Assembly: GCA_910585565.1 (NCBI GenBank)
Contig: CAJUFC010000156.1
Location: forward strand, 1 to 60,601
Direction: 5' to 3'
Length of the DNA: 60,601 nucleotides
DNA from: an uncultured Eggerthellaceae bacterium
GTDB taxonomy: Bacteria > Actinomycetota > Coriobacteriia > Coriobacteriales > Eggerthellaceae
Positions within the stretch are counted from its first letter, which is position 1. Each line of letters begins with the position of its first letter. The notes under the pieces were generated by a model. It was not told where the DNA came from, did not search any database, and worked only from the letters and a program-made list of their open reading frames with translations. Position numbers and translations under genes: made by a program. This document shows positions 1 through 60,601 of this stretch, in pieces.

Positions 1-258
1 ACAGCGCCGCCGTGCCTCCATTCCGCCCGCCGCGCCGCCGATCGCGCCATCCGCCCCCTCCCCGCCACCTGCGGGCGCCGATCGCGCCATCCGCCCCCGC
101 CAGAGCACCGCACCCGGAGACGCGGGAACATTCGCCCAACTAAGGGGTTGCCGAAACGCCGCCCCATAGTCATAATTGCCTCGCAACATTTCGATGACGC
201 TTCAGGAATGCAGCGACACGCCACACAGGCCTGCGCTACAGACCGGAAGCCGAGAAAA

Positions 259-351
259 CTCTGGAGAACTCTTAAGTGAGTGCCGAAGGTGCAAGGCGCG
301 CTGCTCGTCCTCGGGCGACAGTCGCTGAATCTCTCAGGCAAACGGACAGAG
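259..351 (+). promoter_or_regulatory. Glycine riboswitch, single aptamer, upstream of the AGCS symporter
   Basis: CTCTGGAGAA...TGCCGAAGGTGCAA...AATCTCTCAGGCAAACGGACAGAG matches the conserved glycine-aptamer core. P1 is closed by CTCTG (259-263) and CAGAG (347-351). It lies 70 nt upstream of a sodium:alanine/glycine symporter, a known riboswitch target. Confidence 0.7.
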
Positions 352-419
352 CTGAAAGCTGCCTTCCTGCATAAGGGGCGTCCCCAGGGTTTTCTGCGAC
401 GAGGAGAGAAGGGGATCGC

Positions 420-1898
420 GTGGAGGAAGCGCTACTTGGCATCGTTGCCACCATCAACAATTACCTATCAAACTATGTTCTGATCATCCTGCTGCTCGGC
501 ATGGGCATCTGGTTCACCATCAGGACGCGGTTCATCCAGTTCCGCTGCTTCGGCGAAGGGTGGCGGCGTCTGTTCGGCGACTTCTCGCTGCGCGGCGGAA
601 ATCAGGGTGGCGCCATGACGTCGTTCCAGGCCCTGGCCACCGCTGTGGCTGCCCAGGTGGGCACGGGCAACGTCGTGGGCGCGTGCGGCGCCATCATCAT
701 CGGCGGCCCGGGCGCCATCTTCTGGATGTGGGTCATCGCGCTTTTGGGCATGGCTACCAACTACGCTGAGGCCGTCATGGCCCAGAAGACGCGCGTGGTC
801 GACGAAGACGGCACCGTCCACGGCGGCCCGGTCTACTACATCACCACGGCATTCAAGGGCGCCGGCGGCAAGTTCCTCGCGGGCTTCTTCGCCGTGGCCA
901 TCATCTTGGCACTCGGCTTCATGGGCTGCATGGTGCAGTCCAACTCCATCGCCGAGACCATGAACAACGCCTTCGGCATCCCGGTGTGGGCCATCGGCAT
1001 CGCCGTTGTCATCCTCGCGGGCATCGTCTTTCTCGGCGGCGTCTCGCGCCTGGCAGCAGTCACGGAGAAGATCGTTCCCGTGATGGCCGTCCTGTACGTG
1101 CTGGGTTCTCTCGTGGTGCTGATCATGAACGCCCCGAACCTGCCTGCCACGTTCGGGCTGATCTTCGAATGCGCGTTCAACCCCGAGGCGACCGTGGGCG
1201 GCGCCACGTTCGGCATCATCGCGGCCATCAGCCAGGGCGCCAAGCGCGGGCTGTTCTCCAACGAGGCCGGCATGGGCTCGACGCCCCACGCTCACGCGCT
1301 TGCCGAAGTTCGCAACCCGCACGAGCAGGGCGTCGTCGCCATGATCGGCGTCTTCGTCGACACCATCATCGTCGTCACCATGACCGCGCTGGTCGTGCTG
1401 TCGGTCCTGTACGTCGGCGACGGCGTGCTGGCAACCGGTGACTACATGGCGCTCACGTCCGAGACCATCACGAAGACGAACATCGCCCAGATGGCCTTCG
1501 GCCAGTTCTTCGGCGCTGGCCCAGGTGCATGGTTCGTGGCCATCTGCCTTTTGTTCTTCGCATTCTCGACGATCCTGTCATGGAACCTGTTCGCCAAGCT
1601 GAACGTGGAGTGGCTGTTCGGCAAAAAGGCCGTGATTCCCTTCACGGTCATCGCGCTTGCGTTCATCTTCATGGGTTCGATTCTGTCGAACGACCTGGTG
1701 TGGGAGCTGGCCGACATGTTCAACCAACTGATGGTCATCCCGAACGCCATCGCGCTGTTCGCGCTCACGAGCTCGGTCCTCAAGATCGCGAACGCGCGTC
1801 ACGACAAGCTGGCGACCGACGTGCCCGCAGAGAAGCTCGCGGACGAGGAGCGCGCAGCTGCCGTCGAGGCTGAGGAGCTCATGAGGAAGAGGGGCTAA
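420..1898 (+). CDS. Alanine/glycine:cation symporter (AGCS family)
   Basis: 492-aa polytopic membrane ORF. The N-terminus INNYLSNYVLIILLLGMGIWFTIRTRFIQFR and the motif GLFSNEAGMGSTPHAHA are typical of AGCS. GTG start with an upstream GGAGAGAAGGGG. Confidence 0.9.
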   Translation: MEEALLGIVATINNYLSNYVLIILLLGMGIWFTIRTRFIQFRCFGEGWRRLFGDFSLRGGNQGGAMTSFQALATAVAAQVGTGNVVGACGAIIIGGPGAIFWMWVIALLGMATNYAEAVMAQKTRVVDEDGTVHGGPVYYITTAFKGAGGKFLAGFFAVAIILALGFMGCMVQSNSIAETMNNAFGIPVWAIGIAVVILAGIVFLGGVSRLAAVTEKIVPVMAVLYVLGSLVVLIMNAPNLPATFGLIFECAFNPEATVGGATFGIIAAISQGAKRGLFSNEAGMGSTPHAHALAEVRNPHEQGVVAMIGVFVDTIIVVTMTALVVLSVLYVGDGVLATGDYMALTSETITKTNIAQMAFGQFFGAGPGAWFVAICLLFFAFSTILSWNLFAKLNVEWLFGKKAVIPFTVIALAFIFMGSILSNDLVWELADMFNQLMVIPNAIALFALTSSVLKIANARHDKLATDVPAEKLADEERAAAVEAEELMRKRG

Positions 1899-1934
1899 GC
1901 CCAGGCACTGGCCGCACGAACGGTCACAACGACA

Positions 1935-1978
1935 GGAGCCTCGCACGCAAGCTGATTCGCGTGCGAGGCTCCTTTGTG
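1935..1978 (+). terminator. Rho-independent terminator after the symporter
   Basis: Perfect 14-bp stem GGAGCCTCGCACGC / GCGTGCGAGGCTCC followed by TTTGTGT. Confidence 0.7.
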
Positions 1979-2094
1979 TCTGGCGACGGGCGCACCTGAG
2001 CGACAGGTGCGCCTGAGCGCCTGAGCGCCCGAGCTACCGAGCTAGAGAGCGGGCCGGTCCACCGGCTCACCCACCAACCCGCAGATCAGCGTCG

Positions 2095-3255
2095 TCATTT
2101 CCGCTGCGGCGGATCAAGCTCGCTCACCTTCTCGACGTCTACCGCGACGTCGCCCGCATCGTCCTTGACGACGTACACGAACCCGATCTCGCCGTTCACA
2201 GGCTGCTCGTTGTAGGCGACCATCTCGGCGATCTCGGCAGCACTCGCGCTCTTGGGCATCGTCTCAAGCAGATACGGGGTGCTGGCGCGACGCTCCATGG
2301 CCTCGCGGAAGTCCTTCGTGCCCACGAACACCTCTTGCTTGTAGGGGTTCACGCCCAGCTTCTTGGAGCGATAGATGATGTAGGACAGGGCCGCAATGTT
2401 CGCGAACAGCGCGATCAGCGAGACCACCGTGTTCACGGCCGGGTTGTTCACCGACTGCGCCGCGAAGATGGAGTCGTTCACGAACATCGGCACCATCTGT
2501 GCGAACATGCACCACATGGCCAGCGTGAACGCGCGGTTCTGGATCCAGCCGCCCTTGTTCCACAGCAGGCCCGCGATGGTCGGCGCCAGCAGAAGGGCGA
2601 TGCCGCAGTACCACGAATGGGTCGGCAGGCAGTTGTAGGTATAGCAGAAGTTCCACAGGTCGTAGGCGATGATGAACACCCACGTCATGTCAGGCCACAG
2701 CATGTCCTGGCGCTTCTTGGAGATGTAGATGCCGAACCAGCCGGTCATGCAGGCAATGTTGAGCAGCCCGGCCACGCCGTTGAACACGTTGTGCCAGCCG
2801 CCGTTGAGCAGCACGCCCTCGTCGGTGACGAAGCTGGAATCCCACGCCACGATGGCGCTCTCGAAGTCAGAGGCCACGGCGATCAGGATGTTGATGGCCA
2901 CGATGACGAACGGAAACGCCTTGAACCAGTGCGACCGCCCGATCTTGCCCCAGCCATACTTGAGCGCCATGAAGCCGATGCACCCAGCCGTGGCTGCGTA
3001 CACCTTCGCATAGTGGAACCAGCCGCCCATAGTGGTGTAGGTGGGGTTGTTGAGCGCCCACTCGGCGCCCATGGCCGCCCCGACCTCAACGGCGATGCAA
3101 TACACGGTCATGGCTGCGCACACGCCGATGAACATGAAGATGCCACCCGCCTTCGTGCGGCGCGCAAACTCGTTCAGCAGAATGAGCGCAACCAAGACCA
3201 TAATCAAGCCCATCCATTGGTACAGCGCGTTCGGCCCGTATACGTCAAACAACAT
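2095..3255 (-). CDS. Polytopic membrane protein, family not recognised, with a C-terminal soluble tail
   Basis: 386-aa ORF with about 10 hydrophobic segments. AGGAGG sits 6 nt upstream of the ATG. It follows a TetR gene 9 nt away, so it is probably in the same operon. Confidence 0.75.
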   Translation of the reverse strand: MLFDVYGPNALYQWMGLIMVLVALILLNEFARRTKAGGIFMFIGVCAAMTVYCIAVEVGAAMGAEWALNNPTYTTMGGWFHYAKVYAATAGCIGFMALKYGWGKIGRSHWFKAFPFVIVAINILIAVASDFESAIVAWDSSFVTDEGVLLNGGWHNVFNGVAGLLNIACMTGWFGIYISKKRQDMLWPDMTWVFIIAYDLWNFCYTYNCLPTHSWYCGIALLLAPTIAGLLWNKGGWIQNRAFTLAMWCMFAQMVPMFVNDSIFAAQSVNNPAVNTVVSLIALFANIAALSYIIYRSKKLGVNPYKQEVFVGTKDFREAMERRASTPYLLETMPKSASAAEIAEMVAYNEQPVNGEIGFVYVVKDDAGDVAVDVEKVSELDPPQRK

Positions 3256-3264
3256 GATTTCCTC

Positions 3265-3888
3265 CTAACCTTCGGGCCTGTCTAGATAGAGCGTCTGGGC
3301 GATCACATCGGCAATGACGGCGTCGTCCGCCTCCGGGTGAGTGCGCAGATACCCGATAACACCCAATATGAGCACGTAGAACGTCTCATACAGATGTTGA
3401 ATCCGTATTTCGTGCAGCCTGCCATAGTCCTGCACGGTGTTCTCGATCATGTGCATGGCGATGTGGTGCGCCACGCGGTTGACGAACTCCAAATACAGCG
3501 ACGAATTCTCGTTCGACGTGAGGGCTGCGTGCAGCGGGCTATCCTCGAACACGCCTATCCTGAGCAGCTTGACCACCGACAGCAGCGCGTCGTCCACGCG
3601 GCCCTCCTGGCGCTCGCGATCCCAGTAGGTCAGCGCCTCGATGTAGTCGGCGACAAGCGCATCGAGCACCGCCGAAGTCAGCTCATCCTTGTTTTTGAAG
3701 TAGTGATAGAACAGCGAGCGCGTTACCCCCACGCGGTCAGCGATGTCCTGGATCGAGGTGTGCGCAAGGCCTCGTTCCTCGTAGAGGTCGCGGGCCGTGT
3801 CGATGATCTCGGCGCGACGGACCTCGGCCTTGGTGGGCCTGGGCTCAGGCTGCCGTGCGCCTGAAAATGTCGATGGAAAGTTCGTCAT
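3265..3888 (-). CDS. TetR/AcrR family transcriptional regulator
   Basis: N-terminal HTH RAEIIDTARDLYEERGLAHTSIQDIADRVGVTRSLFYHYFKNKDEL. Confidence 0.9.
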   Translation of the reverse strand: MTNFPSTFSGARQPEPRPTKAEVRRAEIIDTARDLYEERGLAHTSIQDIADRVGVTRSLFYHYFKNKDELTSAVLDALVADYIEALTYWDRERQEGRVDDALLSVVKLLRIGVFEDSPLHAALTSNENSSLYLEFVNRVAHHIAMHMIENTVQDYGRLHEIRIQHLYETFYVLILGVIGYLRTHPEADDAVIADVIAQTLYLDRPEG

Positions 3889-4114
3889 CGCCGCGCCTCG
3901 TCCGTCGTTCGCTCTTCGCTGCCGGGGCGCCTTGATTGCGCCCGCCGAAGGAATGCTCGCATCGAGGGCCGCGGCGGATTACTGCGGGCCGCTGCGCATC
4001 CGTTGCGGGATGTCGGCTGCGGGTCGTTGCGAGCGAAAGGCTGCTGCGAATCACTGTGAGCCGCCACGAGCCGCTACGAGCCGTTCCTTCTTGGTTCGTA
4101 ACGGTATTCCTCGG

Positions 4115-4153
4115 TTGACGCACCGTCAATGAACAAGATTGACATATCGTCAA
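4115..4153. promoter_or_regulatory. Two tandem palindromic operator-like sites (TTGACGCACCGTCAA, TTGACATATCGTCAA)
   Basis: 15-bp palindromes at 4115-4129 and 4139-4153, upstream of the TetR-membrane protein operon. Assigning them to TetR is inference. Confidence 0.4.
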
Positions 4154-4215
4154 TATGCGACCGAGCCGTTACCGTGCTGTTGGAGAAGAGGCGGATTAAC
4201 GCAGGGGATTGGATT

Positions 4216-4240
4216 AACACAGGGGACGGTTCCCTGCGTT
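4216..4240. repeat. REP-like palindromic repeat copy (AACACAGGGGACGGTTCCCTGCGTT)
   Basis: Member of the CACAGGGGACGGTTCCCTGTG hairpin family seen at least 12 times in this window. Confidence 0.8.
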
Positions 4241-4281
4241 AATCTGTGAACGCCAGCAGCTGCGCGGCGCAGCCAAGCGCC

Positions 4282-4626
4282 CTAGCGCCAGATCTTCTGC
4301 GCTTGAGGGTCGGCGGCTAGACAGAGCTCTCGAAGCGCCTCGAGATCATCGGTGTAGTCTTCGGTCGGGTCCTCGCACTCAAGCGACTCAAGCACCACGA
4401 AATCAAACCCGTCCTCGCCGTAGCGCTCCCACAGCGAGCTTAGCTGCTTGTTGGGATGGCTACCCAGTTCGAGCTTTGCGCGAGCGCTGTTAAAGTCGGC
4501 AGCCACGTCCTTGGAGGCACCCAGAAACGACTCGCCCGTCTCCCGGCAGCGAAGGGCGATGACGCCCATCTCGGGGCAGCGGTTCTTGTATGCCTCGATG
4601 AGCTCCTTCTTGCGCGCCTTCTCCAA
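4282..4626 (-). CDS. GIY-YIG nuclease family protein (small, stand-alone)
   Basis: GVIALRC...ESFLGASKDV...LELGSHPNKQLSSLWERYGEDGFDFVVLE fits a GIY-YIG core. The start is placed at TTG (4624-4626) behind GGGAGG. The ORF track extends to 4710, so the start is uncertain. Confidence 0.6.
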   Translation of the reverse strand: MEKARKKELIEAYKNRCPEMGVIALRCRETGESFLGASKDVAADFNSARAKLELGSHPNKQLSSLWERYGEDGFDFVVLESLECEDPTEDYTDDLEALRELCLAADPQAQKIWR

Positions 4627-4712
4627 GGCGATCCGCCTCCCTTGCGAACACCCCACCTCAAATCGATACCCCAATATAGCACACGCCCCTTGCGCCGTTT
4701 TACCTAACACTT

Positions 4713-4728
4713 AACACAGGGGAACGTC
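4713..4728. repeat. Half REP-like element (AACACAGGGGAACGTC), candidate prophage junction
   Basis: Only the left arm of the palindrome is present. The complementary arm is at 39481-39497, next to the integrase. Confidence 0.5.
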
Positions 4729-4899
4729 AACTCTCACACCTGATTGATGGGCCTTGAACCAACTTGCTGGAAAGGGAAAATGCTTGCTGAACAGGCGTTT
4801 TCCACTTTTCGCAAATCAGCGCAAGACCCATCAACTGTATTGAAAATGCATCCATGTTCCAGCATTCTTCCAATCCTACCACCCGCCCGCTGAAAGGCG

Positions 4900-4930
4900 A
4901 AAGGGGTTCCGGCGACGCCGGAACCCCTTT
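4900..4930. terminator. Bidirectional hairpin terminator downstream of the lysin gene
   Basis: AAGGGGTTCCGG-CGACG-CCGGAACCCCTT, a 12-bp perfect stem flanked by A and T residues. Confidence 0.6.
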
Positions 4931-4934
4931 CTGC

Positions 4935-5891
4935 TTACACCTTCACCAGATACTTCTCCCTGCCGTCTGCGGTACCCACGGCGACATAGCGCGTGGCGCC
5001 GCTGTAAGCCGTGTAGTGCGCCCACACATACCCCTCGGCTTCCACCACGTCCGCGCCAACGCCGTAGATCCTTTGCCCGTACGCGTAGTCGGCAACCGGC
5101 GGCAGCTTCCTCGATGGAGTGCTCCTGACGTACAGCTTGTCGCACACCACCTTGTACTCGCCAGCTATGACCCTCGCCGCTCCGGTCGAAGTCCCTGCGG
5201 CGTTCGCCGTGCCGGAAAGCAGCTCGTTCACACGCGCCTGCACGGCAGCGTACCTGTCGCCCAGGACGGCGCGCCTCGCATCGCCCACGCCGTAGCGTCC
5301 GGCGATCACGGCGCGCGCCAGTTCCTCGATGCTGCCCGAGACCGCCACCGCAACCCCGGTTCCGCTGGCAGCCGGACCTGCGATTACCACAACGGCGTGC
5401 GTGCTGGAAACGAGTATGTCTCCCACTCGCCATCTGGCGGTGGAGTCCACGTACCCCGCCTCGGTATGGATGCTCACCAAACCGGTCGCCCTGAACCGTG
5501 CAACGATGTTGCCGGTGTAGCAGAGGTTCCCGCCCTGATAGATCACGCTCTCCGGTGCGCCTGCGGCGATTCCGCACACGCCCGCCAAGCTCGAACAGTC
5601 GCACTCGCACGCCTGGGCGATCGCCGCCAGGTTCCAACCCGCAGCGCGGGCAAGCGGCAGGATGCTGTTCCTTTCGCCTTGGTCGTAGCCGATGCGCATG
5701 TTGGCCACGGCATCCGCCATGGCTTGGCCGCATCTCGTGGCCATGTTCGCATCGTTGAAGCGGATCAGCGTATGCCAGTTGTACAGATAGGCGGCGCGTG
5801 CGTTGAGCCCCGTCCCGCTCTGGTTTCCCGCCTGGCCGCCAACGTACTTGCCGCGCTCGTCGCAGGAAGCCTGCCCGATGTAGATCGTCAC
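4935..5891 (-). CDS. Phage endolysin: papain-fold (NlpC/P60- or CHAP-like) domain plus a C-terminal SH3b-like wall-binding domain
   Basis: Candidate Cys (ACECDCSSLAG) and His (SSTHAVVVIAG) pair. C-terminal YKVVCDKLYVRSTPS...YVWAHYTAYSG resembles SH3b. ATGA overlap with the holin gene. The exact fold assignment is inference. Confidence 0.65.
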   Translation of the reverse strand: MTIYIGQASCDERGKYVGGQAGNQSGTGLNARAAYLYNWHTLIRFNDANMATRCGQAMADAVANMRIGYDQGERNSILPLARAAGWNLAAIAQACECDCSSLAGVCGIAAGAPESVIYQGGNLCYTGNIVARFRATGLVSIHTEAGYVDSTARWRVGDILVSSTHAVVVIAGPAASGTGVAVAVSGSIEELARAVIAGRYGVGDARRAVLGDRYAAVQARVNELLSGTANAAGTSTGAARVIAGEYKVVCDKLYVRSTPSRKLPPVADYAYGQRIYGVGADVVEAEGYVWAHYTAYSGATRYVAVGTADGREKYLVKV

Positions 5892-6304
5892 CGGGCATCA
5901 CCGCTCGCGGTATCGGGCGCATCATCGGCCACGTCCAGCCCGGCGCTCGCCAGTTCGACGGCCTCGACCTTCGACGCCTTTCTGAAGATCGCGCCAAGCG
6001 GGCTGTCCACCAGGTTCGGATTCAGCACGCACAGGTTCTCGAACACCGAAACGGTCTCGGTCACGATCACGTAGACGCACACCGCCATCACGCTCGGCAC
6101 CTCGAAGCCGAGTTCGGCATGAGCAGCCGCATACTGGATCACATACGCAAGGCCGATGAGCCCCACGAAGCCCGCCTTGTGCCACAGCCCGTCGCGCAGC
6201 TTGCTGGACTGCACATCCTTCTGCTTGATGGCTCCGGCGAAGCCGAAAACAACGTCCAGCACGATCATCACGCCCGTGATGATAAGAACGTGGAAATCCA
6301 TCAT
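5888..6304 (-). CDS. Phage holin
   Basis: MMDFHVLIITGVMIVLDVVFGFAGAIKQKDVQSSKLRDGLWHKAGFVGLIGLAYV is typical of small 3-TM holins. GGAGGTG RBS. Positioned immediately upstream of the lysin. Confidence 0.75.
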   Translation of the reverse strand: MMDFHVLIITGVMIVLDVVFGFAGAIKQKDVQSSKLRDGLWHKAGFVGLIGLAYVIQYAAAHAELGFEVPSVMAVCVYVIVTETVSVFENLCVLNPNLVDSPLGAIFRKASKVEAVELASAGLDVADDAPDTASGDAR

Positions 6305-6379
6305 GAAACACCTCCATATCTCGCGTTTTCCAACAACGCAATCGTATGGAGGTGTCACAAATAGTTTTGACTGGCTTGT

Positions 6380-7003
6380 CTAGTAATCTAGATGTTCATA
6401 GGTTGCGCCATAGCTACCATAGCTTTTACGTTTTGATTGATAGAAATCGTACGCTTGATCCACATCAGTAAAGATTCTCTCAAACTCACCAGGTTCATCG
6501 ATATTTTTCCAACTGACTCGATAAGATATTGGTTCTCCGTCAATCTCCCACCTATCTTTTTCGGCATTCCAGCGCTTGCCACTCGCGTCCCGAAAGCCCG
6601 TTTCGTCGTCATCATTTCGAGTATCGCTCAATTCGTTATCAGGGAGTGACTGAGCCAGCTTATAGATCGCGAATGCTCCAGCCCCAAGTGCGACAACTGC
6701 TTTTAAAGTAATCTTACCGACTTTGATAATCCGCTCTTGATTAATCCGTCGTCGTTCCTGTTTTCCCGCTTGCCTTATTCTCTCGCAAACGCTGAGTTCA
6801 CGTTCGTTAGTGTGGTCATTAGAGCTTGACCCGCAAAGCTTTTCAGCCTGTTCAAGTAGTTGAGGATATTTATCGAATACCCAACTAATATCTTCATCAG
6901 TGAGTTCTTGCGAGTACAGAACGATTTGCTCTAAGTCCTCATCGCTAATCTGCGCGTCTTTTCGTTCTTTGACAAGTTTTAGTAATGCCTTTTTCTTAAC
7001 CAT
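6380..7003 (-). CDS. Hypothetical single-TM protein on an AT-rich moron
   Basis: 207-aa ORF in visibly AT-rich DNA between the fibre and holin genes. One hydrophobic helix (ITLKAVVALGAGAFAIYKLA). No recognisable domain. Confidence 0.6.
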   Translation of the reverse strand: MVKKKALLKLVKERKDAQISDEDLEQIVLYSQELTDEDISWVFDKYPQLLEQAEKLCGSSSNDHTNERELSVCERIRQAGKQERRRINQERIIKVGKITLKAVVALGAGAFAIYKLAQSLPDNELSDTRNDDDETGFRDASGKRWNAEKDRWEIDGEPISYRVSWKNIDEPGEFERIFTDVDQAYDFYQSKRKSYGSYGATYEHLDY

Positions 7004-7048
7004 CTCAAACCTCACTTATAACAGGTATTGAGATTATAACCCGATGCC

Positions 7049-8302
7049 TCACTTCGCCGTGAAGTACCCGGCCTTCCCGCCAAGCCCGTCCACCCGCGCG
7101 TAGTCGCCCGTGACGAGCGCCTTGTTCAGGCTTGTGGAGTTGTCCAGCCCCGATCCCGCGCCGCCCTTGAGCGAGTAGCAGTTGTAGAACACGTCGGTTT
7201 TGGTAGCCGCCCCGCTCAGGTCGGTGCCCGCCGCAGCGTAGATCACCGCAAGCTTGCCGTCGCCGTTGAACATGTTGGTTATGTTGGCGGTGGCGCTACC
7301 CCAGGAAAGCCCGCTCATGTCGATCTCGGTCGCCACGCTCAAACGCTGGAACATATAGCTCGCGTTCGCCACGCCGCTCATGTCCCACGCTCCCAGCTTC
7401 AGGGTCGGCAGCTTGGAGCACCCGTTGAACATGTGCGCCGTCGTCGTGCACGCGCTCGACACGTTCCATGTGTCCAGCCCTGCGATCGCGGTCAGCTTGC
7501 TGCATCCCCTGAAGCACTCGGCGAAGTCCTTCACAACAGACACGTCCATCGCCGCCACGTTGAGCGTCTGCAGGCTGGTGCACGTGTAGAACATGTACTT
7601 CATGCTCTCCACGTTGCCGCCGCCCTTCCCGTACAGAAACAGGTTCACGACCGAGCTGCAGTAGTAGAACATGTACGCCAAGCTGACCGCTCTGCTCGTG
7701 TCCAGCTTGGTCAGGTTGAAGCTCACGCAGTTGCGGAACATGTAGAACCAGTAGGCGCAGGTCGCAGGGCGCACCTCGTCGTCGAAGCTCACCGCCTCGA
7801 AGCTGTCGTGCTGCGGATACCACGGAAGCTGGCTGTTCGAGGTGAACACCCTGTCCTCGAAGCCGCTGTACACGTATGCTATCTCCTTGTCGGCGTACAG
7901 GTCGCCCACGGCAGGGGCGCTCGCCGACCGGATGAAGCGCAGCTCGTATCTCCCGTCCGTGATCCCCGGTATGGCCACGGCATAGGCCTCTGACCTCTCC
8001 CACGTGAGCGCGCGAATCGCCGCCGCCATGTCGCACGGCTTGTATTCCTTGTAGGCTTTGTTCTGGCCGCGCAGCGCGTTGGCGACGGAGGTGTAGGGCA
8101 GCATCGTCAGCATTCCAGCTGTAACGTCCGCGTCGTACGGGTATTGCGCCCCCTCGACCTCAGCCGCGCCATCGAGAGCGGCAACGATGTCTCCCATCTC
8201 GGTCGGCTTATAACGTCTGCTCTCGCCATTCTTGGCGCGTATGGCGTTGGCTATGTCGGTCAGCGTCCGCGTCGAGGCTATCCCCGTCGGTATCGTCATC
8301 AA
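7049..8302 (-). CDS. BspA-type leucine-rich-repeat (DUF285-like) protein, probable receptor-binding or tail-tip protein
   Basis: Repeats of the type FxxCxSLxxLdLssWDtSxVtxMxxMF (FRNCVSFNLTKLDTSRAVSLAYMFYYCSS, FRGCSKLTAIAGLDTWNVSSACTTTAHMFNGCSKL). ATGA coupling to the fibre gene. Confidence 0.75.
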   Translation of the reverse strand: MMTIPTGIASTRTLTDIANAIRAKNGESRRYKPTEMGDIVAALDGAAEVEGAQYPYDADVTAGMLTMLPYTSVANALRGQNKAYKEYKPCDMAAAIRALTWERSEAYAVAIPGITDGRYELRFIRSASAPAVGDLYADKEIAYVYSGFEDRVFTSNSQLPWYPQHDSFEAVSFDDEVRPATCAYWFYMFRNCVSFNLTKLDTSRAVSLAYMFYYCSSVVNLFLYGKGGGNVESMKYMFYTCTSLQTLNVAAMDVSVVKDFAECFRGCSKLTAIAGLDTWNVSSACTTTAHMFNGCSKLPTLKLGAWDMSGVANASYMFQRLSVATEIDMSGLSWGSATANITNMFNGDGKLAVIYAAAGTDLSGAATKTDVFYNCYSLKGGAGSGLDNSTSLNKALVTGDYARVDGLGGKAGYFTAK

Positions 8303-9576
8303 TAGCTCAGCTCCTCAAGGTTCACCAGGTTGCCCACCGCCGCGTCCACGGCAGCGGTCAGCTGCTCTGTCGTCACGTAGCCCGAAAGGTCGATGCTCGC
8401 GGCATCGCCCGGGTCCCCCTTGTCGCCTTTGGCTCCCGGTTCTCCGGGGTCGCCCTTCTCGCCCTTGAGCGTTGCCAGCTGCTCGGACGTGAAGTCCGCG
8501 AAGGTGAAGGCGTCGCCCTTGTCGCCCTTGTCGCCTTTTGCCCCCGGCGTGCCCGGCTCGCCCGGTGCGCCAGCAGCGCCGGGTTCTCCCGTGTCACCTT
8601 TCTCGCCACGCGCACCATCCCTGCCGGGTGCGCCGTCCGCTCCCCGTTCGCCCCGCAATCCCGGCTCGCCCCGCTCGCCTTTGGTCCCGTTGCGTACCAC
8701 GAATGCCGATTCCTCGCCATTCGTCAGCGTCACGGTGATGACATTCTCCCCGCCGCTCTCCTCCGACCTCGCCGTCTGAACCACAGAGGCTATGCCGACG
8801 CCATTCTGGCCGACTTCGCCCGAGCCGCCTCCGACGACGCTCCCAGCGCGCCCGTTGCGCACCTGGAAGTCGCTCGAAGTCCCATCGGTCGGCGTCACGG
8901 TGATGACGTTGACGCCCGCATCGACAGTGGAAGTGGCAGTCTGCACGACCGATGCTATGCCCACGCCGTCGCGCCCAGGAGCGCCATCTGCGCCGTCCTT
9001 CCCGTCCATGCCATCGCGCCCCGGCGCACCATCGGCCCCAGCTGGCCCCGGCTCTCCGGGCTCTCCCTTCTCTCCGGGGTCACCCTTCTCGCCCTTGATG
9101 ACGCTCACGCCATCCAAAACGGCCAGCATCTCCTCGATGCGCCCTGCGCCCTCCTCGTAGCGCTTGATCGCGTCCACGAACAGCGTGAACCCGTCCTCGC
9201 TGCCGCCCGCGCCCACCAGCGCCGGCTCGACGCGCACCTTGAACACGCGGGTAGATACGGCGGGGCCGTCGGGGAGCGAGATCATGACCTGGGCGTCCAC
9301 CACGCCCTCGCATTCCTGCATGGCGGCGGGGTAGAACACGCGCCACGCGCCGTCCTCGCCGCACGCGAACGGCTCGCACCCTCGCTTTCCGCTCATGCGG
9401 TGGCGCCATATCAGGTACACATGCGCGCCCGCAAGCTCTACGCCCATCGCGTCGGGAATCGTGAAGACGATGCCCCTTCCGCAAGCGTCGACGGGCGATG
9501 CCACCAGCACGTCGCCCAGATAGTCGTCGCAGCCGTTCCACACCAGCTCGTGCAAGCAGCAGTCCTCTATCGCCAT
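8299..9576 (-). CDS. Collagen-like (G-X-Y repeat) phage tail fibre
   Basis: Several G-X-Y tracts (GEKGDPGEKGEPGEPGPAGADGAPGRDGMDGKDGADGAPGRDG). They are separated by two paralogous ~40-aa modules (GVGIASVVQTATSTVDAGVNVITVTPTDG... and GVGIASVVQTARSEESGGENVITVTLTNG...). Confidence 0.85.
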   Translation of the reverse strand: MAIEDCCLHELVWNGCDDYLGDVLVASPVDACGRGIVFTIPDAMGVELAGAHVYLIWRHRMSGKRGCEPFACGEDGAWRVFYPAAMQECEGVVDAQVMISLPDGPAVSTRVFKVRVEPALVGAGGSEDGFTLFVDAIKRYEEGAGRIEEMLAVLDGVSVIKGEKGDPGEKGEPGEPGPAGADGAPGRDGMDGKDGADGAPGRDGVGIASVVQTATSTVDAGVNVITVTPTDGTSSDFQVRNGRAGSVVGGGSGEVGQNGVGIASVVQTARSEESGGENVITVTLTNGEESAFVVRNGTKGERGEPGLRGERGADGAPGRDGARGEKGDTGEPGAAGAPGEPGTPGAKGDKGDKGDAFTFADFTSEQLATLKGEKGDPGEPGAKGDKGDPGDAASIDLSGYVTTEQLTAAVDAAVGNLVNLEELSY

Positions 9577-9580
9577 GAGC

Positions 9581-11644
9581 CTATCCTTTCAGATCCTCGC
9601 CGAGCTGGCCGTCCACCGTCCACCAGCCGTGCCATTTCCCGTCCGCGCCGCAATAGCGGTACTCGTCGGCGTTCCGCACGCCCGTCTCTGCCCCGTAGCG
9701 CATCACGTCGCCCAGCACCCACACGCGCACGCCGACCATGCGCGGGTTGTCCGCGAGGTTCAGCGCCGCCCGCACGGCCTTGCGCCGCCGCGTCGCGGTC
9801 GAAAGGTTCACGGCGGCCATCCGCGCAACGTCCGCCTCGGCGGGCGCATCGGCGATCACGATGTTGCTCGCACCGGCGCCCTCTGCGCCAAGCCGCAGCG
9901 CGGCCGCGTCGAACCGATTGCCCGCGCCCATGTCGGCCCAGCCGACCACATAGCCGCACACCCACGCCGCATCGATGGCCGGCTCGGTCGTGGAGACGCA
10001 CTGGCAGCGCCTCAGGTCTGCTACCGTGAGGGGCAGCGCGAAGGTCCCGTCGCCTTCCAGGTCGTCGGGGATGGCGTCAACGGGCTTCTCGACGCTCGAA
10101 AGCGGAAGCGCGACCTCGTCCGAGACAGCGCACGCCCCGTAGTGCTGGCTCGTCCCCGCGAAGCGCTCTGGGCAGCTCGCCTTCGCCCTGCACGCAAAGC
10201 GCCCGGCGGCGGCCTCGCCTGCATCGGGGCTCGCCTCGAACGAGTACAGCCTCGATCCGCTGGCCGCAAGGTAGGGCAGCTTCCCCGACACGCCCGCCCT
10301 GGGGATGACCACCTGTATGTCGTAGACGGGGTGGGCCAGGTTGTTGGCCACCGTAACGTCGAAGCGGTACACGTCGTCGGTCGCGAGCACGAAGGCGTAC
10401 CGCAGGTCTATCTCGGTCCCGTCTGCGCGCCTCACGCCCCGCAGCTCCAGCGCCACCGACAGCGCCCCTGCGGCGGCGTCCCCGTCGGGCTCGCGCAGCC
10501 CTGCGGCCACGAGCGCGTCGGCGAACGTGGCCACCGACCCGCACCGGCGCTCGTAGGCGGCGAAGCTCGAGTACGCCCCTGCGGTGATGTCGCCGAGCCG
10601 TATGCTCTGCCTCACCTCCCGCCCGAACCGCCGCGTGCGCTCCACCACGCGCATCCCGCAGCGGCAGGGCGCCCCCGCCGCTTCGCCCACCACCAGCGCC
10701 ACGTCCCCCAGGCGCACGTCGCGCCCGCTCACGTCTATGGGCTCGTCCACCGCATACGTCACCTTGGGCGCGTTGGCCCGCTGCAGCGCCTCATGGGTCT
10801 TGGCGTACAGCCGCTCCGCCCTCTGCTCGTCCTCGAAGATGACGTAGCCGAAGTTGTGCCGGCGGCTGCCGTCGGGGTTCTTGCGTCCGTACAGTTCAAG
10901 GGCGCGTTCGTCGGCGACGTAGCTCATGCCGCCGTTCACGTCCCCGAAGTCGAGTCGTCGCGTGAAGCCGCCCGTGGGGTTGCCGTCCTCGTCGTAGGCG
11001 CCGAAGCTCACGCCGAAGCCGTACATCGCCGTGATCGCCTCGTCGCCTCTCATGTGCAGGCACCCGGCGGGAAGGCTCTTCCCGCAAACGAGCCGAAGCC
11101 CGCGCCATGCGCCCTGCTCGGCGCAGAAGCAAAGCCGCCGCCCCGTCACGCGCCCAGCCGCCTCATCCACCTCTATCTCCAGGTAAAACTCCACCCGGTA
11201 CAGCTTCTCCAAACGGCGCATCCCGTCGTAGAAGCTCATGCGGGTGAGCCACGCCGTCTCCTCGCTCACCCCGCCGAACTCCCAGCTTCCCGCCGAGAAC
11301 CGCGTGTAGGGCACCAGCCACTTCAGCAGGTCGTAGTAGGCCACGCGCTCGATGCGGCACGCCTCCATGAAGTCGCACCGCGTCTCGAACAGGGCGCCGT
11401 CGGCGGCCACCTCGCACAGCCCGCCCGATCCGGCCCGCGTCTCGCGCACCACGTGCTCGCGCCACATCGCGTCCGGCGCGTCCCACCACACCAGGCGGTC
11501 GTATTTTTCGGGCCGCTCCCGGCAGGCGAAGCGCAGCTCGTCGTGCTCCCTCACCGCCTCGCTGTGCTCCAGATCGCCGTGCAGGTGGATCGTCCCCTTG
11601 CGGGCGTCGTCCAGTCCGAACCACATCAGAACGGGCGCGGCCAT
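9581..11644 (-). CDS. Phage tail-associated protein (Tal / prophage-tail endopeptidase-like)
   Basis: 687 aa, placed directly after a Dit-like gene. The N-terminal region resembles siphovirus minor structural or tail proteins. Assignment rests on position plus remembered family similarity. Confidence 0.7.
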   Translation of the reverse strand: MAAPVLMWFGLDDARKGTIHLHGDLEHSEAVREHDELRFACRERPEKYDRLVWWDAPDAMWREHVVRETRAGSGGLCEVAADGALFETRCDFMEACRIERVAYYDLLKWLVPYTRFSAGSWEFGGVSEETAWLTRMSFYDGMRRLEKLYRVEFYLEIEVDEAAGRVTGRRLCFCAEQGAWRGLRLVCGKSLPAGCLHMRGDEAITAMYGFGVSFGAYDEDGNPTGGFTRRLDFGDVNGGMSYVADERALELYGRKNPDGSRRHNFGYVIFEDEQRAERLYAKTHEALQRANAPKVTYAVDEPIDVSGRDVRLGDVALVVGEAAGAPCRCGMRVVERTRRFGREVRQSIRLGDITAGAYSSFAAYERRCGSVATFADALVAAGLREPDGDAAAGALSVALELRGVRRADGTEIDLRYAFVLATDDVYRFDVTVANNLAHPVYDIQVVIPRAGVSGKLPYLAASGSRLYSFEASPDAGEAAAGRFACRAKASCPERFAGTSQHYGACAVSDEVALPLSSVEKPVDAIPDDLEGDGTFALPLTVADLRRCQCVSTTEPAIDAAWVCGYVVGWADMGAGNRFDAAALRLGAEGAGASNIVIADAPAEADVARMAAVNLSTATRRRKAVRAALNLADNPRMVGVRVWVLGDVMRYGAETGVRNADEYRYCGADGKWHGWWTVDGQLGEDLKG

Positions 11645-12364
11645 CTAGTACCACCGCTCGGCATAGGTCGTGGAATGCCCCGCGCATCCGGCGAAGGCGA
11701 GCTCGCACGCGCCGGGCGCGAGGGGGAAGAAGTCGCTGTGCACGCCTATGTCGGCGTTGGCGCAAGCGCCGTCCACGGTCACGTCCTCGCTCGCGCAGTC
11801 TATCCGCACGCGCTCGCCGCCCTTGAAATCGCCGACCACGCAGACGAACCTCTCGCTCAAGAGGTTCAGCACCATCACGCTGTCGCCCTCGGCGGCCACG
11901 CACTCGAACACGGGGTAGGTCTCCGCCGTGCCGCCCACCTTGAAGGCATCCTCCCCGGTGGTGCGCTCGTATCCGTAGGCCACCGGGTCATAGCAGGTGA
12001 ACGTCAGGGTGCACTCGCCGTCCTCAAGCATCGCCGTCCAGCCCTCGCCGTCGGTCAGCGCGGCGCCGCGGTACTTAAGCACCTCGTCTTCGGGCAGCTG
12101 CAGCGTCGCGCCCTGCGCCGCGCACAGCATCGCGTCTATCCGGTGGCGCAACCTGCTCGCATCCTCCGGCGTCAAGGCGCAGCCGGCATCCAGAAACAGG
12201 CGCACCTTCACTATGCGCACGTCTATCCCGTCGCCCGTCATGTGCGCACCGATGCCGCCAGCAATAGCCACGCCCTCCGCCCGCACCCGGTGCGGCGTCA
12301 CGCCGACGGTCTGCGCCTGGCACACCTCGCTGAAATCGTATCCGTTGAACACCAGCCCGTGCAT
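11645..12364 (-). CDS. Distal tail protein (Sipho_tail-like)
   Basis: Starts MHGLVFNGYDFSEV, 239 aa. Stop and start abut the Tal gene. The 399-aa track ORF is an upstream extension through Arg-rich junk. Confidence 0.65.
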   Translation of the reverse strand: MHGLVFNGYDFSEVCQAQTVGVTPHRVRAEGVAIAGGIGAHMTGDGIDVRIVKVRLFLDAGCALTPEDASRLRHRIDAMLCAAQGATLQLPEDEVLKYRGAALTDGEGWTAMLEDGECTLTFTCYDPVAYGYERTTGEDAFKVGGTAETYPVFECVAAEGDSVMVLNLLSERFVCVVGDFKGGERVRIDCASEDVTVDGACANADIGVHSDFFPLAPGACELAFAGCAGHSTTYAERWY

Positions 12365-12753
12365 CAGGCCCCGCCCTTCTTGATCGTGAACTCCAAAGGG
12401 ACTTCGTACACGTAGCGCCCGCTGCCGTCGCGCTCCTTGAACGCGGGTGTGCCCACGTCCATAGCGACGATCCTCGCGCCCCTCAGGTCGCGCACGCGCT
12501 CCCAAGCAGCCACCGCCAGCGCCCGCTCGCATAGGTGCGCCGCATCTTGCGCCGCTCCGTCCGTTTCCCGGCAAACGTACACGCTCGCCGCAGCGCGCCC
12601 GCGCTCGCCTGCGGGCAGCTTCGTGTCGCGCTCGTAGGCGGCGCGTCCCACGCAAACGGGCTCGGCGCACACGCCTACGCTCGGCGGCACCGTGTACACG
12701 TCGCTCACCCCGGCGCTCACGAGCAGCTTCTTTATCGCCTTCTCCAGCCTCAT
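12364..12753 (-). CDS. Phage head-tail joining or tail-completion protein (hypothetical)
   Basis: Starts MRLEKAIKKLL. ATGA overlaps at both ends. Position lies between the capsid and Dit genes. Confidence 0.5.
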   Translation of the reverse strand: MRLEKAIKKLLVSAGVSDVYTVPPSVGVCAEPVCVGRAAYERDTKLPAGERGRAAASVYVCRETDGAAQDAAHLCERALAVAAWERVRDLRGARIVAMDVGTPAFKERDGSGRYVYEVPLEFTIKKGGA

Positions 12754-13073
12754 CGCACATCCAGCTCCCAATGGTGAACGCGCCCGTTGGCTCCCTCGCA
12801 TGCGGTGCAGCTCTCCACGAACAGCGGCATCCCTCGGATCTCAATCCGGCTCCCCGCTGGCACCTCGTAAGCGCCCACGCTCGTCACGGCATCCACGTAC
12901 ACGCGCCCGCAAAGGCTCTCGCTCCTATGCGCTTCAGCGCAAGCTTCACGCTTCCGCTCGAAGCGCACATGGGCGATGGTCTTCGCCTCGCCGAAGCCGC
13001 CGTCGGCGGTCTGCTCCCGCACCTCCATCGTGTCCGGGAGCAGCCGCCTCGGCATGGCCCTCATGCCAGCCAT
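12750..13073 (-). CDS. Phage head-closure or minor capsid-like protein (hypothetical)
   Basis: 107 aa, translationally coupled (ATGA) to its neighbours. Confidence 0.5.
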   Translation of the reverse strand: MAGMRAMPRRLLPDTMEVREQTADGGFGEAKTIAHVRFERKREACAEAHRSESLCGRVYVDAVTSVGAYEVPAGSRIEIRGMPLFVESCTACEGANGRVHHWELDVR

Positions 13074-13417
13074 CAGCGCACCCCGCCGAACAGCAGCCCC
13101 GTCCCAGCCAGCTCCCGCATGACCGCCTCGGTCGCCAGTTCCGCGCCGGTGGTGCCCTTGTTCTCGTAGTTCGTCACCTTGTAATCACCTATGGAAAAAC
13201 CGCCCACGCTGCCGGCTCCGTGCTCGGCGAACACATCCACGCATCGGCACACCGCACGCGCCCAGACACGCCGCTCATCACGCGTGCGGGGCTCGCGCGG
13301 CCAGCACACCCACACGGTGTGAGCCTCCGCCAAGGGAAGATTGGCGGCGAATGCCTCTTCCGAGAGCTCGCCGCCGAACTCCTCCACGTAAGCCTCGTAT
13401 GTCACGTCGGGGCACAC
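13073..13417 (-). CDS. Phage head-tail connector protein (hypothetical)
   Basis: 114 aa, immediately downstream of the capsid gene. Confidence 0.5.
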   Translation of the reverse strand: MCPDVTYEAYVEEFGGELSEEAFAANLPLAEAHTVWVCWPREPRTRDERRVWARAVCRCVDVFAEHGAGSVGGFSIGDYKVTNYENKGTTGAELATEAVMRELAGTGLLFGGVR

Positions 13418-13419
13418 GG

Positions 13420-14346
13420 CTACTTCGCGCCCTCTGCCTTGGCGTCCGCCGCCTTGGCTACGGTAGTCGCGCCCATAACGCTCGCATGAATGCCGTCCAG
13501 CTTCGCGTCCATCAGCTCCACGATGCCGTACTTGCGGTACTTCAGCATGTAGCTGTCCAGGCTCTCAAGCTCGTCGGGGCTGAAGATGCGGCTCGGGACG
13601 TGCTTGTCGAACTTCACCACCGCACTCTTCTCAACCACAAGGAAGTTCAAGTCAGACCCATCAGCCGCCTTCGCGTAGCCGAACTTGTCATCGTCGCCGT
13701 TCAGCAGATCGATCTTCGTGTAGAAGCGCACCTGCGGCACCTCAATGATGCGGTTGAAGCGCGTCAGCACGCGGTTGGAGCGTGCGGGATTGGCCAAACT
13801 GAAGTCGTCCAGGATGCCCTTCAGCGTCGGGGTGATGAACAGAAATCGGCTCCCGGTGGAAACCTGCAACTCGTCCATCTCGTTGGTCACGCTGCGAAGC
13901 GCGGCAAGCACGTCGCCCGCCTCGGCGTCGCTGAAGTCGGTCGTGGTGCTCGCTACGTCCTTATGCCCGGCAATCTGCGCGAAGGTGAAGGCGTCGGCCT
14001 CGGGTGCCACCTGCACGCGCTGGAGCTCACCGCCGGCCTGAACGAAAGCGTCCTCGATGCCCGTTTCCTCGATGTCCATAGCGTCTGCGAACAAACGGAT
14101 GCCACGGTCGTAGTTGAATGTCTTGGTTTCCCACTCGTAGTTGATGGAACCGGTCTTGTATCCCACGTTGCGCTCGTAGTTACCCAAGCCCGTCACGCTG
14201 ATGCGCGGCACCATGATCTCTCGCGCTCCGCGCCCGGCACGCACCATCGTCGGGTCAGAGTTGAGGCACGCAGATGTCGCTTCGCACTGGTACACCTTGT
14301 CCAAGATGCCGGCGTAGTTCTTCTTGAACGCGATCGAGTTGGCCAT
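13420..14346 (-). CDS. Major capsid protein
   Basis: 308 aa, MANSIAFKKNYAGILDKVYQ... It is preceded by an Ala/Glu-rich scaffold gene. Size and position are typical. Confidence 0.75.
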   Translation of the reverse strand: MANSIAFKKNYAGILDKVYQCEATSACLNSDPTMVRAGRGAREIMVPRISVTGLGNYERNVGYKTGSINYEWETKTFNYDRGIRLFADAMDIEETGIEDAFVQAGGELQRVQVAPEADAFTFAQIAGHKDVASTTTDFSDAEAGDVLAALRSVTNEMDELQVSTGSRFLFITPTLKGILDDFSLANPARSNRVLTRFNRIIEVPQVRFYTKIDLLNGDDDKFGYAKAADGSDLNFLVVEKSAVVKFDKHVPSRIFSPDELESLDSYMLKYRKYGIVELMDAKLDGIHASVMGATTVAKAADAKAEGAK

Positions 14347-14351
14347 AGCGT

Positions 14352-14828
14352 CTACTCCTTTTCCTCGTCATCGGAGAGTCCGGCCAGGCGCTCCCAGCGG
14401 GCGACCGTCGCCTTCGAGGCGTCGGTGCCGGCGGGCTTCAGGCCGGTCGTGCCGCTCTGTTGCCCGTCATCATTGGCATTCGCCTCGCCGTCCGCGAACA
14501 GCCAGGGCTCAGCGGCTTTCAGCGCGGCAATGTCGCCATCGTGATCGCCCAGCAGCGCACGCGCCGCACGGGCCGAGCGGCATCCGACGAGCGCCAGCTC
14601 GCGGTCTGTCTCCTGGGCTTCTAGCTGGGATTCCAGCTCCTTGATGCGCTCGTCGCGCTCGGCGACCTGAGCCGCCAGGTCCGCTTCCGCCGCTTGCGTG
14701 GCAGCCGCTCCCTCGGTGCCGTCGGATGCGCCGCCTGCGCCCGCCGGGTTCCCGTTCGCTTGCGCCGCTGCAGCCTGCCCAGCCTCCGCAGCCGTCCCGC
14801 CCTGCGCGGCATCGTTCTCTCCGTCCAT
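14352..14828 (-). CDS. Capsid scaffolding protein
   Basis: 158 aa, Ala/Glu/Asp-rich helical sequence (AQVAERDERIKELESQLEAQETDRELA), directly upstream of the capsid gene. Confidence 0.7.
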   Translation of the reverse strand: MDGENDAAQGGTAAEAGQAAAAQANGNPAGAGGASDGTEGAAATQAAEADLAAQVAERDERIKELESQLEAQETDRELALVGCRSARAARALLGDHDGDIAALKAAEPWLFADGEANANDDGQQSGTTGLKPAGTDASKATVARWERLAGLSDDEEKE

Positions 14829-15223
14829 GTCTCACTCCTAGCCGCCGCACCACAGAATGCGGCGCGGCATCGCTTGTCTGCGCCCGCATGCTGCGGGCTT
14901 CTTCGGCTATGAGTTTGGGGGAGTGTCACAAAGTGAAGGGTATCAATGATGGATACATTTTGCCGTATTATTGCTTATGCTTTTGCCTAGACTCAGATAG
15001 TAAAAATCGCGATTCAGCGAATTGAACGTATGGCTTTAATTTAAAAGCCCTTCTGCGGCCAGCTAACAAAGACGGTCTTTGTGCTTTCTGTTTCGACACC
15101 ACTGCCATTTTGCCTAGTACCATTGGAAGAGGTAAGCGCGCGACCCGTTAAAGACATCATTAGCAATCCGATGCAAAAGGTGGAAAATCCCAAAAATGAC
15201 AAACGTAAATTACTTACGGCCTT

Positions 15224-16201
15224 TCACCATTCTTCCGGAATGTACAGAGTTACGTCACCGTAAGCAGCTCTTAACTTCTCGAAAGAAACCCCACCGCTAT
15301 GTTTACACGCATCATGGATTATTGTCGGAATAAGGAGCATCGTATTTCCATCTGCGCATTCATGCCAGGTGAGTTTGTTTTCTTTGCGATAAGCAGCAAT
15401 CTGCCTGCAGAGTACGTCTCGTTTCATTTCTCGTAGAGAGGATTCGGATAGAGATAATTTCTCGGCTAATGCCAAATCAGCTTGATTGAAATTACCTAAA
15501 TCATATGATGGATCATATGCTTGAGCTTTTGTGCGCCTCCCATATTCCCATTTCGGATTCCTTCTATGGGAAGTCATGTGACCTATGGATACTTCAGCGA
15601 AAACGTCTCCCCAAGGTGTTGAAATGTGTGCAAATGGCGTGAAATCAGGGTATCCGTCTTTGTACTCAACCCCTTCGGTCCCGTATTCAGCCAAGAAAGC
15701 CCTTGCATCCGAATCATTGGGAATAAAAAGTGAGTTACCGGCCACTCCGCTGAAGTCACCTGTTTTTTGTGTTGGCAGATGCTTGCGTCCAGGTAAAGGC
15801 TCTTCTTTTGAAAAATCAACCTTTAAAGCACTTTCTTCCCCGCTGTTGTCTAACTCTCGTATGATGCCTAGCTCTTCTTCAGTGCTCATGGTCTTCGAAA
15901 AATCGATATTCTCAGATTGTTTGTTGAAATCTTTTACGATGTATTCTTCGAGAAGATCAGCCGTTTGATTCAATCCGGCCACCAATCCTCCGCAAGCATC
16001 CTCTATATCCTGTGCGGCGGCTGTACATCGATTGACATAATCCCAAAATAGATTTGCGCGTATGCCTAAGTTTTGCATTTGAGAAGCAACAAACTCTAGC
16101 AGCCTATCAGATTCCTCACTAAGATGATCAATTGCTTGCGGTATGACGATGGCGAAATCGCGCAATGCTTGCACGCTTTCCAAGGAGGCGCTAACTTTCA
16201 T
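15224..16201 (-). CDS. Polymorphic-toxin-like protein: N-terminal helical WXG100/LXG-like domain plus C-terminal HNH/EndoVII (WHH-type) nuclease domain
   Basis: C-terminus GYPDFTPFA...NFNQADLALAEK...LTWHECADGNTMLLIPTIIHDACKHSGG (nt 15290-15370) matches the remembered WHH toxin pattern YTWHH..d...MqLVP...H....HtGG. The first ~90 aa are paralogous to the upstream 121-aa protein. Confidence 0.7.
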   Translation of the reverse strand: MKVSASLESVQALRDFAIVIPQAIDHLSEESDRLLEFVASQMQNLGIRANLFWDYVNRCTAAAQDIEDACGGLVAGLNQTADLLEEYIVKDFNKQSENIDFSKTMSTEEELGIIRELDNSGEESALKVDFSKEEPLPGRKHLPTQKTGDFSGVAGNSLFIPNDSDARAFLAEYGTEGVEYKDGYPDFTPFAHISTPWGDVFAEVSIGHMTSHRRNPKWEYGRRTKAQAYDPSYDLGNFNQADLALAEKLSLSESSLREMKRDVLCRQIAAYRKENKLTWHECADGNTMLLIPTIIHDACKHSGGVSFEKLRAAYGDVTLYIPEEW

Positions 16202-16217
16202 CTGGTGCCTTCGATGT

Positions 16218-16583
16218 CTAACGCCTTATAACGGTTTTGGTATCTTTTACTTTTTGCCCTCGTCTTGGCGCAGAGGATTCGCCTCCAGAATTAACCCCGT
16301 CCATGCCCAGTTGCTTGTTGATCCAGCCCTCTAAACTATCTGCCGTGGCATTCAGCCCCTTAGGAAGATCGGACAATGCGTCTGAAGCATCTTGAGCTGC
16401 CCGCATGCACATCCTGACGATATCCTCAAAATCACGCCCCCTAACACCTAGATCAGATTCAAGCCCTCGATATTTTTCTTGAAGATGCTGGGTTTCATCG
16501 ATTATTTGATTGACTGCATATGGCATTGCCTCTGCAAAATCCCGCAGCGCCTGAACGCTCTCCAGATTAGCCTCGATCTGCAT
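16218..16583 (-). CDS. Small helical protein, paralogue of the toxin N-terminal domain (WXG100/LXG-partner-like)
   Basis: MQIEANLESVQALRDFAEAMPYAV... aligns with MKVSASLESVQALRDFAIVIPQAI..., and both carry a shared (D/N)LG(V/I)R motif. The tail is Gly/Ser/Lys-rich. Confidence 0.6.
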   Translation of the reverse strand: MQIEANLESVQALRDFAEAMPYAVNQIIDETQHLQEKYRGLESDLGVRGRDFEDIVRMCMRAAQDASDALSDLPKGLNATADSLEGWINKQLGMDGVNSGGESSAPRRGQKVKDTKTVIRR

Positions 16584-16587
16584 TTAC

Positions 16588-16872
16588 CTATGCCTCCTCG
16601 ACTATTGTTTCCAAATCTTTGAGGTCATTTGCGAGGATGGTAAGTCCATCTTCGATAATTCGGTCCGTCGCCCAATCAAGAACAGCCAAGGCTTCTTCAA
16701 GTTTAGTTATCTTCTTGCGCGAAATAGGATCGCTACCCATCGCCTGGTCACACACATTTGCCGCATTCAGTAAGAATTGTTTTTGAGTATAGATAGCCTC
16801 TTGATATTCGCGCACTGCGGTGATAAGCGACCTTACCGCATCTGTATCCATGAAATTGTTCGACATCTGCAA
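16588..16872 (-). CDS. 94-aa helical-hairpin protein (WXG100-like size and shape; AMG in place of WxG)
   Basis: Two predicted helices joined at CDQAMGSDP near the midpoint. 8 nt downstream of the ATPase stop. Confidence 0.5.
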   Translation of the reverse strand: MQMSNNFMDTDAVRSLITAVREYQEAIYTQKQFLLNAANVCDQAMGSDPISRKKITKLEEALAVLDWATDRIIEDGLTILANDLKDLETIVEEA

Positions 16873-16880
16873 CCCTTTCC

Positions 16881-25839: not shown

Positions 25840-26103
25840 TTATTCTGCGGAAGCGCGCTCTTGCTCGGTATTCCATTCCCGGTACCGTCCTACCAGCTTT
25901 CGCGCTAGCTCCTGCTTCTTGCAGTCGGGCAACTGTTCAAAGACATTCACTTTTCCCTTCGCCTCCGAAAGAGACACCCTTTTGTCTCCTTCCGGGGTTC
26001 TTACCAGGGCAATAGGCTCGCGTTCGCCTTTCAAGTCCATTTCCACCGCCATGAGGATCCACGGGGCAGCGCTCGCGTTCCCTTCATTATTCTTACTGCT
26101 CAT
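25840..26103 (-). CDS. Hypothetical 87-aa protein
   Basis: ORF with protein-like composition, divergent from the nuclease gene. No motif recognised. Confidence 0.4.
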   Translation of the reverse strand: MSSKNNEGNASAAPWILMAVEMDLKGEREPIALVRTPEGDKRVSLSEAKGKVNVFEQLPDCKKQELARKLVGRYREWNTEQERASAE

Positions 26104-26244
26104 CTTGAGTTTCCTTTCGCGGGTGATGCGCCGCAGAGCCTATGCGAGTTTATCGTGTCTTCGAGCGGCAGCATCGAAGGTGGGGCAGTTGCAGAGCGGC
26201 TATAATCAGCGCATAGATAACTCGCGGATTCGAGGGATGCCCGA

Positions 26245-27153
26245 ATGAAGATGACGCTTATACGCCTCATCACCGTGCTGCTTCTGGCAGTGCTGCTCGC
26301 GCTGCCCGGGTGCGGCCCGGTTTACGACGCGGGCAACAACTCCCATATACAGTCCAGCGCAAGCACCGCTTCCCCTGGCGGCGAGGGCAGCGCGGAGGCG
26401 CCGGGCGGCGTCGAAGAATATCTGGTTCTCTCCGACAGGCCCGATTTCGGCGAGCTCGAAGGCTTCGCAGGTGAGCTGGAGCGATACGGAGACCTCGACG
26501 TGCTAGGGCGCTGCACCCCTGCGCTCGTCTGCCTGGGTCTGGAGACGGTGCCCACGGAGGGGCGCGGGCAGATCGGGCACGTCATGCCGACCGGCTACCA
26601 TTCCGTGCGATACGACTGCGTGCCGGGCGGCTGGCTCTACAACCGCTGCCACATGGTGGCCTTCCAGCTGGCCGGCCAGAACGACAACGTCCAGAGCCTC
26701 ATCACCGGCACGAAGCGCATGAACACGGTGATGAAGCGCTTCGAGGATGCCATCAGATCCTACATCGTGGGCACCGGCAACCATGTGATGTACCGCGTCT
26801 CGCCCGACTTCTCCGGGGACGACCTCGTGGCCCGCGGCGTGAGGCTGGAAGCGCTGTCCGTCGAGGACGGCGGTGCCGGCATCTCCTACGACGTCTACAT
26901 CCCCAACGTGCAGGACGGCATCGTCATCGACTACGTCACGGGCGAAAGTTGGCTAGAGGGCGCACAGGAGACATCACTCACAGCCAACGAATCCGAATCC
27001 GCCTACATCCTGAACACGAACACGATGCGCTTCCACGAACCCGATTGCAAAAACGCCCAAACCATCAAGGAATCCAACCGCCAAGACGTGACAGCCAAGC
27101 GCTCCGCCCTCATAGCCCAAGGCTACGAGCCCTGCGGCGCCTGCAGCCCGTAA
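26245..27153 (+). CDS. Secreted lipoprotein DNA/RNA non-specific endonuclease (Endonuclease_NS_2 / DNA-entry nuclease-like) with a C-terminal Cys4 metal-binding tail
   Basis: Lipobox LLALPGC. Core GWLYNRCHMVAFQLAGQNDNVQSLITGTKRMN. C-terminus HEPDCKNA...YEPCGAC. Confidence 0.85.
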   Translation: MKMTLIRLITVLLLAVLLALPGCGPVYDAGNNSHIQSSASTASPGGEGSAEAPGGVEEYLVLSDRPDFGELEGFAGELERYGDLDVLGRCTPALVCLGLETVPTEGRGQIGHVMPTGYHSVRYDCVPGGWLYNRCHMVAFQLAGQNDNVQSLITGTKRMNTVMKRFEDAIRSYIVGTGNHVMYRVSPDFSGDDLVARGVRLEALSVEDGGAGISYDVYIPNVQDGIVIDYVTGESWLEGAQETSLTANESESAYILNTNTMRFHEPDCKNAQTIKESNRQDVTAKRSALIAQGYEPCGACSP

Positions 27154-27187
27154 CATCGCGCCCAGTCGAAAAGCCCTTGATACAACT

Positions 27188-27214
27188 AGAGCCGAACCCA
27201 GTGGGCTCGGCTCT
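27188..27214 (+). terminator. Hairpin after the nuclease gene
   Basis: AGAGCCGAACCCA-G-TGGGCTCGGCTCT (one mismatch). Confidence 0.45.
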
Positions 27215-27234
27215 TACAAAACCTCAAAGGTTTT

Positions 27235-28569
27235 GGGTTATAGGACAGAATGTGTGTCTGCAACCATAGCCTTTTCCCAGATGGAACCACATAAATCGAG
27301 CCGATAAGTTGATTCCACCCAACTTCTCACTCGGACAGAATGTGTGTCCGCTTCCCCCTTGACACGCCTGTTCAAGGTAGCTTTTTCAAGGAATAAGTTG
27401 CCTTGAGACAGGAAGAGCGCGTGGATAATCCCATCTGCAGTGCATGCGGCTCCAAGATGAAGAGGAACGGGCATACGAGCTCTGGGGCGACGCGATGGCG
27501 ATGCAAGGCATGTGGTGCGTCGTGCACACACCGCATCGACACTGCCGCCAAGCGTCTTGCCGAGTTCCTCTCTTGGCTCATGGGGAAGAGCGCGCAGTCA
27601 GAGATGCCCGGAGAGGGTCGCACGTTCAGGAGGCGCACCTCTGAGTTCTGGGATATATGGCCTATCGCTCCCTGGACAGGCGAGGTATGCGACATCGTCT
27701 TCTTGGACGGCATCTGGATCGGGCGCGATGCCGTCGTGCTCATCGCATGCACGAGGGATCATGTGCTCGCATGGCATCTGGCGCAAAGCGAGTGCGCTGA
27801 GGCATGGGCAGCTCTCATGATGCGGATCCCTGCGCCTGCCATGGCGGTGAGCGACGGGGCACCCGGCCTCGCCAAGGCGACGCGCGCCGTGTGGCCTAAA
27901 ACGCGTATACAGCGCTGCACCTTCCATGCGTTCTGCCAGGTGAAGAGGTGCACCACGAGCCGTCCCAAGCTGGATGCAGGCGTCGAGCTCTACTCGCTTG
28001 CCAAGAGGCTTCTCAAGGCCAAGGACGCAGACGCTGCGGCAGCCTGGCTTGCCGACTATGCAAGCTGGTGTTCCAAATGGGAGCGCTTCTTGCGAGAGTT
28101 CACGCTGAAAGATGGCCGCAAGCAATACGCTCACGAGCGCTTGCGCAAAGCGCGCCATGCCCTCAATAGGCTCGTGAGGTCAGGCGAGCTGTTCACGTTC
28201 GTGGAGATGGCGCAAGAGCATGGGGGCATGTGGGACTCGACCAACAACATGATCGAGGGTGGCGTGAACGCGCGCCTGCGCGAGATGCTCAGGATGCATC
28301 GGGGGCTGTCGACCATACGCCGCATCAAGGCGATCTTCTGGTGGTGCTACATGCACACAGAGTCGCCGCTTCCTCCCGCAGAGATCCTGCGCATCATGCC
28401 CACCGATGACCAAGTGGAAGGGCTCTTCGCATCAGCTTCCAGAAAGCACGAGCGCAACGATGGAGCGCCCGCAGAATACGGATCGGGGATCATCTGGAGC
28501 GAGTTCCATATGCCTACTGAATACAGACGGTGAATAATCGGAGCAGACACACATTCTGTCCTATAACCC
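27235..28569 (+). mobile_element. IS element (IS256 superfamily, IS1249-like) with 27-bp perfect terminal inverted repeats and an 8-bp target-site duplication
   Basis: IRL GGGTTATAGGACAGAATGTGTGTCTGC (27235-27261) is the reverse complement of 28543-28569. Direct repeat AAGGTTTT at 27227-27234 and 28570-28577. Confidence 0.85.
27403..28533 (+). CDS. IS transposase (zinc-ribbon N-terminus plus DDE domain)
   Basis: CSACGSKMKRNGHTSSGATRWRCKACG zinc ribbon. The DDE region includes STNNMIEGGVNARLREMLRMHRG. The start is TTG 27403 or GTG 27421. Confidence 0.8.
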   Translation: MRQEERVDNPICSACGSKMKRNGHTSSGATRWRCKACGASCTHRIDTAAKRLAEFLSWLMGKSAQSEMPGEGRTFRRRTSEFWDIWPIAPWTGEVCDIVFLDGIWIGRDAVVLIACTRDHVLAWHLAQSECAEAWAALMMRIPAPAMAVSDGAPGLAKATRAVWPKTRIQRCTFHAFCQVKRCTTSRPKLDAGVELYSLAKRLLKAKDADAAAAWLADYASWCSKWERFLREFTLKDGRKQYAHERLRKARHALNRLVRSGELFTFVEMAQEHGGMWDSTNNMIEGGVNARLREMLRMHRGLSTIRRIKAIFWWCYMHTESPLPPAEILRIMPTDDQVEGLFASASRKHERNDGAPAEYGSGIIWSEFHMPTEYRR

Positions 28570-28656
28570 AAGGTTTTCATAGCTTCTATGAAAAAACCGG
28601 GGCAGAACCACTTTCGCAATCCTGCCCCGTAAAACCTTTCGGTTTTCAGTATGGCT

Positions 28657-29610
28657 CTAGTCTATCAGATTGAAGCCTTCCGTCAATCGTTTTACGAAGG
28701 CGAGCGCGGCCATCGTGGGGTTTTCCACGGGAAGCACAGAACCCTTCTCTATCTCTCCGAGGTATCGTTTGAGATCATCGAGCCGCCTGGTCCTCGTGCC
28801 GCCTTCGGGCACCATTGTTGAATAGAGGTACAAAAGCGATGCGATCTTCGCGGTCGGAATAGTTTGAAGCCAGCGATGGCGAAGGCGCTTCGACATTCCG
28901 ATAGTGGAAAGCGCTTTGTTGATCTCGGGCGGAGCGACCTTCTCGTCATCGGTGTGAGGAAACAGGTCGAGCAAGATGCAAGAGTTGTGGGCGCAAGCAT
29001 TCCGTAGCGATTGCACCGTCCGGAGGATGAAGTAGTCTGCGATCATCTGCTTGTCATCGGAGCATGTTCCGCAATACCTGATAAGGCCGACGATCGTTCC
29101 GAAGGGCACGACCTCAACAAACGCCGAGAGCGGCAAGTTATCCCCGTACTCTTCGAAGATGTAATCGTTAGTAGGATCGTTCTTGCTGCGCGCGATCTCG
29201 CGCTCGATGTACTTCCGCTGCCGGTCGTCCTGGCTGCTCCAGTAGTCGGCCATGACAGCATGATCGTCCGCCTCTGTAACGGCGCACTCAGTTATCAATC
29301 TTGTTTTGCAGAAATGTTCTATATCAAGGGACATAGCAAGAAGGATCTCGCGTAGACACTGGTCTATATCGGCAAGGTACTTCAACTGGCCGAAGTCGAG
29401 GTCCATGTACTTTCCCTCGTTCTCGCCTTCGGCGTGAACATCAAACAGTCTTGTGTAGGCGCACGTCTTGAAAGCCGGGCACTTCTCGGCCATGTACTCC
29501 CGAGCGTCGCTCTCAGTGCAAATATCGAAGGTGACGCCTTGCTCCTTCAGCTTTGCGATCTGCGCGTCGATGTAGGCTTCGGATTGTTGGGTTGTCTGTT
29601 CGTCTTCCAT
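28657..29610 (-). CDS. Abi_2 family (AbiD/AbiF-like) abortive-infection protein
   Basis: Starts MEDEQTTQQ. Contains LREILLAMSLDIEHFCKTRLI, VVPFGTIVGLIRY and LRNACAHNSCIL, typical of Abi_2. 5 nt downstream of the portal stop. Confidence 0.8.
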   Translation of the reverse strand: MEDEQTTQQSEAYIDAQIAKLKEQGVTFDICTESDAREYMAEKCPAFKTCAYTRLFDVHAEGENEGKYMDLDFGQLKYLADIDQCLREILLAMSLDIEHFCKTRLITECAVTEADDHAVMADYWSSQDDRQRKYIEREIARSKNDPTNDYIFEEYGDNLPLSAFVEVVPFGTIVGLIRYCGTCSDDKQMIADYFILRTVQSLRNACAHNSCILLDLFPHTDDEKVAPPEINKALSTIGMSKRLRHRWLQTIPTAKIASLLYLYSTMVPEGGTRTRRLDDLKRYLGEIEKGSVLPVENPTMAALAFVKRLTEGFNLID

Positions 29611-29615
29611 AGCGT

Positions 29616-30887
29616 CTATTCTACCTCGGTCGGTGTCGCATTCAGCTCGGCGGCTTTGGCTTTGGCAGTTGCTTCGTCCTCGCCGTACCACTTCATGCGG
29701 TACTCGTAAGGGAGCATGGTGCGCCCCAGCTCCTCCAAGTCCTGCTTCTTCTCGGTGTACACGTCGGTGATGATGCTGTCGTCGAAGGCAACGCGCACGT
29801 TCCCTTCCTTGGGCAGCTTCACTCCCAAACATCGCGCACAGTGCAGAATCGCCTTCGCGATCGTGGTCATGGATCCTTCGAGCAGGTTCTCGTGGCGACG
29901 GATGTTGCGCATCAAGGCGGCGTTGTCACTCGACACCTCGGTCACGGTCTTGATATAGCCGCGCGCGTCGAAGTCGTAGTAGGTCAGACCGAACCCGCAA
30001 AGGTCGCCCAAGGTCTGGAGCGCCACGCGGAACACCTCTGCCTGCTCCTTGGTGCGAAGCGCCGGCGCGAACTCCCGAATGACGTCCTCAGTCGAGGCCA
30101 CCTTGCGATAGATCGTGCAGTCGTTCTTGCCGAAAGGTATGGCCACGGGCTTCTTGTCTTTGCCCGCCCGCTCCACGTCGAACATGGTATCGGCCAGAAA
30201 GATGCGCATCTTCGACAGGTCCACCTCGCTCACGAGCGCGTCATAGGCCAGGTCCACCGCCTGGACGGCGTCAAGCGCATCGGCGAACACGCTCTGCCCG
30301 TAGGGGCTTCCGTCCATCCGCGTGTTGGCGACGGCTGGCTTCAATATGGCGAAGGTGGGTGTTGGGCACCGCGTCTCATAGGCATCCAGAACACCGTCCA
30401 CAGCCATGGCGTTGCCTTCGCCGTCGAAGCAGGTGGTCTTGATGACGTAGCCGGAATCGGAGAGCAGGTGCATCTGCAGCTGTGTCACGCGCTTGCCCTT
30501 CGTCACGGCCTCAGCCACGAAAGCGCATTCGGTTATCCCGTCATCGTCCCACGAAAGCGGAATGATCTGCCGCGCATCGTAGCGCCGCACCTGGATGGCC
30601 TTCTTCCCTAAGTCCACCCACACAGCCCAGGCGCCCGTGCCCAGCGCGAAGGCGCGAACCAAAGCCGCCTGCCCGTACGACAGGAAGTGCCTGCTCGCCA
30701 GGAAGCCGGACAGCCATTCGGTGCACTTCTGCTTGCCACAGTCGATGAGCGTCTTGTCGTTCAGAAGCAGCGATCCCCATTCCTCGCACATCCGCATGGC
30801 GGGATGGATCGATCTCCGGTGCACCTTGAAGCACCTGCCCGCAGCGTCGGTGTCGCTGTAGTCGTAGAAGTCACCCTCGGCTCGCAT
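29616..30887 (-). CDS. Phage portal protein
   Basis: 423 aa, downstream of the terminase large subunit, with portal-like sequence and size. Confidence 0.8.
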   Translation of the reverse strand: MRAEGDFYDYSDTDAAGRCFKVHRRSIHPAMRMCEEWGSLLLNDKTLIDCGKQKCTEWLSGFLASRHFLSYGQAALVRAFALGTGAWAVWVDLGKKAIQVRRYDARQIIPLSWDDDGITECAFVAEAVTKGKRVTQLQMHLLSDSGYVIKTTCFDGEGNAMAVDGVLDAYETRCPTPTFAILKPAVANTRMDGSPYGQSVFADALDAVQAVDLAYDALVSEVDLSKMRIFLADTMFDVERAGKDKKPVAIPFGKNDCTIYRKVASTEDVIREFAPALRTKEQAEVFRVALQTLGDLCGFGLTYYDFDARGYIKTVTEVSSDNAALMRNIRRHENLLEGSMTTIAKAILHCARCLGVKLPKEGNVRVAFDDSIITDVYTEKKQDLEELGRTMLPYEYRMKWYGEDEATAKAKAAELNATPTEVE

Positions 30888-30896
30888 CCAGTTCCA

Positions 30897-31043
30897 TCAT
30901 GTGTTGATGTGGGGCAGCATCTCGTCAGCCGCACAACCGTATCCGAGCCGGGACAGGTGAGCCTTCACAAACTCCGGTATTGCGTATTCCTCTATCACTG
31001 GGCATGTCCTCTCCAACTTCGCCCACAGCCGTTTTCTACGCAT
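30897..31043 (-). CDS. Possible small phage ORF (48 aa)
   Basis: MRRKRLWAKLERTCPVIEEYAIPEFVKAHLSRLGYGCAADEMLPHINT ends 9 nt before the portal start. Not in the supplied track because it is under 60 aa. Confidence 0.3.
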   Translation of the reverse strand: MRRKRLWAKLERTCPVIEEYAIPEFVKAHLSRLGYGCAADEMLPHINT

Positions 31044-31459
31044 CTTGCCGCCGTGTCACCGAATGGGAGCGATGTTTCATCCGCCCCGCAACCTGCGGCC
31101 ACATGCCGGCGCCGCTCCGGGGCAAGCTGCAAGTCGATCCGTGCCACCCCAGCACAGCTGCATGGTTCGCCTGGGGGTGCGTGTGCCACGCTGCCGCAAG
31201 CAGCCCTGAAAGTCCCACGATGCGGCAGCAGGGAGGGCGGGCGCCTGTTGCAGCTCTCACCCAAGGCTGCTTGCGCCAGCGCGTCACCCGCACCTGCGGC
31301 CCGGCTCTCCATGCAGCTGTGCTGGGGTGGCACCGCAAGTCGGCCATGGCGCCCCTCCGCAGCACCGTCATGCGTCCGCTGGCGGCGGGGCAGCGCCTCG
31401 CCGCACGTTCGGGCGTCAGCGCACCGGGGGCACGGCAGGAGCGGCAGCCCCAAGCGACC

Positions 31460-32783
31460 CTACCGACCGCGCAACACGTCCTCCATCATGGCGTAGCGCA
31501 CCGCGTCGATGCTGTGGTCGTTGCCGTCGGGTATCTCGTCCACCCAGTTGCCCTCGCGGTCGCGTTCGTACTCCTTCGAGGTGAACTCCTCGTAGGCGTG
31601 CGGGCACCTCACCGGGTCGATGACGATCTCGCGCAACCCGGCAAGCCACTCGTAGCTGAGACGCCTCATGCGGCCCTTCCTGGCGGGGCGGGCGCGCAGT
31701 CCGTGCTCGCGCTTGTACGTGGCCATGGCCACCTTGCCGTCTGCCGTGTCGTCGCACCAGATGACCTCGTCGTGGAAGTACGCTTCTTCGCCTTCCACGT
31801 CCGAGAACGTGAGCGCGTCTGCCACCATGGCGCCCGTGTCCTGCGGAAGCGTCTTTTTTGCCGAGAGCTCCCCGAACAGGAACAACCTTCGCTCCGAGGG
31901 CTCCCAGCCCACGCGGACGTACCTCCACGGGTCGGGGAACCATCCCCAGTCGATGCCGTTGCGCACCCAGCTCCAAGCGGGCTATCTCGTCGTCGCCTAT
32001 CCTGCGCCCGGTGACGTTTCCGAACACGGCGCCGCCCGTGCCGGTCACTTCTCCCAGGTACTCCCACCGCCACGCGAGCTCGTTGCTCTCCCGCAGGTAT
32101 TCCGCTTCCTCTATGAACGGCACTCCCAGCCACTCGGGATGCTCGTCCACCACATCCAGGTACGACGTGCGCACGACCAGCGTATCCTCGCGCTTGCGAC
32201 GCTCCCTCTCTTCGGCATTCACCCAGTTGAGCGCCAATCGCGGCGGGTTGTAGCTGTAGAAGATCCAGAAGCGCTCACCGCCGCGGCGGAGCGAGTTGAG
32301 GATGCTCCTCACCGCGTCGATGCCGTCGAACTGGTCCACCTCCTCGAACCACACGCATGCGCAGTACCCGGTGGTGAACTTGGTGCCCTTCAGCTTCAGC
32401 GGATCGTCCGCGCCACGGAACACGATGCGCTGCCCCGTGGGAAGGTACGTCAGCTCCATCGGCGACACCCTACAGCGGAAGAACCCCTCCAGCCCCAGCG
32501 CCGCCACAGCCCACACGAGCTGCTGGTACACCGAATCGCGCAGCGTGTTGCTGAAGCGACGAACCACCACGGCATTGGCGAAGGGGTTGGCGACGATGAG
32601 CAGCACCAGGCACAGGCTGATGAACGACGACTTGGTGGAACCGCGCCCGCCGTTCAGCCAGTAGTGGACGTGCCCGCCGCACATCACATCCCCCAGCACG
32701 CCGTGGAACACGCTCGCGCACAAATCGGCGACGCTCACGCCCTCGTTGCCGCCCCTGCTGCGCTTGCCATTCCTGCCACTCAT
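31460..32783 (-). pseudogene. Terminase large subunit (PBSX/Terminase_3-like), reading frame broken by a 1-nt shift
   Basis: The N-terminal frame has Walker A NGGRGSTKS and runs sensibly to ...GRRIGDDEIARLEL. The nuclease half (RNGIDWGWFPDPWRYV...HSIDAVRYAMMED) continues in another frame (31460-31966). The shift must lie within 31967-31981. Confidence 0.8.
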
Positions 32784-33064
32784 GCACTCGCTCCCGTCTC
32801 TGCCTTACCCGCACACACGCGAGGGCTCACTGACGCTATCCACATCCACACTCGATGTCGCGCTTTAGCTGCTTCTCGCGTTGCGGATGCCTCCGCATCT
32901 TTTGACACACGCGCAGCGGAAGCGAGCGCGTCTCGCGCCCTCGCAGCCTTGCGCCTTCGAGTAGCTGCTGCGGACCGTGTTGCGGAATCTGGCGAGGATG
33001 ATGCCCGCCTTGCCCCCATGGCAGTCATGCCTGTCTCTTTACATCTAGGCGAAATGGCATCCAT
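32780..33064 (-). CDS. Doubtful small basic ORF (94 aa) coupled to TerL by ATGA
   Basis: GAGGAAG RBS and an ATGA overlap with TerL. However, the sequence is Ala/Arg/Ser-rich and low-complexity, and third-position G+C looks atypically low. Confidence 0.25.
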   Translation of the reverse strand: MDAISPRCKETGMTAMGARRASSSPDSATRSAAATRRRKAARARDALASAARVSKDAEASATREAAKARHRVWMWIASVSPRVCAGKAETGASA

Positions 33065-33951
33065 AGGTGTTTCTTCCTCTTTTGGTGAAAACAACGCCCC
33101 TACGCTCGCGCTTCTTTCCAGGCGAAGCGAAACGCTGAAAATTGCGGAAGCGGAAAATGTGCTTTGTGCGCGCTCGTTCCACCCTCGTGCTCCTTCTCCT
33201 GCTATTGGCGCGGAAGCGGTCAAGCCACGGTCTTGCCCGCGCTCCGTCAGCCCCAGCGCCAGCACCGCACGCATAACGGCGAGGATGACGGGCCTGTGCC
33301 GCCGCAGGGTCTTCCTCCGCCTTCGTCAGCCCGCACAGCTGCGCCGAAAGCCCTCTGCAGCCGGCAAGCCCTCATGCGCACCCGTGCGCTCTTCCTCCGG
33401 CTCCGCCAAGGCGCATCAGGCACCTTCGGTGCCCCATGCGTCTTGGCTGCGCGGCTGCAAGCCTCATGTCTTGCAGCCATGCCGTGGTGCCCGGCAACCT
33501 CCGTCGCTGCGCTCCTACGGCTGCCCGGCACCACGGACAGCGTGCTGCGCTCCCAGCGGTATCGCGCCACGGCTCCGGTGCGCTCACGGTGCAAGCGCAC
33601 CTTCGGCTCCGCCAAGCCACGCAAGCAGCTTTCCGCTCGCCTTCGGCGGCTCCAAGCATCTTGCGCGTCTTAGCTCCGCAGGCTGCCAGCCATCCTGGCT
33701 CGCAGCCCTGTGTGTCATGCCACCCGGCGGCCTACAGCGCTTCGCGCTTCCGGCTCGCCCGGTGTCATGCCCCACGCTCCGCGCCACCTTCGGTGTCGCT
33801 CCGTTGGTCGGGCAGCCCTTCGGTCTGCCCTCCGCCCGGCAAGCCACCTCCGGCCCGCCTTCGGCGGCCCTCCGGCGTCTTGCCGGGGGCCGGCGCGCCC
33901 TACGGTCGCGCCGGCGAGCGACCTCGCCACACCAGCCCATCAGTCAAAACC
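33065..33951. other. About 0.9 kb G+C-rich non-coding spacer between TerS and TerL, packed with stable hairpins and six CCTTCGG motifs
   Basis: No protein-like ORF in any frame. Hairpins at 33452-33477, 33481-33535, 33576-33600 and 33889-33913. CCTTCGG at 33422, 33599, 33639, 33786, 33816 and 33857. Confidence 0.5.
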
Positions 33952-34398
33952 CTATCCATCCCCGCCGTCGGCCTCGCCATCAGGCAGGGAAGGCGGGGGA
34001 AGGGCATCACGGGAAACCTCGTTGTACGGCTTGAGCTCCACGCCCACGAAGAGCTGCGGCGTCTCCATCCTCTTCTCCTCGGCAGCGCGCTCGCGCCTGA
34101 CGTACTCGTCGGGGAACTTGCGCTCAAGCAGCCACGCGGCAGCCGTCCAGTTGCTCGAACGCTCGACAGCAGCCTGCTTGATCAACCCCGTCAATGCCTG
34201 CTTATAGTGGGCTTCTGCCTTTTTTAGGGCATCGCCTAATTCGCGTTCCAGTCGCGTTTTGGGCGTGTTCAGCCATCGGTAGAAGTTGGAGGGATGAATG
34301 CCCAGAACAGCGCATATGTCCTTGTCCATCATCCCTTCGCTTTTGAGGCGCGCCGCCTCGTCTATGAGTTCCAATGTGCACTTCGCTCGTCTTGCCAT
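33952..34398 (-). CDS. Terminase small subunit (HTH type)
   Basis: N-terminal HTH (DKDICAVLGIHPSNFYRWL) and the AAAWLLERKFPDEY motif common in phage small terminases. Confidence 0.7.
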   Translation of the reverse strand: MARRAKCTLELIDEAARLKSEGMMDKDICAVLGIHPSNFYRWLNTPKTRLERELGDALKKAEAHYKQALTGLIKQAAVERSSNWTAAAWLLERKFPDEYVRRERAAEEKRMETPQLFVGVELKPYNEVSRDALPPPSLPDGEADGGDG

Positions 34399-34502
34399 GC
34401 TGCGAATGGTGCCGCCACGTCACAAAACGCCCCAGAAACGAAGCAGGGCGGCCCCTGCGCCCAGGAACCGCCCCGAAGCATCAAAAAAACCGCGCATCCG
34501 CA

Positions 34503-35171
34503 TCAGAGCCCCGTACGCCGCCTGTCGCTGCCTTCAAGGATGATGGAGGCGAAGGCGCTGCGGTCCCCCAGCCGCGACAGTATCGCCTCGGCGATGGCAA
34601 CGTCGCCCTCGGCTGACAAACGCCCAGCAAGATCGCGCCCGTTATGCTGTGTCGTGTATATCGTCGATCGCTGCGCGGCATAGCGTGCGTTCAGGCAATC
34701 GAAGATGATCTCAAGCGCCCATGCGCTCGGGCGCTCTTTCCCGAAATCGTCCACAACCAGCACGTCCGCACCGGTGAATCGCGCGATAACCTCATCCTCC
34801 GACCCGCGCCCGTCATAGGCCGAACGGATCCCGCGCATCACGGCACCGAGCGTCGTGAACCGGCAGCGCCGCTTCTCGAACACCGCGTTCAGGATCGCGG
34901 CCGCCGTGTAGGTCTTCCCGACACCCACGCTCCCTCGTATCACCACACCTCGCCTGCTCCCACCTAAAAGCTCACGAACGTACTGGCGGGCTTCCTGGCG
35001 GCACTTCTCGATGTCGGCTTCCCGGAACCGCTCAGGAATGCCGATCTGCGCATAGCGCCTGCGCCTGACTTGCTCGCGCTCCACAGCTGCCGCCGCCTCC
35101 AGCTCCGCCTTGCGCTCAGGGCTTATCTTCGGAACCTCAAATCGCATCAGCAAATCGCTCAAACGCTTCAT
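34503..35171 (-). CDS. DnaC/IstB-like AAA+ replication helper
   Basis: Walker A GSVGVGKTY, Walker B LVVDDFGKE. Confidence 0.85.
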   Translation of the reverse strand: MKRLSDLLMRFEVPKISPERKAELEAAAAVEREQVRRRRYAQIGIPERFREADIEKCRQEARQYVRELLGGSRRGVVIRGSVGVGKTYTAAAILNAVFEKRRCRFTTLGAVMRGIRSAYDGRGSEDEVIARFTGADVLVVDDFGKERPSAWALEIIFDCLNARYAAQRSTIYTTQHNGRDLAGRLSAEGDVAIAEAILSRLGDRSAFASIILEGSDRRRTGL

Positions 35172-35992
35172 TCTCGGCTCCTTCCTTCATCGCCTGGTGC
35201 ATGTAGCTCTTGAAGTGATCCGGCGACAGCAGGGTCGAAGCTGTCAGGTGCTTGCGCATCTTCGCCTTTCCCTGCCATTCATCACGTTTGTACTCGATCA
35301 TCTGGCGCACCTGCTCGTCGGTGTAGCGCCCCTCCATCCCCGCCAGAAACCGTGCGCACGTGGGCGGCAGCTGCCCGTATGCGGTGCCCAGCACATCGTT
35401 CAGCGCCCTCAGGCACCGCAGCCCGAACGTGGCGCTCTCTGCGCCGTCTTGGGCGTCATACAGGTTTGGTGTGGCTTTCTCTTTGGGAAGGCTTTCAAGT
35501 CGAATCTCCTTCCCGGTCTCTTTCTCCCTCTCTTTCTCACCCTTTATAGGTGCGCTTGCTGTTTGCTCGCTGGTTTGCTTGTATGGTTGGTTTGCTTCCC
35601 GTTCGGCAGTCTGCTTCGCTGGTTGCTTCGGCTTTTGCTTCGCCGTTTGCTTTGAATCGGCTTCGGCGTTTGCTGGCGGTGCTGCCTGCAAGTCCGCGCA
35701 ACCTCGCGCAATGTCGCCCGCGCCGTTCGCGCCCCCCGGCGATGGCCTCCTGCACCTGTTCGGGCTTCAGCTTGCGGCTGCGCCGCTTTCCGCCCTTCTT
35801 GCCGGCGATTGCTCGCGCCTTCGCTATCAGCACACGCTGGCGGAATGCGACGTAGAACCCTCGCGCAGTGCCCCGCAGCTTCGTGTCCTCCTCGCCGTCG
35901 AAGTACAGCGCCAGCAGGGCGCCGGCGCAGGCGTCGCGGTCGCGCTGGGGAAGCGTCGAGATGGCCTCCCAGAAATCGTCCTGAAAATACAT
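35137..35992 (-). CDS. Phage replisome-organiser-like protein, read as two overlapping frames (35537-35992 and 35137-35691)
   Basis: The upstream frame starts MYFQDDFWEAISTLP. The downstream frame ends with a conserved phage C-terminal domain (RFLAGMEGRYTDEQVRQMIEYKRDEWQG). The frames can be joined at the C6/G6 run at 35732-35737. Confidence 0.5.
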
Positions 35993-36012
35993 TCCCACAT
36001 CCAAAACCTCTT

Positions 36013-36303
36013 TCAGGTCGTCCCCGAAGCGCCCCAGTCGCTCCGCGACTCCATGAGCTTGCGCTTCTGAAGGATCAGCTTGTTCACATGCGCAATGGCT
36101 CCGGCGGCCTCGCGCGCGGAGAGCTCGCTTAACTGCCTCCCGTACTTCGCGCATGCCCATTCCTGGATCGATCCGGCGTGGATGCCCAGCCTCTGCGCAT
36201 CGGTCATCGCCTCTTCCAGCATCGGCATGATGGATGCCGCAGCAGCATGCACGTCCCGCAATGCCGCTGCATCCGCTATCTCTCTCACATCGTCGCGTCC
36301 CAT
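36013..36303 (-). CDS. Hypothetical phage protein (96 aa)
   Basis: Starts MGRDDVREIADAAA. Lies in the early-gene region. Confidence 0.45.
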   Translation of the reverse strand: MGRDDVREIADAAALRDVHAAAASIMPMLEEAMTDAQRLGIHAGSIQEWACAKYGRQLSELSAREAAGAIAHVNKLILQKRKLMESRSDWGASGTT

Positions 36304-36422
36304 CCCTTGCTCCTTTCCTGTCGCACGAAGTGCGAAGTGACTTTTTGAAGTGCAAATCAACCAAATCCACACATATCAGCATCCGAGCGGCAGAAGGCCG
36401 CACGGGCACGGAGGGAGTGGGC

Positions 36423-36848
36423 TCAACCGTTCTTTTCAGCCGCCTTCCGCTGGCTTTTCGTAGGTAATCCATAGCGTTTGCACGTCCTCGCGTTGCGCTG
36501 CCTGATCTTCGCGCGCTCGCGCCGTATCTGCTCAATTTCCTCACCTTCTTCGGCTTCCCGCCGCTCCTGCTCCAACAATTCCTCGAATGCCTTCGCCTCT
36601 TCGAGCCGCAATAGCTCCGTGCAACGGATGCACATCTTCGACTGCCGGTTGATGTGGACGCCTATGGCGCCGCACTCCGGGCACACAGTCCTCTTCCGAA
36701 GCGAGGCGTGAATGCGCACCGCGCGCCTCTTTATGGCGTAAACCGTGTGCAGGGCATGGCAGCGCCTCACGAGCTCGCGCCGCACTGCGTCAACGCCCTT
36801 GTGCCCCAGCTCGCGTATCACCGCGTCCTGCTCATCGGTCCACCTCAT
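36423..36848 (-). CDS. Hypothetical phage protein with a Cys4 zinc ribbon
   Basis: Starts MRWTDEQDAVIRELG. Contains CPECG...CIRC. Basic C-terminus. Confidence 0.55.
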   Translation of the reverse strand: MRWTDEQDAVIRELGHKGVDAVRRELVRRCHALHTVYAIKRRAVRIHASLRKRTVCPECGAIGVHINRQSKMCIRCTELLRLEEAKAFEELLEQERREAEEGEEIEQIRRERAKIRQRNARTCKRYGLPTKSQRKAAEKNG

Positions 36849-37045
36849 GGGATCACCTGGTTCATTTCGGCTACCTTGCGCTCCAGGTACTCTCGGGCGT
36901 CTATGCGCCATGTCCGGTTGTTGAGCTTCGTGCATCTCACTTCGCCACGCCTGCACATGCGCTGCGCGGTCCACAGGCTCACGCCGAGTATCTCGGCGAA
37001 CTCTTCTGCCGTGGCGAATCGCGTGACGTGTTCGAACTCTGACAT
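36845..37045 (-). CDS. Excisionase/MerR-type HTH DNA-binding protein
   Basis: TAEEFAEILGVSLWTAQRMCRRGEVRCTKLNNRTWRI is typical of Xis-like HTH_17 proteins. Confidence 0.7.
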   Translation of the reverse strand: MSEFEHVTRFATAEEFAEILGVSLWTAQRMCRRGEVRCTKLNNRTWRIDAREYLERKVAEMNQVIP

Positions 37046-37090
37046 CGTCCGCGCTCCTTCCTTTAGCGGGGTTTCTCCTCGACCATTCCC

Positions 37091-37297
37091 TCATGCGCCT
37101 ATCTCGCACTTGTCGAAGTCGCTTCCGTCTAACCCGAGGACCCGGCACACGTTCAAGAACTGCTTGGCCTTCAGTTCGCCCTTGCCCTGAAAGGCCCGGG
37201 AAACGACGTCCGGGTTCATCGAGCACCTTCGGGCTATCTCTGCATAGCTCACACCGCGGGCGACGCGCCGCTCTTCCAATACTTCGGCAATGCTCAT
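37091..37297 (-). CDS. Cro-like XRE-family regulator
   Basis: 68 aa HTH (SYAEIARRCSMNPDVVSRAF), divergent from the CI-like gene. Confidence 0.8.
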   Translation of the reverse strand: MSIAEVLEERRVARGVSYAEIARRCSMNPDVVSRAFQGKGELKAKQFLNVCRVLGLDGSDFDKCEIGA

Positions 37298-37476
37298 CCC
37301 TCAATCACCTCCTTAATCACATCAGAAATAAAAGTATCAAGCTGTAACAAACTCATTCACTATCAAAACAGTGTGATTTGCTGTTAATTTCCCTTTATCA
37401 ATGTGATTCACGCCTGCGTCATGGTAGAATGAGGCATCAGATTCTTCAGGTTGGATGAGCAGAAGAGGTGTTGGAA
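37298..37476. promoter_or_regulatory. Lysis-lysogeny switch region with three TATCAA...GTGAT-type repeats and an extended -10 (TGGTAGAAT)
   Basis: TATCAA at about 37335, 37361 and 37396. TGGTAGAAT lies about 50 nt upstream of the CI-like start. Confidence 0.45.
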
Positions 37477-38070
37477 ATGCCCGACAATGAGAGCATCGGC
37501 TCGCAGTTGAGGGCGGCCAGGAAGGCTGCGAGGGTCAGCGCCTCTGAGGCCGGCAGCGCGACGGGGGTCAAAGCCAACGCGGTATACAACTGGGAGAACG
37601 GCCACAGCGAGCCGAGCGCGAGCCAGCTGCTGATGCTTTGCCGTCTCTACGGAATCGACCTGAAAGACCTGAGCGCCGCCGGGCAAGCACGGGGCAGTGC
37701 CCACCCGTGGGAAGCCGATGTGGACCTGCGTCTGCTCCTCTCAGACGTCATGCGAGGGCATCCGGCAGCCTATCCCATCCTCGTGAAGAACAGCTTTGCA
37801 GACCGGGTGCTCGCTCTGGGAGCCTATGCGCTCGTCGAGCCGCGTGATGCGGGCATAGCCCCAGGCACGCTCTGCGCGGTATCCGTCAACGAGCAATACC
37901 CCATCTTCGCTCGCGTTACGGAGCTCTCGGCTGGGTACAGGCTGTCGCCGGATTCCCACGATCCGACGAGGCGCGATCTGGTCATCGATTTCGAGGAAGG
38001 AGGGGATGCAAGCGTCTTGGGCGTGGTCATCTGGGATTTCCCGCCCTGCGCAGAAGCTGAAAGAATGTAA
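37477..38070 (+). CDS. CI-like repressor (XRE HTH plus S24/LexA-like peptidase domain)
   Basis: N-terminal HTH (IGSQLRAARKAARVSASEAGSATGVKANAVYNWENG) with a C-terminal beta-rich domain. ATG at 37477 behind GAGGTG. Confidence 0.8.
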   Translation: MPDNESIGSQLRAARKAARVSASEAGSATGVKANAVYNWENGHSEPSASQLLMLCRLYGIDLKDLSAAGQARGSAHPWEADVDLRLLLSDVMRGHPAAYPILVKNSFADRVLALGAYALVEPRDAGIAPGTLCAVSVNEQYPIFARVTELSAGYRLSPDSHDPTRRDLVIDFEEGGDASVLGVVIWDFPPCAEAERM

Positions 38071-38157
38071 AAGAGAGCCCCGCGCGCGCTGGCCGGCGCG
38101 ACACGGGGCATGCCGAAGAAACCCCGCTAAAGGAAACCTCGACGAAAGGATTTTATC

Positions 38158-39438
38158 ATGCCGTGCAAGAAGACAGGCAAACCAGCCCAGGGCGAAGGCA
38201 ACATCTACCCTCTCGAAGACAAGCCCAAGAACCGCTGCGGCAAGTGGCGCATCGTCATCCCGCTCGGGAAGCTCGACGGAAAATACAGGCAGCGCAAAGA
38301 GACGTTCCACGGAACCTACACCGAAGCCCACGCCCGCCGCCGCGAAATGGTGATAGAGCGCGACGGCCGCCCGTGGGATGCGGATTGCACCGTCGGCGAA
38401 TGGCTCGATTCATTCAACGCCAAGCGTGCAGCATTCGGGGAGATCTCCAAGCGAACCATGGAGACGGACAAGAGAAACAGCGCATCGATAAAGCTGCATC
38501 TTGGCGAATGCCGCTTTGGCGACCTCACGACAGAGCGCGTCAACCGCATGTACTCGGATCTGCGGGCGGGGAAGTCCTTGAGCGGAAAGCCGCTGTCCGG
38601 CACAACGCTTCACAGCATCCACTCGATGCTGATACTCGCATTGCGTGAGCCGATCAAGAAGGGCATCGTCCACACAGACCTCTTCGAGGGCGTCATAGCA
38701 CCCAAGCGCGATACGAAAGAGAAGCGCACGCTCAGCACGCCCGCAGCAGGCTCGTTCATGATGAACCTCGACCCCAACCATCCCTCGGCGATGGCCGTGC
38801 TGCTCTGCGTTTCGATGGGCCTGCGGAGAAGCGAATCGCTGGGAGTGATGTGGTCGGACATAGAATACGGCGTACTCCATCTGCGCCACGGCGTCGAAGA
38901 AGACGGCGGGCTGAAGAAGCCCAAGACCGCGGCGGGAATAAGAAGCCTGCCGATTCCGCGCATCATCATGGAGGCCCTTGAAATCCGCCGCAACGCGCAG
39001 CGAAAGCTCGCGATCATGATGGTGTATGGCCCGAACCATCAGGGCTCGATAGACCGAGATAAAGTCGAGCTGGCGCTTCAGGAGCAATTCCCGTTCGTAT
39101 GCTCCAACGCATCGGTTCCGAAGCGCCCCCATGCGCTCAGCGTCTGGTGGAGCAGGCATTGCAGGGACTACGGTATTACTATCACCCTGCATGAGCTGCG
39201 CCACACGTTTCTAACCATGCTCGCTCGCGCAAAAGTGCATCCAAAGGTCATGCAGGAACTAGCCGGCCATGCGAGCGCTCAGATAACAATGGACATATAC
39301 ACCCACATCGACATAGAGGAAAAGGCAAAAGCCATTCAAACACTCGACGCCGCACTTCTCCCGCAGCAAACGCAGCCCAACATCATCGAAGTAGCGAACC
39401 ACGGCAATTCTTCCAACTTTCTTCCACCAGCCGCCTAA
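38158..39438 (+). CDS. Tyrosine integrase
   Basis: HELRHTFLTMLARAKVHPKVMQELAGHASAQITMDIYTH carries the R-H-R-Y box elements. Confidence 0.9.
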   Translation: MPCKKTGKPAQGEGNIYPLEDKPKNRCGKWRIVIPLGKLDGKYRQRKETFHGTYTEAHARRREMVIERDGRPWDADCTVGEWLDSFNAKRAAFGEISKRTMETDKRNSASIKLHLGECRFGDLTTERVNRMYSDLRAGKSLSGKPLSGTTLHSIHSMLILALREPIKKGIVHTDLFEGVIAPKRDTKEKRTLSTPAAGSFMMNLDPNHPSAMAVLLCVSMGLRRSESLGVMWSDIEYGVLHLRHGVEEDGGLKKPKTAAGIRSLPIPRIIMEALEIRRNAQRKLAIMMVYGPNHQGSIDRDKVELALQEQFPFVCSNASVPKRPHALSVWWSRHCRDYGITITLHELRHTFLTMLARAKVHPKVMQELAGHASAQITMDIYTHIDIEEKAKAIQTLDAALLPQQTQPNIIEVANHGNSSNFLPPAA

Positions 39439-39480
39439 ACAACCCCACTGAACAGGTACTATGCCCTAAAGGACAAAAGA

Positions 39481-39497
39481 AACCGTCCCCTGTGTCC
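39481..39497. repeat. Half REP-like element (AACCGTCCCCTGTGTCC), candidate prophage junction
   Basis: Complementary arm to the half element at 4713-4728. 43 nt from the integrase stop. Confidence 0.5.
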
Positions 39498-39655
39498 TCC
39501 TGCCCTGTGTGCCCTTGTGCCCCCCCTGCGCCCCGTGCTGTTGCAGAGCGGTTGCATTATCGGCAAGGGGCGTGCGCATCATGCACCGCAAATCGTCGCT
39601 CACGCCCCTTACACTCGAGTCAACGAAAGAGACCGCATGAGGGAAAGAGGCAACC

Positions 39656-39817
39656 ATGGACGGCAATCTGGTCGTGCTGATCGTCATGATCGCGCTGGTC
39701 TTGGGCGGAGGCATTCTGCTCAACTTCCAAATCAGGCACTCCGAGAAGAAGGAGCGCGAGGCCCAGGCGAAGAGCGCAAAGGGCGGCTCGGAGGCAAGAC
39801 AGGCAGCAGCCCGCTAG
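39656..39817 (+). CDS. Small single-TM protein (53 aa)
   Basis: MDGNLVVLIVMIALVLGGGILLNF followed by a Lys/Glu-rich tail. GAAAGAGG RBS. A strong terminator follows. Not in the track because it is under 60 aa. Confidence 0.5.
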   Translation: MDGNLVVLIVMIALVLGGGILLNFQIRHSEKKEREAQAKSAKGGSEARQAAAR

Positions 39818-39844
39818 ACCAACAGCAACAGCAGCCAGCGGTCG

Positions 39845-39875
39845 GAAGAGGCCTCCTTTACCAGGAGGCCTCTTC
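39845..39875 (+). terminator. Hairpin terminator
   Basis: GAAGAGGCCTCC-TTTACCA-GGAGGCCTCTTC, a 12-bp perfect stem. Confidence 0.65.
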
Positions 39876-39951
39876 TGCGTTCTGGAGCAAGCGAAGAAGC
39901 GCTAGAATGAGCGCCTTCGAACCTGCCGCACGAAACGCACGAGGCGACGAC

Positions 39952-40884
39952 ATGAACATCGAATCGTTGAGCGAATTCGCATACCTTGCAGACACGCTGA
40001 GCTTCCGGCGCACGGCCGAGCACTTTTACGTCAGCCGCTCGGTGATCAGCCGCCACCTCGCCTCGCTCGAAGACGCCCTGGGGGCCGTGCTCCTGGAACG
40101 CGACGCGCACGGCGTGGAGCTCACGCCGGCCGGCAGGGTGTTTCTAGGCGAGGCGCAGGCCCTCTTGCGCGCCTGGGACCAGGCGCAGCAACGGGTGCGC
40201 GCCGCATCCGCCGCAGGAAGCACGCTCGTCCGGGTGGGATACCTGCGCAACGGCGCTCGGCCATTCCTCGCCAAGTTCGTGAAAGCCATGACTCGCAAGC
40301 ACCCGGACGTGCATCTGTCGCTGTCATGCATGGGCTACCAGCAGGCCCGCATCGCGATGGAGGAGCACACGATCGACGTCATGCTGGGAATCAACGTCGA
40401 TCCGTCGCTCACCAAGAACTATCGGTCAACGCTGATATATAAGGACTACTTCGTCGCCGCCTGCGGCCACTCCCATCCGCTTGCCGGATGCGCTGACGGG
40501 GTCACGTTCGACGACCTGCGCGAGCAGCGACTTGTCGTTCCGGACAGCTATGTGTCCGCCGGACTGGCGAAGCTGGTCGGCCAGCTTGTCGACGAGAAGG
40601 CACTCTCTGAGTCAGGCGAGCTGTACCAAGACATCGACATGCTGAACCTGAAGATACAGACCGAGGACGTCATCGCGTTCGTTTCGAACCTGAACACGCT
40701 CATGTTCGAGGAGTCGCTGGCGATTCTCCCCATCGTGGGCATCGACACCGGATTCAGCATCAGCGCCTACTACCACGACGGCTTCGATGGCGCGGCCTAT
40801 GAGGCATGCAGGGCGGAGTTCGAGGCATGTCAGCGCCTCCTCGCAGCCACCACGCCGAAGGTCCCGTGGGGCGAGCCGGAATAG
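39952..40884 (+). CDS. LysR family transcriptional regulator
   Basis: MNIESLSEFAYLADTLSFRRTAEHFYVSRSVISRHLASLEDALG. The track ORF has a spurious N-terminal extension. Confidence 0.9.
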   Translation: MNIESLSEFAYLADTLSFRRTAEHFYVSRSVISRHLASLEDALGAVLLERDAHGVELTPAGRVFLGEAQALLRAWDQAQQRVRAASAAGSTLVRVGYLRNGARPFLAKFVKAMTRKHPDVHLSLSCMGYQQARIAMEEHTIDVMLGINVDPSLTKNYRSTLIYKDYFVAACGHSHPLAGCADGVTFDDLREQRLVVPDSYVSAGLAKLVGQLVDEKALSESGELYQDIDMLNLKIQTEDVIAFVSNLNTLMFEESLAILPIVGIDTGFSISAYYHDGFDGAAYEACRAEFEACQRLLAATTPKVPWGEPE

Positions 40885-40920
40885 CCGGCCGTCCGCCTCC
40901 GCCGTCCCGGTCGCCGTCCG

Positions 40921-40972
40921 GCAGCATGTTGCGGCTGCGCCCTTCGAGCAGGACGCAGCCGCAACATGCTGC
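40921..40972. terminator. Perfect 19-bp stem hairpin
   Basis: GCAGCATGTTGCGGCTGCG-N14-CGCAGCCGCAACATGCTGC, 37 nt after the LysR stop. Confidence 0.55.
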
Positions 40973-40997
40973 AACACAGGGGGCGTCCAACACGCCC

Positions 40998-41022
40998 AAC
41001 ACAGGGGACGGTTCCCTGTGTT
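40998..41022. repeat. REP-like palindromic repeat copy
   Basis: AACACAGGGGACGGTTCCCTGTGTT. Confidence 0.85.
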
Positions 41023-41218
41023 CGAAAGCGGAACGCGGAACCGACCCCCGTTCCAACGACCCCTGTTCCAACAAATGCCGGCTCAGGACGAGATGACGTC
41101 ATCTTCCTTTCGAGGCCCGAATCGTGCAGCTGAGACCATATAGAATGCAACCACTCGTTTGTGGCCTTGCACGTCGCTGCGCCCGTCCCTATGCTCTTCG
41201 GCGAGAGAAAGGACGTGG

Positions 41219-41656
41219 ATGAAGCTCAACGTGAAGGAAGACCCCGCCGTCACAGAGGTCGAGGTGACCGTGGTGTGCCCACGCGTCGACGCGCGCGTGC
41301 AGCGGATCATGGCTGCAGTGGAAATGGAGGATCTGCGACTTGCGGGAACCATCGACGGCTTCCTGTGCATTCTGGAAGCGCGCGAGGTGCTGTACGTCGA
41401 GACCGTTGATGGACGCACGTTCCTCTACGGAGCGAAAAAGGTGTACGAGTCGACAGCTACACTGGCAGACATCGAAAGCCGTCTAGCTGGGGAGGAGTTC
41501 GTGCGCGCATCGCGTCAGACGTTGGTGAACCTCGCGCACGTGAGCGGCATCAGGCCCTACCTGAACGCCCGTCTCGAACTGGTACTCGACAACGACGAGC
41601 ACATCATCGCATCACGCCAATTCGCACCTCTCATCAAGAAGCGCATAGGACTTTAG
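41219..41656 (+). CDS. LytTR-domain DNA-binding protein
   Basis: ILEAREVLYVETVDGRTFLYGAKKVYESTATLADIESRL..FVRASRQTLVNLAHV is typical of LytTR. Confidence 0.85.
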   Translation: MKLNVKEDPAVTEVEVTVVCPRVDARVQRIMAAVEMEDLRLAGTIDGFLCILEAREVLYVETVDGRTFLYGAKKVYESTATLADIESRLAGEEFVRASRQTLVNLAHVSGIRPYLNARLELVLDNDEHIIASRQFAPLIKKRIGL

Positions 41657-41670
41657 GAAAGGATGGGCAT

Positions 41671-42102
41671 ATGAGCAATTTCGCGAAAAGAATCATGATC
41701 ACCGCCTGCGTGATGTTCACCCTGTTCATGACGATTGGAACGGTGACGGCCATCGCATTCATCGGGCCTCAGTACGGGCTGGTCATGACGCTGAGCTTGC
41801 TCCTGGCAGCGACGATGTTCGCTCTGCTGCAGGCACTCTGGTTCACCGATAGGGTCATACACCAGCTAGCATATCCGATACGCATCATGGGGTTCGGCGT
41901 GATGGGGTTTGCCGCGCTGGCGTTGTGCGCGTGGGTGGGTGCGTGGTTTCCCATGAACGAAATCGGCGCGTGGGCCACGTTCGCCGTCATATTCCTGGTG
42001 ACGCTGGGGGCGTTCTGCCTTGGATACCAAATCCACTTCAAGCGCACCGTGGGAAGCTTCGACGCTGCCCTGCGCGCATACCACGAACGCATGGGTCGAT
42101 AA
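41671..42102 (+). CDS. DUF3021-like 4-TM membrane protein (common LytTR partner)
   Basis: 143 aa with four hydrophobic helices, 14 nt after the LytTR gene. Confidence 0.75.
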   Translation: MSNFAKRIMITACVMFTLFMTIGTVTAIAFIGPQYGLVMTLSLLLAATMFALLQALWFTDRVIHQLAYPIRIMGFGVMGFAALALCAWVGAWFPMNEIGAWATFAVIFLVTLGAFCLGYQIHFKRTVGSFDAALRAYHERMGR

Positions 42103-42170
42103 ATTGCGCAGAGCCAAAAGGAGGCCGTTCCCGCGATTCAGGGGCTACATAGCAACACGACAACACAGAC

Positions 42171-42239
42171 AGCACAGGGGGACGGCTCCCTGTGCTGTCG
42201 AGGGGGCGCCTAGCACAGAGAACCGTCCCCCCCCGTGTT
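42171..42239. repeat. Two REP-like copies in opposite orientation
   Basis: AGCACAGGGGGACGGCTCCCTGTGCT (42171-42196) and TAGCACAGAGAACCGTCCCCCCCCGTGTT (42211-42239). Confidence 0.8.
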
Positions 42240-42256
42240 CCCCTGTGCCCTAGCGC

Positions 42257-42688
42257 ATGCATGCCGGCGCTAGCGACTCATCATTTGAAGGCCTCGGGGC
42301 TGCTTCGGCTGCGCTGGCGGCAATGCTCTCCTCGCACAGTGACTTCGGAAGGCTCGGGGCGCTTTTGGCGAGCATCATCGAGACCAACGTGCGTCTGGAA
42401 TGCCTCGTTGCGTGCAAGCGCGAGATCATCGCCATGATGACCGAGGGGTCGGACTTGCTCGTCGAATGCGGCATCTTCGACGATGCGGCCGACTCGACAA
42501 GGTTTCTCTTGGACCTGTCGAACTACGTTTCCGGACTCCACCCTGCGACCCACCCGCTTCCCACCCAGCGCGCCGCCTGCGAGGAAACAGGCTATCCGAT
42601 GTTGTCTTACGAGGAGTCGCTGCGCGATTTTCTGACCGTACAGATCGTCGGCTACAGGACGCTGAAGGGGCTGCGAAGCGATTCGTGA
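42257..42688 (+). CDS. Hypothetical protein, start uncertain
   Basis: The central part has protein-like composition (IIETNVRLECLVACKREIIAMMTEGSDLLVECGIF). No motif recognised. Confidence 0.35.
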   Translation: MHAGASDSSFEGLGAASAALAAMLSSHSDFGRLGALLASIIETNVRLECLVACKREIIAMMTEGSDLLVECGIFDDAADSTRFLLDLSNYVSGLHPATHPLPTQRAACEETGYPMLSYEESLRDFLTVQIVGYRTLKGLRSDS

Positions 42689-42760
42689 TTTCCGATCGTG
42701 CGCGAAAAAAGGAAAAGGAACTGTACGGGCATGAGACGAGAGCTTGGCATTAACACAGGC

Positions 42761-42785
42761 AACACAGGGAACCGTCCCCTGTGTT
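42761..42785. repeat. REP-like palindromic repeat copy
   Basis: AACACAGGGAACCGTCCCCTGTGTT. Confidence 0.85.
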
Positions 42786-43033
42786 AGGCCCTGTGTTAGG
42801 GATTTGCGCATGCGCCGGTGCTGCGCGAGCGCGCGGGCTCAAGGCGGCTGGGGGCAGAGATGTGGGCAGGGCTCTGAGGACCCGGCCGGGTCCCGCCGTT
42901 GCGCCGATGTTTCGCTTTCGGGAACGCACGGTTCCAGAGCGACGACGCGGCGCTTAGAATGGGAGCAGCAGGAACGGAGGTATCATGCCGCTAAACGAAG
43001 CGGATGATGGGGTAGGAAAAGACTTGCCAGACA

Positions 43034-43508
43034 GTGTCTGGCAAATTGACCTTCTCCCACTACTGTGAGGTGCTCGACCTAGACGATGACGAGAAGCGCG
43101 GCTTCATGTTCGTCGGGACGAACCAGCGCGTGCCCGTCGGTAGCGAAAAGGACTATGTAGATATGGTCTTCTACAACAAACCGCTGCGCGCTTACGTGCT
43201 CATCGAACTCAAGACCACGAAGCTGACGGCTTCGACGGCAGGGCAGATAAATGAGTATCTGAACTACTATGCCGCAGAGGTGAACGATGAATACGATAAC
43301 CCTCCCATCGGCATCATCCTCTGCACTGATAAGAATCATGTGCGCAGAGTACGCCCTTGGTGGCCTCAACAACAGCATCTTCGCATCGACCTGCACGCTG
43401 AACTTGCCTGGCAAAGAGCAGCTTGAAGAGCAAGTAAGGCGAATGATAGAAGCCAATGAACGCAAGCTGTTAGGAGAACCGAGCGAGAATGATGGATTGA
43501 TGAAATAG
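43034..43508 (+). pseudogene. YhcG/DUF1016 PD-(D/E)xK nuclease remnant, N-terminally truncated and frameshifted
   Basis: YVDMVFYNKPLRAYVLIELKTTKL...PPIGIILCTDKN continues in a second frame (43287-43508) as AEYALGGLNNSIFASTCTLNLPGKEQLEEQV. Confidence 0.7.
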
Positions 43509-43810
43509 GAGCCTTCTGCGAGCATGCTCCTACATGTCAAAGCCTCCGAGGCTTTGTTGGGGCCGGCCCCATTGGGATCAGCCCCAGTCGTTTTCAGGCG
43601 CGCTGCTAGGCTGCATCTAGCTCGGCCACGCAAGACTCCACTATGCAGCGGATGACGGAAAGGTCGGAGGCGGTTATCTGCTCGCTGCTGGCCCTGTCCT
43701 TGAGCATCGCCAGGAGCGATGCTATCCCCTCCAGCCTCTCGGACGACTGGATTGCGGCATTGACCATTTCTTTGGTTGGGGGGATAACCTTCGCTTGCCC
43801 TCGCGTGCGC

Positions 43811-44578
43811 TTAGGCGGCCCGACGATAGACTCGTACTGCAACCACGACGGCCACCAGCAGGATGCCCACGCACCATACGATCGCAATCCACAGGTCGTC
43901 GCCGAGGGGCTGGCCTTCGAGCAGCGACCGGATGGTGTTCACGAGCGGCGTGACGGGCTGGTTCTCCGCAAAGACCCTCAGCGCCCAGGGCATCGTGTCC
44001 GTGGGGACGAATGCCGAGCTGACGAAGGGCAGGAAGATCAAGGGGTACGAAAACGCGGTGGCTCCGTCCGACGTCTTCGCCGCCGTGCCCGCGATAACCG
44101 CAACCCACGTGAGTGCCAGCATGAACAGGACTATGAGCCCCGCAACGGCGAGCCAGGAAAGCAGCCCTGCGGACGACCTGAACCCTATCAACAACGCAAC
44201 GGCGACGACGATCGCCACCGATAGGACGTTCGCAGCGAGGGACGAGATGACGTTGCCCCAAAGCGGCGAGGACTGCGCGATAGGCATCGAGCGGAATCGG
44301 TCGAAGATTCCCAGCTTCTTGTCGTTGAACATGCGGTACGCGGTGTACGTCACGCCGGTCGCCACCGTCATGAGCATGATGCCCGGCAGCATGTAGTCGA
44401 CATAGCTGCCCCCTGGCACCGAGATCGCCCCGCCGAACACGTAGACGACCATGAGCATGACCGCGACGGGCATGACCACCGAGGTGGCAATGGTGTCGGG
44501 GCTGCGCAGGATGTGGCGCATCGACCGGCCGAGCATGACGGCCGTGTCCGAGAAGAAATGCCCTTTGCTAGCATTCAT
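43811..44578 (-). CDS. ABC-2 type transporter permease
   Basis: 255 aa, six TM segments, overlaps the upstream ATPase gene. Confidence 0.85.
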   Translation of the reverse strand: MNASKGHFFSDTAVMLGRSMRHILRSPDTIATSVVMPVAVMLMVVYVFGGAISVPGGSYVDYMLPGIMLMTVATGVTYTAYRMFNDKKLGIFDRFRSMPIAQSSPLWGNVISSLAANVLSVAIVVAVALLIGFRSSAGLLSWLAVAGLIVLFMLALTWVAVIAGTAAKTSDGATAFSYPLIFLPFVSSAFVPTDTMPWALRVFAENQPVTPLVNTIRSLLEGQPLGDDLWIAIVWCVGILLVAVVVAVRVYRRAA

Positions 44579-45344
44579 GGCTCGCTCCTTCGCTCTTCGT
44601 TATCGCCAGGAAGACTTCCTCCAGCGAGGGTTGCTTCTCCACGCACTCCTTCCTTGCGGGCGGAATCAGGCGCCTCAGGTCGTCAAGCGTCCCGTCGGCG
44701 ATGATGGCGCCGTCTTTGAGGATCGCGATCCGGTCTGCGAGCATCTCCGCCTCTTCCAGGTACTGGGTCGTGAGGAAGATCGTGGTCCCCCGCTCCCGCA
44801 GGGACTTCACCGTGCCCCAGACTTCAAGGCGTGCCTTGGGATCGAGCCCCGTCGTGGGCTCGTCGAGGAAGACGAGCTCCGGGTCGCCGACGAGGCTCAT
44901 GGCGACGTCGATCCTGCGGCGCATGCCTCCCGAGTAGGTGGACATGGGGTGGTCGGCCGCCTCGCTCATGTCGAATCGCTCAAGCAGGTCGGCAGCGGTC
45001 TGCTTGGGGTTGGCGACATGGCGCAGCCTCGCCATCATGACGAGGTTCTCGCGCCCGGTGAGCACGTCGTCCACTGCCGCGAACTGGCCGGTGAGGCTGA
45101 TGAGGCGCCGCACGTCGCGCGGGCTTTGGACTACGTCGAAGCCGCCAACCGTTGCCGAACCTCCATCGGGCGCCAGGAGTGTGGAGAGGATGCGTATGGT
45201 GGTCGTCTTTCCCGCGCCGTTGTCGCCGAGGAGCGCGAACACGCTTCCCGCCTGCGCCGTAAAGCTCACGCCCTTCAAGACATCGACGCCGGCGAAGGAC
45301 TTCCTCAAGTCCTCGACGACCACCATGTTCTTAGATGACGGCAT
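44568..45344 (-). CDS. ABC transporter ATP-binding protein (DrrA-like)
   Basis: Walker A GDNGAGKTT, signature YSGGMRRR, Walker B LVFLDEPTTGLD. Confidence 0.9.
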   Translation of the reverse strand: MPSSKNMVVVEDLRKSFAGVDVLKGVSFTAQAGSVFALLGDNGAGKTTTIRILSTLLAPDGGSATVGGFDVVQSPRDVRRLISLTGQFAAVDDVLTGRENLVMMARLRHVANPKQTAADLLERFDMSEAADHPMSTYSGGMRRRIDVAMSLVGDPELVFLDEPTTGLDPKARLEVWGTVKSLRERGTTIFLTTQYLEEAEMLADRIAILKDGAIIADGTLDDLRRLIPPARKECVEKQPSLEEVFLAITKSEGASHEC

Positions 45345-45387
45345 GGGATCTGCCTCCGTTCTTCACTAGTAAGTGTTACTGAATACT

Positions 45388-45397
45388 ACTATATAGT
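45388..45397. promoter_or_regulatory. Palindrome ACTATATAGT within a larger inverted repeat, upstream of the ABC genes (candidate PadR operator)
   Basis: The same 10-mer recurs at 46325-46334, upstream of padR. It is flanked by CACTAGTAAGTG...CACTTACTAGT. Confidence 0.4.
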
Positions 45398-45589
45398 ATC
45401 ACTTACTAGTTTGACAAGCCCCGAGAGCAGGCGCCGTTGACAGCTTGTTGACATTCCCTCCATAAGAAGAGTCGGGACGCTCGCCAAAGCCTCCCGCCTC
45501 GATGGGGTGCGCATGTCGCCGCACTCGCCGCGCTCGCCACGCCGTCGCGCAAAGGCCCGCGCTTGCCGGCCCTGCGGGCGTACGGCCGG

Positions 45590-45952
45590 CTACCCCAGCT
45601 TCTTCGCGATGTCCGCGTTGAGGTCGTCCCCCCACCTCTCCGTGTAGGTCTCGGCCTCCCGCATGAGCTCGTCGGCGAACCCGGCCACGTCCTCGCCCGT
45701 GATCTCCAGCACGGGCTTGCCTTCCGCAGCTCCCTCCTCGAAGAGGCCGACGAGGCCCTTTTGAATCTCGATGACGTCGTAGCCGGACCCCGAGGCGAAC
45801 TTCCACATGTAGTCCTGGATCTTCTTGAAGACGAAGCGGTAGTCCTCGGGAAGGGCATCCACGCGGTCCATCATCGCCCGGTACGCGCGCTTCTCCTCCA
45901 CTATTCTCTTCGGGTTGATGTAGTCGTTGAAGAACTGCTTGACGTTGGCCAT
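45590..45952 (-). CDS. DUF1048 family protein
   Basis: MANVKQFFNDYINPKRIVEEKRAYRAMMDRVDALPEDYRFVFKKIQDYMW. Typical PadR-operon partner. Confidence 0.8.
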   Translation of the reverse strand: MANVKQFFNDYINPKRIVEEKRAYRAMMDRVDALPEDYRFVFKKIQDYMWKFASGSGYDVIEIQKGLVGLFEEGAAEGKPVLEITGEDVAGFADELMREAETYTERWGDDLNADIAKKLG

Positions 45953-45953
45953 C

Positions 45954-46280
45954 TCAGGCGCCTTCTTTCAGTCGGTCGATCGTGCCCTTGAGGTAGTCCC
46001 ACTTCTCCCAGAACTGCTCGCGCTCGGTTGCGCCCGCGGCGGTCAGCCGGTAGAACTTGCGCGGAGGGCCGAGCTCGGAAGGCTTTTTCTCTGCTTCGAT
46101 GAGGCCGCGCTTTTCCAGCCGGACGAGAATCGCGTAGACGGTTCCCTCGACGACGTCGGTCAGGCCGAGCTCGTTGAGCTGCCGCGTGATCTCGTAGCCG
46201 TAGGTGTCGCCGCGGCCTATGATCTCGAGCACGCAGCCCTCGAGCGTTCCCTTGAGCATTTCCGTGATGCTGCCCGCCAC
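45954..46280 (-). CDS. PadR family transcriptional regulator
   Basis: LEGCVLEIIGRGDTYGYEITRQLNELGLTDVVEGTVYAILVRLEKRGLIE. Confidence 0.9.
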   Translation of the reverse strand: MAGSITEMLKGTLEGCVLEIIGRGDTYGYEITRQLNELGLTDVVEGTVYAILVRLEKRGLIEAEKKPSELGPPRKFYRLTAAGATEREQFWEKWDYLKGTIDRLKEGA

Positions 46281-46324
46281 CGATCCTCCTCACGTCCAGG
46301 GCAACAAGAGTGGTATTAAGTGAC

Positions 46325-46334
46325 ACTATATAGT
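46325..46334. promoter_or_regulatory. Second ACTATATAGT palindrome, upstream of padR
   Basis: Identical 10-bp palindrome to the one at 45388-45397. Confidence 0.4.
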
Positions 46335-46492
46335 CTATACTACTCTGTGTTGCTGCATAGTAAGCATTTTCCATGCGTTGCCCATATTTTACCGAGAATC
46401 TCTTTGGCTCCTGGCGTAGGAATCCCTGCGGCTCTTGGCGTAGGCGGCGTAAGCGTAGGCGACTCGCCTGGGCGAAAAACGTCCCCTTGGCG

Positions 46493-46681
46493 TCAGCCTC
46501 GGGCCTCCTTCTCGGCCCTCTTCCCCGAAGGCGACTCGAGCAGCACCACGCCTGCGATGATCAGCGCGATGCCTACGGCCACCACTGCGTTCAAAAGCTC
46601 GCCCCATACCACCGCCCCGATGATGGTGATGGCGGTGACGCCGAGCCCCGACCAAACGCCATAGGCCACGCCAAGGGGCAG
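46493..46681 (-). pseudogene. SMR (EmrE/QacE-like) efflux gene remnant, C-terminal half only
   Basis: LPLGVAYGVWSGLGVTAITIIGAVVWGELLNAVVAVGIALIIAGVVLLES aligns with TM3-TM4 of SMR proteins. The 5' half is replaced by a REP-like pair. Confidence 0.6.
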
Positions 46682-46687
46682 CTTCCC

Positions 46688-46760
46688 GACACAGGGGACG
46701 GTTCTCTGTGTTAGACATGCACGAACCGGCCTTTAACACAGAGAACCGTCCCCTGTGTTA
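46688..46760. repeat. Pair of REP-like copies in inverted orientation
   Basis: GACACAGGGGACGGTTCTCTGTGTTA (46688-46713) and TAACACAGAGAACCGTCCCCTGTGTTA (46734-46760). The second overlaps the TetR stop codon. Confidence 0.85.
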
Positions 46761-47342
46761 CTCTGTGTTACTTGCATCCGTAAGCCGCTCGACGCCGCCG
46801 CAGACCAGCTCTATGGTCATGGCGGTCATGCGCTCGACTGAAACCTTCTTGCCGTCCGCGACCCATTGACGGTAGATTCCCAACGTGGCCTCGATGACGA
46901 AGGCCATGAGCAGGCGCTTCTCCTCGTCGCCTTTTATGTTGGGAATGACGTCGGCCTCGGGCCGCTCCTCGAAGACTCGCTCCTGCATCGAGCCGCTCAT
47001 CTCCCGAAACGACGGAGCGCAGGTGATACGCTCGTAGACCTCGCCCTGTTCGGCGGAGAACAGGCAAAACTCGCGTGTGATCCGCTCCAAGTCCTCCGGG
47101 ATGCGCATTCCCTCGGTGCGCTCCATGTATCGTCCATGGATGTCGTCCTGAAGCTCCACCAGAAGGTCGTTCAGGGTGGGATAGTACCGATAGAAGGTCT
47201 TCTTGTTGATCTGCGCTCGCTCGCAGAGCTCCTTCACGGTGATCTGCGGATAGTCCTTCTCGCAGAGCAGCTCCTCGAACGCGCGGCGGATGCCGCGCAT
47301 CGTCTTCTGCACGCGCAGGTCCTCGTTTCCTGTCAGCTTCAT
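46758..47342 (-). CDS. TetR/AcrR family transcriptional regulator
   Basis: RVQKTMRGIRRAFEELLCEKDYPQITVKELCERAQINKKTFYRYY. Confidence 0.9.
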   Translation of the reverse strand: MKLTGNEDLRVQKTMRGIRRAFEELLCEKDYPQITVKELCERAQINKKTFYRYYPTLNDLLVELQDDIHGRYMERTEGMRIPEDLERITREFCLFSAEQGEVYERITCAPSFREMSGSMQERVFEERPEADVIPNIKGDEEKRLLMAFVIEATLGIYRQWVADGKKVSVERMTAMTIELVCGGVERLTDASNTE

Positions 47343-47503
47343 GACGACTCCTCAAGTTTTGCAACCAATCTGCGGAAGGAGTTGCTTATGCGCCTTCCGC
47401 AGAGAAAGCGACCATCGACAAACGGGGTTTTGCGAGATTAAATCATTTTCAAGAGATAAGCAACACAAGTTTCATAAATCGCCAGCAGAAGAAAGGAAGC
47501 CTT

Positions 47504-48382
47504 ATGAGCGCACCACAACAGGCACTCGAAGAGCAGGCGCGCATCGCCTTGAACGACGGCAGCGTCATTCCGCAGTTCGGACTTGGCGTCTACATGATCC
47601 AAGGCGACGAGGCCACCGAGAGAGCATGCACCGAGGCCATGAGTCTCGGCTACCGCCACATCGACACGGCGCACGCCTATCAAAACGAACGCGGCGTCGG
47701 GGCGGCGGTCGCCAAAAGCGGCCTCCCTCGCGACGAGGTGTGGATCACCACGAAGCTCTGGCCGAGCGAGTACGGCGAGGGCAAGACCAGCGCCGCCATC
47801 GACAAGATGCTCGACCGCTTGCAGACAGACCACATTGACCTGCTCCTGCTGCACCAGCAGTTCGGCGACTACCTGGGAGCCTGGAAGGATATGGAAGAGG
47901 CGGTCCGCGACGGTCGCGTCCGCTCCATCGGCCTTTCCAACTTTGAGTCAGGGCGCCTGGAAGAGGTGATCGATACAGCCGAGATCAAACCCTCGGTGCT
48001 CCAGGTGGAATGCCATCCGTACCATCCGCAGCACCAGCTGAAAAAGCGAATCGCGCCCTACGGCATCATGATCGAGAGCTGGTACCCGCTGGGACACGGC
48101 GATGCGGAGCTGCTCTCCGAGCCCGTATTCGTCAAGCTCGCCGAGAAGCACGGCAAGACGCCTGCTCAGATTGTCCTTCGCTGGCACATCCAACAAGGCA
48201 ACATCGTCTTCCCGAAGACCACCAATCCCGAGCACATGGAGCAGAACATCGACATCTTCGACTTCGAGCTGACCGATGACGAGATGGCACGCATCGACGC
48301 GCTCGACAGCGGCAAGCGCTTCTTCAACGTGCCACTCGAGGAGCAGGAGCGCACGCTCGGCGCGTTCGTGCCAGCCGACTAG
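47504..48382 (+). CDS. Aldo/keto reductase
   Basis: GLGVYMIQ...GYRHIDTAHAYQNE...LWPSEYG...DLLLLHQ...SIGLSNF is typical of AKR (2,5-diketo-D-gluconate reductase-like). Confidence 0.9.
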   Translation: MSAPQQALEEQARIALNDGSVIPQFGLGVYMIQGDEATERACTEAMSLGYRHIDTAHAYQNERGVGAAVAKSGLPRDEVWITTKLWPSEYGEGKTSAAIDKMLDRLQTDHIDLLLLHQQFGDYLGAWKDMEEAVRDGRVRSIGLSNFESGRLEEVIDTAEIKPSVLQVECHPYHPQHQLKKRIAPYGIMIESWYPLGHGDAELLSEPVFVKLAEKHGKTPAQIVLRWHIQQGNIVFPKTTNPEHMEQNIDIFDFELTDDEMARIDALDSGKRFFNVPLEEQERTLGAFVPAD

Positions 48383-48441
48383 ACAGAAGCTTTGTCCGTA
48401 CGTCCCGCAAGGGGCGCCCCATTTCTTGAAGGGAGAAGAAG

Positions 48442-49194
48442 ATGAGCAAGCGATTCGAGAACAAGACAGCCATCGTCACGGGAGGCAGCTCCGGCATCGG
48501 GCGCGCTGTGGCGCTGAAACTCGCTGAGGGTGGTGCGAAGGTGATCATCGTGAGCCGCCATGCGAACGCACTCCAGGCGGTGTGCGACAAAAGCGACAAC
48601 ATCAGCTACGTGGCGGCGGACCTCACGGACACCGAAGACGTCGCCAAGGTCGCAGAGGCCGCCAGCGAGCGCTTCTGCGGCAAGCTCGACATCCTCGTGA
48701 ACAACGCCGGATGGTGTCCCGTGCAGTCCATCAAGGACGTGACCCTTGCCGACCACGACAAGGCTTTCGACTTAGACGTACGCAGCGTGGTGGACCTCAC
48801 CGTGCGCACGCTGCCGATGCTGATCGCAGCCAAGGGCAACATCGTGAACATCTCGTCCACCGCGGCCAAGCAGGGAGGCGCGAACCTTTCTATGTACGGC
48901 GGCGCCAAGGCGGCCATCGAGAACATGACCCAAGGCTGGGCATGCGACCTGGTCTCCGATGGCGTACGCGTGAACGCGGTTGCGCCCGGTGCCACGGCGA
49001 CCAATATCTGGGACGTGCCCGGCCTCACCGAGCAGCAGTCCAAGGAGCATCGCGACGGCATCGCCGCCATGCAGCCGATGGGTCGCTTCGCCGCGCCCGA
49101 GGAGATTGCGAACGTGGTCCTGTTCGTGGCCTCTGATGACGCAAGCTACGTCACCGGTTCCATCTATGTGGTCGACGGTGGACTCACCGCGTAA
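48442..49194 (+). CDS. SDR family oxidoreductase
   Basis: TGGSSGIGRA, NNAG and YGGAKAA motifs. Confidence 0.9.
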   Translation: MSKRFENKTAIVTGGSSGIGRAVALKLAEGGAKVIIVSRHANALQAVCDKSDNISYVAADLTDTEDVAKVAEAASERFCGKLDILVNNAGWCPVQSIKDVTLADHDKAFDLDVRSVVDLTVRTLPMLIAAKGNIVNISSTAAKQGGANLSMYGGAKAAIENMTQGWACDLVSDGVRVNAVAPGATATNIWDVPGLTEQQSKEHRDGIAAMQPMGRFAAPEEIANVVLFVASDDASYVTGSIYVVDGGLTA

Positions 49195-49402
49195 TGGCGA
49201 TCGGCAAAGCGCACGAGGCTGCAGCTGCGAACATCCCGCACCACAACTCGGCGAGCAACCAGGGCGACATGCTCGATGCCGACCTAGCGCAGGGCTTTAC
49301 CGGACCCAACGCGAAGGTGATGCGCCCCGAGGAGAAGATCTGACCATAGCGTGCGACCGCGGAAAACCGCAGCGCAGCGAATCGAAAGGAAGAAAACCCC
49401 CA

Positions 49403-50431
49403 ATGAGCAACTCATCCCTCACGCGGAGAGCGTTCCTTGCCGGGGCAGCAGCCTTAAGCGCAGCGGCAGGGCTTGGCGCCATCGGCTGCGCTCCCGTCCC
49501 TTCGCAGCAACAAACGGCTTCACCCAACCCCGTCGAGCAGAGCGGCAATGACCAACCAGAGAAGGAAAGCGCCCTGACCGATAATGCAGCACAGCATCCA
49601 ATCGGCGCTTATGACCCTCGCTTCGACTTGGGTACGGGAAGCGTCGTTCTGAACAACGGCGTCACGATGCCCATCTTAGGGCTTGGCACCTATCTCCTTT
49701 CCAGCGCGCAGGCAGAGGCATCCGTCACGGCCGCGCTCGATGCGGGCATGCGCCTCATCGACACGGCCCGCATCTACGGCAACGAAGACGGCGTTGGTCG
49801 CGCCATCGCAAAGTCGAGCGTGCCACGCGACCAGATCTTCCTCACCACCAAGATGTGGACGGCGGATTTCCGCAACGGTCCGGCGGCCATCGACGGCTCT
49901 CTTCAGAAGCTCGGCCAAGACTATGTCGACCTGATGCTGCTCCATCACGAGGCGGCAAACGACGAAGACGCCTACCGCGCCATGGAAGACGCCGTGAAGG
50001 ATGGCAAGATCCGCTGCATTGGCATATCGAATTTCTACGAAAGCGGCTTCGAGCGCATGGTGGGCAACGTCGATATCGTACCTGCCGTGCTCCAGAACGA
50101 GACGCAGCCGTTCTTCCAAGAGCGCGCAGTGAAGGAGGTCCTGGCACCAGTTGGGACCGTGCTCGAATCATGGTTCCCCCTCTGCGGCAAGACAGATTGC
50201 CATGCCCTGTTCGCAAACCCCGTCATTGCTGAGGTGGCAGCCAATCACGGCGTCGTTCCCGCACAGGCCGTCATCCGCTGGCATCTGCAGAGCGGGAATA
50301 TCTGCATCCCGGGGTCGTCGAATCCCGATCACATTCGAGAGGATGCCGATGTGTTCGGATTCTCGCTCACGCCTGATGAAATGGCGGCCATCGACGCGCT
50401 CGACCGCGATGAACGATTCGCCAGCTATTAG
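49403..50431 (+). CDS. Aldo/keto reductase with a twin-arginine signal and lipobox
   Basis: MSNSSLTRRAFLAGAAALSAAAGLGAIGCAP followed by a Ser/Pro/Gln linker and a full AKR core (LIDTARIYGNE, LLHH, GISNF). Confidence 0.8.
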   Translation: MSNSSLTRRAFLAGAAALSAAAGLGAIGCAPVPSQQQTASPNPVEQSGNDQPEKESALTDNAAQHPIGAYDPRFDLGTGSVVLNNGVTMPILGLGTYLLSSAQAEASVTAALDAGMRLIDTARIYGNEDGVGRAIAKSSVPRDQIFLTTKMWTADFRNGPAAIDGSLQKLGQDYVDLMLLHHEAANDEDAYRAMEDAVKDGKIRCIGISNFYESGFERMVGNVDIVPAVLQNETQPFFQERAVKEVLAPVGTVLESWFPLCGKTDCHALFANPVIAEVAANHGVVPAQAVIRWHLQSGNICIPGSSNPDHIREDADVFGFSLTPDEMAAIDALDRDERFASY

Positions 50432-50460
50432 TGACCTCTAACGCCGCATAGCACAGGACA

Positions 50461-50487
50461 TAGCACAGGGGACGGTTCCCTGTGCTA
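50461..50487. repeat. REP-like palindromic repeat copy
   Basis: TAGCACAGGGGACGGTTCCCTGTGCTA abuts the ABM gene start codon. Confidence 0.85.
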
Positions 50488-50819
50488 TGTCGAGGCCGGT
50501 CAACATCTACTACAGCGGCACGGGCGGAAGCGCGCGGCGGTTCGCCGAGGAGATGGTCGCGTCCGGCACGATGGACGCCATCCGACGCGAGCCGGGAAAC
50601 CTCCGCTACGAGCACTTCGCGCCCCTCGACGACGCGGAGACGGTGCTGCTGATCGACAGCTGGGAGAACCAGCGCGCGCTCGATGCGCACCACGCCTCCC
50701 CCATGATGGGCACCATCGCCGAGCTGCGCGAGAAGCACGACGTGCGCATGCGCGTCGAGCGCTACGTCAGCGACGAGGCCCACGACGCCGCAGCCGACGG
50801 CGCCTTCGTGAGGGAGTAG
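50487..50819 (+). CDS. ABM-domain (antibiotic biosynthesis monooxygenase-like) protein
   Basis: NLRYEHFAPLDDAETVLLIDSWENQRALDAHHASPMM. No RBS is visible because the repeat abuts the ATG. Confidence 0.7.
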   Translation: MSRPVNIYYSGTGGSARRFAEEMVASGTMDAIRREPGNLRYEHFAPLDDAETVLLIDSWENQRALDAHHASPMMGTIAELREKHDVRMRVERYVSDEAHDAAADGAFVRE

Positions 50820-50902
50820 CGGGCGGCAAGCCCTGAGCCACACCCGCGTCCGATGCACGGCAGCAGCCAACCACGGCAAACCGCATCGGTCGCCCGGGGC
50901 GC

Positions 50903-51826
50903 TCAGAGGTCGTAGGTTCCTTCGCCGGAATCCAGAACGGCTCCGATCGCCGCGACGAACGCGGCATCGTCGTCCGTCACCTTCAGCTCGCTGCCGCACA
51001 CCATCCCGAACACGCTGTGCATGACCTTGCGAAGGGGGATGAATCGGATGTGCGCGTTGCGATGGATCTCCTCAGGAAAGCACCGCCAGGAAAACGAGTC
51101 GCACATCAGCGCAATTTCGCCTTTTGCCAGCGAGCGCTCGAGGACGTTGTTGTTCGCCGACTTGAGGCGGACGCATTTCGGGCTGAACTCCGTGAACAGT
51201 TCGTCGTATATCTCCACCGACGCATCGCAGTCGAGCAGGCCGAGCGGAAGGGTCTCTAGCGACTCCCAGATCGGGCTCTCCGCATTCGCCGGCAGAAGCT
51301 TGCCGTGGACCACGATGCCCACCCTCCCCGTGGCGATGGGGATCATGCGATGCGTCGCCTCGAAGTCGGGGTAGATCTGCGGCGAGATGTCCGCGATCGC
51401 GATGCAACTCGGATCCGAGTCGTACTTCGGCAGGTCCGAAAGGCCAATCTCGATCACTTCCGCCTTGGAAAGGAAGCCCTCCTCGAGAAGCCTCGCACCG
51501 ATCGAGACCATGCATGCGTTCGTGAAGGCGACCCTGCCGTCAAAGTCGCGCAGCATCCGGACGAGCGACGAAACGTCACGCACCTCGAACAGGGCGGCAT
51601 CGTATTCAGCGACGATGCGCTTCGCGCGGCGCATGAAGGACACGCCCTCGTTGGTCAGGCGCGACCCTTGGCGGCCGCGCTCCACAAGCCGGCATCCCAG
51701 CGCCTTCTCCAGGGAGGCGATGGCCCGGCTGTAGCCCTGCTGGCTGATGTTGGCGATGCGCGCTGCCTCCGAAAACGAACGCGCGCCGTCAAGCGATGCG
51801 AAGTATTTGAGGTGATCGATGCGCAT
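50903..51826 (-). CDS. LysR family transcriptional regulator
   Basis: Starts MRIDHLKYFASLDGARSFSEAARIANISQQGYSRAIASLE. Divergent from the Mo-enzyme operon. Confidence 0.9.
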   Translation of the reverse strand: MRIDHLKYFASLDGARSFSEAARIANISQQGYSRAIASLEKALGCRLVERGRQGSRLTNEGVSFMRRAKRIVAEYDAALFEVRDVSSLVRMLRDFDGRVAFTNACMVSIGARLLEEGFLSKAEVIEIGLSDLPKYDSDPSCIAIADISPQIYPDFEATHRMIPIATGRVGIVVHGKLLPANAESPIWESLETLPLGLLDCDASVEIYDELFTEFSPKCVRLKSANNNVLERSLAKGEIALMCDSFSWRCFPEEIHRNAHIRFIPLRKVMHSVFGMVCGSELKVTDDDAAFVAAIGAVLDSGEGTYDL

Positions 51827-51989
51827 CCCGCTCCATCCTCCAAGACGGAACGATTCTATCACAACAAAACGTTGTGGCTCTGCGTCAATGTCGCTTATTC
51901 CCAAGCCGAAGCCAGCGAAATACCTTCGTACCAGGCTCCATTTCCATAGGAAGGCCGGAAGGCCGACGCAAAAGCAGCAAGGGAGGAGA

Positions 51990-54242
51990 ATGAAGATGGA
52001 GGGCATGACTTTCGTAGGTCACGACAAGCCGTTCCAGTACGCCGACGGCGGCCTCACCGTAACCCGGGGCAGCGCCTGGTCAGCACCGGGATGCCATCTC
52101 GGATGCGGGGTGCTCATGTACACCGACGAAGACGGCAGGCTCGTGAAGGTGGAGGGAGATCCCGAGAATCCGTTCAACGAGGGCCGCCTCTGCGTGAGGT
52201 GCCTGGCCGTCCCCAACGCCGTCAACAACCCCGAACGCATCCGCAAGCCGATGAGGCGCATCGGCGAACGCGGCGAGGACAAGTGGGAAGAGATGACGTG
52301 GGACGAGGCGTTCGACCTCATCGAGGAGAAGTTCACGTACTATAAGGAGAACTTCGGCGCCGAGTCCGTCACGTTCTGGCAGGGGACCGGGCGCGACATC
52401 GCGGCATGGATAACCCGCCTTGCATGGTCCTTCGGAAGCCCCAACTACGGACCGTCGCTGAACGGCCTTGCGTGCTATGCGCCCCGGGTCTACGGGTGCA
52501 TCGCGCTGTCGGGCTCGTTCTGGGTAGGCGACTACTCCCAACAGTTCGCCGACCGCTACGACAATCCGCAGTGGAAGCGCCCGGACGTCATCATGGTCTG
52601 GGGGAACAATCCGCTGCCGGCCAACTCCGACGGTGCCTACGGCCATTGGGTCATCGACTGCATGCAGCGCGGGTCCAAGGTCGTCACCATCGATCCCAAG
52701 GTGACATGGCTCGGATCCCGCTCCGAGCTCATGCTCCAAGTGCGGCCCGGCACCGACGCCGCCCTGGCACTGGCCATGGGCAACGTCATGGTCGAGGAGG
52801 GCCTCTACGACGAGGAGTTCGTCGAGCAATGGTGCACAGGGTTCGACGAGTACAAAGAAGTCGTCAAGGGCTACACGCCTGAGAAGGCCGCTGAGATCTG
52901 CTGGGTCGACGCCGACGACATCCGGAAGGCCGCGCGCATGTTCGCCGAAGCCGACGGCGCCATCATCCAATGGGGCGTTGCCCTCGACCAGAAGGAGGAG
53001 GCGGTCACGGCCTGCCAGGCAGTCGCGTCCCTGCTCATGCTGACCGGCAACATCGACAACCCGGGCGGCATGATCAAGCCTCCCGAGGTCCTGATGTACC
53101 TGAACGGCTGGGGATTCGACCTCATTGCGCCCGAGCAGTACGCGAAGCGCCTCGGCCCCGACAAGTACAAGTTCTACAACGCCGGCGTCCCCGCCGCCTC
53201 GGCCGAGTGCATGATCGAAGCCATGGAGACCGGCAAGCCCTATCCCCTCAAGGCGGCCTGGATCCAGACGACGAACCCGCTCACGTGCATGGGGGTCGAC
53301 CCTCAACGCACGCTCGAGGCGTTCAAGAAGCTCGACTTCATCGTCGTCGTCGACCCCTTCAAGACGCCGACGCTCATGGCCCTGGCGGACGTCGTGCTGC
53401 CCGTTGCGATGTTCCCCGAGCGCAACGGCATCCGCTGCGGCGACGGCGCCCAGCGCATCGAGACGATCAATAAGGCCGTCGTCGACCCGACGCTTTTGTC
53501 GGACATGGAGATCAACCTCGAGCTTGGCCGCCGGCTGTGCCCTGACGCGTGGCCCTGGGACAACGTCGAGGACATGTTTAGCGCGGTGTACGAGTCCGTG
53601 GGCCTGACGTTCGAAGAGGCGCAGCGGAAGGCGCCGGGCTACGTTCCCTTCGAGTACTACAAGTACAAGACCGGCAAGCTACGTCCCGACGGCCAGCCCG
53701 GCTTCATGACCCCGACCGGGAAACTCGAGCTGTGGTCGAACATGATGGATGCGGTGGGATTGCCTCCGCTGCCGGCCTACGAAGAGCCCACCCCGGGGCC
53801 GGTGACGACGCCGGAGCTCTACGAGAAGTATCCGTTCGTCCTGACCACGGGTGCGCGCCGCTTCAACACGTTCCATGCCGAGAACCGCGAGAACCCCTAC
53901 CTGCGCCGAATCCATTCCGAGCCAGCCGTGCAGATCCATCCCGCCGATGCGGAACGCCTGGGGCTCACCGAAGGCGAGTGGGTCTGGGTCGAAGGCCCCA
54001 AGGGGACGACCGGCGACATCGGAAGGTGCAAGCGCGTCGTCGAGATCACCCCCACGATGCTCGAGGGCGTCGTGAGCACCGACCATGCGTGGTGGCATCC
54101 CGAAGGCGATCCCGAGAGGCTCTACGACGTCTTCGACCTGAACGTCAACCAGCTGATGCCCTGGGGCTGCGGACCCTCGGGCATGGGCGCCAACTACAAG
54201 TGCCTTCTGTGCAGGATTTACAAAGTCGAGAAGGGAGAGTAG
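51990..54242 (+). CDS. Molybdopterin (bis-MGD, DMSO-reductase superfamily) oxidoreductase catalytic subunit without a Tat signal
   Basis: Starts MKMEGMTFVGHDKPFQ behind GGGAGGAG. N-terminal Fe-S Cys motif (CHLGCG...CVRC). C-terminal GDIGRCKRVVEITPTMLEGVVSTDHAWWHPE beta-barrel region. 750 aa. Confidence 0.9.
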   Translation: MKMEGMTFVGHDKPFQYADGGLTVTRGSAWSAPGCHLGCGVLMYTDEDGRLVKVEGDPENPFNEGRLCVRCLAVPNAVNNPERIRKPMRRIGERGEDKWEEMTWDEAFDLIEEKFTYYKENFGAESVTFWQGTGRDIAAWITRLAWSFGSPNYGPSLNGLACYAPRVYGCIALSGSFWVGDYSQQFADRYDNPQWKRPDVIMVWGNNPLPANSDGAYGHWVIDCMQRGSKVVTIDPKVTWLGSRSELMLQVRPGTDAALALAMGNVMVEEGLYDEEFVEQWCTGFDEYKEVVKGYTPEKAAEICWVDADDIRKAARMFAEADGAIIQWGVALDQKEEAVTACQAVASLLMLTGNIDNPGGMIKPPEVLMYLNGWGFDLIAPEQYAKRLGPDKYKFYNAGVPAASAECMIEAMETGKPYPLKAAWIQTTNPLTCMGVDPQRTLEAFKKLDFIVVVDPFKTPTLMALADVVLPVAMFPERNGIRCGDGAQRIETINKAVVDPTLLSDMEINLELGRRLCPDAWPWDNVEDMFSAVYESVGLTFEEAQRKAPGYVPFEYYKYKTGKLRPDGQPGFMTPTGKLELWSNMMDAVGLPPLPAYEEPTPGPVTTPELYEKYPFVLTTGARRFNTFHAENRENPYLRRIHSEPAVQIHPADAERLGLTEGEWVWVEGPKGTTGDIGRCKRVVEITPTMLEGVVSTDHAWWHPEGDPERLYDVFDLNVNQLMPWGCGPSGMGANYKCLLCRIYKVEKGE

Positions 54243-54244
54243 CA

Positions 54245-60601: not shown

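Follow-up and report, generated by a model that had tools for sequence, protein, structure and literature searches.

How can a nuclease toxin be carried by a bacterium that encodes no antidote to it? Among antibacterial nucleases that are contact-dependent or delivered by a T7SS, the pairing of toxin and immunity is treated as a rule, which also serves for finding such systems. In polymorphic toxin systems, a conserved N-terminal trafficking domain is joined to varying toxin tips, and the immunity gene lies immediately downstream (PMC3482391). The window analysed here, 60,601 nucleotides of DNA from an uncultured Eggerthellaceae bacterium, has a gene for a 325-aa predicted nuclease that seems to break this rule. 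If such a nuclease is secreted against other bacteria and has no immunity partner, the polymorphic-toxin rule is contradicted and the protection of kin is left unexplained. I performed a bioinformatic analysis of the gene, its neighbours, and the homologous loci (numbered L003 and so on below).

The locus at the island edge

The genes of the cassette are listed in Table 1. The strings GYPDFTPFA, NFNQADLALAEK and LTWHECADGNTMLLIPTIIHDACKHSGG are all present in the 325-aa ORF. Around position 15000 the GC content falls from 0.66 to 0.43, and the homology to a related prophage segment (G416/G417) ends exactly at 14938. The island edge near the toxin gene is real, and the toxin gene is the last gene of the island. 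The toxin ORF is undisrupted and recurs in seven further contigs with 100% identity over 1373 bp; for the island tail, too, there are seven contigs with 100% identity. An identical toxin protein is encoded, in the same immunity-less setting, by at least 23 contigs, which come from many samples. Terminator and promoter scans of the locus gave results at chance level; thus, co-transcription of the cassette with the scaffold gene is only a conjecture.

Table 1. Features of the toxin cassette in the window
Feature	Position	Strand	Basis or description
335-aa two-TM protein with coiled-coil regions	20188..21195	-	hydropathy; homologues in other loci
1112-aa soluble EccC-like ATPase (predicted)	16881..20219	-	Pfam FtsK_SpoIIIE; PDB sequence matches; Foldseek; hydropathy
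94-aa second small helical protein	16588..16872	-	conserved partner family
121-aa stand-alone carrier paralogue	16218..16583	-	homology to toxin N-terminus
325-aa effector	15224..16201	-	ORF; Pfam Colicin-DNase and WHH above cut-off; AF2 pLDDT 90.6 (whole toxin); homologues
Predicted layout of the 325-aa effector			WXG100-like carrier, residues 1-96; acidic-helix linker, ~100-130; WHE-type HNH/ββα-Me nuclease, ~140-325
Toxin carrier domain (residues 1-96)	15914..16201	-	predicted helical hairpin, invariant Gly at turn (LG motif)
Toxin nuclease domain (predicted)	15227..15784	-	alignment to solved WHH toxins; conservation; AF2 model
Island tail after toxin stop	14939..15223	-	285 bp; no conserved ORF, no immunity gene

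The nuclease domain and its His-Glu dyad

Pfam membership was defined as a score over the curated gathering threshold. The toxin C-terminus scores above it for both Colicin-DNase (PF12639; 3.4e-12, 47.4 bits, cut-off 25) and WHH (PF14414; 3.4e-10, 39.9 bits, cut-off 25.1), in agreement with the original prediction of an HNH/EndoVII nuclease. It is known that the W-H-H tripeptide of WHH is nearly absolutely conserved and that its second His is the water-activating residue according to Zhang et al. (PMC3113570). This tripeptide is absent from the toxin, which has W279 (codon 15365-15367), H280 (15362-15364), and E281 (15359-15361) instead. In the alignment to the WHH Rhs toxins 8bd1_A and 8h8a_B, WHEC stands opposite WHHH without a gap, and E281 is aligned with the second His, as had been predicted. 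The AF2 model has the ββα-metal topology of the HNH/EndoVII (His-Me finger) superfamily, with β1 at residues 277-281 (LTWHE), β2 at 287-292, and the α-helix at 293-298, where the pLDDT is 95-98. The putative metal ligands are H280, H296 (15314-15316), and H301 (15299-15301), while E281 sits at the general-base position. H296 and H301 stand for the two further His that WHH has on or after the helix. Among 51 aligned sequences, H280, E281, D284, H301, G303, and G304 are invariant and H296 is nearly so. In a Foldseek search with the full-length toxin model, the helical carrier dominates and no significant nuclease match was found; thus, the catalytic mapping rests on the HMM alignment. Sequence and model together predict that the C-terminal ~185 residues form a WHH/Colicin-DNase-type ββα-Me nuclease.

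Is the Glu residue a local degeneration? Of 188 homologues, at least 175 have the H-E dyad and none has H-H, as estimated from word-index homologues and representative clusters only, with the loci fetched by a WHE-containing pattern left out. Judging from these alignments, a putative His-Glu catalytic dyad in place of His-His is the clade-wide norm.

A clade of WHE nucleases

The word index gave 62 toxin homologues, and there are 1032 representative clusters. The clade comprises at least 286 clusters (50% identity) at E<=1e-10, most of which stem from Firmicutes and Coriobacteriia of the gut. The WHE nucleases are a large clade that has not been described previously. Their genes lie directly after FtsK/HerA-superfamily ATPase genes of three families: the EccC-like one, a DUF87 family of 787-946 aa, and a 1143-aa DUF87 family with a dynamin-like GTPase. 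In the short nuclease subfamily, a DUF6985 gene lies directly downstream, in L053 in tandem arrays, and one array has four copies; the dynamin-DUF87 type also has a DUF6985 partner. The long subfamily, to which the window toxin belongs, has two specific insertions in the nuclease domain at about residues 190-201 and 213-236. These insertions are present in most relatives without a DUF6985 gene, a correlation seen over about 20 loci.

Search for an immunity gene

The original prediction noted a single 39-aa ORF downstream of the toxin gene. The ORF exists, as the ATG version of a 53-aa TTG-start ORF (15041-15202), but it is not the only one; a 51-aa ORF (14968-15123) overlaps it on the same minus strand. 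Both were rejected as immunity genes, as they are unlike anything downstream of homologous toxins and are conserved in no homologous locus. A lipobox-like SLTG(R) string occurs within the 53-aa ORF.

Nothing conserved was found downstream of the toxin gene in L003, L007, L009, L010, L011, L012, and L036. L007, the closest full-context homologue, has a lipoprotein gene ('SLTGC') 4 bp downstream of its toxin gene, and the downstream products of both L007 and L003 are secreted lipoproteins. The downstream genes of L007 (212 aa), L003 (174 and 150 aa), and L031 (479 aa) are mutually unrelated and missing from the window; of their products, only the one of 212 aa matches anything else in the genome, weakly and over part of its length, on contig C34. 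The DUF6985 HMM matched every short-subfamily locus and had no match at E<=10 in the genome or in long-subfamily loci, and tblastn likewise found no match in the window or the genome. Within the cassette, the 94-aa and 121-aa proteins were rejected as cognate immunity proteins, since the same families accompany non-nuclease effectors. The upstream 148-aa (or 189-aa) and 151-aa proteins, offered as candidates in the original prediction, were rejected too, as they have no homologue near any other cassette. As far as can be judged from sequence, the cognate immunity gene is absent from the locus and the genome, which upholds the earlier observation that none follows the toxin gene and is typical of the long subfamily.

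The carrier domain and the small proteins

The 121-aa protein is 44% identical to residues 1-96/98 of the toxin (E 3.5e-17 and 1e-20), a sequence paralogy far beyond chance, so that the duplication of the carrier is as originally described. Within the reach of a word index of 5.8 billion proteins, toxin residues 1-100 matched only themselves, and the distribution of the carrier was judged from the homologous loci. The same carrier is N-terminal on the L031 nuclease and on an HExxH (HEVGH) metallopeptidase-like protein of L033, while in L034 it is a separate gene ahead of an ART-like protein; the L033 effector gene is followed by a 66-aa ORF and the ART-like gene by a 50-aa ORF. A trafficking-type N-terminal domain is therefore shared across loci whose C-terminal toxin domains differ, as in polymorphic toxins. 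A stand-alone paralogue had seemed to be a reversal of the usual arrangement; with one or two copies per locus, it belongs to the conserved parts of the system and is no oddity. The family of the 121-aa protein is retained in L003, L006, L007, L012, L031, L033, L034, and L036, and its basic C-terminal tail is conserved (RRGxKV...RR). It is probably a co-secretion or targeting partner. The 94-aa protein is probably 92 aa in length from the ATG at 16866, as given by gene callers; its family has the consensus NAANVCDQAMGSD and a weak profile-profile link to the carrier family.

The small PDB folds that fit the carrier best are WXG100 proteins. With Foldseek, the target-normalised TM against EsxA/EsxB is 0.70-0.78, but E is about 2 and thus not significant. 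EsxA and HP0062 also appeared in profile searches, at a non-significant E of 0.2-0.8, and the other PDB profile matches of the carrier and 94-aa families were generic helical or designed proteins only. Pfam WXG100 (PF06013) matched neither the carrier, the 121-aa protein, and the 94-aa protein nor anything genome-wide. Pfam LXG (PF04740) gave no match; the carrier has about 96 residues versus about 200 in the LXG domain. PADLOC and NCBIfam gave no matches for the toxin and small proteins. By its predicted fold, with G46 invariant in 17 sequences, the carrier is a helical hairpin, putatively WXG100-like.

The ATPase and the membrane partner

The ATPase has three tandem P-loop-like domains with one Walker A motif (GASRSGKS at 510). 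In a PDB sequence search, it matched T7SS ATPases only (EccC/YukB/EccC5/EccCb1). The NCBIfam EccCa model matched at 7e-19, below its cut-off, and the EccC/EssC models all stay far below theirs. In Foldseek, EccC/EssC structures came at the top (4nh0_A, an EccC, E 1.9e-19 over 1017 columns; 4lya, 4n1a, and 5fv0 at 1e-15 to 1e-12), with FtsK behind (2.4e-10). The membrane anchor expected of a T7SS ATPase is missing, as no hydrophobic window exceeds 1.6 in the 1112 residues. The structure comparison shows a three-domain EccC/EssC-type fold, yet in a soluble protein.

A homologue of the 335-aa protein is always encoded ahead of the ATPase (L003, L031, L033, L034, L036, and L076), and it is probably a membrane dock or channel. 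In Firmicutes cassettes, an Lgt paralogue is also a conserved partner, and the more distant cassettes of the ATPase family (L076 and L077) bear kinase, vWA, and PP2C genes. EsaB/YukD-like and EssB/EsaA-like proteins were not seen. The only other FtsK-domain protein of the host has a much stronger match to the FtsK family (7.7e-66) and is regarded as the housekeeping copy. Since the host also has no WXG100 match, an export module must be self-sufficient.

Comparison with known systems

The window toxin shares its nuclease core with WHH toxins such as RhsP of Vibrio parahaemolyticus (PDB 8h8a/8h8b) and PDB 8bd1: G(F/Y)PDF(T/S)P(F/Y), W-H-x ending β1, DG.TM.L(I/V)P in β2, and two later His. It differs from them in the His-Glu dyad, the two insertions, an extra conserved linker before the nuclease, a WXG100-like carrier in place of Rhs/CDI trafficking parts, and the lack of an adjacent immunity gene.

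In the T7SSb of Staphylococcus aureus, the nuclease toxin EsaD goes with the immunity protein EsaG, the chaperone EsaE, and the small partners EsxB/EsxC/EsxD (PMC10653861), and LXG toxins have the targeting factors Lap1/Lap2 (PMC9600955). Like these, the window toxin has a helical N-terminal domain and C-termini that are polymorphic between loci, and its gene follows those of two small helical proteins near an EssC-type ATPase gene. Unlike these, the module has no EsaG-like immunity protein and no chaperone, the toxin N-terminus has a true paralogue as its partner, the ATPase is soluble with a single Walker A motif, and EsaA/EssA/EssB/EsaB as well as Pfam LXG/WXG100 are missing. The T7SSc-T7SSj variants have, without exception, a TsxC bound to the membrane and a TsxA of the WXG100 family, and the ubiquitin-like TsxB is present in most of them (Garrett, Higginson & Palmer 2024, PMC11217815). 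The window module resembles them in its EccC-like ATPase, small hairpin proteins, and candidate toxin substrates, and the kinase, vWA, and PP2C genes of the distant cassettes recall T7SSc (PMC11217815). In contrast, its ATPase has no TM helices, nothing in it reaches WXG100, and the conserved partner is a two-TM protein, joined in Firmicutes by the Lgt paralogue. HerA-effector pairs (DUF4297-HerA and Sir2-HerA; PMC11291478, PMC11514289) likewise have an FtsK/HerA-superfamily ATPase immediately before an immunity-less effector and are carried by mobile elements. The window module differs from them in that its ATPase is EccC-like and not of the HerA clade, PADLOC has no match, membrane and hairpin partners are present, and the effector bears a secretion-type carrier.

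Export or action inside the cell

A carrier fused to or encoded ahead of unrelated toxins, together with an EccC-like ATPase, would make the toxin a cargo of a T7SS-related polymorphic-toxin module. I consider it fairly probable that a compact, self-contained, and horizontally acquired export module of this kind, residing in a prophage head module, has the 325-aa protein as its cargo. By analogy with EsaD and EsxB/C/D, or LXG toxins and Lap1/Lap2, the carrier of the toxin may assemble with its 121-aa paralogue and the 94-aa protein into a helical bundle. The ATPase would recognise the bundle and hand it to the membrane partner for export, and the exported nuclease might degrade DNA either inside target cells or in the surroundings of the producer. 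Against export speak the missing TM segment and the single Walker A motif of the ATPase, the failure of the carrier and the small proteins to reach Pfam WXG100 or LXG, the lack of EsaB/YukD-like and EssB/EsaA-like proteins, and the conflict with the rule of paired immunity.

The main rival, raised in the original prediction as an intracellular effector held in check by its partners, seems unlikely. In such a conflict system, the EccC/HerA-type ATPase would respond to a phage protein or to incoming DNA of a phage or plasmid, by sensing or translocating it, and would then release or activate the nuclease, for abortive infection or restriction; its carriage by a prophage would serve superinfection exclusion. 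Because such a nuclease acts within its own cell, immunity is not required, and the long subfamily has none. The solubility of the ATPase fits as well, and so does the position of WHE nuclease genes directly after three different ATPase families, since the same pattern with HerA/DUF87 ATPases also suits ATPase-gated intracellular nucleases. Defence-island-type neighbours (RT, LRR, Band_7, Fic, HipA_C, and SNase around the loci, and Abi_2 in the window) point the same way, and HerA-activated effectors are a known precedent (PMC11291478, PMC11514289). However, the structure of the ATPase is closest to T7SS EccC/EssC and not to HerA, and a conserved membrane partner with WXG100-like hairpin partners is a hallmark of export. 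The DUF6985 partner of the dynamin-DUF87 type would be superfluous for a gated intracellular effector, and carrier-bearing effectors with other toxin domains also precede small ORFs. Furthermore, PADLOC has no model for the nuclease and gave only generic FtsK-domain matches (mad8 and SspH) for the ATPase, and no relative was found in IMG/VR viral contigs scanned with the ATPase profile.

Was the immunity gene simply lost? The cassette may have been truncated at the prophage insertion or by rearrangement, with the toxin tolerated as a (nearly) silent gene. The closeness of the toxin gene to the edge and the resemblance of 'SLTGR' in the tail to the 'SLTGC' lipoprotein gene of L007 are consistent with this loss, which the original prediction had suggested. 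It is nevertheless very improbable: chromosomal homologues (L003/L012 and L036) and other architectures also lack a conserved downstream gene, missing immunity goes with the two nuclease insertions, the intact toxin gene recurs unchanged in many contigs, and the secreted lipoproteins of L007 and L003 are unlikely to inhibit a cytoplasmic DNase. It is also improbable that the protein is an HNH derivative that has lost catalysis or toxicity, such as a DNA-binding module. E281 does replace the His assigned as water-activating (PMC3113570); if this change abolished cleavage, no immunity would be needed, in line with the long subfamily. However, E281 and the His at the three putative metal-ligand positions vary little or not at all among hundreds of clusters, a pattern that indicates an active site under selection, and short-subfamily WHE members are paired with immunity-like DUF6985 genes. 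The attenuation formerly read from the WHE variant is at odds with these same observations.

If the nuclease is exported as proposed, the lack of an encoded antidote suggests that the long-subfamily nuclease is probably restrained in the producer by means other than a cognate inhibitor. As a conjecture, the folded domain may be latent, and the two insertions and the acidic linker helix might contribute to this; at the window locus, expression might instead be coupled to the prophage structural operon in lysis-committed cells. A broader reading is offered tentatively and is doubtful: that long WHE nucleases with two insertions and the acidic linker are immunity-free exported toxins, latent in the producer, and that their exporter is an undescribed minimal relative of the T7SS. 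Such an exporter would combine a soluble three-domain EccC-like ATPase with a single two-TM protein and hairpin carriers that are paralogues, and the latent nuclease might be activated by ATPase-driven export or unfolding, or by the extracellular metal or redox environment.

A clade with an intact predicted active site that is always attached to FtsK/HerA-type pumps and, in the long subfamily, has no antidote gene would reveal either a new form of self-protection or a pump-gated nuclease acting inside the cell. The compact EccC-like module marked by this clade is absent from current T7SS classifications. At this locus it lies within a prophage head module, so that the phage may spread the toxin among gut bacteria. 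For the general base of ββα-Me nucleases, the His-Glu dyad offers a natural experiment.

The nuclease domain and its dyad

The toxin gene is the last of five tightly packed genes on the minus strand (15224-21195), which lie inside a low-GC island (GC 0.41-0.50, with 0.61-0.71 in the flanks and 0.63 in the genome).

Features of the window and of other loci (L, loci compared; G, genomes)
Feature	Locus	Position	Strand	Remark
335-aa protein, two TM helices	window	20188-21195	-	first in transcription order
1112-aa ATPase	window	16881-20219	-	second
94-aa helical protein	window	16588-16872	-	third
121-aa helical protein	window	16218-16583	-	fourth
325-aa toxin	window	15224-16201	-	fifth
Scaffold-like gene, phage head	window	14352-14828	-	after toxin, same strand
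Major head protein	window	13420-14346	-	phrog_422, 9e-68
Gly/Ser-rich stretch and basic tail of 121-aa protein	window	16218-16290
Lipobox-like SLTG(R), island tail	window	~15150-15165
rSAM/SPASM gene	window	22176-23471
End of capsid-scaffold homology (G416, G417)	L064; L065	10234; 10170
Lgt paralogue (PF01790)	L031	4301-5077
Lgt paralogue	L033	4338-5102
Lgt paralogue	L034	4366-5169
Lgt paralogue	L044	40-291
Second two-TM protein gene	L036	8508-9563		152 bp after toxin
Acidic repetitive N-termini, two effectors	L013	2720-6338
Acidic repetitive N-termini, two effectors	L037	5666-7418
Island with split ATPase	L066	1-3321
Cassette with kinase, vWA, PP2C genes	L076 (G530)	383-12850

Residues 178-306 of the toxin score above the Pfam thresholds of both Colicin-DNase and WHH, which upholds the HNH/WHH identity given in the original prediction. 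In the PDB, a profile of 25 homologues matched WHH-type Rhs toxins only (8bd1_A, 1.6e-7; 8h8a_B). The toxin sequence LtWHEcaDgktmqLvP..H..HsGG aligns without gaps opposite YVWHHHQDGKTMMLIP..H..HTGG of the Rhs toxins, and the upstream motif G(Y/F)PDF(S/T)P(F/Y) aligns with them too. In an AlphaFold2 model (51 sequences, mean pLDDT 90.6), LTWHE is β1 (277-281), TMLLIP is β2 (287-292), and TIIHDA lies on the next helix; the predicted arrangement is that of a ββα-Me nuclease. Under the assignment of Zhang et al. 2011 (PMC3113570), with the first His of the dyad as a metal ligand and the second His as the water-activating residue, E281 would occupy the general-base position, while H280, H296, and H301 are three putative metal ligands.

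Is the Glu residue a lesion? H280, E281, D284, L290, H301, G303, and G304 are invariant in 51 aligned homologues, and H296 and W279 are nearly so. An exhaustive HMMER search with the nuclease domain against 1.84 billion representatives yielded 1032 clusters with E<=1e-3, of which 286 reach E<=1e-10 and 69 reach E<=1e-30. I examined 188 homologues, namely 62 from a word-index search and the additional ones from the 150 top-ranked of the 1032 clusters, leaving loci fetched by a WHE-selecting pattern out of the count. The strict W-H-E pattern was found in 168 of them and an H-H dyad in none; the remainder are nearly all fragments, or have W-H-E or (I/L)-H-E with different neighbouring residues. 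WHE is a character of the whole clade and no lesion.

The downstream region

The original prediction that an immunity gene is missing was borne out when homologous loci were compared. No conserved gene was found downstream of the toxin among close homologues: a gene for a 212-aa lipoprotein starts 4 bp past the toxin stop in L007, a 487-bp gap precedes unrelated genes for 174-aa and 150-aa (lipoprotein) products in L003/L012, convergent genes follow in L011 and L009, and a Band_7 protein gene follows in L010/L017. In L036, a metagenomic cassette, another copy of the TM-protein gene comes after the toxin and may open a second module in tandem. More distant WHE nucleases are followed, after a gap of 0-4 bp or with an overlap, by the gene for a 120-142-aa DUF6985 protein (PF22481; 5e-7 to 7e-9), which has four copies in L053. 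An HMM of this family matched every DUF6985-type locus (1e-32 to 1e-55) and gave no hit, up to E=10, for the host genome or any of the long-type loci. In an alignment of 28 nuclease domains, two insertions (about residues 190-201 and 213-236 of the toxin) are both missing in all nine DUF6985-linked members and both present in 15 of the 19 DUF6985-less members. As for the exceptions, L019 has the first insertion but little of the second, neither is present in L031 or L051, and L046 is atypical. The absence of an immunity gene thus appears to be a clade-wide feature of the long, insertion-bearing type.

The suspected island edge proved real, because the prophage homology with two congeneric genomes (81% identity in the capsid-scaffold segment) stops exactly at 14938, leaving only 285 bp of island DNA beyond the toxin stop. 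Since the homology of both genomes ends there, the junction is a breakpoint in other lineages too. In those genomes it adjoins unrelated lower-GC DNA with MerR-like regulator and SMR efflux genes. A lipobox-like sequence occurs in the window's island tail.

The carrier and its stand-alone paralogues

The N-terminal region of the toxin (residues 1-96/98) is 44% identical to the 121-aa protein (E 3.5e-17 and 1e-20 in two comparisons). The duplication described in the original prediction is therefore real but no oddity, as all homologous cassettes (L003-L008, L012, L036) show this pairing of a toxin-borne carrier with a stand-alone paralogue. Cassettes that are more remote but share the ATPase family have stand-alone carriers of 94 and 110 aa (L033) or 122 and 92 aa (L076). 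The carrier is the N-terminus of a WHE nuclease in L031 and of a 313-aa HEVGH (metallopeptidase-like) protein, with an overlapping 66-aa ORF next, in L033; L034 has a separate 102-aa carrier, then a 254-aa ART-like protein (weak ADPrib_exo_Tox match, 0.022) and a 50-aa ORF. Because the pairing and the stand-alone genes recur across cassettes, the paralogue is a regular component of the system. Its nearest counterparts are the Esx and Lap proteins that accompany T7SSb toxins (PMC10653861, PMC9600955).

The carrier is modelled as helical throughout 7-95, and its single invariant residue is a Gly at the hairpin turn. The small PDB folds that best superpose on it are WXG100 proteins (EsxA 2vs0_B, TMt 0.76, rmsd 2.5 Å; EsxB 4j11, 0.72-0.78; GBS1074, 0.70), at a non-significant E of ~2, and sequence profiles of the carrier and small proteins fall short of WXG100 or LXG. 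The 121-aa subfamily has a conserved basic tail, RRGxKV...RR, which may serve as a signal recognised by the ATPase. In stand-alone carriers of the 121-125-aa type, a Gly/Ser-rich stretch leads into this tail, RRGxKV...K..RR(R), and the toxin-borne copy does not have it.

The ATPase and other pump families

The ATPase has one Walker A motif and no TM segment. Among PDB sequences, it matched none but T7SS ATPases (4nh0 EccC, 3.6e-10, then YukB, EccC5, and EccCb1). Its model (pLDDT 80.5, 38 sequences) matched the three-domain cytoplasmic part of EccC (4nh0_A, 1.9e-19, ~1000 columns) and D2-D3 of EssC/EccC (1e-15 to 1e-12), with FtsK motors behind (~1e-10). The family is large: at E<=1e-10 it comprises 289 clusters of 90% identity, whose members are from gut Clostridia and Collinsella. 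It has no match in IMG/VR. It is rare among species representatives of both classes surveyed: it was found in one of 401 genomes in the host's class with the toxin as query, and in two of 399 in a second class (presumed to be Clostridia) with the ATPase profile. In an otherwise identical island from one sample (L066), the ATPase is called as two products (1016 and 88 aa), which suggests a frameshift or nonsense variant in that population.

In Firmicutes versions, an Lgt paralogue, not present in the window, lies just upstream of the TM-protein gene. Genes for Ser/Thr kinase, vWA, and PP2C proteins, known from the published T7SSc, are found in distant cassettes (L076 and L077, the latter from G528). 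The host genome has no WXG100 match, and its sole other FtsK-domain protein, with a far stronger FtsK_SpoIIIE match (7.7e-66), is taken to be the housekeeping FtsK; therefore, the module must work alone.

The WHE domain was also found with other N-termini directly after HerA/DUF87 ATPases, in L009/L015 (kinase and PP2C genes alongside), L010/L017, L018, L037, and L044 (with the Lgt paralogue). A conserved operon of the Coriobacteriia genus g20 and of metagenomes (L028-L030, from G318, G360, and G371; L049, L050) encodes a 603-aa unknown protein, a dynamin-family GTPase (860 aa), a DUF87/HerA-TrwB-like ATPase (1143 aa), and a 229-aa WHE nuclease, followed by an overlapping DUF6985 gene; it occurs in 8 of the 401 genomes sampled from the class, in one genus only. 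In L013 and L037, which are DUF87-type loci, a second effector comes next, and both effectors begin with a highly acidic, repetitive region (e.g. (I/V)PED repeats). This region resembles another type of N-terminal module that polymorphic effectors share.

Probable export and its alternatives

Export by a minimal T7SS relative is the favoured, fairly probable explanation, given that the ATPase has an EccC fold, that membrane and hairpin partners are present, and that the cargo is polymorphic. An intracellular defence or abortive-infection system, whose nuclease is gated by the ATPase, draws its strongest argument from the constant coupling to FtsK/HerA pumps; however, the shared N-termini on tandem effectors and the DUF6985 partner fit export as well, and this explanation seems unlikely. 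It is quite improbable that the domain is catalytically dead: the reading of WHE as an attenuated variant was not sustained by a Glu that all the aligned homologues share. Loss of immunity at the island edge, which the original prediction also raised, is very improbable. The identical toxin was found in many samples, on at least 23 contigs (36 index blocks), and in seven places among the matches listed it has the same prophage context, with 100% identity over the 1373 bp between the toxin start and the scaffold gene. Because of this recurrence, the immunity-less state is probably stable and inherited, with no truncation at the window's edge.

If the toxin is exported, how might the producer survive without an antidote? 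The long-type domain might be kept latent by its insertions or by an acidic linker helix (108-119), or the His-Glu site might depend on extracellular conditions. At this locus, the toxin might be transcribed with the phage structural genes in cells bound to lyse. Scans for a terminator-like site between the toxin and scaffold genes found none, staying at chance level.

Three elements are of known kinds: the fold of the nuclease, the logic of a carrier with partners, and the ATPase of EccC type. Four features are new within the material searched: the clade with a His-Glu dyad; its division into a subfamily linked to DUF6985 and an insertion-bearing one without immunity genes; a soluble EccC-like module whose carriers are paralogous; and the carriage of this module in a prophage head module. 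The window's rSAM/SPASM gene is related to a radical-SAM gene of the L076 cassette (1.7e-8), and thus it may be part of an extended system.
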